From Verrucomicrobiota bacterium (GTDB lineage Bacteria > Verrucomicrobiota > Verrucomicrobiia > Chthoniobacterales > UBA10450): DNA of 44,747 nt. Position numbers and translations under genes: made by a program. Below the pieces are notes generated by a model. It searched no databases. It worked only from the letters and a program-made list of their open reading frames with translations, and was not told the DNA's origin. The stretch is from positions 1 through 44,747 of the forward strand of contig JBEEHO010000087.1 of the NCBI GenBank assembly GCA_041167425.1, given 5' to 3'. Shown here in pieces: positions 1 through 44,747 of this stretch (position 1 is its first letter; the number at the start of each line of letters is the position of its first letter).

Positions 1-503
1 AGATCGAAGAGGTGCTCAAACTAAGCGACCAAATCAAAGCCATTGCGAAAAAGTACGCCTCCGTCAACGGCATGCTCTTTTTCGGCCGCCAGTTCAATTT
101 CCCGATCGCGCTCGAGGCTGCGCTGAAGATGAAGGAGATCACTTATCTTTTCGCGGAAGGCCATCCCAGCGCCGAGCTCAAGCATGGGATCATTGCCCTC
201 GTCCGGTCAGATCTTCCCTCGGTTTTCATCGCCCCGGACGACGCTGTCTTTTCCAAGAACCTCAACAACATCGAGCAGGTCCGGGCGCGCAAAGGTCCGG
301 TCATCGCCATTACTTCCGGCACCGGCGCCGATCGTCTGGCGAAAATCGCCGACGACATCGTCACCATTCCTGTTGTCCCCGATTACCTCAGCCCGATCCT
401 CACCGTCATCCCCTTGCAACTTCTCGCTTACCACATGGCGGTCGAGCTTGGGCGCGATGTCGACAAGCCGCGCAATCTGGCCAAGAGCGTCACGGTCGAG
501 TGA
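1..503 (+). CDS. glmS: glutamine--fructose-6-phosphate aminotransferase, C-terminal fragment (5' end outside window)
   Basis: The frame of ORF 12..503 is open to the window edge. SIS-domain sequence (EGHPSAELKHGIIALV) ends in the canonical GlmS C-terminus KPRNLAKSVTVE. Confidence 0.9.
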   Translation, partial: IEEVLKLSDQIKAIAKKYASVNGMLFFGRQFNFPIALEAALKMKEITYLFAEGHPSAELKHGIIALVRSDLPSVFIAPDDAVFSKNLNNIEQVRARKGPVIAITSGTGADRLAKIADDIVTIPVVPDYLSPILTVIPLQLLAYHMAVELGRDVDKPRNLAKSVTVE

Positions 504-916
504 CAACGGCGGGACAAACTGCCCGCGTGGACCTCGGATCGCAGCCCGCGCGCACGCGGTTCGAAGGACAACACGTCTGGATCCTCTTAATCACCGGATT
601 CCTCTTCCAATTTTTCGTTTCCAATCGCTTACCGCCGAAGCAACTCCGAGCTGGTTTCCTACGAGAAGATGGAATGATGACGCTGAACATTTCGGAGATT
701 CGCGACATCCCATCGCTGCATGCCTGGATGAACGAGATTGCCATTGCCGAACGCGCGCGCACATCGCAGACGCGTCCCTGAACACTTCAAAGGGCAAAGG
801 GTCAGTTCTTGGGATAGACATGTGATTTCGGCTCCTGCGCCTTGCGTCAACGAAGAGTGGGCACACATCCAGCTTTATAGACAACGAATCTTAAATTGTT
901 CCGGGGGGAACTAAAT

Positions 917-957
917 CCCGGCGGTGCAGCGTTTGGCCGCCGGGATGACTTTTTTTT
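917..957 (+). terminator. rho-independent terminator-like hairpin
   Basis: CCCGGCGG (917-924) pairs with CCGCCGGG (937-944). A T7 run follows at 951-957 after a short spacer. It lies about 410 nt downstream of the glmS stop. Confidence 0.5.
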
Positions 958-1029
958 GCTCCGAGCGCGCCCCTTGTGGTCACAATTTCGTGGGTAGTGT
1001 CCTAATTTAGAAACGGGTTTCTTCGCAAA

Positions 1030-1371
1030 CTAACGTGCGCGCCCGCCCCAAGTGATGGGCACTTTCACTTCTGGGCCGCTCCCTCTGAACCGAGCCGTCA
1101 TGAAGGCGTCAACACCGGCCCTATCAAGAAGTGCCGAGCCGGTGCTAATTGCAACCGACACATATTTGACGCGCCCGGTCTTAGTATCGACGTGGCAAAC
1201 GAACAAACCCGAGCCTACAGGTTTACGCCCATCTGGAAGGCTAGGCCAAGGAATAGACGGCTTGAAAATCAAGGCGGCGCGTTTTTGCTCGGCACTGACC
1301 GCTGGTCTCAGCGAGAAAGCGAAGAGCGATACAATGACCGTCAGACAAAGAATTGCACGGTGTGTAATCAT
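1030..1371 (-). CDS. TonB C-terminal-domain protein with N-terminal signal/anchor
   Basis: I use the internal ATG at 1371 (MITHRAILCLTVIVSLFAF...). The C-terminal part (GSGLFVCHVDTKTGRVKYVSVAISTGSALLDRAGVDAFMTARF) matches the TonB_C pattern. The longer 1434 start would overlap the upstream gene. Confidence 0.6.
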   Translation of the reverse strand: MITHRAILCLTVIVSLFAFSLRPAVSAEQKRAALIFKPSIPWPSLPDGRKPVGSGLFVCHVDTKTGRVKYVSVAISTGSALLDRAGVDAFMTARFRGSGPEVKVPITWGGRAR

Positions 1372-1375
1372 TTGG

Positions 1376-1660
1376 TCAAGCCTCTCTCGCCTTTGCTGCA
1401 ATCGCCACTCTGACGGCGGTCTGCGGCGAATCAACCGGCGGGATTTCCAGCACCGCCGTAAAGTCGCCTTCGTAATTTCTCCATCCGTAAGCGCGCTTTG
1501 CTTTCAGCTGGCCTTCCAGGTTGAAAACTTCGACAGTGCCCTCCCAAACAACTTGCTCCTTCCAACCCTCCACCACGATCACGGATTCAAGGTGGCGCGC
1601 AGGACAACCGGCAGCCTTTTCGACTGCGAGTTGAATCTCGGGAATAGGTTCTTCGCTCAC
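1376..1660 (-). CDS. conserved hypothetical small protein (94 aa)
   Basis: GTG start at 1660. Only 4 nt separate it from the downstream TonB-like gene. The sequence is protein-like (…VWEGTVEVFNLEGQLKAKRAYGW…VLEIPPVDSPQTAVRVAI), but I recognise no domain with certainty. Confidence 0.5.
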   Translation of the reverse strand: MSEEPIPEIQLAVEKAAGCPARHLESVIVVEGWKEQVVWEGTVEVFNLEGQLKAKRAYGWRNYEGDFTAVLEIPPVDSPQTAVRVAIAAKAREA

Positions 1661-1830
1661 GCCTCAATCATCTCTACCAAATCACGCACCGTCCATGCGG
1701 ACTTTGTGACGCCTGCGGCCATCGCTGGCGTGGAACGAATGGAACTGTTGAATTTCACGAAGTTGTAATAGGCGTAATGCAAAGCAACCGCCGCCATTTC
1801 GTGACGCTCTTTGACAAGCGGGGCTGCGGT
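1657..1830 (-). pseudogene. C-terminal remnant of a DDE/IS-type transposase
   Basis: The tail of ORF 1657..2139 reads …VALHYAYYNFVKFNSSIRSTPAMAAGVTKSAWTVRDLVEMIEA. This is the H(F/Y)xxYNFxRxHxxL..TPAM..G....W motif typical of transposase C-termini. The rest of that ORF is antisense to phoB and was discarded. Confidence 0.4.
1753..1770 (+). promoter_or_regulatory. candidate Pho box upstream of phoB
   Basis: TTTCACG aagt TGTAATA: two 7-mers at 11-bp phasing, about 95 nt upstream of the phoB ATG. It resembles the stronger arrays at 11737 and 20245. Confidence 0.3.
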
Positions 1831-1861
1831 CTGCAAAGCTCGCTGTTCCGGAAATGCGATC

Positions 1862-2548
1862 ATGGCGACCCCACGAATTCTGATCATCGAGGACGAACAG
1901 GACGTGATCGATCTGCTCACGCTGAATTTGCGCAAAGCCGGATTCATCCTGAGCACCGCGACGGATGGAGCGGCTGGACTCCGCAAGGCGCGCGAAGAAT
2001 CGCCCGCTCTGATCATCCTCGACCTGATGCTGCCGAAAATGCCCGGCCTCGAAATCTGCAGAGCCTTGAAGACCGATATCGCGACGCGCCAGATCCCCAT
2101 CATCATGCTGACCGCGAAGGCGGAGGAAATCGATCGCATCGTCGGGCTTGAGTTCGGCGCGGACGATTACGTCACAAAGCCGTTCAGCCCGCGCGAACTG
2201 GTGCTGCGGGTGAACGCGATCCTGCGGCGGGGCAAGGGTGAGGTCGCCGACGAAAAGAAGTTATCGATCGGGCCAATCACACTCGATCCGTCGCGGCACC
2301 GCGTGACGGTCGCGGGGAAAGCGGTGCGCCTGACCAGCGTCGAGTTCAAATTGCTCAGCAAATTGATGCAGCGACAGGGTCGGGTGCAGGCGCGCGATCG
2401 CCTGCTCAACGAAGTGTGGGGTTATGAAAGTGTGATCGATACCCGCACGGTCGATACCCACGTGCGGCGGCTACGCCAGAAACTCGGCAAGGCATCGGCT
2501 GTCATCGAAACGGTGCGCGGTTTCGGTTATCGCATCCGGGAAAGCTGA
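1862..2548 (+). CDS. phoB: phosphate regulon response regulator (OmpR family)
   Basis: Receiver domain (RILIIEDEQDV…DLMLPKMPG) plus winged-helix output (…VDTHVRRLRQKL…GFGYRI). Start is at the internal ATG 1862 (MATPRILIIEDE). It sits directly upstream of phoR and the pst genes. Confidence 0.9.
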   Translation: MATPRILIIEDEQDVIDLLTLNLRKAGFILSTATDGAAGLRKAREESPALIILDLMLPKMPGLEICRALKTDIATRQIPIIMLTAKAEEIDRIVGLEFGADDYVTKPFSPRELVLRVNAILRRGKGEVADEKKLSIGPITLDPSRHRVTVAGKAVRLTSVEFKLLSKLMQRQGRVQARDRLLNEVWGYESVIDTRTVDTHVRRLRQKLGKASAVIETVRGFGYRIRES

Positions 2549-2554
2549 ACGCTC

Positions 2555-3835
2555 ATGGGCTGGCTCGCCTTTTGCGGACTTATCGCGGTTGTGCTCGCGA
2601 GTGGATTTGCGGTTTGGCGCAAATGGGTCGCGCCCTGGAAAGATGTGGAAGAGTTAGCAGGCGACATTGTTGAACACCGTGCCCCGCGGAAATTTCTGAT
2701 CAGCGGCAATCCGCACGCACGGCGCGTGGGACTCGCGCTGGAAAAGCTGACCGATCGCCGGCGTGAGCTGGATGAAAGGATGCGCGAAAGCGAACTCAGC
2801 GTTCAGGCGGTCTTTGGCGCAATGCTCGATGGACTCGTGGTGGTGGATGGTCTGCGGCGCGTCCGGCTGGTCAATCTCGAATTCAGGCGCGTTTTCGGTC
2901 TCCGGGAAAATGCACCAGGGGAAACGCTTCTCGAAGTGATTCGACACGCTGCGGTCGATCGCATGGTGATGGAAGCGATCCGGACGGCCGAGCCCGGGCG
3001 GGAATCGATCAGGACGCCGCGCGACGGTACGGGCGAAAGCCGCGAAATGGAAGTGACCGCCGTGCCGCTGGGCGAGAATTCGGCGCAGATGGAAGGCGCC
3101 GTCGTGCTGTTCCGCGACGTTACCCAATTTCGGCAGGTGGAAGAAATACGACGCGATTTTGTGGCGAATGTTTCGCACGAACTCCGCACGCCGTTGTCGA
3201 TCTTCCGCGGATATCTCGAGACGTTGCTGGACGATCCACACCAGCCGCCGGCCGAATTGCTTCGCATTCTCGAAATCATGGAACGGCACTCGGACCGGTT
3301 GAACGCGCTCGTGGAAGACGTCCTCAGCCTGGCCCGACTCGAATCGCCGGGGATGGAACTCGATTTGGCCGAGGTCGATCTGGCCGAGTTGCTCCATTCG
3401 ATCATGCGCGACTGGGAAAAACGATTCGCGGCCCGGCAGCTCAAATCGCACCTCAATTTTCCGGGAAATCTGCCGGCGCTGCACGCGGACGAGAACCGTC
3501 TTCAGGAGGTTATTTATAATCTTCTCGATAACGCGGTGAAATATTCTCAACCGGGCGGGACGGTGTCTCTCCGCGCCGAGATGGTGGATGATCGCGTGCG
3601 CATCAGTGTGGCCGATCAAGGCATCGGGATTCGAGAGGCTGATCTGCCCCGCATCTTCGAGCGGTTTTATCGCGCAGATAAGGCGCGCAGCCGCGAATTT
3701 GGCGGGACCGGCCTGGGCCTTTCCATCGTCAAACATATTGTGCAACTGCATGGCGGCAGCGTCGAAGCCGAGAGCGAGCCGGGGAAAGGGACGACGATCA
3801 GTGTGTCGCTGCCTGTGAACCGAGAGGCTGACTAG
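2555..3835 (+). CDS. phoR: phosphate regulon sensor histidine kinase
   Basis: N-terminal TM segment, PAS-like segment, HisKA H-box (SHELRTPL) and HATPase_c (GGTGLGLSIVKH). The start is 7 nt after the phoB stop. Confidence 0.9.
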   Translation: MGWLAFCGLIAVVLASGFAVWRKWVAPWKDVEELAGDIVEHRAPRKFLISGNPHARRVGLALEKLTDRRRELDERMRESELSVQAVFGAMLDGLVVVDGLRRVRLVNLEFRRVFGLRENAPGETLLEVIRHAAVDRMVMEAIRTAEPGRESIRTPRDGTGESREMEVTAVPLGENSAQMEGAVVLFRDVTQFRQVEEIRRDFVANVSHELRTPLSIFRGYLETLLDDPHQPPAELLRILEIMERHSDRLNALVEDVLSLARLESPGMELDLAEVDLAELLHSIMRDWEKRFAARQLKSHLNFPGNLPALHADENRLQEVIYNLLDNAVKYSQPGGTVSLRAEMVDDRVRISVADQGIGIREADLPRIFERFYRADKARSREFGGTGLGLSIVKHIVQLHGGSVEAESEPGKGTTISVSLPVNREAD

Positions 3836-3837
3836 CT

Positions 3838-3997
3838 GTCATCCCGAGCCGCGCAGACGGCGAGGGACCTCACAGTTGGAATGCTGGTTTGCTTGCGCCT
3901 GCACCACGCCCATCCCAGTGGACGCTCAGCACTTCGCGGAAGCGGTCTCGTGAGCCTGCGTGAGGCACCTCGCCAGTCTTACGCGGCTCGGGATGAC
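3838..3997. repeat. family B palindromic element, copy 1
   Basis: Left arm GTCATCCCGAGCCGCGCAGACGGCGAGGGACCTCACAG (3838-3875). An imperfect inverted copy lies at 3958-3997. The same arms recur at 33754-33920. Confidence 0.75.
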
Positions 3998-4007
3998 AGC
4001 GCGCATT

Positions 4008-4035
4008 CTGTCCCGTCCGTCACACAAACGTAACA
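4008..4035 (+). promoter_or_regulatory. candidate Pho box upstream of pstC
   Basis: CTGTCCC…CGTCACA caaa CGTAACA. The GTCAC (4019) and GTAAC (4030) cores are 11 bp apart, about 50-65 nt upstream of the pstC ATG. Confidence 0.4.
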
Positions 4036-4083
4036 CTAAACAAATTGCCGCGGGGCTGACGTTTCCCCGAATGTTTCCTTCGC

Positions 4084-5676
4084 ATGGAAAGCCTCGCTCA
4101 TTCCCGCATCCTTATCCCGCCACGGACAAAGTCGCGCCGGACACAGGCGGCCGTCGAGCGGGCCATCAAGGCGTTCTTCGGCGGCAACGCGCTCGTGGCG
4201 GTAATCGTGCTGGCGTTGATCACGATTTTCCTTTTCCGCGAAGGCTTCGGATTTTTTGGACAAAATCTGGCGAACCTGCGCCTTTATCGGCAGGCCGGTC
4301 TTGAATATGTCGATATTATCCGCGGCGTTTCGGCGCGGCACGAAGCGCTCTCTCGAAAGTTGAGCGAGATCCGGCTGCGCGAGGTGCGGGTGATGGAGAA
4401 GCGGAACGCATCGCTCGCAGAGATCAACGCCACGCTGGCGCCCTTCGATCAATTTGCGTCCTCCTTCAGCGATACCGCCGACAATTTGCACGGCCTCGTT
4501 TCCGACCTGACCGACCAGGCGAGCGCCTTGAAGGAACAGCTTTTTGCCCGCGCCGAATTAGCGGCGCAACGTGCGCAATTAGAGCGCAGTGGCGCCCACG
4601 CCGCGGCGGAAAAAATCGCCGTCCCGGAAGTCGATCGGAGCGCGGCGCTCGGGCAGTTGCATCAAGGCGCTGCCACATTTGAATCGGTCAGCGCGGAGAT
4701 GACGGCGAAACTCTACAACCTCCTGGACGAGGCGCCGCCCATGCCGGATCCCGCGGGTCAAAAAGGCCTCGAACAATGGAAGACGCAGACCCGCGAATAT
4801 CTCGCCGGATTACCCGCAGCTTCCGAGAAGTTGCGGAGCTGGTCGCCCGATGCGCGGATTCCGTGGTATCGCTCGATCAGTTCGTTCCTCTTCGGCCGCG
4901 AATGGGTCACAGCGAGTTTCTGGCAGGACTGGTACGGCATTGTTCCGCTCCTGGTTGGTTCGGTCATGGTTTCAATCGTCGCCCTGGTCATCGCCGTGCC
5001 TCTCGGTGTCGCGTCAGCGGTTTACGTGAGTGAGATCGCTTCGCGCCACGAGAAGAGGCTAATCAAGCCCTACATCGAATTCATCTCCGCGATCCCGTCA
5101 GTCGTGCTCGGATTTTTTGGCATCGCCGTGGTCGGCCAGGCCGTTCGCGCGGCGTCGCAATCTTCATTTTTCAAATGGGTCTCGTTTTTCCCGATCAGCG
5201 AGCGGCTGAATATTTTCACGGCGGGATGTCTGCTCGCCCTCATGGCCGTGCCCACGATTTTCACTCTTTCCGAAGATGCCTTGCGCAATGTCCCGCGCGG
5301 TTTCAAGGAGGCTTCCTACGCGCTCGGCGCGAACCGGCTCCAAACCATCGGGCGCGTCCTCATCCCCGCGTCGCTGTCGGGCATCGTCTCCGCCATTCTT
5401 CTCGGGCTCGGCCGTGTCATCGGTGAGACCATGGTGGTCCTGCTTTGCGCGGGGAATCGCATCGCGATTCCGGATTTCACCCAGGGGCTCGGCGCCATTT
5501 TCCAACCGGTGCACACCATGACGGGAATCATCGCGCAGGAAATGGGCGAAGTGGTGCGGGGGAGCACGCATTACCGGGCGCTCTTCATGGTGGGCTTGGT
5601 GCTCTTCACGATCACGCTGGGAATTAATTATCTCGCGCAAAAATTCGTCGCGCGTTTCCGAATGAGCATTGGATGA
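4084..5676 (+). CDS. pstC: phosphate ABC transporter permease, long form with a large TM1-TM2 insert
   Basis: The C-terminal half has the BPD-transporter/PstC pattern (EDALRNVPRGFKEASYALGANRLQTI…). The gene order is pstC-pstA-pstB-phoU. Confidence 0.9.
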   Translation: MESLAHSRILIPPRTKSRRTQAAVERAIKAFFGGNALVAVIVLALITIFLFREGFGFFGQNLANLRLYRQAGLEYVDIIRGVSARHEALSRKLSEIRLREVRVMEKRNASLAEINATLAPFDQFASSFSDTADNLHGLVSDLTDQASALKEQLFARAELAAQRAQLERSGAHAAAEKIAVPEVDRSAALGQLHQGAATFESVSAEMTAKLYNLLDEAPPMPDPAGQKGLEQWKTQTREYLAGLPAASEKLRSWSPDARIPWYRSISSFLFGREWVTASFWQDWYGIVPLLVGSVMVSIVALVIAVPLGVASAVYVSEIASRHEKRLIKPYIEFISAIPSVVLGFFGIAVVGQAVRAASQSSFFKWVSFFPISERLNIFTAGCLLALMAVPTIFTLSEDALRNVPRGFKEASYALGANRLQTIGRVLIPASLSGIVSAILLGLGRVIGETMVVLLCAGNRIAIPDFTQGLGAIFQPVHTMTGIIAQEMGEVVRGSTHYRALFMVGLVLFTITLGINYLAQKFVARFRMSIG

Positions 5677-5765
5677 ATTCACCGCCGAAACGCAAAGACC
5701 GCAGAGACTGATGGAAAAAATTATCAAGGAATCCTTCACGGTTCATCGCTCGCCAGATTGATGAA

Positions 5766-6791
5766 ATGATTGCCGCCGCTTCCAACTCGCGCCGGGTTCA
5801 TTTGGTCCAGGGAATCGTTTTCTGGTCCTTTCGCCTGGCGACCTACTTCGTGCTCGCGTGCGCGACCTACATCTTTCTCGACATCGGCATCAAGGGGAGC
5901 CGCACCGTTTTCACCAGCACGCGGCCCTTCATCAACGTGCCGTTTCTGACCGAGCCGCCTCAAACGCTTTACGTTTTCGATTACGCGCGGAAAAAGATGA
6001 CGCTGAGCGACCGCCAGTTCCGCCAATGGAAAGTCGAGCACGCCGGAGTGGAAGTGGAAGCGTCCAGCATCGCGTATTCCGCCGGCGGAATCTGGCCTTG
6101 CATCGTCGGCACCGCGCTGCTCGTCATCGGATCGATGGCGCTGGCGCTTGGCATCGGCATCAGTAGCGCAATTTACCTGAGCGAATACAGCCAGAACGGC
6201 CGCTGGATTCGTCTCGTGCGCATCGCGATTCTCAATCTCGCCGGCGTGCCCTCAATCGTTTTTGGGCTCTTCGGTTTCGGATTGTTCGTGATCTTTTTCG
6301 GCTGGAACGTTTCGCTCATCGCCGGCTGGTTCACGCTCGGTCTCATGGTTCTGCCGGCGATCATCACCGCAAGTGAGGAATCGTTGCGCGCGGTGCCGCA
6401 AGGTTTGCGCGAAGGCTCGCTCGCCCTCGGCGCCAGCAAGTGGCAGACGATCCGCAAAAACGTTCTGCCCTACGCGCTGCCGGGAATCCTGACCTCGTCG
6501 ATCCTCGGCATCGCGCGGGTCGCCGGCGAAACGGCGCCGATCATGTTCACGGCGGCCTACGCGATGAAAGATGAAATGCCATGGCAGGTGGCGCGTATGA
6601 CCGATTTCTTTTTCCAGGGCGTCATGGCGTTGCCCTATCATATTTATGTTGTCAGCTCGAAAATTCCGCAGAACGAATACACCGAGCGGGTCCAATACGG
6701 CGGCGCGTTTGTCTTTCTTTTCCTCGTGATGCTGATCGCATTAACTTCCATTATCTTGCGGGAACGGAGCCGGAGCCGCCTCTCATGGTAA
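5766..6791 (+). CDS. pstA: phosphate ABC transporter permease
   Basis: PstA pattern ([38 protein letters not shown]). No alternative in-frame start exists after the stop at 5709. Confidence 0.9.
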
Positions 6792-7624
6792 GCGTAGCCG
6801 AAATGCCGGAAATAACTTCACACTCCGCCGTGAGCCAGGCATCGCCGATGGCGAAGCCGATCATCGAGCGTGGCATGATCGAGATCGAGCAGCTCGATTT
6901 CGCCTATGGAACGCATCAGGTCCTGCACGATATCAACCTGAGCATTTCGCCGCGCGCCGTCACCGCGTTCATCGGACCGTCCGGGTGCGGCAAGACCACT
7001 TTGCTGCGCTGCCTCAACCGCATGAACGATCTCATCGACAGCGCGCGCATCACCAAAGGCTCGATCCGGATCGAGGGCGTGGACATTAACGCGCCCAACG
7101 TGGACGTGGTCGATCTCCGGCGGCGCGTCGGCATGGTTTTCCAAAAGTCGAATCCATTTCCGAAATCCATTTACGACAACGTCGCCTACGGATTGCGCAT
7201 CGCGGGGATAACGAAACGATCCTTGATCGACGAAGCGGTCGAGAAAAGTCTGCGCTCCGCCGCGCTCTGGGACGAAGTGAAAGACCGGCTCCACGTAAGC
7301 GGCTACGGGCTTTCCGGCGGCCAGCAGCAACGCCTCTGCATCGCGCGCGCCCTGGCGGTGGAGCCCGAGATCGTCCTGATGGACGAGCCTTGTTCCGCGC
7401 TCGATCCGATCGCGACGGCGAAAGTGGAAGAACTGATCCGTCAATTAAAGGAGCAATACACGATCGTGATTGTGACTCACAACATGCAGCAGGCGGGCCG
7501 CTGTTCCGATCATACCGCCTTCTTTTACCTCGGGCGCCTGATTGAGTTCGACGGCACCACCAAAATATTTTCCAACCCAGCCCAGCGGCAAACGGAGGAA
7601 TACATCACCGGCCGTTTTGGTTGA
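6785..7624 (+). CDS. pstB: phosphate ABC transporter ATP-binding protein
   Basis: Walker [10 protein letters not shown], signature LSGGQQQRL, Walker [11 protein letters not shown] and the PstB C-terminus YITGRFG. The ATG at 6785 overlaps the pstA stop (ATGGTAA). The 6581 start in the ORF track lies inside pstA. Confidence 0.9.
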
Positions 7625-7640
7625 CGGATCGGACCACGTC

Positions 7641-8333
7641 ATGATCGCACCACGACACATCCTCGGCACTTTCGATGAAGCGCTCGCTTCGCTCCGCAAC
7701 AATGTCCTCCTGATGTCGAGCCTGACTGAACGCAGCCTCGAGCGCGCCATCACGGGCCTGCTTCAGCGCGATGACGAACTCTGCGCGATCGCGATCGCCG
7801 ATGACGAGGAAATCGATCAACTGGAAAAGCAGGTCGACAAGGATGGCATAGATCTTCTGCTGCGTTTTCAACCGGTCGCTTCCGACCTGCGCCGGGTGGT
7901 TTCGGCGATGAAGCTCTCATCCAATCTCGAGCGCATGGCCGATCAGGGAACGAACATTGCGCGGCGCGCGCGCAAATTGAACCAACATCCGGCGCTGCCC
8001 GAAACGGAATTGATCACGCCGATGTTCGTGCATGCGATGGCGATGTTTAAGGACGCGATCGACGCTTACGTGCGCGAAGACGTGCAGCTCGCGCGCGCGG
8101 TGGTGCCGCGCGATCAGGCGCTCGATGAGATGAATAGCACGGCCGGCCGCCGCCTGATCGAGCGCATGGCGGAAGATCCCGCGCAGCTTCGCGGTTATCT
8201 GAATTTAATTTTTGTTTCGCGCTGTCTCGAACGCGTGGGCGATCATGCGACGAACATGGCCGAAGACGCAGTCTACGCCGCCGCGGCCGAGGATATCCGG
8301 CACCAGCATTTCGTGCCGGCGGAAAGCAATTAG
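7641..8333 (+). CDS. phoU: phosphate signalling complex protein PhoU
   Basis: Two PhoU repeats (…DDEEIDQLEKQV…, …LERVGDHATNMAEDAVY). Start is at the ATG 7641 just after pstB. Confidence 0.9.
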   Translation: MIAPRHILGTFDEALASLRNNVLLMSSLTERSLERAITGLLQRDDELCAIAIADDEEIDQLEKQVDKDGIDLLLRFQPVASDLRRVVSAMKLSSNLERMADQGTNIARRARKLNQHPALPETELITPMFVHAMAMFKDAIDAYVREDVQLARAVVPRDQALDEMNSTAGRRLIERMAEDPAQLRGYLNLIFVSRCLERVGDHATNMAEDAVYAAAAEDIRHQHFVPAESN

Positions 8334-8384
8334 CTCCGGCGGCAAAAGGTGTGGCAGATTCCGTCTGTCGCAGACGCCATCAAG

Positions 8385-10166
8385 ATGAGGGACCAGGTAA
8401 TCCGAATTGTCTTAGCCTCCGTTCTTTGGTTCGTGGAGGCTCGAGCGGCCCCTTTGTCGCGTCCGGATCACGTTGTCGTCGTGATCATGGAAAATCATTC
8501 CTACAGCCAGATCATCGGTTCGGCTGAAGCCCCAAATATCAACGCGCTCGCAGCGGAAGGCGCGAAATTCACGAACGCGCCGACAGATCCGGCCGGAGCG
8601 ACCAGCGGTTCGCACGCTCTCCGCCATCCGAGCCAGCCGAATTACCTCGAAATCTTTTCGGGAGATCATCAGGGCGTGGTCCAGGATGGAAGGCCGGGCG
8701 GCAGCAGCGAGCCTTCTGCTTCGCCGCCGCCATTCCAGACACCGAATCTGGCCGCGTCGCTCATCGCGGCCGGGCTTACCTTTTCCACGTACTCGGAAAA
8801 TCTTCCGGCAGCCGGGTTCGATGGCGACAGTTTCTCGACCGATCCCACCACGAACCAATACCAACGGAAGCACAATCCCGTCGCGAACTGGCAGGCGCTG
8901 GACGCACCGGCCAACCATCACGTTCCGCTTTCGGTTAACCAGCCCTTCAGCGCATTTCCGGCTGGCGCCGCGGGATACGCCGCGCTGCCCGCGATTTCAT
9001 TCGTCGTGCCGGACGAACAACACGACATGCACGACGGCTCGATCGCCCAGGGAGATGCGTGGCTCAAGACGTACATCCTGGATGGATATTATCAATGGGC
9101 CAAAGCGCACAACAGCCTGCTCGTTGTCACCTTCGACGAAGACGGCAACGACACGGCGAGCAATCAAATCGTGACGATCTTTGCCGGACCGATGATCAAG
9201 CCCGGCATCTATCTCGAGTCGAACATCAATCCGCCCGATGTCCGCGCGCCGGATGGATTGATCACGCCCACCGGGACCGCGATGACGCATCACAATGTTC
9301 TGCGCACGCTGACGGAAATGTATGGCCTTGCGCCCGTCGGGGCCTCCAGCAATACGCCGCCAGTCACGGACATTTTCTTTTCCGGCACACTCGTGAACAG
9401 CTCGACGCGCTTGCGCACCGGCCGCGGAAACGACGTGATGATTGGCGGCTTCATCATTCGCGGCTCGTCAAAAAAGAAAATAATGCTGCGCGGCCTGGGC
9501 CCGTCCATCCGGAGCAATGGCACGCCGCTTCCCGGCGCGCTGCAAGATCCGGTGCTCGAGTTGCACCAGAGCGACGGCGCGGTTCTGATGACGAACGATA
9601 ACTGGAAAGATACCCAACGATCCGATATTCAGGCGAGTGGCCTCGCGCCATCCGACGATCGCGAAGCGGCCATTTCGATTTCGCTGGACCCCGGGAATTA
9701 CACGGTGGTCCTCTCCGGCAAGAACGACACGACCGGCCTCGGACTGGTTGAAGCTTACGACATCGAACAAGCTACAAGCGCGAAGTTGCTTAACATCTCG
9801 ACCCGCGGCCGCGTCCAGACCGGCGACGACGTGATGATCGGCGGCATCATCGTCGGCGGTCCCGACCCGGCGCGCGTGATCTTTCGCGGAGCGGGACCAT
9901 CCATTTCCCGCGGTGGCGTTCCGGCCTCCGAGACGCTGGCCGATCCCACGCTGGAACTGCACAATGAAAACGGCGCAACGATCGGCTTCAACGATAACTG
10001 GAAAGACCAGCAGCAAACGGAAATCTTCAACAGCGGCCTCGCTCCATCCGATGACCGCGAAGCGGCGATCATCGGCAACTTCACACCGGGTCAGTACACG
10101 GCCATTCTTCGCGGCCGGAACGACACCGGAGGCATCGGCTTGGTCGAAGCCTACAAGCTGTATTAG
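8385..10166 (+). CDS. secreted phosphoesterase (AcpA/PLC-type family) with two C-terminal ~125-aa repeat domains
   Basis: Signal peptide (MRDQVIRIVLASVLWFVEARA). Phosphoesterase motifs HVVVVIMENHSYSQIIG and HPSQPNYLEIFSG. Tandem repeat domains at 9390-9764 and 9786-10163. An alternative GTG start is at 8349. Confidence 0.8.
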   Translation: MRDQVIRIVLASVLWFVEARAAPLSRPDHVVVVIMENHSYSQIIGSAEAPNINALAAEGAKFTNAPTDPAGATSGSHALRHPSQPNYLEIFSGDHQGVVQDGRPGGSSEPSASPPPFQTPNLAASLIAAGLTFSTYSENLPAAGFDGDSFSTDPTTNQYQRKHNPVANWQALDAPANHHVPLSVNQPFSAFPAGAAGYAALPAISFVVPDEQHDMHDGSIAQGDAWLKTYILDGYYQWAKAHNSLLVVTFDEDGNDTASNQIVTIFAGPMIKPGIYLESNINPPDVRAPDGLITPTGTAMTHHNVLRTLTEMYGLAPVGASSNTPPVTDIFFSGTLVNSSTRLRTGRGNDVMIGGFIIRGSSKKKIMLRGLGPSIRSNGTPLPGALQDPVLELHQSDGAVLMTNDNWKDTQRSDIQASGLAPSDDREAAISISLDPGNYTVVLSGKNDTTGLGLVEAYDIEQATSAKLLNISTRGRVQTGDDVMIGGIIVGGPDPARVIFRGAGPSISRGGVPASETLADPTLELHNENGATIGFNDNWKDQQQTEIFNSGLAPSDDREAAIIGNFTPGQYTAILRGRNDTGGIGLVEAYKLY

Positions 10167-10172
10167 ACGCAG

Positions 10173-10196
10173 GCCGTCTCCACGGCGTGAGACCGC
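10173..10196. terminator. hairpin between convergent genes (no T tract)
   Basis: GCCGTCTC (10173-10180) pairs with GAGACCGC (10189-10196) at 7/8 positions. It lies between the phosphoesterase stop and the CHAD gene stop. Confidence 0.25.
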
Positions 10197-10201
10197 GCCG
10201 G

Positions 10202-11152
10202 TTAATTCAAAAGCAGCACTGATCGTCCGTTAGGGGTGAGGCACCTCTGCTTCACCGTCTCCCATTCCGAAAAATATTGGGAGATCCGGCTCGCGAATTG
10301 TCGCGGGCGTTCGGCATAAAATCGCTCACCGAGCGCGATGGCGGCGCGCTCGAGTTCCCTTGCTCTTGCCTCGAGCAACCCATTGAGAACACGGTCGCCC
10401 TGTTTGCGTTTCCCAATCGAGGAAAGGCGGTCGGCCACGAAGGCAAGATCGTGAACCTCGCCCAGGTACTGGCCGATCGTTTTCAATTCGTCGTTCAACT
10501 CCTTGAAAACAGCCGGCGCCAGCGGACGCAAAAGCCGCAGCTGATACCACAGCGTCTTCGCCCGCTTGCGTAAGGTGTGCAGGTTTTTCGTGCTCGTTTT
10601 CCTGATCGCGATCTTCAGGCCTTTGCGGCCGCGTTGGTATGTTCGCTGCACGTTCTTTCGCAGCCGCTTGCAACTGAGATCGCCCAACGACCACGCCCCG
10701 ATGCGATCGAGCGTCTGGGTTAATTGTTCCCCGGCCTCGTGGGGCCATTCCGAAAACGCCGCCAGAAAACTGTCGAGCTCGAAGGTGAGAAGCTCTTCCG
10801 TTTCCAGGAATCTGCGCCCCCTTCCGCCGGCGAATTTGCGGAGCTGCCGCACCGTTTCCAAACGCACTTCCGCGTCGCGGACTTCGGAGATGAGCCGCCC
10901 GACCTTTCCCAGGCGGCGGTCTTCCCTCTTCCAAATGTCGCGATCCAATCCTCCTCGGACGAGCCGGAGCGCGGCCCGCGCCTTCTTCAAATGTTTCCGC
11001 GTCGCATGGACGGGTGAGCCCTTGCCGTTTTGCCTGGCCTTGCTCGCGCGGACGGCACCTTCGATTTGGTGACAAACAATGCGCTGAATGCCGTCACCGA
11101 GTGTTTCGTCCGCGCGCAATTCGTAGCTCATTTTTTTTGCCGGTCCGCTCAA
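10202..11152 (-). CDS. CHAD domain protein
   Basis: Helical, basic, His/Arg-rich repeats typical of CHAD (…HATRKHLKKARAALRL…, …LHTLRKRAKTLWYQLRLL…). The start overlaps the stop of the upstream CYTH gene (ATGA at 11149-11152). Confidence 0.8.
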   Translation of the reverse strand: MSGPAKKMSYELRADETLGDGIQRIVCHQIEGAVRASKARQNGKGSPVHATRKHLKKARAALRLVRGGLDRDIWKREDRRLGKVGRLISEVRDAEVRLETVRQLRKFAGGRGRRFLETEELLTFELDSFLAAFSEWPHEAGEQLTQTLDRIGAWSLGDLSCKRLRKNVQRTYQRGRKGLKIAIRKTSTKNLHTLRKRAKTLWYQLRLLRPLAPAVFKELNDELKTIGQYLGEVHDLAFVADRLSSIGKRKQGDRVLNGLLEARARELERAAIALGERFYAERPRQFASRISQYFSEWETVKQRCLTPNGRSVLLLN

Positions 11153-11625
11153 TCGTGCGCGAGCACCACGTTGCTGTATTTTGGTTTGCCGGTCACATCA
11201 CGGCCAATCCAGTCCGGCGGGACGAAGGCCGCGCAGCTCCGCCGGTTATCGAATTCCACTTCCGCCACGACCAGGCCTTTGTGCCGGCCGCGATAAATGT
11301 CGATCTCGATCGTGTGTGTTTTCCACGACACGTCGTAGCGAATCTTGGTCAATCGGCGTCCGGCCGTGGCGGGCCAGAGCGCATTGAATTGCTCGAGGCT
11401 CAGACGAATTTCGCGTTCCTCCCGTTCTCCCCCGGTGCCCTGTTTGTAGGCGAGCGAGAGGACGGAGCCTTTTTTGCGTAAACGAACTTGCAGTCCGCCG
11501 CGCCCGGCCGCGAGATAACCCTGCTCGATAGTGTCGTGCGGAAATTTTGACAGGCCCGGCGGAAGCCGCTTCAGGAGAAATTTTCTTTCGATCTCACGTG
11601 AAGACGGCTTTTTCGTCATTTTCAT
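11149..11625 (-). CDS. CYTH-domain triphosphate tunnel metalloenzyme
   Basis: Hallmark EIERKFLL motif near the N-terminus. I chose the start at ATG 11625 (MKMTKKPSSREIERKFLL) rather than 11730. Confidence 0.8.
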   Translation of the reverse strand: MKMTKKPSSREIERKFLLKRLPPGLSKFPHDTIEQGYLAAGRGGLQVRLRKKGSVLSLAYKQGTGGEREEREIRLSLEQFNALWPATAGRRLTKIRYDVSWKTHTIEIDIYRGRHKGLVVAEVEFDNRRSCAAFVPPDWIGRDVTGKPKYSNVVLAHD

Positions 11626-11736
11626 GTCCGCCAACCTCTTTTTGTGAACGGGAAAAACATCGCCGTCTTCTTTTGTTTCGGCCCGCGCCCGGAACCCGTC
11701 AAAATCTTTCGCGTGACAATTCGATGCCAACCCAAT

Positions 11737-11776
11737 TCGTCACCTGATTGTAACTTGGCCGTTACCGAAACGTGAG
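11737..11776 (+). promoter_or_regulatory. candidate Pho box array (four phased repeats) in the CYTH/pstS divergent region
   Basis: TCGTCAC ctga TTGTAAC ttgg CCGTTAC cgaa ACGTGAG. The G of each GTNAC core falls at 11739, 11750, 11761 and 11772, an exact 11-bp period. Confidence 0.5.
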
Positions 11777-11805
11777 GAATGGGAGAGAAAGAAAAACTAT
11801 CTCGT

Positions 11806-12618
11806 ATGAAAACATTACTCGTCACTCTCGTCACGGGCCTCCTTTTCGCCTCCACCTCAGCGCGTGCGGAACGCCTCGTCATCAAGGGATCGGACACGCT
11901 CGGCGCAAAGCTGGTCCCGCAATTGGCCGAGCAATTCAAAACACAGACCCCGGACGCCACCTTTGATATCGCCGCGGAAGGATCGACCACCGGTTTCGCG
12001 GCGCTGATCGATTCCACCGCGCAGATTGGCATGGCCAGCCGGCCGGCCAAGAGCGAAGAGATCGCCGCGGCGAAGGCGAAAGGCGTCGAGCTGAAAGAAA
12101 CCATCGTCGCGTATGACGGCGTGGCCGTCATTGTGAACGCGGCGAACCCGGTCAAGAACCTGACCAGGAAACAGGTGGAACAAATCTTCACCGGCGAAGT
12201 AAGCGATTGGAGCGCGGTGGGCGGATCGGGTGGCACGATTTCCATCTACACCCGCAACACTTCCTCCGGCACCTACTCGGAATTCAAGGAGCTCGCGATG
12301 AAGAAACGCGACTACGCCGCCTCCGCGCAAAAGATGGCGGGCAACGAGCAGATCGCGGCGGAAGTGGGAAAGAATGCGAACGGCGTCGGTTACGTCGGGC
12401 TCGCCTACACCAAGGCGAAAGGGATCAAAGTTGTCTCGATCGATGGCGCGCTGCCCTCAATCGAGAGCGTGCAGAAGAAAACCTATCCCTACGCGCGGCC
12501 GACTTTCTTTTACACAAATGGCGAACCGGCCGGCCTGGTAAAGGCATTCGTTGATTTCACCCTCAGCGCCACCGGTCAAAAAATTGTGGGCGATGTTGGG
12601 TTCGTTCCGATAAAATGA
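11806..12618 (+). CDS. pstS: phosphate ABC transporter substrate-binding protein (copy 1)
   Basis: Signal peptide [21 protein letters not shown], then IKGSDTLG…AAEGSTTG…TRNTSSGT motifs. The start is chosen by alignment with the paralog at 17829-18641. The track start at 11779 is possible. Confidence 0.9.
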
Positions 12619-12643
12619 GTTTGTTGTCGGCCTGATTTTTCGC

Positions 12644-13087
12644 GTGAAGTCGAACGTCCTTTTCATCTGTATTCATAACAGCGCCCGCAGCCAAATGGCG
12701 GAAGCGTGGCTCAATCACATTTGCGGCGATTTTTTCTCGGCGGAGAGCGCGGGCCTCGAGCCGGGCACGTTGAATCCTTTCGTCGTCCGGGCCATGCAGG
12801 AAATCGGGATCGATATTTCCCAAAAGAAAACACAGGCCGTCTTCGATGTCTTTAAGGCCGGAAAACTTTTCTCTCATGTGGTCACCGTTTGCGACGAGAC
12901 GAGCGCGGAGAAATGCCCGATCTTTCCCGGGATAACGAAGCGCTTGCATTGGAGCTTCGCCGATCCATCGGCGCTGACTGGAAACGATGAGGAAAAGATG
13001 GCGGGCGTACGGAAAATCAGGGAAGAAATCCGCGCAAAGGTCGAGGAGTGGTGCGAAGAAATCTGCCCGCACGGCACCGCGGCGTGA
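12644..13087 (+). CDS. arsC: arsenate reductase, thioredoxin-coupled LMW-PTPase family
   Basis: P-loop CIHNSARS (CX5R) plus the downstream Cys pair [14 protein letters not shown] start 26 nt after pstS. Confidence 0.8.
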
Positions 13088-13298
13088 GAAGGATTTAGTC
13101 GGTGCGCGAGGCGGCTCGGCTCTTCCGGTGGGAGAAAATCTTGGAGCGGCTTCGCGGAAATTCCGCAAGTGAGTTCCGATGTGCCCGAGGCGGTAGAGCG
13201 CGATCACCTCTTTCGAGCGCATCCGGGTACACCCGAAACTGGCCCGGCGTCCGATGCGTTGCTGCGCAACCAGATCACGCGCGAGACAATTGCATGAT

Positions 13299-13446
13299 CT
13301 GGGGAGCGCACGCGCCTCGCGTGCTGGCGACGGCGCCTCGCCGTCGCGAACTTGCAGGCGCTTGTCTGGAGAGCGGAGTGAGTGTTGCAGAAAGTTCGTT
13401 GCGGCGAGGCGCCGCAACCTGCACGCGAGGCGCGTGCGCTCCCCGG
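13299..13446. repeat. family A palindromic (MITE/REP-like) element, copy 1
   Basis: Terminal inverted repeats CTGGGGAGCGCACGCGCCTCGCGTGC … GCACGCGAGGCGCGTGCGCTCCCCGG. The same termini occur at 22188-22303 and 25467-25601. Confidence 0.8.
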
Positions 13447-13474
13447 AGTTCCAACGGGACACTTGAAAAAGAAA

Positions 13475-13828
13475 TCACGCCGTTCTGCGGTTGTTCTTTT
13501 CCGGAACCAGGAGTTTCAAATCCTCGATCAGCGAATCGATCTTGCGCAGATCTTTTCGCCGCCCTTTCTCCGGCTTCAATTTGCGCTTTCGCACGTGGAT
13601 CATCAGGTCCCGCAACTGATTCAAACGCTCGCGCGACAATTCTTCGGCGGGCTTCAGCGAGCCCAGTGCGGCACGGCTTTCGGCCAGATTAATTTCCAGG
13701 CGCGCCGCGTAAGCCCGCACCGTCGCGCGCAGATCCTGCCGAAGTTTTTCCAACTCCCTCTCCAGCACTTTCGCGGGTGACGTATTTTCGGCTGTTGTGC
13801 GGATCTTTTTATGTTTGCTCGATGTCAT
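13475..13828 (-). CDS. hypothetical highly charged coiled-coil protein (117 aa)
   Basis: Only the ATG-13828 portion of ORF 13475..14524 looks protein-like (MTSSKHKK…LERELEKLRQDLRATVRAYAARLEINLAE…). No domain recognised. Confidence 0.45.
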   Translation of the reverse strand: MTSSKHKKIRTTAENTSPAKVLERELEKLRQDLRATVRAYAARLEINLAESRAALGSLKPAEELSRERLNQLRDLMIHVRKRKLKPEKGRRKDLRKIDSLIEDLKLLVPEKNNRRTA

Positions 13829-13876
13829 AAGGCAGTTCCTGTCAGTTCCGGCGTTTCCGCCAGCGGCGTGTCCGAT

Positions 13877-13895
13877 GATTGAAATGGATTGAAAT
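13877..13895. promoter_or_regulatory. AT-rich tandem direct repeat, candidate operator
   Basis: GATTGAAAT g GATTGAAAT with a 10-bp period. It lies in the divergent region between the gene starts at 13828 (-) and 14033 (+). Confidence 0.25.
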
Positions 13896-14032
13896 TCAGC
13901 AACTCGATCTCGCTCTCGAGCGTCTCCATTGCCCCGCAAAAATAGCAGGCGCGACCAGGCGCCGACAAAGTGAGTTTTGTTACGTTCGTGTGGCGAAGAA
14001 AATGTTCTTGCGTTGGCTGCATCGTCCAGAGA

Positions 14033-14377
14033 ATGTCCCACGCAATGCAACGCCAGCTTATGCGGCATCTGGCTGCCCCGCTCATCCGCGGAGCGGTCGC
14101 TGGCTGGCTCTGCGCCGCACTCCTTTTGGCGCTCGCGCTCAGTGTCTCGCCGCGCTGGCACGACCTGATCCACCCCGACGCCAAGAGCGGGAAACACGAA
14201 TGCGCGGTGACGCTGGTTAGCTCCGGCAATGTCCAGCACTCGGCGCCCGCGCCTCTGGTAGTAGTTCCGGCGCCGGCTCTGCAATTTTCTTTCGTTCCGG
14301 CGCTGCACCCTGTCTGGGTCGCGTCGCCTTTCATCGGCGCTCGCATCTTTGAGCACGCGCCGCCGGCGCGCGCCTAG
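14033..14377 (+). CDS. small membrane protein with a His/Cys motif, upstream of the TonB-dependent receptor
   Basis: One TM segment (GAVAGWLCAALLLALALSV) followed by WHDLIHPDAKSGKHECAVTL. The start is uncertain (ATG 14033, 14045 or 14060; the track gives 13970). Confidence 0.5.
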   Translation: MSHAMQRQLMRHLAAPLIRGAVAGWLCAALLLALALSVSPRWHDLIHPDAKSGKHECAVTLVSSGNVQHSAPAPLVVVPAPALQFSFVPALHPVWVASPFIGARIFEHAPPARA

Positions 14378-14535
14378 GCACGGGCTCCAGCCGCGTTCTC
14401 GCGCGGAGTATCGGTTTTCGATTCGTCGCGCGACTTGCGGCACGGATTTCGTGCACGCTCCCCTACCCTTGCGGCCTCGCCTCGCGAACGCCGCAGCAAC
14501 CACACGCACAAAAATGAATTTCAAAAACTTTATCC

Positions 14536-16653
14536 ATGAAAAACTTTCTTACCACAGCATTAGCATTGCTCGCCGTTGCGAGCGCTGCGATTGCCCAGGA
14601 TGCCGTTCAACCAACGGCTTCTCCCACACCGGCCGGCACGGCCGAGACTGAACGCATCGTTGTCCAAAGCGAAGAGCTGGACGTTTCGCGCGAGCAGATT
14701 GTCCCGAGCCTCGGCGCCACGCGTTACACAGTCGGTCCCGACCGGCTGGATTCGCAGGCCCAGGGCGAAAACGCCTCGTTCAACCAAACCATTCTCCGCT
14801 TCCCCGGCGTGGCGCAGGATTCATTTGGACAACTCCACGTCCGCGGCGAGCACGCCAATCTGCAATACCGCATTGACGACGTGCTCTTGCCCGAAAGCAT
14901 TCCTGGTTTCGGCCAGGAACTCGAGACGCGGTTCGCCGACAATATCTCGCTCATCACGGGAGCGTTGCCGGCACAGTTCGGTTTTCGCAACACCGGCGTA
15001 ATCGACATCCACACGAAAAGCGGAGCCGCCTTCCAGCAAAGCGAAGCGTCCGTTTACGTGGGAAGTTTCGACACGATCAAGCCGAGCTTCGAATTCGGGA
15101 ACGTGACCGGGAAACTTAGCTCCTACGTTTCAGCCAGTTATCTGCACAGTGGCATCGGGATCGAGAATCCCACCGGCAGCAGCAACCCGATCCACGACAA
15201 CACGGATCAATCCAAATTGTTCGGCTATTTTTCCTACATTTTTGATGAGACGAGCCGCCTCACCCTTCTCCTGAGCGGCAATCACAGCGACTTCCAGATC
15301 CCTGATAATCCCGGGCAAACGGGCGCCTTCACCGATCTGGGAAGATCCACCTTCGACTCCTCGAAACTCAACGAGAACCAGACCGAACAATCCTCCTACG
15401 CGATCCTAACCTACCAAAAGAAAATGGACGATTTCAGCATGCAGACGTCCATCTTCACGCGATACAGTTCCGTCTTGTTTCGGCCGGATGAGATCGGCGA
15501 TTTGATTTTCAACGGCGTCGCTTCGCGCGTGGATCGCGACATTGTCTCGAATGGAATCGAGTTCGATTCGAGCTATAAGCTGAACGACCAGCACACGGTC
15601 CGTGGTGGTTTTCTTTTCACCGAACAGCACGCCACCGTCGGGACGGCCACGCTCGTATTTCCCGTCGACGCAAACGGCAATCAAACGAGCGATGTGCCGC
15701 AACGGATCGTCGATAACAGCCAAAAATATGGCTACTTCTACGGCTTCTATTTGCAGGACGAATGGAAACCGTTCGAGCAACTCACGATTAATTTCGGCGG
15801 GCGGCTGGATTTTGTGAATGCGTTTTCGAATGAAAACCAACTCAGCCCGCGGCTTAACGTTGTTTACGAACCGTTCAAAGGCACGGTCATTCACGGTGGT
15901 TATGCGCGCTACTTCACCCCGCCGCCCCTGGAGAACGTCGATCAAAGCACGATCGCCAAATTCGCCGGCACGACCAATGAATCGGCCATCACCCAAAATT
16001 CTTCCGTTACCTCCGAGCGGGCGCACTATTTCGACGTCGGCGTGACGCAGAAAGTCGCCGAGGGATTCAACATCGGACTCGACGGCTTCTATAAAAGCTC
16101 GCACTCGACGCTGGATGAAGGTCAGTTCGGTCAGGCGCTCATCCTTTCCTCTTTCAACTACAAGCGCGGCGAGATATACGGCGGCGAAATTACTTCCAGT
16201 TACGATCACGGTCCGTTCTCCGCTTATCTGAACGCCGGCTATGAATGGGCGCGCGGAACCCAGGTCAGCTCCGGGCAATTTCTCTTCGGTTCCGACGAGA
16301 TCGACTACATCAGCAACCACTGGGTTTTCCTCGACCACGATCAGCGTTTCACCGCGTCATCCGGCGTTTCCTACACCTGGAACGATTGGAAAGCGGCGAT
16401 AGACGGACTTTACGGGAACGGTTTGCGCCGCGGATTTGCCAACACGATGAAGAACCGTCCTTACGAGACGTTCAATCTCAGCCTCCAACGCCGGTTCAAG
16501 ATCGGCGCAAAAACTTCCGTCGTCGTGCGGTTCGATGCCGTGAATTTATTGGATAAAATTTACCAGCTGCGTGACGGCAGTGGCATCGGGGTCGGCGCGC
16601 CGCAATTCGGTCAGCGTCGCGGATTCTACGGCACGCTTGCCTTCGACTTCTAA
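14536..16653 (+). CDS. TonB-dependent outer-membrane receptor
   Basis: Signal peptide, plug-domain motifs (…RFPGVAQDSFGQLHVRGEHANLQYRIDDV…), a long beta-barrel region and a terminal aromatic residue (…GTLAFDF). Confidence 0.9.
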   Translation: MKNFLTTALALLAVASAAIAQDAVQPTASPTPAGTAETERIVVQSEELDVSREQIVPSLGATRYTVGPDRLDSQAQGENASFNQTILRFPGVAQDSFGQLHVRGEHANLQYRIDDVLLPESIPGFGQELETRFADNISLITGALPAQFGFRNTGVIDIHTKSGAAFQQSEASVYVGSFDTIKPSFEFGNVTGKLSSYVSASYLHSGIGIENPTGSSNPIHDNTDQSKLFGYFSYIFDETSRLTLLLSGNHSDFQIPDNPGQTGAFTDLGRSTFDSSKLNENQTEQSSYAILTYQKKMDDFSMQTSIFTRYSSVLFRPDEIGDLIFNGVASRVDRDIVSNGIEFDSSYKLNDQHTVRGGFLFTEQHATVGTATLVFPVDANGNQTSDVPQRIVDNSQKYGYFYGFYLQDEWKPFEQLTINFGGRLDFVNAFSNENQLSPRLNVVYEPFKGTVIHGGYARYFTPPPLENVDQSTIAKFAGTTNESAITQNSSVTSERAHYFDVGVTQKVAEGFNIGLDGFYKSSHSTLDEGQFGQALILSSFNYKRGEIYGGEITSSYDHGPFSAYLNAGYEWARGTQVSSGQFLFGSDEIDYISNHWVFLDHDQRFTASSGVSYTWNDWKAAIDGLYGNGLRRGFANTMKNRPYETFNLSLQRRFKIGAKTSVVVRFDAVNLLDKIYQLRDGSGIGVGAPQFGQRRGFYGTLAFDF

Positions 16654-16742
16654 GACTCCATTCGGCCTTTATTCGTCAGCCGCTGGAGCGAGGGTCCGAT
16701 CCCCTTCTCCGGTTTTTCGCCGGCGGCGACGGCTAAGCCACC

Positions 16743-17123
16743 ATGCAAACGGCAATCGAAATCGCAAACCATCCCAAGGCGCGCCTGCATCGGGAACTGG
16801 TCGCGATCCTGCGCGCCTCCGGCAGCATCGAAGGCGCCGGACGGAGCTGGGTTCGCTTCCGCCTCGACCCGCTGCTCTGGAAACGGATTGTAACCTACGG
16901 ACTCTCACTGCCTGACAAACAATTGCAGTTAAACCAAATCGCCTTTCCGGATTTCAACGTCGCGGAGGTCGATGCGGCGCTTCAAGCGGGAAATAATTTA
17001 CCAAGACTTTACGAGCTGGCCCGTGGACGCGCCTCTATCGCGAAGGAGGCGACCGGTCATTACAAAACAGGAAGCAGGGGATTGAAGATCATAAGGCACG
17101 CGACTGCGATCAAGCTCACTTGA
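16743..17123 (+). CDS. hypothetical protein (126 aa); may not be a real gene
   Basis: ORF only, with no recognisable motif. GC content drops in its 3' half, and it lies in a segment containing gene remnants. Confidence 0.25.
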   Translation: MQTAIEIANHPKARLHRELVAILRASGSIEGAGRSWVRFRLDPLLWKRIVTYGLSLPDKQLQLNQIAFPDFNVAEVDAALQAGNNLPRLYELARGRASIAKEATGHYKTGSRGLKIIRHATAIKLT

Positions 17124-17420
17124 CCAACGTGTGACGCGATTCGTGGTCGTGGCACTGCTGAGTTTCGATCGTGACATGGACCAGCTCTTCATGCTCGCGC
17201 AAAAGAGCGCGATAAGTCTCATACGTCTTCGGCTCGTGCGCGACGATGGAAACGATAGCCGCGAATTTACCGCTGCCGACCTGCCAGACATGGAGATCCG
17301 TCACGGTCGAATCGTTATCGCTTTCGATGGCGCGGCGAATTTCGTCCGGCAACTCCGAAGTTGGTGGCGTGACATCGAGCAGGATCCCGCCGGTATCGCG
17401 CAAGAGCATGTAGGCCCATG
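17116..17420 (-). pseudogene. C-terminal remnant of a cation diffusion facilitator (CzcD/ZitB-type) transporter
   Basis: …SWAYMLLRDTGGILLDVTP…VTDLHVWQVGSGKFAAIVSIVAHE… matches the end of TM6 plus the cytoplasmic CDF domain. The six-TM N-terminal part is missing. Confidence 0.55.
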
Positions 17421-17653
17421 AAAAGATCTCGCTGGTAAACGGCGAACTTTGGGTTGGCAACTTCGGCGACGGACGCATCAACAATTACAATCCTGCGACC
17501 GGCGCGTTTCTGGAAACATTGAGCAAAACGGATGGGACGCCGCTCCAGTTCGACGGTTTGTGGGATCTGCTGCCCCTGGGTAACGGCGTTTATTTTACCG
17601 CCGGCATCGCCGATGAAGCGCACGGCCTCTTCGGCATTATCACGGAAGATTAA
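17414..17653 (+). pseudogene. C-terminal remnant of a TIGR03118-like beta-propeller protein
   Basis: Frame open from the stop at 17411-17413 with no start codon. It reads …LVNGELWVGNFGDGRINNYNPATGAFLETLSKTDGTPLQFDGLWDLLPLGNGVYFTAGIADEAHGLFGIITED*. It is not in the ORF track. Confidence 0.55.
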
Positions 17654-17766
17654 GTCGTGATGGAAGAGCAGGAAAAATCCGTTCCACTTCGCAGGATGAA
17701 TTCCCTGGCGGTGTACGATGCGCCTGCTGCCACATCAGTTCGAAGAGCTACTCGCTCACTATGCAG

Positions 17767-17803
17767 AAAGCCCGCCGGGGAGAAGCCGGCGGGCTTTCGC
17801 TTT
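17767..17803. terminator. GC-rich hairpin between convergent units
   Basis: GAAAGCCCGCCGG (17767-17779) pairs perfectly with CCGGCGGGCTTTC (17786-17798), followed by GCTTT on the + strand. It lies 26 nt beyond the pstS2 stop. Confidence 0.5.
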
Positions 17804-17828
17804 AGCGTGACTGCGTTGTCCTGCTGCC

Positions 17829-18641
17829 CTACGGAATTGGAACGAAGCCGACCTGGCCGACGATCTTCTGGCCACCGCCGCTGATGGTGAAATCGAGGAA
17901 CTGTTTCGCGAGTCCGCTAGGATCGCCGTTGGTGTAATAAAACGTCGGACGGGCGTACGGGTACGTCTTCGCGTGCACCGTCTGCACGGAAGGCAAAACG
18001 CCGTCGATCGACATGACTTTGATGCCGCCGGCCTTCGTGTAAGCGAGACCGACGTAGCCGACGCCATTTGCATTTTTTCCCACTTCCGCGGCGATCTGTT
18101 CGTTGCCCGCCATTTTTTGCGAGCCGCCGGCGTAATCGCGCTTCTTCATCGCCAGCTCCTTGAAATCGGAGTAAGTGCCCGACGAAGTGTTACGGGTGTA
18201 AACGGAAATCTTTCCGCCGGAACCTCCGAGTGCACTCCAGTCAGCCACTTCGCCGGTGAAGATCTGCTCCACCTGCTTTTTGGTCAGGCTCTTGATCGGG
18301 TTCGCCGAATTCACGATCACGGCGATGCCGTCGTAGGCGACGATGGTTGGTTTCAGATGCACTCCCTTCGCCGTGGCGGTGCCGACTTCGGCGGACTTCG
18401 CGCGCCGGCTCGACATGCCGATCTGCGCCGTGCCGTCGAGGATCGCCGCGATGCCGGTGGTGGAACCTTCTGCCGCGATGTCGAAGGTGGTGCCGGGATG
18501 TTGGGCCTTAAATTGCTCGGCGAGCTGCGGCACGAGCTTGGCGCCGAGTGTGTCGGAGCCTTTGATGACCAATTTTTCGGCGCGAGCCTCAGTGGAGAGA
18601 AAGGCGAGCCCGAGCGTGAGAGCGAGATGGATGATTTTCAT
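17829..18641 (-). CDS. pstS: phosphate ABC transporter substrate-binding protein (copy 2)
   Basis: Signal peptide MKIIHLALTLGLAFLSTEARA. Collinear with copy 1; by eye roughly four-fifths of mature residues are identical. Confidence 0.9.
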   Translation of the reverse strand: MKIIHLALTLGLAFLSTEARAEKLVIKGSDTLGAKLVPQLAEQFKAQHPGTTFDIAAEGSTTGIAAILDGTAQIGMSSRRAKSAEVGTATAKGVHLKPTIVAYDGIAVIVNSANPIKSLTKKQVEQIFTGEVADWSALGGSGGKISVYTRNTSSGTYSDFKELAMKKRDYAGGSQKMAGNEQIAAEVGKNANGVGYVGLAYTKAGGIKVMSIDGVLPSVQTVHAKTYPYARPTFYYTNGDPSGLAKQFLDFTISGGGQKIVGQVGFVPIP

Positions 18642-18673
18642 ATGGTGAAGTGAGGTTGCGTATGCCTAACGAG

Positions 18674-20155
18674 TTAGAATTTTACGTTCAAGTCGGCTTG
18701 GAAGATGTTGTATTTTCTTAGTGGGTTGATGCTGAAGGCATCGCCCACGCCGCCCGTCCCGAGAGCGCGATCGGCCTGCTGGCCATAGCCATAGGTGAGG
18801 TTAAAGATAACGGCGTCGCTGATGGCGTAGCCGGCCTGGATCGCGAAGCCTTCCATGTTCACGCGGCTATCAAAGAGGTCCGAATCCACCAGGTTCGGAT
18901 CGAGCGCGTACTGGTCGACGTGCTGATAGAAGCCCTGGATCTGCCAGTCATGTTTCTGCTTAATTTTCCCAACTCCAAGACCGATCTGCCAGGCATAGCG
19001 ATCGCCACCTTTATCCGGATGACCAGCGGCGGCGGCGCGCGCATCGCCTTCCAGATTCACCGCGAAATCGCCGAAGAGGCGCATCGGCATTTCTCCAATC
19101 TTCCACCCGAATTCCACCGGCACGTCAAAGACGAGCAGGCTGTTTATGCCGGTCTGATTAGGCGTAATGATGGCGCCGCCTCTCCGGAAATTCGGATCGC
19201 CCGAGAAAAAGACATTAAAGGTGTCGCCGGCGCCGGTGTAGTTGTAGAGCGTCGGCGCCATCTGGAGGTAAATGTCTTTGGTGAAATTGAACTTCGCTCC
19301 GACCTGCCAGGCCAGCAGGTAGGCATCGGTGTTCGGCACGAAGTTGCCTCCACTCACCCCGCGCGGGCCAACGGGATCTTCCGGGTTCGAATCGTCGTAA
19401 ACGAACTGCGCCAGGTTCGCGAAAAGTTCGAGAGTCATCCTGGTGGGCTCGGATGCGATCGCGGCAACGGTCTTTCCGTCTTTCGAGTCGGTGGACGCCG
19501 TGGTTTGTCCGCCACCGAACGAAAAGTTGAAGGTATGTTTCCATTGCTCCGCGATGCCTTCCGGATTGATGTCCGCATCCCACAGCATCGAAGTGGTGAC
19601 GAGCGGATTGGGCATTCGGCCGGCGGTCAGGGTCACATCGTGAATCCCTTTGTACCCGAGATAGACCTGCCCGACGTTGATCCCATCGCTTCCCTTGGAA
19701 AACGGACCGCCGCTGGTTTCATCTCCAATCGTCACATTCGTCGAACGCGAATTGCTGCTCGTCTCCAAACGCAGGCCGAAGAACCAATCGTCCGCGAGCG
19801 TGCCGCGGAGACCGAGGCGCAAGCGATAGCGCGCGCGATTGCGCTGGGTGTGTTCTCCCGCCGGAGTGATGGCGTCGGGCGACCCGGCCTCGGCCGTGCG
19901 GACTTCGTAGCGCACCCGCGCGTCGCCGTATAACTCGATCTCGGTGATCGGGGTCGAGAGTTTTAACTTGCCCGCCGCGGTAGAGGCCGCGTCTTTCGTG
20001 AGCTCGCTGCGCACTTCCTCTGCTTCCTGATCGGTGATGACACGCTTTTTCACCAGCAGATCGAGCAATGCGCCCGCGTCCTGCGCGCGGGTCGTGACGC
20101 TGCCGGTGACCAGACTGGTGGCCATCGCAATTAAGACGAAATATTTCCGTAACAT
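18674..20155 (-). CDS. outer-membrane beta-barrel porin (phosphate-selective role inferred from context)
   Basis: Signal peptide, an N-terminal helical segment (LLDLLVKKRVITDQEAEEV), alternating beta-strand pattern and a C-terminal …ADLNVKF. It lies 32 nt upstream of pstS2 and downstream of the Pho-box array. Confidence 0.7.
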   Translation of the reverse strand: MLRKYFVLIAMATSLVTGSVTTRAQDAGALLDLLVKKRVITDQEAEEVRSELTKDAASTAAGKLKLSTPITEIELYGDARVRYEVRTAEAGSPDAITPAGEHTQRNRARYRLRLGLRGTLADDWFFGLRLETSSNSRSTNVTIGDETSGGPFSKGSDGINVGQVYLGYKGIHDVTLTAGRMPNPLVTTSMLWDADINPEGIAEQWKHTFNFSFGGGQTTASTDSKDGKTVAAIASEPTRMTLELFANLAQFVYDDSNPEDPVGPRGVSGGNFVPNTDAYLLAWQVGAKFNFTKDIYLQMAPTLYNYTGAGDTFNVFFSGDPNFRRGGAIITPNQTGINSLLVFDVPVEFGWKIGEMPMRLFGDFAVNLEGDARAAAAGHPDKGGDRYAWQIGLGVGKIKQKHDWQIQGFYQHVDQYALDPNLVDSDLFDSRVNMEGFAIQAGYAISDAVIFNLTYGYGQQADRALGTGGVGDAFSINPLRKYNIFQADLNVKF

Positions 20156-20244
20156 TTGTTCTCCTTGTTCGTGCGGTTGGGTTAGGCCCGCGGAGCGTTG
20201 GGCTCAGCGGTATTTGTTTGCACGCGGCGAAGCTAAAGAACGAT

Positions 20245-20284
20245 TGTGACGGATGGATGGCGGTCAGGTGACAGTTGCGTGAAT
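20245..20284 (-). promoter_or_regulatory. candidate Pho box array upstream of the porin-pstS2 operon
   Basis: The minus strand reads ATTCACG caac TGTCACC tgac CGCCATC catc CGTCACA: four 7-mers at an exact 11-bp period, 90-130 nt upstream of the porin ATG. Confidence 0.5.
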
Positions 20285-20306
20285 TTCGCGGGAGCTGCGA
20301 TTCGCT

Positions 20307-20380
20307 TGTAGCCACGGCCCTCTGCGCCGTTCGGTGAACGCGACGGAAGAAGGGAGACGGCCCGCAGGGCCGTCGCTACA
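20307..20380. repeat. family C palindromic element, copy 1
   Basis: TGTAGCCACGGCCCT … GGCCCGCAGGGCCGTCGCTACA. The same termini occur at 34322-34398. A separate hairpin GGACGCGC-ggaa-GCGCGTCC follows at 20385-20404. Confidence 0.7.
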
Positions 20381-20459
20381 GCGCGGACGCGCGGAAGCGC
20401 GTCCGTCCGAGTTAACGCGCTTGGATATTCCGAAACGCTTTCCTAAGCTTCAAAACCTC

Positions 20460-22163
20460 GTGCATCCGAAAGAAGATTACGTCCTCAAGCTCCTCGAAGA
20501 TGCGGGGCTCGTGACCCGTTCGCAGATCGACCAGGCCCGATCGAAATTGAACGGAGCGACGAACCTCGTCGATGTGCTCGTGAAAGATGGGGTCGTTTCC
20601 GAGGCGGACGTTTCCCGCAGCCTCGCCGCCCAGGCCCACATGGATTGGGTCGATCTTTCGGCCAAGGTCATTCCGCCGGAAGTGATCAAACAAATCCGCG
20701 CGGAAGACGCGCGGCGATTCAAAGTCATTCCGGTCGGCTTCGGCGAGACGGGCTTGACCGTAGCGGTGAGCGATCCGCTCGATATCGATACGATCGACAG
20801 CCTGAGCTTCTTGTTGCAGCGCGAGATCGAGCTCGTCTGCGCCAGTCCGGAAAAAATCCGGCAGGCCTTGATCAAATATTATGGGACGGCCGACGAAGCT
20901 TCGGACGTCCTGGTCCAACAAATCGGACACGACGTGGATCTCGGGGTCGAGATCATGGAAGGCGGCGACCTCAGTGGAACGGATGAAGCGGACGCACCGA
21001 TCATCCGCATGGTTTCGATGCTGCTCATCGAAGCGCATCGGCTCGGCGCGAGCGATGTGCATCTCGAGCCGCTCGACAAAAAATTCCGCGTGCGCTTCCG
21101 GATCGACGGCGTCCTTCAGGAAATGCAGGCGCCACCGAAACGATTGCAATCCGCCATCGTCAGCCGGCTGAAAATCATGACCGGTTCGATGAGCATCGCG
21201 GAAAAGCGCCTGCCCCAGGACGGACGCATCCAGGTGAGAATCGCGCGGAAGCCGATCGACCTTCGCGTTTCCACGATCCCCACCAACCACGGCGAAAGCG
21301 TCGTCATGCGCGTCCTCGATAAATCGAGCCTGATGCTCGGTCTCCCCGAACTCGGATTTTTCAGCGACGACCAGGAAACCTTCGAGCGCTTGCTCCGCCT
21401 GCCGGATGGCATTCTCCTCGTGACCGGGCCGACCGGTTCCGGCAAGACGAGCACACTTTATTCGTGCCTCAATTTCATCAATAAACCCGACCGCAAGATC
21501 ATCACGGTCGAAGAGCCCATCGAGTATCAGATGAACGGCATCAACCAGGTGCAGGTGAATGCCGACGTCGGAATGACTTTTCCGGTCGCGCTGCGTTCCA
21601 TTTTGCGGCAGGCGCCCAACATCATCATGATCGGCGAAATTCGCGATATGGAGACGGCCACGATCGCCACCAACGCGAGCCTGACCGGGCATCTCGTCTT
21701 CAGCACGCTGCACACGAACGATGCGCCCTCGGCCGTGGCGCGCCTGGTCGATATCGGGGTGCAGCCGTTTCTGGTCGCTTCCTCCGTGCGGGCGATTATG
21801 GCGCAACGACTCGTTAGGCGTCTTTGCGCGAACTGCAAACAACCCGGGGAATTGAGCGAAACCGATCTGCGCGCTTTGAACCTGGACCCGTCCCAATTAA
21901 GCGAGGCACAGGTCATGAAGCCGGTCGGCTGCGAGCAATGCCGCAACACCGGTTACCGGGGACGGATGGGAATTTTCGAAATTTTCATCATCGACGATGA
22001 CGTGCGCCACATGATCAACAATCGCCGCTCCACTCTTCTCCTGCGCCAGCGCGCCCGCGAACTCGGCATGCGCACCTTGCGCGAGGACGGCGTGCGCAAG
22101 GTCCTCGCCGGGCTGACCTCGGCGGAGGAAGTGATTTCGATTACGCTCGGAGATGTGAACTAA
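20460..22163 (+). CDS. gspE: type II secretion / type IV pilus assembly ATPase (GspE/PilB family), copy 1
   Basis: T2SSE_N-like N-terminal domain, Walker A GPTGSGKTS, Asp/His boxes and a tetracysteine motif (CANC…CEQC). The start is uncertain (GTG 20460 or TTG 20421). The track start at 20334 would read through repeat C1. Confidence 0.85.
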   Translation: MHPKEDYVLKLLEDAGLVTRSQIDQARSKLNGATNLVDVLVKDGVVSEADVSRSLAAQAHMDWVDLSAKVIPPEVIKQIRAEDARRFKVIPVGFGETGLTVAVSDPLDIDTIDSLSFLLQREIELVCASPEKIRQALIKYYGTADEASDVLVQQIGHDVDLGVEIMEGGDLSGTDEADAPIIRMVSMLLIEAHRLGASDVHLEPLDKKFRVRFRIDGVLQEMQAPPKRLQSAIVSRLKIMTGSMSIAEKRLPQDGRIQVRIARKPIDLRVSTIPTNHGESVVMRVLDKSSLMLGLPELGFFSDDQETFERLLRLPDGILLVTGPTGSGKTSTLYSCLNFINKPDRKIITVEEPIEYQMNGINQVQVNADVGMTFPVALRSILRQAPNIIMIGEIRDMETATIATNASLTGHLVFSTLHTNDAPSAVARLVDIGVQPFLVASSVRAIMAQRLVRRLCANCKQPGELSETDLRALNLDPSQLSEAQVMKPVGCEQCRNTGYRGRMGIFEIFIIDDDVRHMINNRRSTLLLRQRARELGMRTLREDGVRKVLAGLTSAEEVISITLGDVN

Positions 22164-22187
22164 GGTATGGCGCCGACAAGATTCACT

Positions 22188-22303
22188 CTGGGGAGCGCAC
22201 GCGCCTCGCGTGCTGGTCTTGGCGCCTCGCCAAAACAATCTTCAGAAAAGTTCGCGATCGCGAGGGCGCAATCGCCAGCACGCGAGGCGCGTGCGCTCCC
22301 CAG
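22188..22303. repeat. family A palindromic element, copy 2
   Basis: CTGGGGAGCGCACGCGCCTCGCGTGCTGG … CCAGCACGCGAGGCGCGTGCGCTCCCCAG. It fills the gap between the two gspE genes and ends 9 nt before the second ATG. Confidence 0.85.
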
Positions 22304-22312
22304 AACCAGACC

Positions 22313-24001
22313 ATGAACGCGCAACAAATCGCCGACCTCTTCGTCGAGCAAAAAATCCTTCAGCCTTCGCAGGCAGACGACGTTTTGCAGGAGGCGAACC
22401 TCAACGGCAAGAACATCGAGCAGGCGTTGATCGACAGCGGCTTCGTGGATGAGCGCGGCTTTTATCAGGTCATCGCCGATGCGCTCGGAACCGATTTCGT
22501 CGAGCTGGGCGAAAAGGAAATCGCGCCCGAAATCCTGCGCCTCATTCCGGGAGGGCTCGCGCGGCTGCATCGGGCGCTGCCCGTCGCCGCAAGCGACAAC
22601 ACGATCAGGGTCGCGCTGGTCGATCCGCTGGATTTACGCGCCGCCGAGGATTTGCGCTTCGCGCTGGGGAAAGACGTGCACGTCGTCGTCGCTCCGATGG
22701 AACAGGTCGAAGAGCGGATCAAACGTTATTACGGGACCGACAGCTCGAGCATGGAGGACATCCTCAAGCAGCTCGGCGAAACGGGCGAGCTGCTGGCCTT
22801 GCGCGGGAAAGACGAAAGCACGCTCGCGGGGGAGGCCGAAGCGAACGCCACGCCGATCATTCGCTTTGTCGATTTGATTTTGTTCCAGGCGATCCAGGAC
22901 CGCGCGAGCGACATCCACTTCGAGCCGTTCGAAAACGAATTCAAGATTCGTTATCGCGTGGACGGCGCGCTTTACGAAATGGCGCCACCACCGCGTCATC
23001 TCGCGCTCCCCGTGATTTCGCGCGTCAAGGTAATGGCGAACATGAACATCGCGGAGCGCCGCCTTCCCCAGGATGGGCGCATCCAGAAAAATATCGCGGG
23101 TCGCACCGTCGATCTGCGCGTGTCGACTTTGCCCACCCAGTTCGGCGAGAGCGTGGTCCTCCGTGTTCTCGACCGTTCGACCGTGAACCTCGACCTCGAT
23201 TCTCTCGGCCTCCCCGATTATATCCGCGATTACATCATCGAAATCATCAATCGCCCGAACGGCATTTTCATTGTCACCGGGCCGACCGGCTCGGGAAAAA
23301 CGACGACGCTCTATTCGTGCCTGAGAAAAATTAACACCATCGATTCGAAACTGTTGACGGCGGAAGAACCGGTCGAATACGACCTCGAAGGGATCGTGCA
23401 GGTGCCGGTGAACGAAGCGATCGGCCTCACTTTTGCGCGGGCGCTCCGCGCTTTTTTGCGGCAGGACCCGGACCGCATCATGGTCGGCGAAACGCGCGAC
23501 CTGGAGACGGCGCAAATTTCCATCCAGGCATCGCTGACCGGGCACCTCGTTTTTACCACGCTGCATACGAACGACGCGCCGGGCGCGATCACGCGCCTGA
23601 TCGACATGGGCGTGGAGCCCTTTCTCATTTCCTCCACGCTCGAAGCGGTGCTGGGCCAGCGTTTGCTCCGCAGCATCTGCCCGCAATGCCGCACCACTTA
23701 TCAGCCGAGTGACACGCTGCTCTCGCAGCTCGGCCTGGCGCGGCGCGACATCGGCGAAAAGAATTTTTATTACGGCAAAGGCTGCGACGCGTGCAACCAA
23801 ACCGGCTACAAAGGCCGGAAGGGCATCTACGAATTGATGAAGATAACCGATCCGCTGCGCGAATTAATCAACGAGCGCGCGCCCAGCGTGGTGCTCAAGG
23901 AAAAAGCGATCGAGCTCGGCATGGTGAGCTTGCGGCAGGACGGCCTGCGCAGCATTTTCGCCGGCGACACCACGATCGAGGAGGTGCTCAAATACACCTG
24001 A
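22313..24001 (+). CDS. gspE: type II secretion / type IV pilus assembly ATPase (GspE/PilB family), copy 2
   Basis: Same architecture as copy 1: Walker A GPTGSGKTT and tetracysteine CPQC…CDAC. Confidence 0.9.
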   Translation: MNAQQIADLFVEQKILQPSQADDVLQEANLNGKNIEQALIDSGFVDERGFYQVIADALGTDFVELGEKEIAPEILRLIPGGLARLHRALPVAASDNTIRVALVDPLDLRAAEDLRFALGKDVHVVVAPMEQVEERIKRYYGTDSSSMEDILKQLGETGELLALRGKDESTLAGEAEANATPIIRFVDLILFQAIQDRASDIHFEPFENEFKIRYRVDGALYEMAPPPRHLALPVISRVKVMANMNIAERRLPQDGRIQKNIAGRTVDLRVSTLPTQFGESVVLRVLDRSTVNLDLDSLGLPDYIRDYIIEIINRPNGIFIVTGPTGSGKTTTLYSCLRKINTIDSKLLTAEEPVEYDLEGIVQVPVNEAIGLTFARALRAFLRQDPDRIMVGETRDLETAQISIQASLTGHLVFTTLHTNDAPGAITRLIDMGVEPFLISSTLEAVLGQRLLRSICPQCRTTYQPSDTLLSQLGLARRDIGEKNFYYGKGCDACNQTGYKGRKGIYELMKITDPLRELINERAPSVVLKEKAIELGMVSLRQDGLRSIFAGDTTIEEVLKYT

Positions 24002-24004
24002 GAA

Positions 24005-24140
24005 AAAGCTCCGAATTCTAAGCTCCAAGCATCAGAGAAATTCCAATCATCAAGCTCCAAACAACGCGAAAGAGGTTGCGATTAGTTTTATTAAAGTTTG
24101 GCGCTTCATTGGAGCTTGGATGTTGGAATTTGGAGCTTTA
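24005..24140. repeat. family D imperfect inverted repeat built from AAGCTCCAA units
   Basis: The left arm (24005-24062) holds AAGCTCCGA, AAGCTCCAA and AAGCTCCAA. The right arm (24097-24140) holds TTGGAGCTT twice. The centre is AT-rich. Confidence 0.6.
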
Positions 24141-24151
24141 GCGTAGCGCTC

Positions 24152-25441
24152 ATGCCGCGTTACACTTACGTTGCGCTCGATGCGCGCGGCCAGGAATCCA
24201 CTGGCCTGGTCGACGCTTCTTCGACTAACGAAGCGATCGGTCAGCTCCGGCAGGCGGGTTATTTCCCCACCAACGTTTACGAAGAAGGCAAGGGCGGGGG
24301 CGCGGATGGAAAAGCGGCGCGGCGCGCGTCCAAACCTGCGCGCGCGGAACGGGTGGCGGGCAGCAAGAACATCGTCCTCTTCCAGCGCAAATCGGTTAAG
24401 CCGAAAATACTGATGATTTTCACGCGGCAGCTTGCGACGTTGATCGACGCGGGGCTTCCTCTTCTCCGCTCTCTCAACGTCCTCGCGAAACAGGAACGCG
24501 ACTCCGTGCTAAAAAACACCATCAACAAGCTGGCCGATTCAGTGCAGGGCGGCAGCACTTTCTCCGAAGGCCTCGCGCAGCACCCGCGTTTGTTCAATGA
24601 TCTCTACGTCAACATGGTGCGCGCCGGCGAGCTTGGCGGCGTGCTCGAGCTGGTCCTGACCCGGCTGGCGGAATTCCAGGAGAAAGCGCAGAAGGTCAAA
24701 AATAAAGTCGTCGCGGCGATGGTCTATCCCATCATCGTGCTCTTGCTCGCCCTGGTGATCATGACCTTTCTCATGATCTTCATCGTCCCGAAATTCGAAA
24801 CGATTTTTCACGACATGCTGGGCGACAAACCACTTCCCGTCATTACGGTTTTCGTTATTGGGGTAAGCGATTTCATGCAGAACCACTGGGCCATCCTGCT
24901 CGGATTGTTGGTCGGCGCCATCGCCGGATATAAATTTGCCGCCCGCACCAGGGCCGGTCGCGCGGTGCTCGACCGGATCAAGCTGCGCGCGCCGCTGTTC
25001 GGCGACCTCATTCGCAAAACTTCGATCTCGCGCTTTTCGCGCACGCTCGGGACGCTGGTCACAAGCGGGGTGCCGATTTTGCAGGCGCTCAATATCACGC
25101 GCGAAACCGCGGGCAATACGGTCATCGCGCGGGCGATCTCGCAAGTGCACGACAGTGTGAAGGAAGGCGAATCGATCGTGCTGCCGTTGGAAGCGAGCGG
25201 GGCGTTTCCGCCCATGGTGGTCAGCATGATCGACGTGGGCGAAGAGACGGGGCAATTGCCCGAGATGCTTTTGAAGATCGCGGAAGTTTATGACGACGAA
25301 GTCGACAACTCCGTGGCTGCGCTCACGTCTTTACTCGAGCCGATCATGATTGTTTTGCTGGCGCTGATCGTCGGCACGATTGTCATCGCGCTTTTCATGC
25401 CGCTCATCGGCATCATCAGCGGGTTGCAGCAGCAGACGTGA
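24152..25441 (+). CDS. gspF: type II secretion system F / PilC platform protein
   Basis: Two T2SSF repeats and three TM segments. ATG 24152 (MPRYTYVALDARGQ…) is preferred, because the track start at 24098 lies inside repeat D. Confidence 0.9.
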   Translation: MPRYTYVALDARGQESTGLVDASSTNEAIGQLRQAGYFPTNVYEEGKGGGADGKAARRASKPARAERVAGSKNIVLFQRKSVKPKILMIFTRQLATLIDAGLPLLRSLNVLAKQERDSVLKNTINKLADSVQGGSTFSEGLAQHPRLFNDLYVNMVRAGELGGVLELVLTRLAEFQEKAQKVKNKVVAAMVYPIIVLLLALVIMTFLMIFIVPKFETIFHDMLGDKPLPVITVFVIGVSDFMQNHWAILLGLLVGAIAGYKFAARTRAGRAVLDRIKLRAPLFGDLIRKTSISRFSRTLGTLVTSGVPILQALNITRETAGNTVIARAISQVHDSVKEGESIVLPLEASGAFPPMVVSMIDVGEETGQLPEMLLKIAEVYDDEVDNSVAALTSLLEPIMIVLLALIVGTIVIALFMPLIGIISGLQQQT

Positions 25442-26151
25442 CCGTGAGACGCGTGTCCGCTGAAATCCGGGGAGCGCACGCGCCGCGCGCGCGGGCGAGG
25501 CGCCCCGCCGAGCGAACTTTTTCCGCAATCGCGCACCGTTCGGCGCAGGACGGTTTCGGCGAGGCGCCGAAACCAGCACGCGAGGCGCGTGCGCTCCCCG
25601 GACCGGCACGCCACGCGTTCACGATTATCGAATTGCTCATCGTCATCGCGATCATCCTCGTGCTCGCGGGACTGATCCTGGCCACGTCCGGCTACGTTCA
25701 GACGAAAGGCAAACGCTCGCGCGCGGAAGCGGAGATCGCCGCGATCTCCGCCGCGCTGGAGAATTACAAGGCGGATAATGGAGTGTATCCGAGCGGCATG
25801 GAAAGCAACGCGTTAAAGCCAAACACGATGGGTGATCCGACCCAATCGGCTTATAAAGATGCAAGTCTTTCGCTCTACAGAACCATCAGCGGAGATGCCG
25901 ACAACGACGCAAATCGCCTCGCCGAAGGAAAGTCCTATTTTAATTTCAAACCCAATCAACTCTATCCCACCGCACAGAATCAATCCGTAACCTTCATCAG
26001 AGATCCATTTGGAAATTCGTACGGCTATTCAACCGTTAAAGCGTCTGCGCCCGGCGGATCCGATGGCTACAATCCAACCTTTGATTTGTGGAGTACCGTC
26101 GGGACCATTACTAATCCGCCAAACCAATCGCAGTGGATCAAGAATTGGTGA
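25438..26151 (+). CDS. prepilin-type (GspG/pseudopilin-like) protein with an unusually long leader
   Basis: N-terminal methylation/cleavage motif AFTIIELLIVIAIILVLAGL at about 25615. The only in-frame start codons are GTGs at 25438, 25444 and 25453, all upstream of repeat A3. Confidence 0.7.
   Translation: MTVRRVSAEIRGAHAPRARARRPAERTFSAIAHRSAQDGFGEAPKPAREARALPGPARHAFTIIELLIVIAIILVLAGLILATSGYVQTKGKRSRAEAEIAAISAALENYKADNGVYPSGMESNALKPNTMGDPTQSAYKDASLSLYRTISGDADNDANRLAEGKSYFNFKPNQLYPTAQNQSVTFIRDPFGNSYGYSTVKASAPGGSDGYNPTFDLWSTVGTITNPPNQSQWIKNW
25467..25601. repeat. family A palindromic element, copy 3 (inside the pseudopilin leader ORF)
   Basis: CCGGGGAGCGCACGCGCC … GCACGCGAGGCGCGTGCGCTCCCCGG. 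It is 135 bp (45 codons) with no stop in the pseudopilin frame. Confidence 0.8.
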
Positions 26152-26173
26152 CTCACGTCGCGTCAGTCTTTTT
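26150..26173 (+). terminator. short terminator-like hairpin after the pseudopilin gene
   Basis: GACTCACG tcg CGTCAGTC (7/8 pairs) followed by TTTTT at 26169-26173. It overlaps the stop codon. Confidence 0.35.
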
Positions 26174-26308
26174 GTCATGTCCACTGCGCTCGGAATGACA
26201 GAGGACTTCTGTAGCGGCAGTCTCTGACCGCCGAATCGATTCTCCGGAGCACGGTCGTCGTCAATCGAGCGCCGCGCCGGCCTCACGACTCGCTCGCTTG
26301 CGAGCGTC

Positions 26309-27370
26309 TTACCGCGCGTCGGTGTGCACGACGATCACGACGCGACGATTCGGGCGCTGGCGCTCGATCTCCATCTGCTCTTCCGGCGTGTTGCCCGGCA
26401 CGGAACGCGGAGTGATGAGAAACTTGGTCGCGCCATATCCATGCGTGTTGACTTGCGCGGGATTGATCCCCATCACATCAACCAGATATTGCTTCACACT
26501 GTCGGCGCGGCGTTGACTCAGCTCCAGGTTGTAGTCGGGCGCACCAAGCGAGTCGGTATAGCCCTCGACCGAGAAAGTTGCTTTCGGATTTCGTTTGATC
26601 AGGGTGCCAAGCTTCTGCAACTGGCTGATCGCGCTCCCCTGCAAATCCGCGCTGTCGTAACTGAAAAGCTGATCGTCCGGCATGCGCAATTTCGTGCCCG
26701 AACCGAGCGGACCCTTTTGCGAAAGCAACGAATCCAAATCGCTGAAGCCGGGCGAACGGCTGCGGTTCGGTCCCGCGCTATCGCCGGGAAGTTTCGTGAA
26801 CGTGTTCGGCTTCTTGATCGTCGTGCTCGTAGCCAGCTCGGTCCCGGTCAAGGCCGGCTGCGGCCGCCCTGAAGTCGCTGAATCGGTCAGGAGATTTTGT
26901 TCGCGCGTCGCGTTCGGACTCTTGGAAAGTGTCTGCGCTGTGGTCGCCTCGATTTCCGTCATGACGGAATTGGCGTTTTGATCCACCTGCGGTTTATCGG
27001 GCAGAACATCACGCGTATCGTCCGGGAGCGCCGTGCTGGCGTGGACGTCCTGCAAGAGCTGGTCGAACGATTTCTTCTCGTCGGGAAGCTGCACATCGGT
27101 CTTGTCAGCCTCGGGCTTAGCCGCGGCATTCGTCTGGTCCATGCTCGGTTTGTCGAGCGGTTGCATGTCCACGCTTTTAACCTTGAAGGTGGGAGTCTGG
27201 GCGCGTTCCTCCACTCGAGCGGGAACAGACATAAAACTCGTCCGGTAAAAATATCCGCAAAGCGCCCCGTGCAGCGCCAACGAAATCATAAGGCCGACCA
27301 ACAGCCAATTGCGCTGTTTGCTGCCTTCCAGCAGAGCCTGGTCGAATTCAGCAAAGTCAGATGTTCTCAT
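26309..27370 (-). CDS. OmpA/MotB-family peptidoglycan-binding protein with N-terminal TM anchor
   Basis: TM segment WLLVGLMISLALHGALCGYFY, a low-complexity linker and a C-terminal OmpA domain (FSVEGYTDSLGAPDYNLELSQRRADSV…NRRVVIVV). Confidence 0.85.
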   Translation of the reverse strand: MRTSDFAEFDQALLEGSKQRNWLLVGLMISLALHGALCGYFYRTSFMSVPARVEERAQTPTFKVKSVDMQPLDKPSMDQTNAAAKPEADKTDVQLPDEKKSFDQLLQDVHASTALPDDTRDVLPDKPQVDQNANSVMTEIEATTAQTLSKSPNATREQNLLTDSATSGRPQPALTGTELATSTTIKKPNTFTKLPGDSAGPNRSRSPGFSDLDSLLSQKGPLGSGTKLRMPDDQLFSYDSADLQGSAISQLQKLGTLIKRNPKATFSVEGYTDSLGAPDYNLELSQRRADSVKQYLVDVMGINPAQVNTHGYGATKFLITPRSVPGNTPEEQMEIERQRPNRRVVIVVHTDAR

Positions 27371-27531
27371 TTACCTCGAGAAACAGACCGGCAGTCCGCC
27401 CCCCTTGTCAAACGAACAGCCGTACCCGGAATTGCGCGGCCTGAGGGCAGGCTGCCTCGAATGCAAACTTCGTCGCACCAAGACGCCTACTGGAGACGGC
27501 CTGCGCCCGGGTCGTGACGCCGACCCGTTCG

Positions 27532-28305
27532 TCAGGCTTCTCCCGACTTCGTCCGCCCAATAAAAACTTGCACGGCTTTTCGGATTTCGTCCGCCACCCG
27601 CGCCTCGGGCGAAACAAACTTTGGCGTAAACCACGGAAACAAACCGATCAGATCATGCGTGACCAGGATCTGTCCGTCGCAGTGTTCGCCCGAGCCAATT
27701 CCGATCGTAGGAATGCTCAGCGCGTTCGTAATTTGACGCGCGGCCTCTGGATTCACGATTTCCAGCACGACGGCGAATACCCCCGCTTTTTCCACCGCCT
27801 CTCCGTCGCGCACCAGCGCTTCGGCTTCCGCCTGAGTGCGGCCCTTTACTTTGTAGCCCCCTTCCTCGCGGACACTCTGCGGCAGCATTCCGATGTGTCC
27901 CATCACCGCGATGCCTTCGGCCACGATCGCTTCAATTTGGGGGACGTGACTGACGCCGCCCTCCAGTTTCACCGCATGGGCCCCGGCCTCGACCAGCGCC
28001 CGCGCCGTCGCCGCGGCTTGCGCAGGATCATCATAAGTATGGATCGGAAGATCGGCGACCAACAACGCGCGTTTGACCGCGCGCGCCGCGGCCCGCGTGT
28101 GATGGACCATTTCCGCGAGGGTGACGTGCGTGGTGTCTTCGTAGCCGAGCACCACCATGCCTAACGAATCGCCCACCAGGATGAGGTCGATCCCGCTTTC
28201 ATCGAGCAAACGCGCGGTCGGATAATCGTAGGCGGTCAACGCCGTGATTCGCTCGCCCCGCAATTTCTTGTCGCGAAATTCCTGCATCGGCCTCGACCTT
28301 ACCAC
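27532..28305 (-). CDS. panB: 3-methyl-2-oxobutanoate hydroxymethyltransferase
   Basis: LTAYDYPTARLLDESGIDLILVGDSLGMVVLG and downstream PanB motifs. An alternative start is at 28287. Confidence 0.9.
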   Translation of the reverse strand: MVRSRPMQEFRDKKLRGERITALTAYDYPTARLLDESGIDLILVGDSLGMVVLGYEDTTHVTLAEMVHHTRAAARAVKRALLVADLPIHTYDDPAQAAATARALVEAGAHAVKLEGGVSHVPQIEAIVAEGIAVMGHIGMLPQSVREEGGYKVKGRTQAEAEALVRDGEAVEKAGVFAVVLEIVNPEAARQITNALSIPTIGIGSGEHCDGQILVTHDLIGLFPWFTPKFVSPEARVADEIRKAVQVFIGRTKSGEA

Positions 28306-28799
28306 TCCGCTGTGACCCGCACCACTGCTCCCGTATTTGCGAGCCGGAGAAGCAACGCGCCGATGGGCTCGTTTTGTTTTGGAAGAACCAGATCCGGCCT
28401 GATGTCCGCGAGCGGCCGGAGCACGAATTCGCGTTCCTCCATGCGCGGATGCGGCAGCTGCAAGCCAGCCGTTTCGATTTCCAGGTCGCCAAAATAAAGC
28501 AAATCGAGGTCGACGGTGCGGGAAACATTCCGCGCGTGCGACGCGGGCCGGCCGAGCAATTTTTCGATTGCCGTCAGCTCGCGCAATAATTCCGGCGCCT
28601 CGCCCGCATATTCGAATTCGAGGGCGGCGTTTAGGAATTTCGGCGCGCCCGCCTCGCAGCCCACCGGCTCCGTTTCATAAACGGCGGACGAGCGCATGGG
28701 AGGAAGAACGCCGGTGAGAGCCGCGATACCTTTCCGCGCGCTGCGCAAGTTCGCCAGCCTTTCTCCGAGATTGGAACCAAGCGCCACGCCGACTTTCAT
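28299..28799 (-). CDS. folK: 2-amino-4-hydroxy-6-hydroxymethyldihydropteridine diphosphokinase
   Basis: HPPK pattern (…YETEPVG…, …RTVDLDLLYFGD…LQLPHPRM…R.FVL.PL). Confidence 0.9.
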   Translation of the reverse strand: MKVGVALGSNLGERLANLRSARKGIAALTGVLPPMRSSAVYETEPVGCEAGAPKFLNAALEFEYAGEAPELLRELTAIEKLLGRPASHARNVSRTVDLDLLYFGDLEIETAGLQLPHPRMEEREFVLRPLADIRPDLVLPKQNEPIGALLLRLANTGAVVRVTAEW

Positions 28800-28838
28800 C
28801 GCGTTACTGATCCGCTGTGGCGGCCGACCCGCCCGCCA

Positions 28839-29573
28839 CTACAAACCGAGAACGTCCTCCATACTATAAAGACCCGGGGGACGCCCGACCACCCAGCGCG
28901 CGGCGCGCAATGCGCCCGCGGCAAATGTTTCCCGGCTGGAGGCCTTGTGCATGAGCTCCAGCCGTTCGCCCCGGCCGGCGAACGTCACCGTATGATCGCC
29001 GACCACATCGCCCCCCCGAATTGAGTGAACGCCGATCTCCGCCGCCGGACGCTTCCCGATCAAGCCCTCGCGACCGTGCGAGACATTCTGCGCGTAATCG
29101 AGCTTCCGCACTTCGCACAGGATCTCGGCCAGCTTCTTCGCGGTGCCGCTGGGCGCATCCTTTTTCAGGCGATGATGCGCCTCCATGATTTCCAAATCGA
29201 AATCCGGGCCAAGCATTTCCACCGCTTTTCGCGTCAGCCAGAAGAGCGCATTTACGCCGACGCTGAAATTCGGCGAGAAAACAACCGGCAGCGATTTGGA
29301 TGCTTTTTCGAGCGCCGCGCGCTGCTCATCGGAATGACCAGTCGTGCCAACAACCAATGGCTTACCCGCGGCGAGACAAACGGGGCAGATTTCATCGCTG
29401 GCACTGGGATGACTGAAATCGATCACCACCTCGCAAGCATCGATTTCCTTCGTCAGGTCATCGCCTTGATCGAGACCGGCCACAATCACGGCGCCGGCTG
29501 CCTCGGCCGCGGCGGCGATCGCCTGCCCCATCCGGCCCTTCGCTCCAACCAGGAGAACTCGCACCGGCTTCAT
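28839..29573 (-). CDS. dapB: 4-hydroxy-tetrahydrodipicolinate reductase
   Basis: N-terminal GAKGRMG dinucleotide fold and EAHHRLKKDAPSGTA motif. Adjacent to dapA. Confidence 0.9.
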   Translation of the reverse strand: MKPVRVLLVGAKGRMGQAIAAAAEAAGAVIVAGLDQGDDLTKEIDACEVVIDFSHPSASDEICPVCLAAGKPLVVGTTGHSDEQRAALEKASKSLPVVFSPNFSVGVNALFWLTRKAVEMLGPDFDLEIMEAHHRLKKDAPSGTAKKLAEILCEVRKLDYAQNVSHGREGLIGKRPAAEIGVHSIRGGDVVGDHTVTFAGRGERLELMHKASSRETFAAGALRAARWVVGRPPGLYSMEDVLGL

Positions 29574-29575
29574 TT

Positions 29576-30454
29576 TTATCCGGTCCCTTCAAACGCATCG
29601 AGAGTCGTGCGCAAACGCGCGGCATTCGCCTCCGTCATTTCGCAAAGAGGCAGCCGGCATTCCGCTGACATCGCCCCACGCCAGGCCAGCGCGGTTTTCG
29701 TCGGCACGGGATTCGGCTCGATAAACAAATCCTTAAAGATCGGCAGCATCTTCTGATGTATCTCTCGCGCGCTTTTCACGTCACCCGAGCGGAAGGCCTG
29801 CACCAGCGCGCAAACTTCCGCCGGAAAAATATTCGAGGCGACGCTGACCACGCCCACCGCGCCGACCGCGAGGAACGGAAGCGTCAGGGAATCGTCGCCG
29901 CTCAAGATCGTAAACGCGTCGGGCAATCGGGCGCGCAGGTCGCTGACCCGATCGACACTGCCGCTCGCTTCCTTGATCGAGACAATGTTTCGGCAGCCGA
30001 CCGCGAGCCGCTCCACTGTTTCCGGTCCAATATCCACCGCACAACGCCCGGGAATATTATAGAGCATCAGGGGCGACGAGGTCGCCTGCGCGATCGCCCG
30101 GAAGTGACGGAACAAACCTTCCTGGCTCGGTTTGTTGTAATAAGGCGCCACCACCAGCATGCCATCGACCCCCATTTTTTCCGCCGCCTCCGTGGCCGCG
30201 ACCGCGGCCGCCGTGGAATTCGATCCGGTCCCTGCCAGCACCTGGCAGCGGCCCTTCGCGATCTCAACGGTCGTGCGAATCACCTCCTCTTTCTCTTCGT
30301 GCGAAAGGGTCGGCGATTCCCCGGTGGTCCCGACCGCGACAAGACCCGTTATTCCGGCGGCGATTTGCTCCTCGATTAATTTCTCGAGCGCCGGCAGATC
30401 AAGTGCGCCGTCCCGAAAGGGCGTGACCAGCGCAGTGTAAGTCCCTCGAAACAT
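29576..30454 (-). CDS. dapA: 4-hydroxy-tetrahydrodipicolinate synthase
   Basis: DHDPS pattern (GTTGESPTLSHEE…, …YNIPGR…, IVSIKEASG). Confidence 0.9.
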   Translation of the reverse strand: MFRGTYTALVTPFRDGALDLPALEKLIEEQIAAGITGLVAVGTTGESPTLSHEEKEEVIRTTVEIAKGRCQVLAGTGSNSTAAAVAATEAAEKMGVDGMLVVAPYYNKPSQEGLFRHFRAIAQATSSPLMLYNIPGRCAVDIGPETVERLAVGCRNIVSIKEASGSVDRVSDLRARLPDAFTILSGDDSLTLPFLAVGAVGVVSVASNIFPAEVCALVQAFRSGDVKSAREIHQKMLPIFKDLFIEPNPVPTKTALAWRGAMSAECRLPLCEMTEANAARLRTTLDAFEGTG

Positions 30455-30495
30455 TCGTTAGGCCAGGGGTAGATCGAGCGCTCCGTCGGTGCCGT

Positions 30496-31299
30496 TCAAA
30501 CCTCGATCGTCCCTTCGAAAACAAATTCAGCCGGCCCGGTCAGCGTGACATTGTGGAATTGATCGTCCGCTTTCTCGAAGCCCACTTTCAATTCGTTTCC
30601 GCCGCGCACGAGCACTCGAATCGGACCATCGATTTTCTCCGTCGCCGCAAAAACGAGTGCGCTTGCCACGACGCCGGTTCCGCAAGCCAGGGTTTCGTTC
30701 TCGACTCCGCGCTCATAGGTGCGGATGGAAACTTGCCGGTCGCCTCTCCGTTTCAAAAAATTCACGTTAGCGCCCTTGGGAGCGAAAAGCTCGTGATGCC
30801 GCACGGCCGATCCGATCCCGCGCACATCCACGTTTTCCAGGTCTTCCACCGGAACGACCACGTGCGGCACGCCGCTGTTCACGAAATGTCCGTCAAGCGT
30901 GCAATCGCCCAGCGGAATCTTGATTCCCAGTCGCAGGTCTTTCGGTTCGCTCATGTGCAGGCAGACCAGTTCGCCCTGGAGGTCCGCCCCGATCACACCC
31001 GCCGGCGTCTCAAACGAAAGTTTTTCGACCGGACCCGCCACATGACTCGCATAACGCGCGAAACATCTCGCGCCATTGCCGCACATCTCCGCTTCGCCGC
31101 CGTCCGCATTATAATAACGCATGCGAAAGTTCGCGCCGTTCGCCGGGCGCTCGAGCACCAGCACGCCGTCGGCGCCGATTCCGCGATGGCGATCGCAAAG
31201 CTTCGAGATTTGTTCGGCCGCCAATTGCAAATCGCCCGCCCGATTATCGATCATGACGAAATCGTTCCCCGCGCCATTCATCTTCGTGAAACGCAGCAT
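30496..31299 (-). CDS. dapF: diaminopimelate epimerase
   Basis: MLRFTKMNGAGNDFVMID N-terminus plus the catalytic Cys motifs (MCGNGARC, ACGTG). The ATG at 31317 is an alternative start. Confidence 0.9.
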   Translation of the reverse strand: MLRFTKMNGAGNDFVMIDNRAGDLQLAAEQISKLCDRHRGIGADGVLVLERPANGANFRMRYYNADGGEAEMCGNGARCFARYASHVAGPVEKLSFETPAGVIGADLQGELVCLHMSEPKDLRLGIKIPLGDCTLDGHFVNSGVPHVVVPVEDLENVDVRGIGSAVRHHELFAPKGANVNFLKRRGDRQVSIRTYERGVENETLACGTGVVASALVFAATEKIDGPIRVLVRGGNELKVGFEKADDQFHNVTLTGPAEFVFEGTIEV

Positions 31300-31334
31300 G
31301 CGCAATTCATACCGCATTCTCCTCGCAAAGCCAA

Positions 31335-32183
31335 ATGAACGCCGTGGGTCGCGCGTCTGTCAGACAGAGTTGCCGCAGGCCGATTCGAGTTCTATCTGTG
31401 TCGCGTATTTTGAAAAATAATCTCGCGCAAATTATCGTCGGCCTCGCGCTCTTCTTCGGCGCCCGCGAGCTCTCCTTCGCCCAGATCGCTCCCGGCAGAT
31501 TTAACGATGTGATCCTTGAGCAAATCCGGCAGATGCCGCAGGGCGGGCGCTACTCGGCCTCACGCGTCGCGACCATCCGGCTGCAATCCGCCGCGCATTT
31601 CGAGTCGGGAAAATTCTTTGTCCTGCCCGACGCAGCGTCGCCGAGTTACTGCTCCGGTGCGACCTACCTCGTTTTCATGAAAACGATCGAGGCCCTCCGG
31701 GCGCGCGGTTCGCTCCAGCTCGATTACGCCACGCTCGAAAGCCTGATGATTCATGGTCAGCGAGATGGCGAAGGCATCTGGGGCCGATGGAATGCCAATG
31801 GGCCGGGCACCGCGCGGCTTTTCCACGAGATGGATCTCGGGCAAAACTTCGACGATTTCAATGCGGCGCAGCCGGGCGATTTCATGAAAATTTTCTGGTC
31901 GCCCGAAGTGGGCCGGGCCGAGCATGGCCACTCCGTGATTTACCTGGGCATGGAAAAGAAACTTGGCCTCGATTACGTCCGTTTCTGGTCGAGCAATATC
32001 CCCACGGGCTATGGGGAGAAGAGCGTGCCGCGCACGAAAATCGTGCACGCGATTTTTTCGCGACTCGATTCGCCGGGAAATTTATCGCGCGCGCAGAGCG
32101 CACCGGCCGTGGACAAGTACCTCGCGAGTTTGTTGAGCGGTCGCTCGAGCTACGAAGAAGCCAGGGCGAAATGCGGGATGTAA
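31335..32183 (+). CDS. hypothetical secreted protein with a papain-like Cys…His pattern
   Basis: Hydrophobic signal-like segment (LAQIIVGLALFFGARELSFAQ), then SYCSGATYLVF and EHGHSVIYLG. The start is uncertain (ATG 31335, GTG 31398 or TTG 31410). No family recognised. Confidence 0.45.
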   Translation: MNAVGRASVRQSCRRPIRVLSVSRILKNNLAQIIVGLALFFGARELSFAQIAPGRFNDVILEQIRQMPQGGRYSASRVATIRLQSAAHFESGKFFVLPDAASPSYCSGATYLVFMKTIEALRARGSLQLDYATLESLMIHGQRDGEGIWGRWNANGPGTARLFHEMDLGQNFDDFNAAQPGDFMKIFWSPEVGRAEHGHSVIYLGMEKKLGLDYVRFWSSNIPTGYGEKSVPRTKIVHAIFSRLDSPGNLSRAQSAPAVDKYLASLLSGRSSYEEARAKCGM

Positions 32184-32218
32184 CGGCCTGCCAAAATTCG
32201 GCAAGGCAACGCCTTGCC

Positions 32219-33010
32219 CTACAAATTTTTGGTGGCGGCAACGAGAGGTTCGACAAATTGACGGATCTTTTCGGCCAGATCCGGCGCGGCGCCGGCTTCG
32301 TCGATCTTTTGCACGATGGCACTTCCGACCACGATGGCGTCGGCGAATACCGCGACTTCGTGCGCTTGTTCTGCATTCGAAATTCCGAAGCCAACGGCGA
32401 TCGGCAATTTCGTATGGCGGCGGATTTCCCCGACGCGGTCGCCGAGTGAGGAGGCGACGCTGGTTTGCGCGCCGGTGACGCCTTCGCGCGAGACATAATA
32501 AATGAAGCCGGCGGCGCGAGCGCAGATTTGCCTGATGCGATTCGGCGGCGTGGTGGGGGCAATCAACCGAATGTGCAAGAGTGATTCGCTTTCCACCCCA
32601 AGATCCTCCTCGGGTGGCAGATCGAGAATCAAGAGTCCATCAACCCCAGCGTCACTCGCTTCGCGGTGAAAGCGTTCGAAGCCGAATTGAAAAATCGGAT
32701 TCAAATAGGTGTAGAGCGCGATCGGGATTTGCGAGTGGCGGCGGATTTGCCGGATACAATCGAGGACGCCTTGAACCGTGGCGCCCGCTGCCAGCGCTCG
32801 TTGAGCGGCGAGTTGATTCACCAGACCGTCGGCCAATGGATCGGAAAACGCGATGCCGAGCTCGAGGATGTCGCTGCCGGCTTTTTCGAGAGCGAGAGCG
32901 AGATCGACGGTCGCCGCGAGACTGGGATCGCCGGCGCAGATGTAGGCGATGAACGCCTTTTGGTTTCGGGAGCGCAGAGCTTTGAAACATTGGTCGATTC
33001 GATTTTGCAT
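32219..33010 (-). CDS. trpA: tryptophan synthase alpha subunit
   Basis: MQNRIDQCFKALRSRNQKAFIAYI… and …LELGIAFSDPLADG… motifs. I use the ATG at 33010, because the track start at 33070 reads through the heptamer repeat. Confidence 0.9.
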   Translation of the reverse strand: MQNRIDQCFKALRSRNQKAFIAYICAGDPSLAATVDLALALEKAGSDILELGIAFSDPLADGLVNQLAAQRALAAGATVQGVLDCIRQIRRHSQIPIALYTYLNPIFQFGFERFHREASDAGVDGLLILDLPPEEDLGVESESLLHIRLIAPTTPPNRIRQICARAAGFIYYVSREGVTGAQTSVASSLGDRVGEIRRHTKLPIAVGFGISNAEQAHEVAVFADAIVVGSAIVQKIDEAGAAPDLAEKIRQFVEPLVAATKNL

Positions 33011-33040
33011 TCGCGGTAAGGTCAGTCCGGCCGGGCAAGA

Positions 33041-33075
33041 AACGTCCAACGTCCAACGTCCAACGTCCAACGTTC
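33041..33075. repeat. tandem heptamer repeat (AACGTCC x4 plus AACGTTC)
   Basis: Five contiguous 7-bp units between the divergent trpA (ATG 33010) and queE (ATG 33077) starts. Confidence 0.85.
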
Positions 33076-33076
33076 A

Positions 33077-33745
33077 ATGAAGGAGAAAACAGAGCGCGAG
33101 AAGACGCTGACGATTAATGAGATCTATCACTCGATCCAGGGTGAGAGCACCTGGGCGGGAGAGCCGTGCGTTTTTGTGCGCCTCACTTTTTGCGATCTGC
33201 GTTGCACTTATTGCGATACGGAATACGCGTTTTACGAGGGGAAAAAACAGACGCTCGACGAGATCGTGACGGCGGTGGCGGCGTTGCAATGCCCGCTCGT
33301 CGAGATCACCGGCGGCGAACCGCTTCTGCAGAAAAATGTGCTGCCTCTCATGACGATGCTCGCGGATGCGGGCCAGACGGTTTTGCTCGAGACAAGCGGC
33401 GCGCACGATATTTCGTCAGTCGATCCGCGCGTGCATCGGATCATGGATTTGAAGACACCGGGAAGTGGTGAAAGCGCGCGCAATCTTTTCTCGAACATCG
33501 AGCATCTCACCCAGCGTGATGAAGTGAAGTTCGTCATCGGCTCGCGCGAAGATTACGAATGGTCGCGGGACCAGGTTGAGCGCCAGGCGCTGGCGCAACG
33601 TTGCCGCGCGGCGCTGTTTTCGCCGATCTTTGGAAGAATCGATCCGCGCGAGATCGTGGAGTGGATCCTGGCGGACAGGCTGCCGGTCCGCTTCCAGTTG
33701 CAGATGCACAAGTTCATCTGGACGCCAACGAAGCGGGGCGTGTAG
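33077..33745 (+). CDS. queE: 7-carboxy-7-deazaguanine synthase (radical SAM)
   Basis: …IYHSIQGES…, a CxxxCxxC cluster (CDLRCTYCDTEY) and the length match QueE. Confidence 0.9.
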   Translation: MKEKTEREKTLTINEIYHSIQGESTWAGEPCVFVRLTFCDLRCTYCDTEYAFYEGKKQTLDEIVTAVAALQCPLVEITGGEPLLQKNVLPLMTMLADAGQTVLLETSGAHDISSVDPRVHRIMDLKTPGSGESARNLFSNIEHLTQRDEVKFVIGSREDYEWSRDQVERQALAQRCRAALFSPIFGRIDPREIVEWILADRLPVRFQLQMHKFIWTPTKRGV

Positions 33746-33753
33746 CGGCGCGT

Positions 33754-33920
33754 GTCATCCGGAGCCGCGCAGACGGCGAGGGACCTCACAGTCGCTCCAG
33801 GGTTACACTGAAAAAAGTCGACAGATTCGACAGTTGCAGCTTCGTGGAACGCGAGAGCGGATCAGGGTGCTTTGGTTTGCGACTGTGAGGTCCCTCGCCG
33901 TCTGCGCGGCTCGGGATGAC
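33754..33920. repeat. family B palindromic element, copy 2
   Basis: GTCATCCGGAGCCGCGCAGACGGCGAGGGACCTCACAG (left) and CTGTGAGGTCCCTCGCCGTCTGCGCGGCTCGGGATGAC (right, ending at 33920). It lies between queE and queD. Confidence 0.8.
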
Positions 33921-33951
33921 ACGCGTGAAGAGCAATGCGAGCTTGGCCGCA

Positions 33952-34314
33952 ATGCGCGTTCGTCTGACCAAAGACTTCACTTTCGAGGCAGCGCAAACTT
34001 TGCCGAAGGCACCCGAAGGCCACAAGTGCCGGCGGATGCACGGGCACAGTTTCAAAGTTGAGATCTCGGTGGAAGGCGAGGTCGATCCGGCGACGGGCTG
34101 GTTCTACGATCACGCTGTAATTGGCACAGCCATGAAACCGCTCGTGCAGCAACTCGATCACGCTTATCTCAACGAAATCGCCGGGCTCGAGAACCCGACG
34201 ATCGAAAACATGGCCGCGTGGTTCTGGGAGAAACTGCATCCGCTTTGCCCCGGCCTTTGCGAAATCGTGGTGCACGAGACGCCGACGGCGCGTTGCGTTT
34301 ACCGCGGCGAATAG
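33952..34314 (+). CDS. queD: 6-carboxytetrahydropterin synthase
   Basis: MRVRLTKDFTFEAAQTLPKAPEGHKCRRMHGHSF… matches the QueD N-terminus and Zn-ligand motif. The track start at 33916 lies in repeat B2. Confidence 0.9.
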   Translation: MRVRLTKDFTFEAAQTLPKAPEGHKCRRMHGHSFKVEISVEGEVDPATGWFYDHAVIGTAMKPLVQQLDHAYLNEIAGLENPTIENMAAWFWEKLHPLCPGLCEIVVHETPTARCVYRGE

Positions 34315-34321
34315 CTCGCGT

Positions 34322-34398
34322 TGTAGCCACGGCCCTATGGACCGTCCAAGCCAAGCGTAGCGACAGCGAGAACAACGGCCCGCAGGGCCGCGGCTACA
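34322..34398. repeat. family C palindromic element, copy 2
   Basis: TGTAGCCACGGCCCT … GGCCCGCAGGGCCGCGGCTACA, between the convergent queD and HAD genes. Confidence 0.75.
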
Positions 34399-34409
34399 AC
34401 AAACCGATG

Positions 34410-35291
34410 CTAATGCTTCGGGGCCCGGACGGTGCCGGTCTCCACCGCGGAGCGGCGCTGTTCCACGATCCGATCGGCGATTTCCTCGACCATTTGCTCG
34501 AGCAACATGCGCAGATGGGTGTTAGCCCGGTAATCAGCCGGCGCAATGTGCTTCACCCGATCGGCGTGCGAGGAAAGTTGATAGCATTTCTTGAAACCAA
34601 TTCGAGCGGGATCGTCGGGATTGTAAACCGCGATGGCCTCACCGCCGTTTTTCTTCATCACGGTGAAACAAGGCACGTCCGTCGGACCGTCGCCCACGTA
34701 AATCATGTTCGGAAACGGCACCGGACGGATCTCGGCGTCCATGTGATCGTTCACATCCTGCGCCATATCGAGGAGGCCTTTGTTGATGCGAAAGAGATAC
34801 TGCGTTTTCTGGGTGTGACTGATGACACGCTTCGGAAACGTGATGCGGTCCTGTTCATCAACGTCGAACTCGCAGCCGAAAATCGCGCGCACGTACGGCT
34901 GCAACCGGCTGCCATCGATCAAAATCTTCAGGCCGGATGAAATGATGTAATGCTCGACCGAAATCCCATGCGCGACCTGTTCTTCATTGAGCAGACCATC
35001 GCGAAAATCCTCGAACATTTCCGGGATGCCTTTGTAGAAATTAAGTTTCTGGCCTAACGACTTCAAGGCGGCATTGGTCGGCCGATCCATCCCGAGCGTG
35101 TCGAGGAGGACCTTCATGTAGGCCAGTTCGTTGTCGTAGCCGTTATCACGAACCAGTTCGGAGCATCGCCGCCAAAAACTTTCGGGATTGATTCCAAAAG
35201 CGGGGAAAACCGTCTCGTCCTGCATGTAGCTCGGACTAAGGGTCTGGTCGTAATCGTAGACGATCGCGATGGTGTTTTGAGGCGTGGACAC
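34410..35291 (-). CDS. HAD-superfamily hydrolase-like protein
   Basis: Motif I (VYDYDQT, DxDxT), an SSG segment and motif IV (YVGDGPTDVPCF). No signal peptide. Confidence 0.65.
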   Translation of the reverse strand: MSTPQNTIAIVYDYDQTLSPSYMQDETVFPAFGINPESFWRRCSELVRDNGYDNELAYMKVLLDTLGMDRPTNAALKSLGQKLNFYKGIPEMFEDFRDGLLNEEQVAHGISVEHYIISSGLKILIDGSRLQPYVRAIFGCEFDVDEQDRITFPKRVISHTQKTQYLFRINKGLLDMAQDVNDHMDAEIRPVPFPNMIYVGDGPTDVPCFTVMKKNGGEAIAVYNPDDPARIGFKKCYQLSSHADRVKHIAPADYRANTHLRMLLEQMVEEIADRIVEQRRSAVETGTVRAPKH

Positions 35292-35315
35292 GGCAACGAA
35301 GAACGAATCAGCGAA

Positions 35316-35963
35316 TCAGTGATTTAGCGAATGGTTATTCGCTCCGAGCCGCGCCACGAAATCGGCAAAGAGCGGCGCGTAACTTTCACCGCGCTCAGGA
35401 TGATACTGGACGGCGAGGGCGAAGGGATAATCGCGCAGCCGCATCTGCTCGATGACGTCGTCGTTCTTACACCACGCTTCCACTTCGAGACCGTCCCCCA
35501 AACGATCGACCGCCTGGTGATGCGAGCTGTTCACTTTGTCGAGACGGTGAGTCGCGGCGCGCTCGGTGCGCAAAGGCTGCACGTTGTGATCGCGCATTTC
35601 CGGCGCGTTATGTCCAGGGATGTCGAGATGCAGAGTGCCGCCGAGCGCGACGTTGAAGAGCTGCATTCCCTTGCAGATGGCAAAAATCGGCAAATGGCGC
35701 GCGAGCGCGGCCCTGGTCGCGGCAAATTCCCAGCGATCACGGTTCGCGTCGACATCCTGGTCGAGGATCGATGGATCGGGCACCGGCTGTTTCAAAAATT
35801 CCGGCGCGATATCGGGACCGCCGGTGAGGAGGAGGCCATCCATTTTTTCCAGCGGAACCTCGCCCTGCGCTGCATTCCAGAGACGCACCTCGGGATGCTT
35901 CGCAAAGGCGCGATGAAACCACTTCTCATCCTTGGGGCGAATCCAGGTAGCTACATTGAGCAT
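35316..35963 (-). CDS. class I glutamine amidotransferase / peptidase C26 (gamma-glutamyl hydrolase, PuuD-like)
   Basis: Nucleophile elbow AICKGMQLFNVALGGTL and the QYHPE His-Glu motif. Confidence 0.85.
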   Translation of the reverse strand: MLNVATWIRPKDEKWFHRAFAKHPEVRLWNAAQGEVPLEKMDGLLLTGGPDIAPEFLKQPVPDPSILDQDVDANRDRWEFAATRAALARHLPIFAICKGMQLFNVALGGTLHLDIPGHNAPEMRDHNVQPLRTERAATHRLDKVNSSHHQAVDRLGDGLEVEAWCKNDDVIEQMRLRDYPFALAVQYHPERGESYAPLFADFVARLGANNHSLNH

Positions 35964-36011
35964 GGCGGACTTTGCGACCCATCATCTCCGTTGTAAATAG
36001 CAGCCGCCATC

Positions 36012-36863
36012 ATGGACGAACCACAGAAGAGCGAGATGCTGCGGCGCGCGTGTGATGACATCATGCGCGAGAGCAAGGCCGTGGCTTACGCGGTGGCGCT
36101 GCTCGATTACGAGACCGGGTTTCGCTTTGCTGTTAACGCGGACCGGCGCTTTCACGCCGCCAGCACGATCAAGGTGGCGATTCTGCTCGCAGTCTGCAAA
36201 GCGATGGATGAAGGAAAATTTCGCGCGGATGACACGCTCCACGTCCGAAACCGTTTCCTGAGCGCGGTCGATCAAACACCGTTCCGGCTCGAGGCGGAAT
36301 CGGACGGTTATCCGCAGCTCTATCGCGCGATTGGACGAACGGCGAAAATTTCCGACCTGACGGAGTGGATGATTGTTTCCAGCAGCAACCTCGCGACGAA
36401 TCTCCTGCTCGATTACGTCACGGTTGACGAGGCCCTGAAAGTTCTGCGCGATGCCGGCGTCAACGGCGTCGATCTTCGCCGTGGCGTCGACGATACGAAG
36501 GCGCACGAGCAAAACCTGAACAACGAAACGACTGCGCAGGGCCTGCTCGATCTCTTCGCCGCATTGCGCGGCGATTTCCTGTCGAAAACGAGCCGCGATC
36601 TCGCGATCAACATTCTCTTACAGCAACGCTTCAACTCGATGATCCCCGCCCCGCTTCCGGCCCACGCCAGCGTGGCGCACAAGACAGGCGAAATATCCAC
36701 GGCCTGTCACGACGCCGGCATCGTTTATCTTCCGGAGCGCGAGCCCTACCTTCTCGCCGTGCTCACGGAAGTTGAATCGGATACCAATGGACGCCGCGAA
36801 GCGATCGCGAAAATTTCCGACGCGGTCTTTCGATGCCTGACGGGATTGGAGCCGAAAACATGA
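36012..36863 (+). CDS. cytoplasmic class-A beta-lactamase-fold serine hydrolase
   Basis: SxxK (ASTIK), SxN (SSSN) and KTG (HKTGE) motifs in class-A order and spacing. No signal peptide. Confidence 0.8.
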   Translation: MDEPQKSEMLRRACDDIMRESKAVAYAVALLDYETGFRFAVNADRRFHAASTIKVAILLAVCKAMDEGKFRADDTLHVRNRFLSAVDQTPFRLEAESDGYPQLYRAIGRTAKISDLTEWMIVSSSNLATNLLLDYVTVDEALKVLRDAGVNGVDLRRGVDDTKAHEQNLNNETTAQGLLDLFAALRGDFLSKTSRDLAINILLQQRFNSMIPAPLPAHASVAHKTGEISTACHDAGIVYLPEREPYLLAVLTEVESDTNGRREAIAKISDAVFRCLTGLEPKT

Positions 36864-37444
36864 CCACTCCGAATGATTTGCGCCCGGTCGACGGATTCAA
36901 CCTCTCCGCGGAACATCGAGCGGCTTTGCGGCCGGGCGAAGCGGTCGCCGACGAGGCCGGCAACATTCATCATCTGCCGCGATTTTTCTTCGAGGTGCCG
37001 AGCTGGGAGGAAGCGCATTCGCTGCGCGTCGCCACCCATTTTAATCTTTCGGAGTTGATGACGGTCGATTCCCGCGAAGCGGCGCTGCTCCTGCGCACCT
37101 TTCCTCATTATGTGCCGTGCGCGATTCTGGCGCTCGCCCGTTATCTCGAAGATCTCCGCCGGGAAGTCGACGCGCCGGTGTTCGTCGGCGCGAATGGCGG
37201 CTATCGATCGCCCGCACATCGTTTGAACAAAGTTCCGAGTGTGCACAATTGGGGGACGGCCGCGGACGTTTATCGTATCGGCGACAGCTATCTCGATAAC
37301 GAGAAATCCATCGAGCGCTTTGGCCGCATCGCTGCTTCGCTCGGCGCGGAAGTTTCCGTCCGTTCCTATCAGCCCGGGGACGACCATCTGCAGGTGGATC
37401 TTGGTTATCTCACTCTGGTTCCCCGCGAATGCAGCGAAATCTAA
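36860..37444 (+). CDS. LAS/M15-family zinc peptidase (D-Ala-D-Ala carboxypeptidase-like fold)
   Basis: GGYRSPAHRLN…SVHNWGTAADV (H-x6-D) plus a distal DDHLQVD His. The ATG at 36860 overlaps the upstream stop (ATGA). Confidence 0.7.
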   Translation: MTTPNDLRPVDGFNLSAEHRAALRPGEAVADEAGNIHHLPRFFFEVPSWEEAHSLRVATHFNLSELMTVDSREAALLLRTFPHYVPCAILALARYLEDLRREVDAPVFVGANGGYRSPAHRLNKVPSVHNWGTAADVYRIGDSYLDNEKSIERFGRIAASLGAEVSVRSYQPGDDHLQVDLGYLTLVPRECSEI

Positions 37445-38634
37445 AAGACGAATCCAAGGCTGGATCGCAGCTCCATCTTCCGCCGCCGCGCCCGGTCATG
37501 GGTTTGGAATCGGAGTTCTCGCTTTTCATCGATGACGTGCAGCGGCGTCCGGAAGAAGTTTTCGGCACGCCGCAGAAACTCGTCCGGAAGCGAATGATCC
37601 CGCGGACGGGTCGATCCTTTCAACTTCCCGCGGGCGGCGCCATTTACTTCGATACCGGCGTGATCGAGGTCGCGACTCCGATTGTGGAACTGGAACCGGG
37701 CTGCTGCTATCGCGCGACCCGGTTGCTTTGGGAACAGATCCAATATGTGCGGAAAGAACTCGATGCGTGGAGCGCGAAGAATGGTCTTCGTGCGCGCCTG
37801 CAAGGTTTCAGCACGCATTACAATTTATCGTTCCGCAACCCGGGCGGGACGCCCGCGAGAACACTCACCAAACTCTCTCACCTGCTCGCGCACGCGCTGC
37901 CGGCGCCGTTGATTTTGCTGGCCGCGAATCGCAAGAGCACCGCGATCGGGGTTCGGCCCCGCCACGAACGGATCGAAGTGACGGCGGACTTCACGCCGGA
38001 CGCAACGCTGATGCTGGCGAGCTGCGCGTTCATTGCCGGCGCGGTCGAGACGATGCGGACATGGCCGAGCTACGAACTGACGCAGCTGGAGGCTCATCGC
38101 ATTCCGCGTCCGCGAACCTTCCAATTGAAAAAACATTCTTCCCGGCGTGGCTGGCGCGTCCTGGCCTCGTCCCTCGCTCGCAATCCATTTACCTGCGACG
38201 TGAACGAACCTTCCTGGACACTGCGCGACGGCCGCAGGCTGAGTTGGCGGGCGATTGCGGCGGAAACACTCGCGCCCTTCCAAAAAAATATCCGGCACTT
38301 GAGTGACGCGGAGACGTTTCAACACATCGAGGCAGTGCTCGATGGTGATGCCCGTTCTCTCCTCGATTTTCCCGACAGGCCGAAGTCGTATGAGGATGCC
38401 GGACGCGACCTGGACTGGAACCGGCGTCGGTTGCGGCGCTGGCCGCAGTCAGCCTACGAGAAGGTGATTCATCGCGTGATCGCGCATGAGTCGATCCTGA
38501 TTAATGCAAAGCGCTATCGGCCGGAGCGGATGCGGGGTTGGTATGAAATCGTGTTTCGGGAAACGAAAACCGGCGCACGCCACATCTTCAACCTGGATTA
38601 CCTGGCGAAAATTTTCGCTGTGAAAAAACGATAG
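37429..38634 (+). CDS. uncharacterised protein with glutamine-synthetase/GCS2/PafA-like carboxylate-amine ligase motifs
   Basis: Long clean ORF. It carries MGLESEFSLF, LPAGGAIYFDTGVIEVATP and GFSTHYNLS, which resemble the acidic beta-strand motifs of GS-fold ligases. Start is ATG 37429 (16-nt overlap with the upstream gene) or 37498. Coding status is likely; the function is tentative. Confidence 0.55.
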   Translation: MQRNLKDESKAGSQLHLPPPRPVMGLESEFSLFIDDVQRRPEEVFGTPQKLVRKRMIPRTGRSFQLPAGGAIYFDTGVIEVATPIVELEPGCCYRATRLLWEQIQYVRKELDAWSAKNGLRARLQGFSTHYNLSFRNPGGTPARTLTKLSHLLAHALPAPLILLAANRKSTAIGVRPRHERIEVTADFTPDATLMLASCAFIAGAVETMRTWPSYELTQLEAHRIPRPRTFQLKKHSSRRGWRVLASSLARNPFTCDVNEPSWTLRDGRRLSWRAIAAETLAPFQKNIRHLSDAETFQHIEAVLDGDARSLLDFPDRPKSYEDAGRDLDWNRRRLRRWPQSAYEKVIHRVIAHESILINAKRYRPERMRGWYEIVFRETKTGARHIFNLDYLAKIFAVKKR

Positions 38635-38673
38635 AAGCTTCGGAGTAACGCGAGCAACTCCAATCGCGCCTGG

Positions 38674-39051
38674 TTATTTATCCCTGAACCAGGTGACGTC
38701 CGAGGCGACGTTTTCGTCATGCATCAGATCGGCGCCGGACGCGTAGGAAACGATGCGCATTTTTTCTCCGGCGCACGAGACCTGAAGGAATTTTCCCATG
38801 CCGTTCACCTGGCCCGCGGCGGTAATTTGCAGCTGAAAGGGCTGGCCGTCAGTGGCCCGGGTAATATCGCGATAAGGCAATGGCTTGTCCTCGCCGAATT
38901 GCAGGATCTTCGCGGTTATTACGAGTGCCTCGCCGCGGCCATTGGACCATTCCCCGAGGTAAGGAAGCGCGGACGCCTGCGCCGATGGAACAAGCAGGGA
39001 GACGGCGCCAATCAACGCGAGGAAGGTCAGGATGCGAATCGATGATTTCAT
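38674..39051 (-). CDS. small secreted hypothetical protein
   Basis: Signal peptide MKSSIRILTFLALIGAVSLLVPSAQA, using the ATG at 39051. Confidence 0.5.
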   Translation of the reverse strand: MKSSIRILTFLALIGAVSLLVPSAQASALPYLGEWSNGRGEALVITAKILQFGEDKPLPYRDITRATDGQPFQLQITAAGQVNGMGKFLQVSCAGEKMRIVSYASGADLMHDENVASDVTWFRDK

Positions 39052-39106
39052 GAGGGCGCTGGTTGAATGTTCAGCCGGCCGCAAATAACTGCAACGAAGC
39101 CCACCC

Positions 39107-40840
39107 CTACAAGCCCATCAGTTCACGCACGTATTTTACCGGCGGGCTGCCAAAGGAAATGACCGTGTCGTTATACTTCTTGAGATCGAACCTGGCGCCA
39201 TCGCGCGCCTTGGCCTGCTCGCGCAACGCCAGATGCTCGGTCACGCCGACAAAATAAGTGGAGAGCTGGGAGGAGCTCAGACGCGCGCGTTTCCACTTCG
39301 CGACCGCTTCGCCTTCCTGCTGAAATCCCTCTTTCATCATCACATCGAGCGCTTCCTGCTCGCTCATGTTCCCAGCGTGGATCGATTGATCGATGATGGC
39401 GTTGCAGATCACCCGCAGCCGCATCTTGAGCTGCTCCATTTTCACTTCCGGCCCGCCATAACCCGCTTCGGCCATGACCTGCTCGCCGTAAACCGCCCAG
39501 CCTTCGATAAAGGTGCCGCTCTGGAAAATCGCGCGCACCAAAGTCGGCGCGCGGAATTCATTCGAATGCGCAAGCTGCAAATAATGCCCCGGCATCGCCT
39601 CGTGGACGGTGAGGTCTCGCACCATATAGTTGTTATATTCCCGGAAGAACGAATCTTTGCGCTGCTGGTTCCAGTCGTTAGGCGTGGGTGCAACCGCAAA
39701 GAAAGTCTTGCCGTTCTTCTCCAGCGGTCCCGGTGAATCGCAGTAGGCGATCGCCTGCCCGCGCTTGAACTCCGGCATGACAATGACATCGAGCGGGGTC
39801 GCCGGGACCGACACCAGATTTTTTGCCCTGACGAAATCGGTCGCTTCCTTCACCACTTTTTGGGTGTCCCCTACGATCGTCTGGTCGCTGGGATGCTGCT
39901 CGGCCAGTTTGTCGAGCACCGCAGTCGTGACCTTCTTCCGATCGTCCAGCGTGGCCTGGTCCGCATTCGGAAAATATTTTTGGTAAAGAGGAAGCGCCGT
40001 TTCGTAGATCGCTTTCTGGGTCTGCTCGAGATCGGCCCGCGCCGCCTTCATCAAATCTTCCATCGACATGTCGGAAGCGAGGGCGAAGCGGAGTTTTTTC
40101 CGGAACTTGTCCGCGCCGATCCGGAAATCGCCGGTCGAGCGCGGAAGCAGATCGTTTTGGAGCCACGTCTTGTAATCGTTCAAGGCAGCCATTGCCTTCT
40201 CCTGCGCGGGCCCCAGCTGGGCCTTTGCTTTCGGCGCTTTATCGAGCGTCTCGTTGAGGCCTTCCTTGATGAGCGAAATCGCGCCCTGCGTTTGCTCGAT
40301 CGCGGTCTCGGTGTAAACCCGCGGCGGATTTTTCAGGTTTGCTTTTGCCTGCGCGATCACGCCTGGAATTTTCTCCAGGCGCGCCCGCAGACCAGCCGCG
40401 CGCTGCTCGGCGGGAGCGAAATCGCGCGCCACCAGAAGATAGAGACTGTTCGCGAGGCTCTGATTATAAAGGAGCGGATTCCATTCACGCTCCTTCAATT
40501 CCTCGAGGTCGAAAATTTCGTTGTCGATGCTGTCCTTGAGAAGACGCACGTCGACTCGGTTCGGGCCGGTTAGCCTGGTCAGGTCGCTAAATTGTTCCAG
40601 TTGTTTCCGCGCCTCCTTCGCGCGGGCGAGTTCCCTGGCGACAGTGTCGTCGGAATAATCCGTAAGCCGGTCATCGAACCGGTGGTCGCCCAGCTCCGTG
40701 GCGTATTCCGGATGGGATTGGAGCATCCCTTCGATGTAATCCTTCGCCAGCTTCTGAAACCGGTCGTCCTCCGGGGTGGCGAGCGCCGGAGCGAGGGAAA
40801 GGAACAACAACCCGGCAAAGGCGGCAGAAGATACTTTCAT
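39107..40840 (-). CDS. DUF885-family protein (putative metallopeptidase-like)
   Basis: Signal peptide MKVSSAAFAGLLFLSLAPALA and the family hallmark HEAMPGHYLQ. The start is 7 nt downstream of the POT transporter stop. Confidence 0.85.
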   Translation of the reverse strand: MKVSSAAFAGLLFLSLAPALATPEDDRFQKLAKDYIEGMLQSHPEYATELGDHRFDDRLTDYSDDTVARELARAKEARKQLEQFSDLTRLTGPNRVDVRLLKDSIDNEIFDLEELKEREWNPLLYNQSLANSLYLLVARDFAPAEQRAAGLRARLEKIPGVIAQAKANLKNPPRVYTETAIEQTQGAISLIKEGLNETLDKAPKAKAQLGPAQEKAMAALNDYKTWLQNDLLPRSTGDFRIGADKFRKKLRFALASDMSMEDLMKAARADLEQTQKAIYETALPLYQKYFPNADQATLDDRKKVTTAVLDKLAEQHPSDQTIVGDTQKVVKEATDFVRAKNLVSVPATPLDVIVMPEFKRGQAIAYCDSPGPLEKNGKTFFAVAPTPNDWNQQRKDSFFREYNNYMVRDLTVHEAMPGHYLQLAHSNEFRAPTLVRAIFQSGTFIEGWAVYGEQVMAEAGYGGPEVKMEQLKMRLRVICNAIIDQSIHAGNMSEQEALDVMMKEGFQQEGEAVAKWKRARLSSSQLSTYFVGVTEHLALREQAKARDGARFDLKKYNDTVISFGSPPVKYVRELMGL

Positions 40841-40847
40841 GACAAAT

Positions 40848-42245
40848 TTACGGCATGCCGACTTCCGTCGCCGCCTCCGGAGCCAGTTCTTCGAGTGGCA
40901 CATCCTGCGACTGCAGGTAGGTTCTGCCCCGGTAGAAGCTCGCCACGAAAACGAAAATGACCGCAGCCACCAGCATCAGCCCGGCAAAGAAGAGAAAGTA
41001 TTGCTGGTCGTTCATCTTCACTGTTCCGTCCGCGTTACGAATGAAATAATTGACGCCGGCAGTGAAGAGGTTGCCCATCGAAACGGTAAAGAGCCAAAGG
41101 GCCATGACCGCGCTTTTCATTTTGTTCGGCGCCTGGGTGTAGGAAAATTCGAGCCCGGTGATTGAGACCATGGCTTCGCCCAGGGTGAGAATCACATAGG
41201 CGAGGAACTGCCAGTTCACGCTCGGTTTTCCACCGGCATCGATCAGGCGCTGGATGTGCCAGATGACGACATAGCTCGCGGCCGTGAGAAAGAGGCCGAT
41301 GCCGATCTTACGCAAGGGAGTGAGCGGGAAAAACCGGCTGATCAACGGGTAGAGCCCGTAGTTCACGATGGGAATGAAGATCAGGATCAGGATCGGATTG
41401 GCGGTCTGAACCTGCGAGGCGATCAGGTTCATCCCGAACCAATGCAGGTCCATCTTCTGCGCCTGCAGCGTCCAGGAGCCACCGCTGCTTTGGTCCCAGA
41501 GCGACCAGAAGACCGCAACGAAAACATAGACCACCGCGAGCCGCAGAAGAGCGCCCATCCCTTCCCGGCTGAACATCTGTTTGAGAAAACCGAGGCCAGC
41601 GGGCGGAATATGAACAAATTTTTTGCGGCCGGCCCAAAAGAAAATCGTTGCGATCACCATGGCCACGCCGGGGATGCCGAAGGCCCAGCGAGGCCCGAAG
41701 CGCGGATCGGCCAGGAGAAACGGACACGCAATGGTGGAAATGAACGAGCCGGCGTTGATCGAGAAATAAAACCAGCCAAAAGTTTTCGAAAGGAGGTGCT
41801 TGTTCGACTCGCCGAATTGATCGCCGACGTTGGCGGAAACGCAGGGTTTGATGCCGCCGGAACCGAAGGAGATGAGGCCAAGGCCGAGGAGCAAGCCCAT
41901 CCGGGTGTCGTTGAGCGCAAGGGCGAAATGCCCGAAGCAGTAAACGATCGAGAGCCAGAAAATCGTCTGATATTTTCCGATGAAACCCTCGGCGAGAATT
42001 GCTCCGAAAATCGGGAGAAAATAAACGGCCGAAACGAAAAGGGCGAAGTTTTGCCGCGCTTCGGCCGGCCCCATGTGGTCGCTTGCTCCAGAACTCGTGA
42101 CCAAATATTGGGTCATGAAAACGATCAGGATCGATCGCATTCCATAGAACGAGAAGCGTTCGGCCGCTTCGTTCCCGATAATGAACGGGACGCCCGGCGG
42201 CATCGTGGAGATGTTCGGAGGCTTGGTCGCGTATTGGTAGGCCAT
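40848..42245 (-). CDS. dtpT: proton-dependent oligopeptide transporter (POT/PTR2 family)
   Basis: PTR2 signatures (GNEAAERFSFYGMRSILIVFM; FGAILAEGFIGKY) and about 12 TM segments. Confidence 0.9.
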   Translation of the reverse strand: MAYQYATKPPNISTMPPGVPFIIGNEAAERFSFYGMRSILIVFMTQYLVTSSGASDHMGPAEARQNFALFVSAVYFLPIFGAILAEGFIGKYQTIFWLSIVYCFGHFALALNDTRMGLLLGLGLISFGSGGIKPCVSANVGDQFGESNKHLLSKTFGWFYFSINAGSFISTIACPFLLADPRFGPRWAFGIPGVAMVIATIFFWAGRKKFVHIPPAGLGFLKQMFSREGMGALLRLAVVYVFVAVFWSLWDQSSGGSWTLQAQKMDLHWFGMNLIASQVQTANPILILIFIPIVNYGLYPLISRFFPLTPLRKIGIGLFLTAASYVVIWHIQRLIDAGGKPSVNWQFLAYVILTLGEAMVSITGLEFSYTQAPNKMKSAVMALWLFTVSMGNLFTAGVNYFIRNADGTVKMNDQQYFLFFAGLMLVAAVIFVFVASFYRGRTYLQSQDVPLEELAPEAATEVGMP

Positions 42246-42262
42246 GCGTCGGTCCTGTCTGC

Positions 42263-42475
42263 TTACGGTTTCGGTTTATCCGGGAAAAAATTCGCGGGCG
42301 TCGCCCGAACGACGGGCGATGGAGAAACATGAGACGTGACGGCGTGGGTCTCAGCGCCGGGTTCCGATTTTTGGTCCTGCGGCAGTTCACCCACTTTATG
42401 TTGCTCGCAGGAACAGCAGAAGATCAGCAACCCGGCAGCAAGCGCGAGACCGGCCCGGCGAAGAAAAAATCGCAT
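42263..42475 (-). CDS. putative small lipoprotein
   Basis: MRFFLRRAGLALAAGLLIFCCSC… is a signal with a lipobox-like Cys. It lies immediately upstream of the POT gene. The start is chosen at ATG 42475. Confidence 0.4.
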   Translation of the reverse strand: MRFFLRRAGLALAAGLLIFCCSCEQHKVGELPQDQKSEPGAETHAVTSHVSPSPVVRATPANFFPDKPKP

Positions 42476-42595
42476 AACGCGCCGGCAAGGTAAGCGCCTT
42501 GTCTTGGAAGGCGCAAGGAGGAAAGAAGTTGAATCGATCCGTCTCAGCCGCATTGCGAATTGAAAGACCCTCCCGTCGCATTACTGTGAGCGCGA

Positions 42596-44747
42596 GTGGC
42601 TCGCCCTATTAAAAACAACGCCTGGAACGAGGTCTTCGCTCTTGTTCTGCTCGGCGCCGGGACATTGCTTTTCCTCGCGCTGATTTCTTACGCACCGAAG
42701 GATTTGCCCTCTTGGGTTCCGTTCAGCCACGTCTCGCCGCCGAATCGGCCGGCCCAAAATTTCATAGGCCCTTTTGGCGCCATCATCGCGGGCTTTTCCT
42801 ATCTCATGATCGGCGCGGCCTCCTATTTGCTGGCGGTCGTCCTGCTCGGATTTGGCGGCGCCAAGTTGTTTCACTCCAGACTGCGCGTGACGCCGCGCCT
42901 CGGTTGGATCCTGCTTTTTATCGTCTCGGGCGCCTGCCTGCTCCAATTGCAGACGCAACATTTGCAGGGCTGGCGCGCCGCCTTCTACATTCAGGGGCCG
43001 GGCGGATTAGCCGGCTATTTCATCGGGAAAAAAATGCTGCTCACCTGGATGGGCAGTGTCGGCTCCATCATTCTGCTTACCGGCATTTACGTCAGCAGTC
43101 TCATTTTGATGACGGGCCTACGTCCGATCCACCTCGTCCGGCAAACGGTCGCGGGGGTTCGCTGTGGCATGATCGCGCTGCGCGAATGGGAATTGAAAAG
43201 GCGTCTGCGGAAATCGGACCTGAAGGGGCGGCTCGAGATCAGCCAGCAGGAGCTCGCGAAACAGCAACGCGTGATCGAAAAGCAGCTGAAGAAAAAGGGC
43301 GCGCCCGTGCCGGAACCCGCAGGCGTATTTGTTTCGCCGGAAGAACTGGTGAATCGGCCGAAGCCGAAAGTCGTCGACACCACGGCGCTGCCGAACGAGC
43401 CGGCGCGGAAGAAGCCGTCGCTGGCGGAATTGCGCGGCGCGGAAAAGAAAGGAAAAGCACTCACCGGCCTAACGAGTCAGACATGGGACGCGGAAAATTA
43501 CACGCTGCCTGGTTTCGATTTGCTCGATGCCCATGATACAGAAGGGCGCACCGCGGCCGATCCGGCGGAGCTGGAGCAGATCCAGCAAATCCTGATCGAA
43601 ACGCTGGCGCAATTCGGCATCGCGGTCGCCGCCGGCGACATCACCAAAGGGCCGACGATTACCCGCTACGAAGTTTACCCGGCGAAAGGCGTGCGCGTGG
43701 ACAAAATCGTGGCGCTCGAACGCGACCTGGCGCGCGCGACGAGCGCGGAGCGGATCAACATCCTCGCGCCGATCCCGGGCAAGGACACGGTCGGCATCGA
43801 GCTGGCGAACACGCGAAAAGTAAAGGTCACGCTGCGCGAATTGCTTCAATCACAGGATTGGGAAGAGGCGAAAACAAAATCCAAGCTTCCGCTCGCGCTG
43901 GGCAAGGATGTCTACGGAAAAACGATCATCGCCGATCTCGCGCAGATGCCGCATTTGCTCGTGGCCGGAACGACGGGCAGCGGCAAGAGCGTCTGTATCA
44001 ATGCGCTGGTCGCGAGCATGATCTTCCGGTTTACGCCGGAGGAACTGCGCTTCATCATGATCGATCCGAAAGTGGTCGAGATGCAGGTTTACAATTCGTT
44101 GCCGCATCTGGTCATCCCGGTGGTGACCGATCCGAAGAAGGTGCTTCTGGCCTTGCGCTGGGTGATCGATGAGATGGAAAAGCGCTACAAAATTTTCGCG
44201 CAGGCGGGTGTGCGCAACATCACCAGCTTCAACGGGCGTCCCCCGAAAAAGACGCAGAAGGAGTTGGACGAGGCCGCGCTGGAGGCGGGTGTGTCGCCCG
44301 CCAGGCGAAGAGCAGCCGAGACGGCTGCCGCGACCGAGGCAGAGATCAAAGTCCCGCGCGAGGACGAGCTCATTATCCCTGATCGAATGCCCTACATCGT
44401 CATCATCATCGACGAGCTTGCGGACTTGATGCAGACCGCGCCGGCCGATGTCGAGAGCGCGATCGCCCGCATCACGCAGATGGCGCGGGCGGCTGGCATT
44501 CATCTCATCGTCGCAACGCAGACGCCCCGCGCCGACGTGATCACCGGTGTAATCAAGGCAAACATCCCGAGCCGAATCGCATTTCAGGTCGCATCGAAAA
44601 TCGACAGCCGCGTTATCCTCGATGAAAACGGCGCCGACCGTTTGTTAGGCCAGGGAGACATGCTTTATCTTCCACCGAGCACGTCGCGCCTGATTCGCGC
44701 GCAAGGCGTTCTCGTGACCGACGAAGAAATCCATCGCCTGGTTGAAT
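42596..44747 (+). CDS. ftsK: DNA translocase FtsK/SpoIIIE (3' end outside window)
   Basis: Absent from the ORF track because there is no stop in the window. GTG at 42596 follows an in-frame TGA at 42587. The translation has N-terminal TM segments (VFALVLLGAGTLLFLALISY), Walker A at 43961 (VAGTTGSGKSV), IIIDELADLM and HLIVATQTPRADVITG. Confidence 0.9.
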   Translation, partial: MARPIKNNAWNEVFALVLLGAGTLLFLALISYAPKDLPSWVPFSHVSPPNRPAQNFIGPFGAIIAGFSYLMIGAASYLLAVVLLGFGGAKLFHSRLRVTPRLGWILLFIVSGACLLQLQTQHLQGWRAAFYIQGPGGLAGYFIGKKMLLTWMGSVGSIILLTGIYVSSLILMTGLRPIHLVRQTVAGVRCGMIALREWELKRRLRKSDLKGRLEISQQELAKQQRVIEKQLKKKGAPVPEPAGVFVSPEELVNRPKPKVVDTTALPNEPARKKPSLAELRGAEKKGKALTGLTSQTWDAENYTLPGFDLLDAHDTEGRTAADPAELEQIQQILIETLAQFGIAVAAGDITKGPTITRYEVYPAKGVRVDKIVALERDLARATSAERINILAPIPGKDTVGIELANTRKVKVTLRELLQSQDWEEAKTKSKLPLALGKDVYGKTIIADLAQMPHLLVAGTTGSGKSVCINALVASMIFRFTPEELRFIMIDPKVVEMQVYNSLPHLVIPVVTDPKKVLLALRWVIDEMEKRYKIFAQAGVRNITSFNGRPPKKTQKELDEAALEAGVSPARRRAAETAAATEAEIKVPREDELIIPDRMPYIVIIIDELADLMQTAPADVESAIARITQMARAAGIHLIVATQTPRADVITGVIKANIPSRIAFQVASKIDSRVILDENGADRLLGQGDMLYLPPSTSRLIRAQGVLVTDEEIHRLVE

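Follow-up and report, generated by a model that had tools for sequence, protein, structure and literature searches.

In the window (the whole 44,747-nucleotide stretch analyzed here), the leader of a GspG-like pseudopilin gene contains an in-frame palindromic repeat, which is probably tolerated and translated there as an insertion in a segment that would be cleaved from the finished protein. The first-pass annotation had proposed a 135-bp element in this leader. The window sequence bears this out and places the element, a member of a repeat family that we term family A, at 25467-25601, where it encodes leader residues R11-G55. Three options had been named: a tolerated insertion in a removed leader, inactivation of the gene, and non-canonical initiation. 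The comparative data favor the first, and related loci indicate that repeat-bearing leaders are a clade-wide habit and no one-off.

The precursor ORF (25438-26151, + strand) is the only long ORF in its frame and has 237 codons if translation starts at GTG 25438. With that start, residues 1-60 form the leader and F61-W237 the mature protein. The class III signal-peptide cleavage motif A(-1)/F(+1)TIIE(+5)LL (25615-25638, + strand; the slash marks the cleavage site) lies in a region reading ...ARHA/FTIIELLIVIAIILVLAGLILA. Profile searches point to a GspG/PulG-like major (pseudo)pilin precursor. Pfam N_methyl scored 24.5 against a cutoff of 21.2 (residues 58-80), Pfam T2SSG 27.7 bits against 21, and TIGR02532 22.3 against 16.3, above threshold; the NCBIfam GspG equivalog TIGR01710 stayed below threshold (44.4, cutoff 88.85). 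F61, T62 and E65 vary little if at all among 35 homologues, and residue -1 is Ala instead of the canonical Gly in the window and in most of the clade. The AlphaFold model (mean pLDDT 71, 80-95 in the mature part) combines a long alpha1 helix (63-114) with a folded head. All of the eight best Foldseek matches in the PDB were EpsG/GspG, with probabilities of 0.99-1.00 and target-normalised TM-scores of 0.49-0.60, the highest-ranked reaching a probability of 1.0 and TM-scores of 0.56-0.60. Residues 1-48 are modeled with pLDDT below 50 and no secondary structure, and the leader carries 13 Lys and Arg against 5 Asp and Glu. A leader that is basic and, as predicted, unstructured fits a cytoplasmic, positive-inside, disposable segment (topology as in PMC4471445). 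Its tryptic peptides, by sequence, include TFSAIAHR and SAQDGFGEAPKPAR.

Upstream, the gene order is gspE-gspE-gspF, with two GspE/PilB paralogues and a gspF/pilC-like platform protein gene (24098-25441, + strand; Pfam T2SSF 215 bits, TIGR02120 417 bits) that ends in the stop codon TGA at 25439-25441. The gene on the 3' side is convergent and belongs to the OmpA family. A complete type II secretion system also includes GspC, GspD and GspH-M. No secretin or minor pseudopilin gene was seen adjoining the pseudopilin, the rest of the window being only partly annotated, and no other pilin gene was found near gspE-gspE-gspF in the window. A scan of the window and 169 related loci for further class III signal proteins found none.

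The element is bounded by 18-nt terminal inverted repeats, CCGGGGAGCGCACGCGCC on the left (25467-25484, + strand) and its counterpart on the right (25584-25601, - strand), which can be extended to 30 nt at 90% complementarity. Allowing at most one mismatch, CCGGGGAGCGCACGCGCC matches the window six times against 0.28 expected, a count reached by none of 100 shuffles. The window has three family A copies: the leader copy (25466-25602 in the copy listing), an unstranded intergenic copy at 22187-22304 with the two GspE/PilB ATPase paralogues on either side, and an unstranded copy at 13298-13447 between a low-molecular-weight phosphatase gene (12644-13087) and an ORF on the - strand (13475-14524). 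ORFs spanning this last copy had no Pfam match. Two related loci (L161 and L162) likewise carry a family A copy between the GspE/PilB paralogues, and the window and related loci together (830 kb) hold 25 paired copies.

Each arm of a family A element contains GCACGCG-CCT-CGCGTGC, and the center between the arms is variable. The stems differ in a compensatory way between subfamilies (GCACGCG with CGCGTGC, GCACGCTG with CAGCGTGC, GCAGGCTG with CAGCCTGC). Predicted RNA folds of whole family A elements range from -91 to -127 kcal/mol, the leader element alone reaching -98.5 kcal/mol. Folding of 25438-25640 gives a predicted -125 kcal/mol (z = -6.7) and pairs the start-codon region with codons just ahead of the cleavage site. 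An Rfam search of the element returned only plant miRNA hairpin matches, far below threshold, a scan within it found no promoter or terminator site, and the 46-residue element peptide, used as a query against a protein database, matched only one 56-residue ORF.

The leader element is a non-autonomous palindromic repeat of the REPIN/MITE-like kind. The label "MITE-like" in the first-pass annotation holds for its terminal inverted repeats, small size, multiple copies and lack of a transposase ORF; it is nevertheless closer to a REPIN than to a MITE, because no target-site duplication is visible as a direct repeat flanking the three window copies (ATGA/TC..GA/GTTC, TCAC/TC..GA/ACCA and GAAA/TC..GA/CCGG, slashes marking the element ends).

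The candidate initiators of the pseudopilin are three in-frame GTG codons at 25438, 25444 and 25453 (25438-25455, + strand), the only ATG, GTG or TTG codons upstream of F(+1). As had been noted from the sequence, all three precede the element, and our in-frame codon scan agrees that no start lies between the element and the motif. GTG 25438 overlaps the gspF stop as GTGA. The same overlap is the sole possible start in five short-spacer orthologues (L148, L010, L040, L047 and L155), and orthologues with spacers of 11-23 nt read from it as VTRRA/FT (L148) and VSKRANA/FT (L010). GTG 25444 is conserved in all six aligned element-bearing sequences, window included. On these comparisons, the ancestral start is the GTG at the gspF stop, as in the window. 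Inspection by eye shows nothing resembling a Shine-Dalgarno motif ahead of the GTGs.

We compared about 150 genomes of relatives, comprising 169 loci (up to about 4 kb on either side of the pilin gene) and 153 distinct gspF-gspG spacers. The matches listed by the metagenome scan were mostly relatives at 50-65%, and close orthologues were added individually. The element had been reported to contain no stop in the pilin frame, which is true of its 45 codons. A stop-free frame alone is weak evidence, because the G+C-rich composition of the element leaves 16 of 18 frames open across its three window copies. The informative property is that the length of the element keeps an upstream start in frame with the pilin. 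Among family A leader copies, the distance from GGGG to CCCC is 113, 116, 122, 131, 146, 152, 164 or 167 nt, and with the four terminal bases added it is a multiple of three in 15 of the 16 copies that lie within mapped spacers. One further leader copy (L168), outside this count as the end of gspF is off its contig, is also a multiple of three. In the lone exception (L027), the conserved N-terminus is out of frame and a canonical start is lacking. Copies elsewhere have mixed lengths (112, 112, 113, 113, 122, 144, 156, 164 and 167 nt).

The distribution of stop codons also depends on the frame. Of the 153 distinct spacers, 125 (about 80%) are at least 60 nt long and 28 (about 18%) are shorter. 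Among the 125, the pilin frame is stop-free in 101, against 13 and 12 for the other two frames, and total stops number 30 against 227 and 212. The loci are phylogenetically non-independent and many leader copies probably share one or a few insertions, so that events are fewer than loci; with each sequence cluster counted once, 22.7 of 27 are stop-free in the pilin frame, against 7.3 and 7.3.

These statistics bear on the possibility that translation starts inside or downstream of the element at a non-canonical codon, such as an in-frame ATC in the element center, with the element itself an untranslated intercistronic REP. The hairpin could indeed hinder initiation upstream, and in Pseudomonas, Citrobacter and Stenotrophomonas the REPs at predicted N-termini frequently prove extragenic, the true start lying downstream (PMC3733652). 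However, the five codons from the element to A(-1) (GGA CCG GCA CGC CAC) include no canonical or near-cognate start (ATG, GTG, TTG, CTG or ATH), and in 52% of the 153 distinct spacers the canonical start closest to F(+1) is over 75 nt away. Pilin-frame stops are depleted over the whole spacer, and the deficit persists in the part that precedes the nearest possible start (29 against 101 and 87 in the other frames). We consider a downstream start quite improbable, because stop depletion, seen over about 125 loci, and lengths held to multiples of three are unexpected in untranslated DNA. The non-canonical initiation named at the outset is disfavored on the same ground.

Ribosomes bypass a stretch of mRNA in phage T4 gene 60, and matching in-frame GGA codons flank the hairpin here (25471-25473 and 25600-25602), so a ribosome might hop from the left-end GGA to the right-end GGA and leave the element untranslated. 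Such a pair is, however, a trivial outcome of an inverted repeat, and no stop codon follows the take-off site. Bypassing would also impose no demand for a stop-free frame or for a length in multiples of three, yet both are conserved. This mechanism is scarcely credible, and frame and stop statistics led us to reject both it and the downstream non-canonical start.

The same element occupies the same site in five distinct related loci (L161, L162, L164 (identical in sequence to L165), L166 and L167), whose mature regions are 59-78% identical to that of the window. Their indels are of 3 and 6 nt only, and every spacer is 2 mod 3. Conceptual excision of the element had been said to leave a normal short leader, MTVRRVSAEI-R-GPARHAFTIIELL, and a real counterpart exists: in L163/P0029 (77% identity) the element core is gone, the frame is kept and the leader has 17 residues, VKGKRVAAELWGAALHA/FTLIELL. 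An orthologous empty site had been suggested as a check. No naive empty site was found among the relatives, and this locus and L062 both look like secondary deletions, because 8-15 nt of the left repeat remain, fused to the leader end. Such a deletion could have run between two CACGCG copies, one in the left repeat and the other immediately ahead of TTC.

Inactivation of the gene by the insertion, leaving a pseudogene or silent copy, would accord with the unprecedented leader length, with a very strong hairpin directly after the start, and with the apparently frameshifted related locus (L027). The ORF is nonetheless intact over its 237 codons, five other distinct lineages have kept the insertion without loss of frame, and this is the sole pilin gene adjoining gspE-gspE-gspF in the window. 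In the six aligned carriers, variable sites in the flanking coding DNA, mature part included, number 11, 4 and 37 at the first, second and third codon positions, and divergence over flanking gspF and mature gspG is 0.07 at positions 1 and 2 against 0.375 at position 3. This pattern argues that the pseudopilin gene is live, its mature part being under purifying selection, and it contradicts inactivation, which we hold to be very improbable.

Within the element, the variable sites of the six carriers fall 9, 14 and 9 by codon position, with no bias. The 45 residues are thus not conserved as protein, whereas such conservation was what the first-pass annotation had said would refute its reading; the alignment instead indicates conservation as a DNA palindrome. 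The arms diverge by only 2-10% between orthologues, the centers by 12-40% and the flanking synonymous-type sites by 27-53% (pairs other than the window and L162).

A rival reading is that the hairpin is kept for a function at the RNA level, such as coupling to gspF, throttling or timing, or differential stability of the operon mRNA, with translation a side condition. It agrees with a translated, discarded insertion on translation and differs only on the cause of persistence. The low divergence of the arms next to synonymous-type sites speaks for it, and so do the compensatory stem variants, the predicted pairing of the start region with the codons preceding the cleavage site, and the prevalence of spacers of at least 60 nt (about 80%), 72% of which fold far better than their shuffles. 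Arm conservation is, however, equally expected from homogenisation or re-seeding by the active family of the genome, or from the transposition machinery. The spacers below 60 nt are too short for such an element, it was lost in one close relative (L163) and replaced by a different hairpin in another (L169), and it contains nothing resembling a terminator or promoter and matches no known family in Rfam. Unrelated repeat families, some of them AT-rich, also sit at this site. We regard an RNA-level cause as rather unlikely.

At least four other repeat families lie in the same leader in other lineages, suggesting repeated colonisation of this site across Chthoniobacterales, with no fewer than five families involved. 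More speculatively, and in our judgment unlikely, the leader might be a long-lived, selected docking site for REPIN-like hairpins across the order, with the translated hairpin co-opted to gate pseudopilin synthesis. If so, the hairpin could enforce gspF coupling, act as an elongation throttle or serve as an RNase-processing site, and repeat-encoded leaders of 30-65 residues would be a regulated feature of this type IV filament system and not neutral baggage.

Our preferred reading remains that of a translated insertion in a discarded leader. A repeat made of two inverted REP-like arms and a variable center would have inserted into the leader-coding segment of a gspG-like gene. Initiation would occur at the ancestral GTG at or right behind the gspF stop (25438 or 25444), probably coupled to termination of gspF, and the ribosome would translate through the entire 135-bp element. 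The product would be a precursor with a basic, disordered leader of 55-60 residues. This leader would stay cytoplasmic, and prepilin peptidase would cut after A(-1), so the extra 45 residues would be absent from the mature pseudopilin. We infer both the translation and the processing from the sequences. As the leader would be removed before maturity, the insertion could be tolerated as long as the frame was kept and no stop arose.

Some features count against a translated leader. The very stable hairpin and the predicted burial of the start codons could slow initiation or elongation, or expose the mRNA to RNase III cleavage. The leader would also exceed every described one two- to threefold in length, has Ala at -1 and follows no Shine-Dalgarno sequence evident by eye.

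If confirmed, this arrangement would mean that class III leaders tolerate at least 45 arbitrary residues encoded by a repeat, far beyond the 6-30 on record, and would bear on substrate recognition by prepilin peptidases and the SRP. It would offer a natural example of selfish palindromic DNA surviving within a gene, in the part of the protein that is discarded. The evidence is a comparison of three reading frames over about 150 related loci. N-terminal REPs are usually taken as signs of mis-called starts, but the long start seems to be the correct one in this clade. The greater conservation of the arms than of synonymous sites raises the possibility that the hairpin regulates pseudopilin output. 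Our literature search brought up no account of repeats in Udaeobacter or Chthoniobacterales and no description of pilin leaders this long.

Among known repeats, REPINs, which are mobilised by RAYTs (PMC3116915, PMC2817692), share two inverted arms, each with a short G+C-rich hairpin, around a variable center. Family A elements total 113-170 bp, with no visible target-site duplication, conserved arms and centers free to vary; their other copies are intergenic between co-directional genes, and their subfamilies show compensatory stem changes, all as in REPINs. Unlike REPINs, the aligned family A copies have no conserved GTAG/CGTC tag at the arm ends, and the leader copy is genic and probably translated. 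MITEs with in-frame fusions (ERIC, Correia and the Coxiella QMITE; PMC5896051, PMC10969869) are alike in their terminal inverted repeats, multiple copies, lack of transposase, strong hairpins and basic encoded peptides. The leader element differs in that no target-site duplication was seen and no parent IS was recognised, and in that its site is a signal leader instead of a protein body or C-terminus. The coding palindromes of Nematomorpha mitochondria (PMC6649704) are also long, near-perfect inverted repeats in translated ORFs, but they are organellar, lie within mature proteins and belong to unrelated biology.

Class III signal leaders have 6-26 residues, or about 30 in type IVb prepilins; they are hydrophilic and cytoplasmic and end in Gly(-1), with F(+1), E(+5) and a hydrophobic stretch of some 20 residues behind it (PMC4471445). 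Their removal is the task of a dedicated prepilin peptidase (PilD/GspO). The type IVb prepilins TcpA, BfpA and CofA/LngA (leaders of 15-30 residues; PMC4471445) resemble the window protein in having a hydrophilic, cytoplasmic leader that exceeds the usual 5-10 residues and is removed by a prepilin peptidase (in the window protein, presumably so). The leader in the window would be longer, at 55-60 residues, and those of relatives would reach up to about 65 residues if they start at the gspF stop. Its protein also differs in its GspG-like, type IVa-like N-terminus, its Ala(-1) and an added length that is repeat-derived and unconserved as protein.

The closest precedent is the Rickettsia palindromic elements (RPEs; Ogata et al. 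2000), in-frame palindromes in protein genes (PMC10969869, PMC3733652), and proteins decorated with RPE-1 at the N-terminus are expressed in Rickettsia (PMC3733652, PMC10969869). Both RPEs and the leader element are palindromes of about 100-150 bp that lie in frame, are translated (here, probably so) and are tolerated where function is undisturbed. The sequences are taken to be unrelated and the resemblance to be functional, the leader element being G+C-rich and its host a free-living soil Verrucomicrobiota, and we do not class the leader element as an RPE. The leader element also differs in lying in a segment presumably removed by proteolysis, outside the mature protein, at a site where several repeat families have settled within one order. 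The kind of event, in-frame palindromic insertion, is therefore known from the Rickettsia RPEs, and what is new is its location in a cleaved class III signal leader.

Functional annotation revealed that the ORF at 25438-26151 encodes the precursor of a GspG-like pseudopilin and encloses a copy of the palindromic family A element. The ORF matched Pfam T2SSG and N_methyl, both over their gathering scores, and TIGR02532 over its cutoff; TIGR01710 (GspG) scored under the equivalog cutoff. An AlphaFold model (35 homologues) has a long alpha1 helix (residues 63-114) and a confident head domain, and its best PDB matches were the major pseudopilins EpsG/GspG (probability ~1.0, target-normalised TM-score 0.56-0.60). 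Directly upstream lies gspF, encoding a GspF/PilC platform protein (24098-25441), whose stop overlaps the first GTG of the pilin ORF as GTGA. Two GspE/PilB-type ATPases (20334-22163 and 22313-24001) directly precede the gspF-pilin pair. No other class III signal protein was found in the window. The pilin has thousands of homologues, and every named one is from soil Verrucomicrobiota (Chthoniobacterales, Candidatus Udaeobacter MAGs). Most orthologues of the clade have Ala at cleavage-site position -1 in place of the near-universal Gly (A|FT[IL][IV]ELL; 25615-25617 in the window, related loci L001-L160), and some have Gly.

The first-pass annotation had placed a 135-nt element in frame inside the pseudopilin leader, and we confirmed this at 25467-25601. 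The element ends in 18-nt terminal inverted repeats, CCGGGGAGCGCACGCGCC, which occur six times in the window at ≤1 mismatch (0.28 expected by chance). These are both ends of three family A copies (13298-13447, 22187-22304 and 25466-25602; 150, 118 and 135-137 nt), which have their arms in common and vary in centre and length. The layout is of two mutually inverted arms around a variable centre, each arm with its own small hairpin (GCACGCG-CCT-CGCGTGC) and a second, inner palindrome. Whole-element fold energies are -91 to -127 kcal/mol, and 25438-25640 folds at -125 kcal/mol (z = -6.7 versus shuffles). In family A subfamilies from other genomes, both arms change jointly and the small stem is kept by compensatory changes. 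The two non-leader copies in the window lie between genes, either co-directional or convergent; the one at 22187-22304 separates the tandem ATPase paralogues, a junction likewise occupied in L161 and L162. The flanks of the three window copies show no target-site duplication, Rfam holds nothing resembling the element, and no sigma-70-like promoter or intrinsic terminator was found within it. In anatomy, family A most resembles REPINs (REP doublets), sharing their inverted arms but not the GTAG or CGTC tag, and is less like a classical MITE.

Another family of palindromic repeats, TGTCATCC[CG]GAGCCGCGCAGACGGCGAGGGACCTCACAG, is also present in the window. One arm (3837-3881) lies immediately past a histidine-kinase stop codon (ORF 2555-3835), and a 47-nt inverted pair (33749-33795 and 33879-33925, 98% complementarity) directly follows a radical-SAM ORF (33077-33745). 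The window further contains an 807-nt inverted repeat (11805-12611 and 17836-18642, 74% complementarity); its first arm corresponds to a gene for a periplasmic binding protein (PBP_like_2; 11779-12618), and its second shares sequence with an opposite-strand ORF, 17829-18641.

Codon reading bore out the earlier claim that no start codon separates the element from the cleavage motif. In this frame, the sole ATG, GTG or TTG codons ahead of the mature N-terminus are the GTGs at 25438, 25444 and 25453, and 0/5 codons from the element end to A(-1), the residue before the cleavage site, are plausible initiators (GGA CCG GCA CGC CAC). We collected 169 related loci and placed the gspF stop and the F(+1) codon, the first of the mature protein, by tblastn, independently of gene calls. 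The gap between them ranges from 11 to 217 nt (median 122). At the shortest gaps, the sole possible initiator is the GTG of a GTGA overlapping the gspF stop, and ordinary short basic leaders are read from it (VTRRA|FT in L148, VSKRANA|FT in L010, VNKRQSA|FT in L040 and VIERRQRA|FT in L047). This overlap start is the ancestral arrangement, retained in the window. In the predicted mRNA fold the element flanks also pair (25438-25455 with 25603-25623, e.g., ACGCGTG with CACGCGT), and the three GTG candidates lie within the stem, facing the codons that immediately precede the cleavage site. Start codons within a predicted stem suggest that initiation may depend on ribosomes coming from gspF.

A stop-free frame through the element had also been noted. 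This is true but uninformative alone, because the G+C-rich element leaves most frames open (16/18 are stop-free across the three copies). The informative property is the element length, which keeps the upstream start in frame. We profiled stops in the spacer, the DNA from the gspF stop to the F(+1) codon, on the logic that an untranslated spacer would have stops equally frequent in three frames. Of the distinct spacers of ≥60 nt (n = 125), 101 were open throughout in the pilin frame, compared with 13 and 12 in the remaining frames, and stops totalled 30 versus 227 and 212. Counting each sequence-similarity cluster once gave 22.7/27 stop-free versus 7.3 and 7.3. The nearest canonical start lies >45 nt from F(+1) in 66%, and >75 nt in 52%, of all 153 distinct spacers. 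The depletion persists upstream of that start (29 stops versus 101 and 87), so many loci probably begin translation near the gspF stop rather than at the start nearest to F(+1). Family A leader copies, measured GGGG to CCCC, have eight lengths (113, 116, 122, 131, 146, 152, 164 and 167 nt), all multiples of 3 after adding the four terminal bases; copies elsewhere measure 112, 112, 113, 113, 122, 144, 156, 164 and 167 nt. The sole leader copy off this rule is in L027 (2820-3003; 133+4 nt), where the pilin frame is shifted relative to the conserved N-terminus, VKSMAAKIW..., and has no canonical start left, which reflects a frameshift in the gene or an indel in the assembly.

Taken together, the stop, start-distance and length results point to translation of the spacer, along with its palindromes, as prepilin sequence. 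These frame statistics, and the lack of candidate codons between the element and A(-1), contradict a start that is downstream or non-canonical, which the first-pass annotation had entertained. Ribosomal bypassing of the hairpin, leaving the element untranslated, would need neither an open frame nor a multiple-of-3 length.

The same element occupies the same position in five distinct loci (L161, L162, L164, L166 and L167; L165 is identical in sequence to L164), whose mature regions are 59-78% identical to that of the window. The upstream leader residues V-K/R-x-V-A/S-A-E-I/F are common to the window and these carriers, and the spacers differ in length by one 3-nt and one 6-nt indel only, every spacer being 2 mod 3. 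The mature protein diverges by 0.07 at codon positions 1+2 versus 0.375 at position 3, and is under ordinary purifying selection. This selection, with frame-preserving retention in five other distinct lineages, contradicts a pseudogene. A tolerated in-frame insertion, in turn, is backed by the pilin-frame stop depletion, the multiple-of-3 lengths and the five carrier loci. The window and L162 (4001-4738; protein P0013) are near-identical across the gspF end, leader and first ~57 mature residues (third-position divergence 0.05), and the C-terminal pilin domain is strongly diverged (overall identity 59%), a pattern suggestive of a variable domain that is mosaic or recombinant.

Conceptual excision had been said to yield a short leader, and the close relative L163 (P0029, 77% identity) reads essentially that product, VKGKRVAAELWGAALHA|FTLIELL. 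This site lacks the element core but retains a leftover of the left repeat, TCTGGGGA. In L062, CCCGGGCAGCGCACGCG is joined directly to TTC. Because left-repeat remnants persist, we read both as probable in-frame secondary deletions, not never-occupied sites.

We compared six aligned carriers, window included, by codon position. Variable sites at positions 1/2/3 number 9/14/9 in the element versus 11/4/37 in the first 45 mature codons and 7/1/21 in the last 36 gspF codons. The 45 element residues are therefore not conserved as protein, the opposite of what the first-pass annotation had named as evidence against an insertion. The arms differ by 2-10% where flanking third positions differ by 27-53% (window/L162 pair excluded), and the centre differs by 12-40% between carriers. 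What is conserved is therefore the palindrome itself, as DNA or RNA, and this conservation could stem from transposition machinery, homogenisation with other copies, or hairpin function. A maintained regulatory hairpin is a live addition to the translated leader, favored by arms more conserved than synonymous sites and by start codons buried in the predicted fold, but disfavored by the unrelated repeat families at the same site and by the ~1/5 of spacers too short for such an element.

Family A accounts for 15/125 long spacers. Other occupants include a repeat that encodes MTNDE.../...IRHSSF and brings its own in-frame ATG, families encoding CRGVRRGERLTN...RRYN and VEAAVSAA...TPAAT, an AT-rich family, and assorted unclassified sequences. 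Within the 830 kb sampled, 64/125 long spacers match other sites over ≥30 nt at ≥80% identity, and 72% fold much better than shuffles. Read from the shortest possible start, leaders at long-spacer loci have a median of 29 residues, and 89% are net positive. The occupant varies among the window's close relatives (L001, L169 and L163), so turnover is still under way. The MTNDE.../...IRHSSF family is found in L001, L004, L005, L030, L037 and many others, in the spacer upstream of locus position ~3001; its ATG is sometimes downstream of an in-frame stop, and the start codon is thus element-donated. In L169 (3949-4021; P0011), a close orthologue with 80% identity, another hairpin, a short one, occupies the spacer (GGAACATAG...CTATGTTCC); the frame there is still open from a GTG just past the gspF stop, and the gene caller picked the proximal ATG instead.

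In type IV pilins, the hydrophobic alpha1N segment is membrane-inserted by SRP/Sec, the leader stays cytoplasmic by the positive-inside rule, and prepilin peptidase cuts after residue -1 at the cytoplasmic face (PMC4471445). A leader extension therefore need not cross the membrane, and it does not reach the filament. The window leader has 13 K+R versus 5 D+E and is predicted to be disordered (pLDDT <50 for residues 1-48); basic charge and disorder would be the requirements for a leader passenger. We propose that the ribosome would terminate on gspF and, presumably by coupling, re-initiate at the overlapping or adjacent GTG, then unwind the hairpin and translate the element, a step with comparative support. 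The precursor would insert in the membrane, the peptidase would probably remove 55-60 residues, and the mature protein (F61-W237) would be assembled.

In-frame palindromic repeats are known, among them Rickettsia RPEs, ERIC, Coxiella QMITEs and intragenic REPs, the last also found in Opitutus terrae, a verrucomicrobium (PMC10969869, PMC3733652, PMC5896051). Where REPs lie at annotated N-termini, the true start is usually downstream of the REP (PMC3733652), a default that appears not to apply here. Our literature search turned up no description of pilin leaders that contain repeat elements, nor of repeats in this clade. With in-frame palindromes already known, a translated repeat in a pilin leader, well supported comparatively, would be moderately surprising. 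Prepilin leaders described so far end in Gly and have 6-26 residues, or ~30 in type IVb (PMC4471445), whereas the leaders inferred here would reach 55-60 residues, be repeat-encoded and end mostly in Ala.

Follow-up and report, generated by a model that had tools for sequence, protein, structure and literature searches.

What three tightly coupled genes for a β-lactamase-fold serine hydrolase, a LAS/M15-like protein and a ligase-like protein do together inside the cell is the question raised by this locus. The window, which is the whole 44,747-nucleotide stretch of Verrucomicrobiota DNA that was analysed, had been described in an initial annotation from the letters alone, and the five open reading frames claimed there were all found as given. 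The features are as follows.

34410-35291, minus strand: HAD-like protein, 293 aa, open reading frame confirmed
35316-35963, minus strand: C26 / PuuD-like γ-glutamyl amidase with a class-I GATase fold, 215 aa, divergent to the trio
35964-36011, no strand: intergenic gap separating C26 from the divergent trio, 48 bp, sequence read
36012-36863, plus strand: trio gene 1, class-A β-lactamase / PBP-A-like serine hydrolase, 283 aa
36860-37444, plus strand: trio gene 2, LAS / M15-like protein, 194 aa
37429-38634, plus strand: trio gene 3, predicted carboxylate-amine ligase (GS-fold) superfamily protein, 401 aa
28839-31317, minus strand: dapB-dapA-dapF cluster, context outside the operon (Pfam DapB_N/DapB_C, DHDPS, DAP_epimerase)

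Organisation and conservation of the three-gene block

The junctions within the trio are as tight as had been claimed. The ATGA overlap of genes 1 and 2 was read as aaaacATGAccact, with the ATG at 36860-36862 lying over the TGA at 36861-36863, and genes 2 and 3 overlap by 16 nt, from the ATG at 37429 through the TAA at 37442-37444. An alternative gene 3 start, ATG 37498, leaves a 53-nt gap after gene 2. In the window lineage the start at the overlap is preferred, since the N-terminus MQR... is retained among close relatives and an overlap of 16 nt recurs in about 20 of their loci. The 48-bp gap between the C26 and hydrolase genes is present at 35964-36011 and presumably carries the promoters for both C26 and the trio; no sigma-70-type consensus site was found within it. 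The reported lack of signal peptides holds for all five proteins, none of which has an N-terminal hydrophobic segment: the Kyte-Doolittle maximum over 12 residues is at most 1.23, whereas four secreted proteins of the window, taken as controls, reach at least 2.19. The N-termini thus uphold the cytoplasmic placement of all five.

The trio is the sole constant block, with the same order and overlaps, in at least four deep clades including Verrucomicrobiota/Chthoniobacterales and Acidobacteriota. Its order on one strand was seen in 128 fetched loci, and it is present in 80 of the 80 Chthoniobacterales loci where the contig permits, in most Acidobacterial loci with sufficient upstream flank (each of the three proteins being about 44% identical) and in the unassigned metagenome clades L165 and L170. 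Stop/start overlaps within the trio recur between clades, that of the gene 1 stop with the gene 2 start being found in most Chthoniobacterales loci and many Acidobacterial ones. One Acidobacterial lineage retains the ligase gene, but genes 1 and 2 do not adjoin it. Inside one order, the conserved neighbourhood is partly plain synteny. Co-occurrence across related genomes, which had been raised for both the three-gene core and the divergent C26/HAD pair, was borne out for the core, also beyond Chthoniobacterales, and not for the pair. As far as could be found the trio is undescribed, and the initial annotation likewise did not recognise the gene combination as a described pathway.

The three proteins and their relatives

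The β-lactamase fold proposed for gene 1 is supported by Pfam Beta-lactamase2 (2.4e-49), and the motifs S51-T-I-K54 (S-x-x-K), S124-S-N126 and K224-T-G226 are retained in nearly all loci. The nearest solved relative is Tll2115, or PBP-A, of Thermosynechococcus (2j7v, E 5e-21), which has the same class-A fold and is a DD-carboxypeptidase/endopeptidase acting on muropeptides, specifically those amidated on D-iGlu (PMC11189452). PBP-A was investigated as a periplasmic enzyme, whereas the gene 1 protein has no signal peptide. Alignment of the two leaves a 5-residue gap in PBP-A in the Omega-loop region, so the Omega loop of gene 1, in which conserved acidic residues sit, is longer. An ordinary β-lactam resistance gene, adjoining unrelated genes by accident, would account for the Beta-lactamase2 domain and the three motifs, and several β-lactamases are reported to be encoded in Udaeobacter genomes (PMC7343977). 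This explanation is nevertheless highly improbable. Without a signal peptide the protein would be unable to reach periplasmic targets; its score against NCBIfam bla_class_A is 117.7 bits, below the 200-bit cut-off; no Glu equivalent to E166 of TEM-1 is aligned; the solved protein closest to it is a DD-peptidase; and the overlapping frames and the co-conservation of genes 1, 2 and 3 across phyla argue against chance adjacency.

For gene 2, the M15 fold assignment rests on Pfam Peptidase_M15_3, which is weak in the window copy (E 0.011) yet matches 12 of 14 family members, with a best E of 6.2e-5 among the 14. When the gene 2 profile was compared with PDB sequences, the top match was the Zn D-Ala-D-Ala carboxypeptidase 1lbu (E 0.72), with which gene 2 shares the LAS signature, and the alignment spans the motif nGGyRS..S.HM.g.AAD. 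AF2 gave a poor model of gene 2 (pLDDT 55.6). The motifs of the window copy are H129-x6-D136 and D175-H176-x-Q178-x-D180, so that the H-x6-D...H pattern (H129, D136, H176) behind the earlier description as a LAS/M15 zinc peptidase stands, while the third zinc-ligand position is occupied by Gln. In the window's sublineage the canonical third ligand H178 is replaced by Gln, Arg or Glu, and a canonical zinc ligand is missing from gene 2 in two Chthoniobacterales sublineages. This makes the term zinc peptidase less secure for the window copy than its H-x6-D...H pattern implies.

Gene 3 gave no sequence match in Pfam, NCBIfam or PDB; among the Pfam families, GCS2 and Gln-synt did not match, nor did Pup_ligase, which was tried on 15 diverse members. 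Its AF2 model (pLDDT 80.8, pTM 0.84) was placed by Foldseek closest to PafA (4bjr, E 2.6e-8) and Dop (5lrt, 3.1e-7), followed by YbdK (6.5e-5) and then GS and GCL, a ranking that bears out the earlier GS/GCS2-like guess. On the modelled structure, gene 3 represents an unclassified family of predicted ATP-dependent ligases in the GS-fold superfamily, structurally nearest to PafA/Dop. The matches to PafA/Dop have E values from 2.6e-8 to 5.5e-6 and TM scores, normalised by the query, of 0.44-0.50. The GhExE motif, the G-x-x-x-Y-(F/L)-D ... E-x-A-T motif, H-x-N and Arg-rich motifs are common to both, and the expected chemistry, through an ATP-dependent γ-glutamyl-phosphate intermediate, is alike. 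However, gene 3 has no sequence-level match to PafA/Dop, is about 50-100 residues shorter and, where PafA/Dop systems have Pup and proteasome genes, none was seen nearby and two cell-wall-type peptidases are found instead. YbdK/GCS2, γ-glutamylcysteine ligase and glutamine synthetase have the same superfamily fold and catalytic residues, but match the model less well. In the window copy the first motif is G25-L-E27-S-E29, of which G25, E27 and E29 are nearly invariant between clades; D75, E80, H130, R176, R178, R181 and E183 are invariant. Distant paralogues (32% identity) lack gene 1, yet have another LAS-type gene (M74-like) as partner and, at one locus, an NlpC/P60-CHAP-like gene.

Neighbouring genes

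The C26 call is supported by Pfam Peptidase_C26 (6.6e-42), with a further match to GATase (4e-18); C97 lies within CKGMQ, H188-P-E190 is present, and the nearest solved relatives are Lin1909 and PuuD. All Chthoniobacterales loci with sufficient flank have C26 next to the trio, with a varying neighbour on its opposite side; beside the trio of Acidobacterial loci C26 is absent. The HAD gene, whose product matches the PADLOC candidate phage-defence family PDC-S34 (E 1.2e-84), is a sporadic insert: only around half of the Chthoniobacterales loci carry it beside C26, and no Acidobacterial locus does. The suggested unit of a divergent C26 and HAD pair is accordingly not upheld. In the PuuA/PuuD γ-glutamylation cycle of E. 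coli, a GS-fold ligase acts with a C26 γ-glutamyl hydrolase, and this pairing recurs in the window. However, the window C26 scores 73.6 bits against the PuuD equivalog, far under its 266-bit cut-off, an oxidase and a dehydrogenase intervene in the E. coli cycle where peptidases stand here, and the linkage of C26 to the ligase is limited to Chthoniobacterales.

The flanks of the trio vary by lineage but retain a cell-wall theme. In the window dapB-dapA-dapF lies about 4.7 kb from the trio; the cluster is also near it in further Chthoniobacterales loci, and in others dapF directly adjoins HAD/C26. In one Acidobacterial lineage, about 20 loci have dapB-dapA-dapD-aminotransferase directly upstream on the same strand, and an SLT lytic transglycosylase with a DPBB/RlpA-like gene directly downstream. 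In Vicinamibacteria, the trio has Transgly and Transpeptidase genes no more than 10 kb away. The dap and lytic transglycosylase linkage lends support to the earlier lead of a D-amino-acid or γ-glutamyl, perhaps muropeptide-related, function. It is lineage-specific, being missing in the Vicinamibacteria PNP_UDP_1-PfkB context and in Udaeobacter-type loci, and neither a Lys riboswitch nor another Rfam element tying the operon to DAP/Lys control was found.

Possible functions of the trio

The reading that we tentatively favour is that the trio, together with C26 in Chthoniobacterales, handles peptidoglycan stem-type peptides containing D-Ala, γ-Glu and DAP in the cytoplasm for salvage or re-use; we infer the substrates, and the direction in which the ligase runs, from the folds, motifs and associations above. 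Gene 1 would be a PBP-A-like serine acyl-enzyme hydrolase that strips the C-terminal D-amino acid by DD-carboxypeptidase-type chemistry. Gene 2, translationally coupled to it, would be a LAS-family peptidase or peptide-binding partner that cuts the next D-centre bond, perhaps only holding the peptide in the window's lineage, where the zinc-ligand position is mutated. Gene 3 would phosphorylate a Glu-type γ-carboxylate and then couple an amine, by analogy with PafA either ammonia or the ε-amino group of DAP or Lys; it may instead run in reverse, as a Dop-like hydrolase. C26 may cleave the γ-glutamyl bond. The relation of gene 1 to PBP-A, the LAS signature shared by gene 2 and 1lbu, the LAS-type genes that again accompany distant gene 3 paralogues, and the PuuA/PuuD-type enzyme pairing, in which C26 stays while the other neighbour changes, are consistent with this. 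Against it stand the M15 assignment below the Pfam threshold and the failed structure model of gene 2; to our knowledge, moreover, the one step of known recycling that calls for a ligase is Mpl-type re-attachment, and the fold of Mpl is a different one. A cytoplasmic ligase, a LAS-type D-Ala-D-Ala peptidase and a stem-peptide carboxypeptidase likewise occur together in VanA-VanX-VanY and among the cytoplasmic recycling enzymes LdcA, Mpl, MpaA and DdpX. However, their ligases have the ATP-grasp (VanA) or Mur-ligase (Mpl) fold rather than the GS fold, their carboxypeptidase fold differs, and none is known to be homologous in sequence to genes 2 or 3.

The same genes could serve precursor editing rather than salvage, with the ligase altering a free carboxylate of a cytoplasmic peptidoglycan precursor and genes 1 and 2 clearing unmodified D-Ala-D-Ala or pentapeptide in a VanY- and VanX-like manner. 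The alteration could be MurT/GatD-like amidation of D-iso-Glu or DAP, with C26 as glutaminase in Chthoniobacterales, or an alternative terminus built as by VanA. The co-operonic position behind dap genes fits a biosynthetic role, a ligase with a cytoplasmic LAS peptidase and a DD-carboxypeptidase parallels VanA/VanX/VanY, and the fold of C26 is that of class-I glutamine amidotransferases. Carboxylate amidation is known superfamily chemistry for GS-fold enzymes (PMC2588565), and PBP-A, the nearest relative of gene 1, acts specifically on D-iGlu-amidated muropeptides (PMC11189452). Such editing appears unlikely all the same, as characterised C26-family members are γ-glutamyl hydrolases and not ammonia donors, C26 is missing outside Chthoniobacterales, and the ligase fold occurs in no known precursor-modifying enzyme.

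Somewhat more doubtful is a small non-cell-wall peptide metabolite (a γ-glutamyl or D-amino-acid dipeptide, signal or antimetabolite), made by the ligase and trimmed by two hydrolases serving maturation or self-protection. Distant ligase paralogues do occur in natural-product-like contexts (SnoaL-ligase-TauD-carrier protein, and beside NRPS genes), and Iyer et al. predicted such roles for other orphan superfamily ligases linked to GATase-like thiol peptidases. However, the trio is near-universal in whole soil-bacterial orders, with 66-84% identity among the matches listed, sits amid housekeeping genes rather than variable biosynthetic islands, and has no exporter, carrier protein or tailoring gene conserved alongside. 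A pupylation-like system, in which a PafA/Dop-like enzyme attaches a C-terminal-Glu tag to lysines or removes it and the hydrolases process the tag, would explain why PafA and Dop are the best structural matches of gene 3 and why a weak profile alignment spans the PafA GhExE and LYLD..E.AT motifs. It is quite improbable, given that Pup_ligase matches 0 of the 15 diverse members, that about 160 loci showed no conserved small ORF with a G-E/Q ending close to the trio, and that neither the annotated parts of the window nor the L161/L162 flanks showed proteasome genes.

If the trio does process cell-wall-type peptides in the cytoplasm, its net role would be the salvage or re-use of DAP and cell-wall peptides, linked to the supply of DAP made de novo, by a three-gene block that is shared by two phyla of abundant soil bacteria.

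Layout and conservation of the three-gene core

The five open reading frames of the initial annotation are all found at the positions it gave:

36012-36863 (+), class-A/PBP-A-like serine hydrolase, 283 aa (gene 1)
36860-37444 (+), LAS/M15-like protein, 194 aa (gene 2)
37429-38634 (+), ligase-like protein, 401 aa (gene 3)
35316-35963 (-), divergent C26-type amidase (C26)
34410-35291 (-), HAD-like protein, 293 aa (HAD)

As described there, the stop codon of gene 1 and the start codon of gene 2 share an ATGA (36860-36863), and a gap of 48 bp separates genes 1-3, the trio, from the divergent C26 gene. For the junction of genes 2 and 3, which had been left as either an overlap or a gap, close relatives favour the ATG at 37429, which overlaps gene 2 by 16 nt counted through its stop codon: they keep the MQR... 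N-terminus and the identical 16-nt overlap, making this the better start for the lineage of the window. The ATG at 37498, with its 53-nt gap, is thus not preferred. An N-terminal hydrophobic segment is absent from all five proteins and clear in four secreted proteins of the same window, in agreement with the claim that none of the five carries a signal peptide. Promoter and terminator scans performed no better than on shuffled sequence, and the window and five Acidobacterial loci, scanned against Rfam, gave no match, implying that there is no Lys riboswitch. A 213-aa open reading frame antisense to gene 2 (36746-37387, -) is most likely a GC-rich shadow ORF, as the sense-strand M15-like gene is the one conserved across phyla.

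The arrangement of C26 (-) diverging from hydrolase-M15-ligase (+) is present in 80 Chthoniobacterales loci, wherever the contig permits. Gene order in this group alone proves little, because the whole region is syntenic. The hydrolase-M15-ligase order recurs among 80 metagenome loci of Acidobacterial clades, in which each of the three proteins is ~44% identical to the window copy, and the clades represented by loci L165 and L170 have the same trio with overlapping reading frames. The trio is found in order in 128 loci in total, with the overlap between genes 1 and 2 seen in the majority of loci from Chthoniobacterales and in many from Acidobacteria, and the catalytic motifs of genes 1 and 3 are kept everywhere among the loci compared. 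The ligase occurs without adjacent genes 1 and 2 in seven loci, which look like a single lineage given that they have their flanking genes in common. No description of the trio was found in the searchable literature. We regard the ligase family and the operon architecture as new, within known enzyme superfamilies, and the chemistry of the trio is probably known cell-wall peptide chemistry. Three contigs from metagenome-assembled genomes named Nitrospirota, Pyrinomonadaceae and Dormiibacterota (L041, L062 and L080) carry Chthoniobacterales-like copies of 61-65% identity in the same order, which suggests mis-binned contigs rather than transfer.

The observation made in the initial annotation is confirmed, and its interpretation finds support in part. 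That annotation had grouped all five genes into one unit. The three-gene core of that unit stands, C26 belongs to it in one order only, and HAD drops out. The C26 protein matches Peptidase_C26 with E 6.6e-42 (144 bits, cut-off 20.5) and has the nucleophile C97 in CKGMQ together with H188-P-E190; it is not a PuuD equivalog (73.6 vs 266 bits). In Chthoniobacterales C26 is constant beside the trio while the neighbour on its far side varies (HAD occupies this place in 25 loci and an MFS-like gene does so in 11, with others elsewhere), and it is therefore a lineage-specific fourth member. Neither C26 nor HAD, nor the DUF885 protein and POT transporter found downstream of the trio in Chthoniobacterales, was found in the 80 Acidobacterial-clade loci. 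The HAD-like protein gives a weak match to the Pfam HAD family (1.4e-3) and a full-length match to the PADLOC phage-defence candidate family PDC-S34 (E 1.2e-84), on which a literature search was without result. Its sporadic presence, its absence from Acidobacterial loci and the PDC-S34 match rule it out as a member of the module. The protein carries the HAD motif, D13-x-D15-x-T17. Among the related Chthoniobacterales loci no more than about half have it next to C26; where found, its copies are 80-94% identical, above the conservation of their neighbours.

The ligase-like protein

Searches with gene 3, both as a single sequence and as a profile, gave no match in Pfam, NCBIfam, PADLOC or PDB sequences, and a Pfam search with gene 3 and 15 diverse relatives found nothing even at E 10; structure comparison alone proved informative. 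With a pLDDT of 80.8 and a pTM of 0.84 the AlphaFold model is good, and its top 17 PDB matches in Foldseek are PafA, Dop, YbdK, glutamine synthetase (GS) and plant glutamate-cysteine ligase (GCL), with probabilities of 0.96-1.0 and TM scores of only 0.30-0.50; PafA and Dop rank first (E 2.6e-8 to 5.5e-6).

The motifs that define the carboxylate-amine/ammonia ligase (GS-fold) superfamily were listed by Iyer et al. 2008 (PMC2588565): strand 1 bears GhExE, strands 2 and 3 bear acidic residues, strand 4 has an [HD]x[NH] motif and strand 6 an acidic one, and there are arginines both on strand 5 and in the loop preceding it. All of these are found on the corresponding predicted strands of gene 3. 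GhExE is present as G25-L-E27-S-E29 on strand 23-34, is nearly invariant in 15 diverse members and is found in ~160 loci. D75 (in Y-F-D) and E80 (in I-E-V-A-T), which are invariant across clades, lie at or beside strands 71-73 and 79-82; H130-Y-N132, with an invariant H130, is on strand 122-134; R176 and R178 are on strand 173-178, with R168 in the loop before it; and R181-I-E183-V-T-A-D187 occupies strand 181-186. R176, R178, R181 and E183 are invariant, and most of the superfamily residues are so across clades of only 24-50% identity. On strand 6 the spacing is E-x3-D, one residue off the published Ex[RK]x2D. The family was also aligned by hhalign with a PafA sequence validated against 4b0t (E 5e-155). 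The weak N-terminal alignment, with a probability of 15%, places GhExE and Y-F-D..E-V-A-T opposite GIETEF and LYLD..EYAT of PafA, which supports the motifs and is not proof. The call of a GS/GCS2-like protein made from the sequence was thus right, by both the Foldseek matches and the superfamily motifs.

On its predicted structure, gene 3 is an unclassified family nearest to PafA and Dop. It is predicted to work like PafA, Dop or GCS2, but it differs from PafA and Dop in sequence profile and genomic context: gene 3 does not match the Pup_ligase profile of the PafA/Dop family, no conserved Pup-like small ORF ending in G-E/Q was found in ~160 loci, and no proteasome genes were found among the annotated genes of the window or in the flanking regions at L161 and L162. 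The only candidate from the small-ORF search was the C-terminus of QueD, which was rejected. Clustering at 90% identity leaves more than 3,000 clusters of homologues among the scored candidates. Those with a source name are all 'hypothetical', the close ones being from Chthoniobacterales and Verrucomicrobiota, and a distant clade bears Acidobacteria and Vicinamibacteria names. A search of 1.84 billion representative proteins gave only 426 matches, indicating that the family is narrow.

The two hydrolase-type partners

Gene 1 has the class-A motifs S51-T-I-K54, S124-S-N126 and K224-T-G226 and matches Pfam Beta-lactamase2 with E 2.4e-49 (168 bits, cut-off 22). In NCBIfam it reaches 117.7 bits for bla_class_A, under the curated 200-bit cut-off. 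A glutamate matching E166 of TEM-1 is absent from the alignment, and an acidic pair, R-G-V-(D/E)-D, is conserved in the same loop. Class A beta-lactamases have a Glu166/Asn170 general base on the Omega loop and are exported to the periplasm. With no glutamate aligned at E166, no signal peptide and a score under the curated cut-off, gene 1 is a class-A-fold serine hydrolase and not a credible beta-lactamase. Its nearest solved relative is PBP-A (Tll2115) of Thermosynechococcus, a DD-carboxypeptidase/endopeptidase whose substrates are muropeptides with amidated D-iso-Glu (PMC11189452).

The match of the window copy of gene 2 to Peptidase_M15_3 is weak (16.3 bits vs a cut-off of 23.2, E 0.011); the same profile matches 12 of 14 relatives, the best of them at E 6.2e-5. 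A family profile aligns its nGGYRS...H-x-W-G-T-A-A-D stretch with the zinc-ligand segment of the D-Ala-D-Ala carboxypeptidase 1lbu, with an E of only 0.72. In LAS metallopeptidases (M15/M23/M74) two zinc ligands come from an H-x(3-6)-D motif and the third is the second histidine of H-x-H. Gene 2 has H129-x6-D136 opposite H154/D161 of 1lbu, and in place of H-x-H it has H176-L-Q178. The H-x-H rule agrees with the 1lbu alignment, so the window copy appears to be without one canonical zinc ligand. In the sublineage of the window 20 loci have Q, R or E at residue 178, which is histidine in all 54 motif-matching non-Verrucomicrobial loci and in 55 other Verrucomicrobial loci; D136 is replaced by Asn in 33 Udaeobacter-type loci. 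The complete LAS set (H129, D136, H176, H178, D180) is present in all Acidobacterial copies and in 21 Verrucomicrobial copies. Judged by sequence, gene 2 resembles LAS proteins and its site is incomplete in the window copy; constraint on the zinc site seems relaxed solely in the order that acquired C26 as well. Among the loci L001-L080, a zinc-ligand position has been altered independently in two Chthoniobacterales sublineages, and such changes are confined to the order that also carries C26. The AF2 model, built from a shallow alignment, is poor (pLDDT 55.6), and its Foldseek matches to designed proteins and histidine kinases were discarded as noise.

Acidobacterial copies of gene 2 (L083, L090, L099, L104, L111 and others) have an Arg/Glu-rich C-terminal tail (PRFAFEERRRGDRR) with repeated (E/D)RR. 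The ligases P0127-P0130 have an Arg/Glu-rich (E/D)RR insert of 100-170 residues after window residue ~332, in a loop that is disordered in the gene 3 model of the window. The motif common to tail and insert may be an interaction or localisation signal.

Genomic context and proposed function

The flanks of the trio vary by lineage yet keep returning to the cell wall. One Acidobacterial lineage (~20 loci) has dapB-dapA-dapD-aminotransferase directly upstream on the same strand, and an SLT lytic transglycosylase and a DPBB/RlpA-like gene after the trio. In the window dapB, dapA and dapF are 4.7 kb away, and in several Chthoniobacterales loci dapF is directly beside HAD/C26. Vicinamibacteria have PNP_UDP_1 and PfkB upstream instead, with Transgly, Transpeptidase and LpxB genes within 10 kb. 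Very distant ligase paralogues (32% identity) are without gene 1, and the gene convergent with each of them carries LAS motifs (SSHKRGIDID ... NHFDHIHVRF) and gives a faint Peptidase_M74 match, implying that the pairing of ligase and LAS genes is older than the trio. At one of these loci an NlpC/P60-CHAP-like gene is present together with NRPS genes, and the most distant paralogue (24% identity) lies between SnoaL, TauD and carrier-protein genes.

Several further neighbours were observed. The locus of paralogue P0136 (L166) adjoins a cluster of DndB-like, TGT-like, QueC and PTPS genes resembling a 7-deazaguanine DNA-modification (Dpd-like) island. In the window, a 282-aa protein (31335-32183, +) adjoins dapF, a position kept in many Chthoniobacterales loci; it has a hydrophobic segment at its N-terminus and matches nothing in Pfam. 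A 136-aa predicted secreted protein (38674-39084, -) lies just downstream of the ligase and has no Pfam match and no homologue in 80 related loci. Beyond it, a secreted DUF885 protein and a POT-family peptide transporter (39107-42245, -) follow the trio in most Chthoniobacterales loci, DUF885 being the right-hand neighbour in 45 of 61; this pair may supply peptides.

We infer that the trio would form a cytoplasmic module for stem-type peptidoglycan peptides. Through a Ser51 acyl-enzyme, gene 1 would take off a D-amino acid at the C-terminus, and gene 2 would cut the next bond at a D-centre or merely bind there. With ATP, gene 3 would phosphorylate a Glu-type γ-carboxylate and then couple it to an amine, which may be ammonia or the ε-amino group of DAP or Lys; a Dop-like reverse reaction would be the alternative. 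In Chthoniobacterales C26 would hydrolyze a γ-glutamyl bond.

The role tentatively favoured for this module is the salvage of stem peptides and DAP, tied to de novo DAP supply, on account of the recurrent dap and lytic-transglycosylase neighbours, the known substrates of PBP-A and the pairing with LAS genes. Editing or amidation of precursors, in the style of VanAXY or MurT/GatD, is an unlikely reading, and it is rather improbable that the product is a small peptide metabolite with the hydrolases serving its maturation or self-protection. Pup-like protein tagging is very improbable, with no Pup-like ORF in the ~160 loci and no Pup_ligase match for gene 3 or 15 diverse relatives. A plain beta-lactamase beside unrelated genes can hardly be entertained, being contradicted by the cytoplasmic location and by co-conservation across phyla. 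The idea that gene 1 or 2 substitutes for the DapE desuccinylase missing from the dapB-dapA-dapD-aminotransferase operon was set aside, since the trio is also present in lineages without dapD linkage and the ligase would be left without a role. A bolder proposal, which we regard as unlikely, is that gene 3 represents a third functional branch of PafA/Dop-like enzymes, making or breaking γ-glutamyl (isopeptide or amide) bonds on stem peptides in the cytoplasm, and that together with genes 1 and 2 it provides an Mpl- and MurT-independent route of stem-peptide re-use or precursor amidation.

The trio is well supported, widely distributed and, as its products are small soluble proteins, experimentally tractable, with a mechanism that we infer. 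If it handles cell-wall peptides, it would bring a new enzyme fold into peptidoglycan recycling or precursor chemistry, would show the Pup-ligase scaffold at work outside protein tagging and would correct a likely mis-annotation of a cytoplasmic 'beta-lactamase', which matters because such genes can be counted as resistance genes; the literature on Udaeobacter mentions beta-lactamases in general terms only. The gene 3 family is hosted by Candidatus Udaeobacter, which is globally abundant in soil (PMC7343977), by other Chthoniobacterales and by Acidobacteriota/Vicinamibacteria. Should the unlikely third branch prove true, Chthoniobacterales, Udaeobacter among them, and Acidobacteriota would have a route independent of Mpl and MurT.
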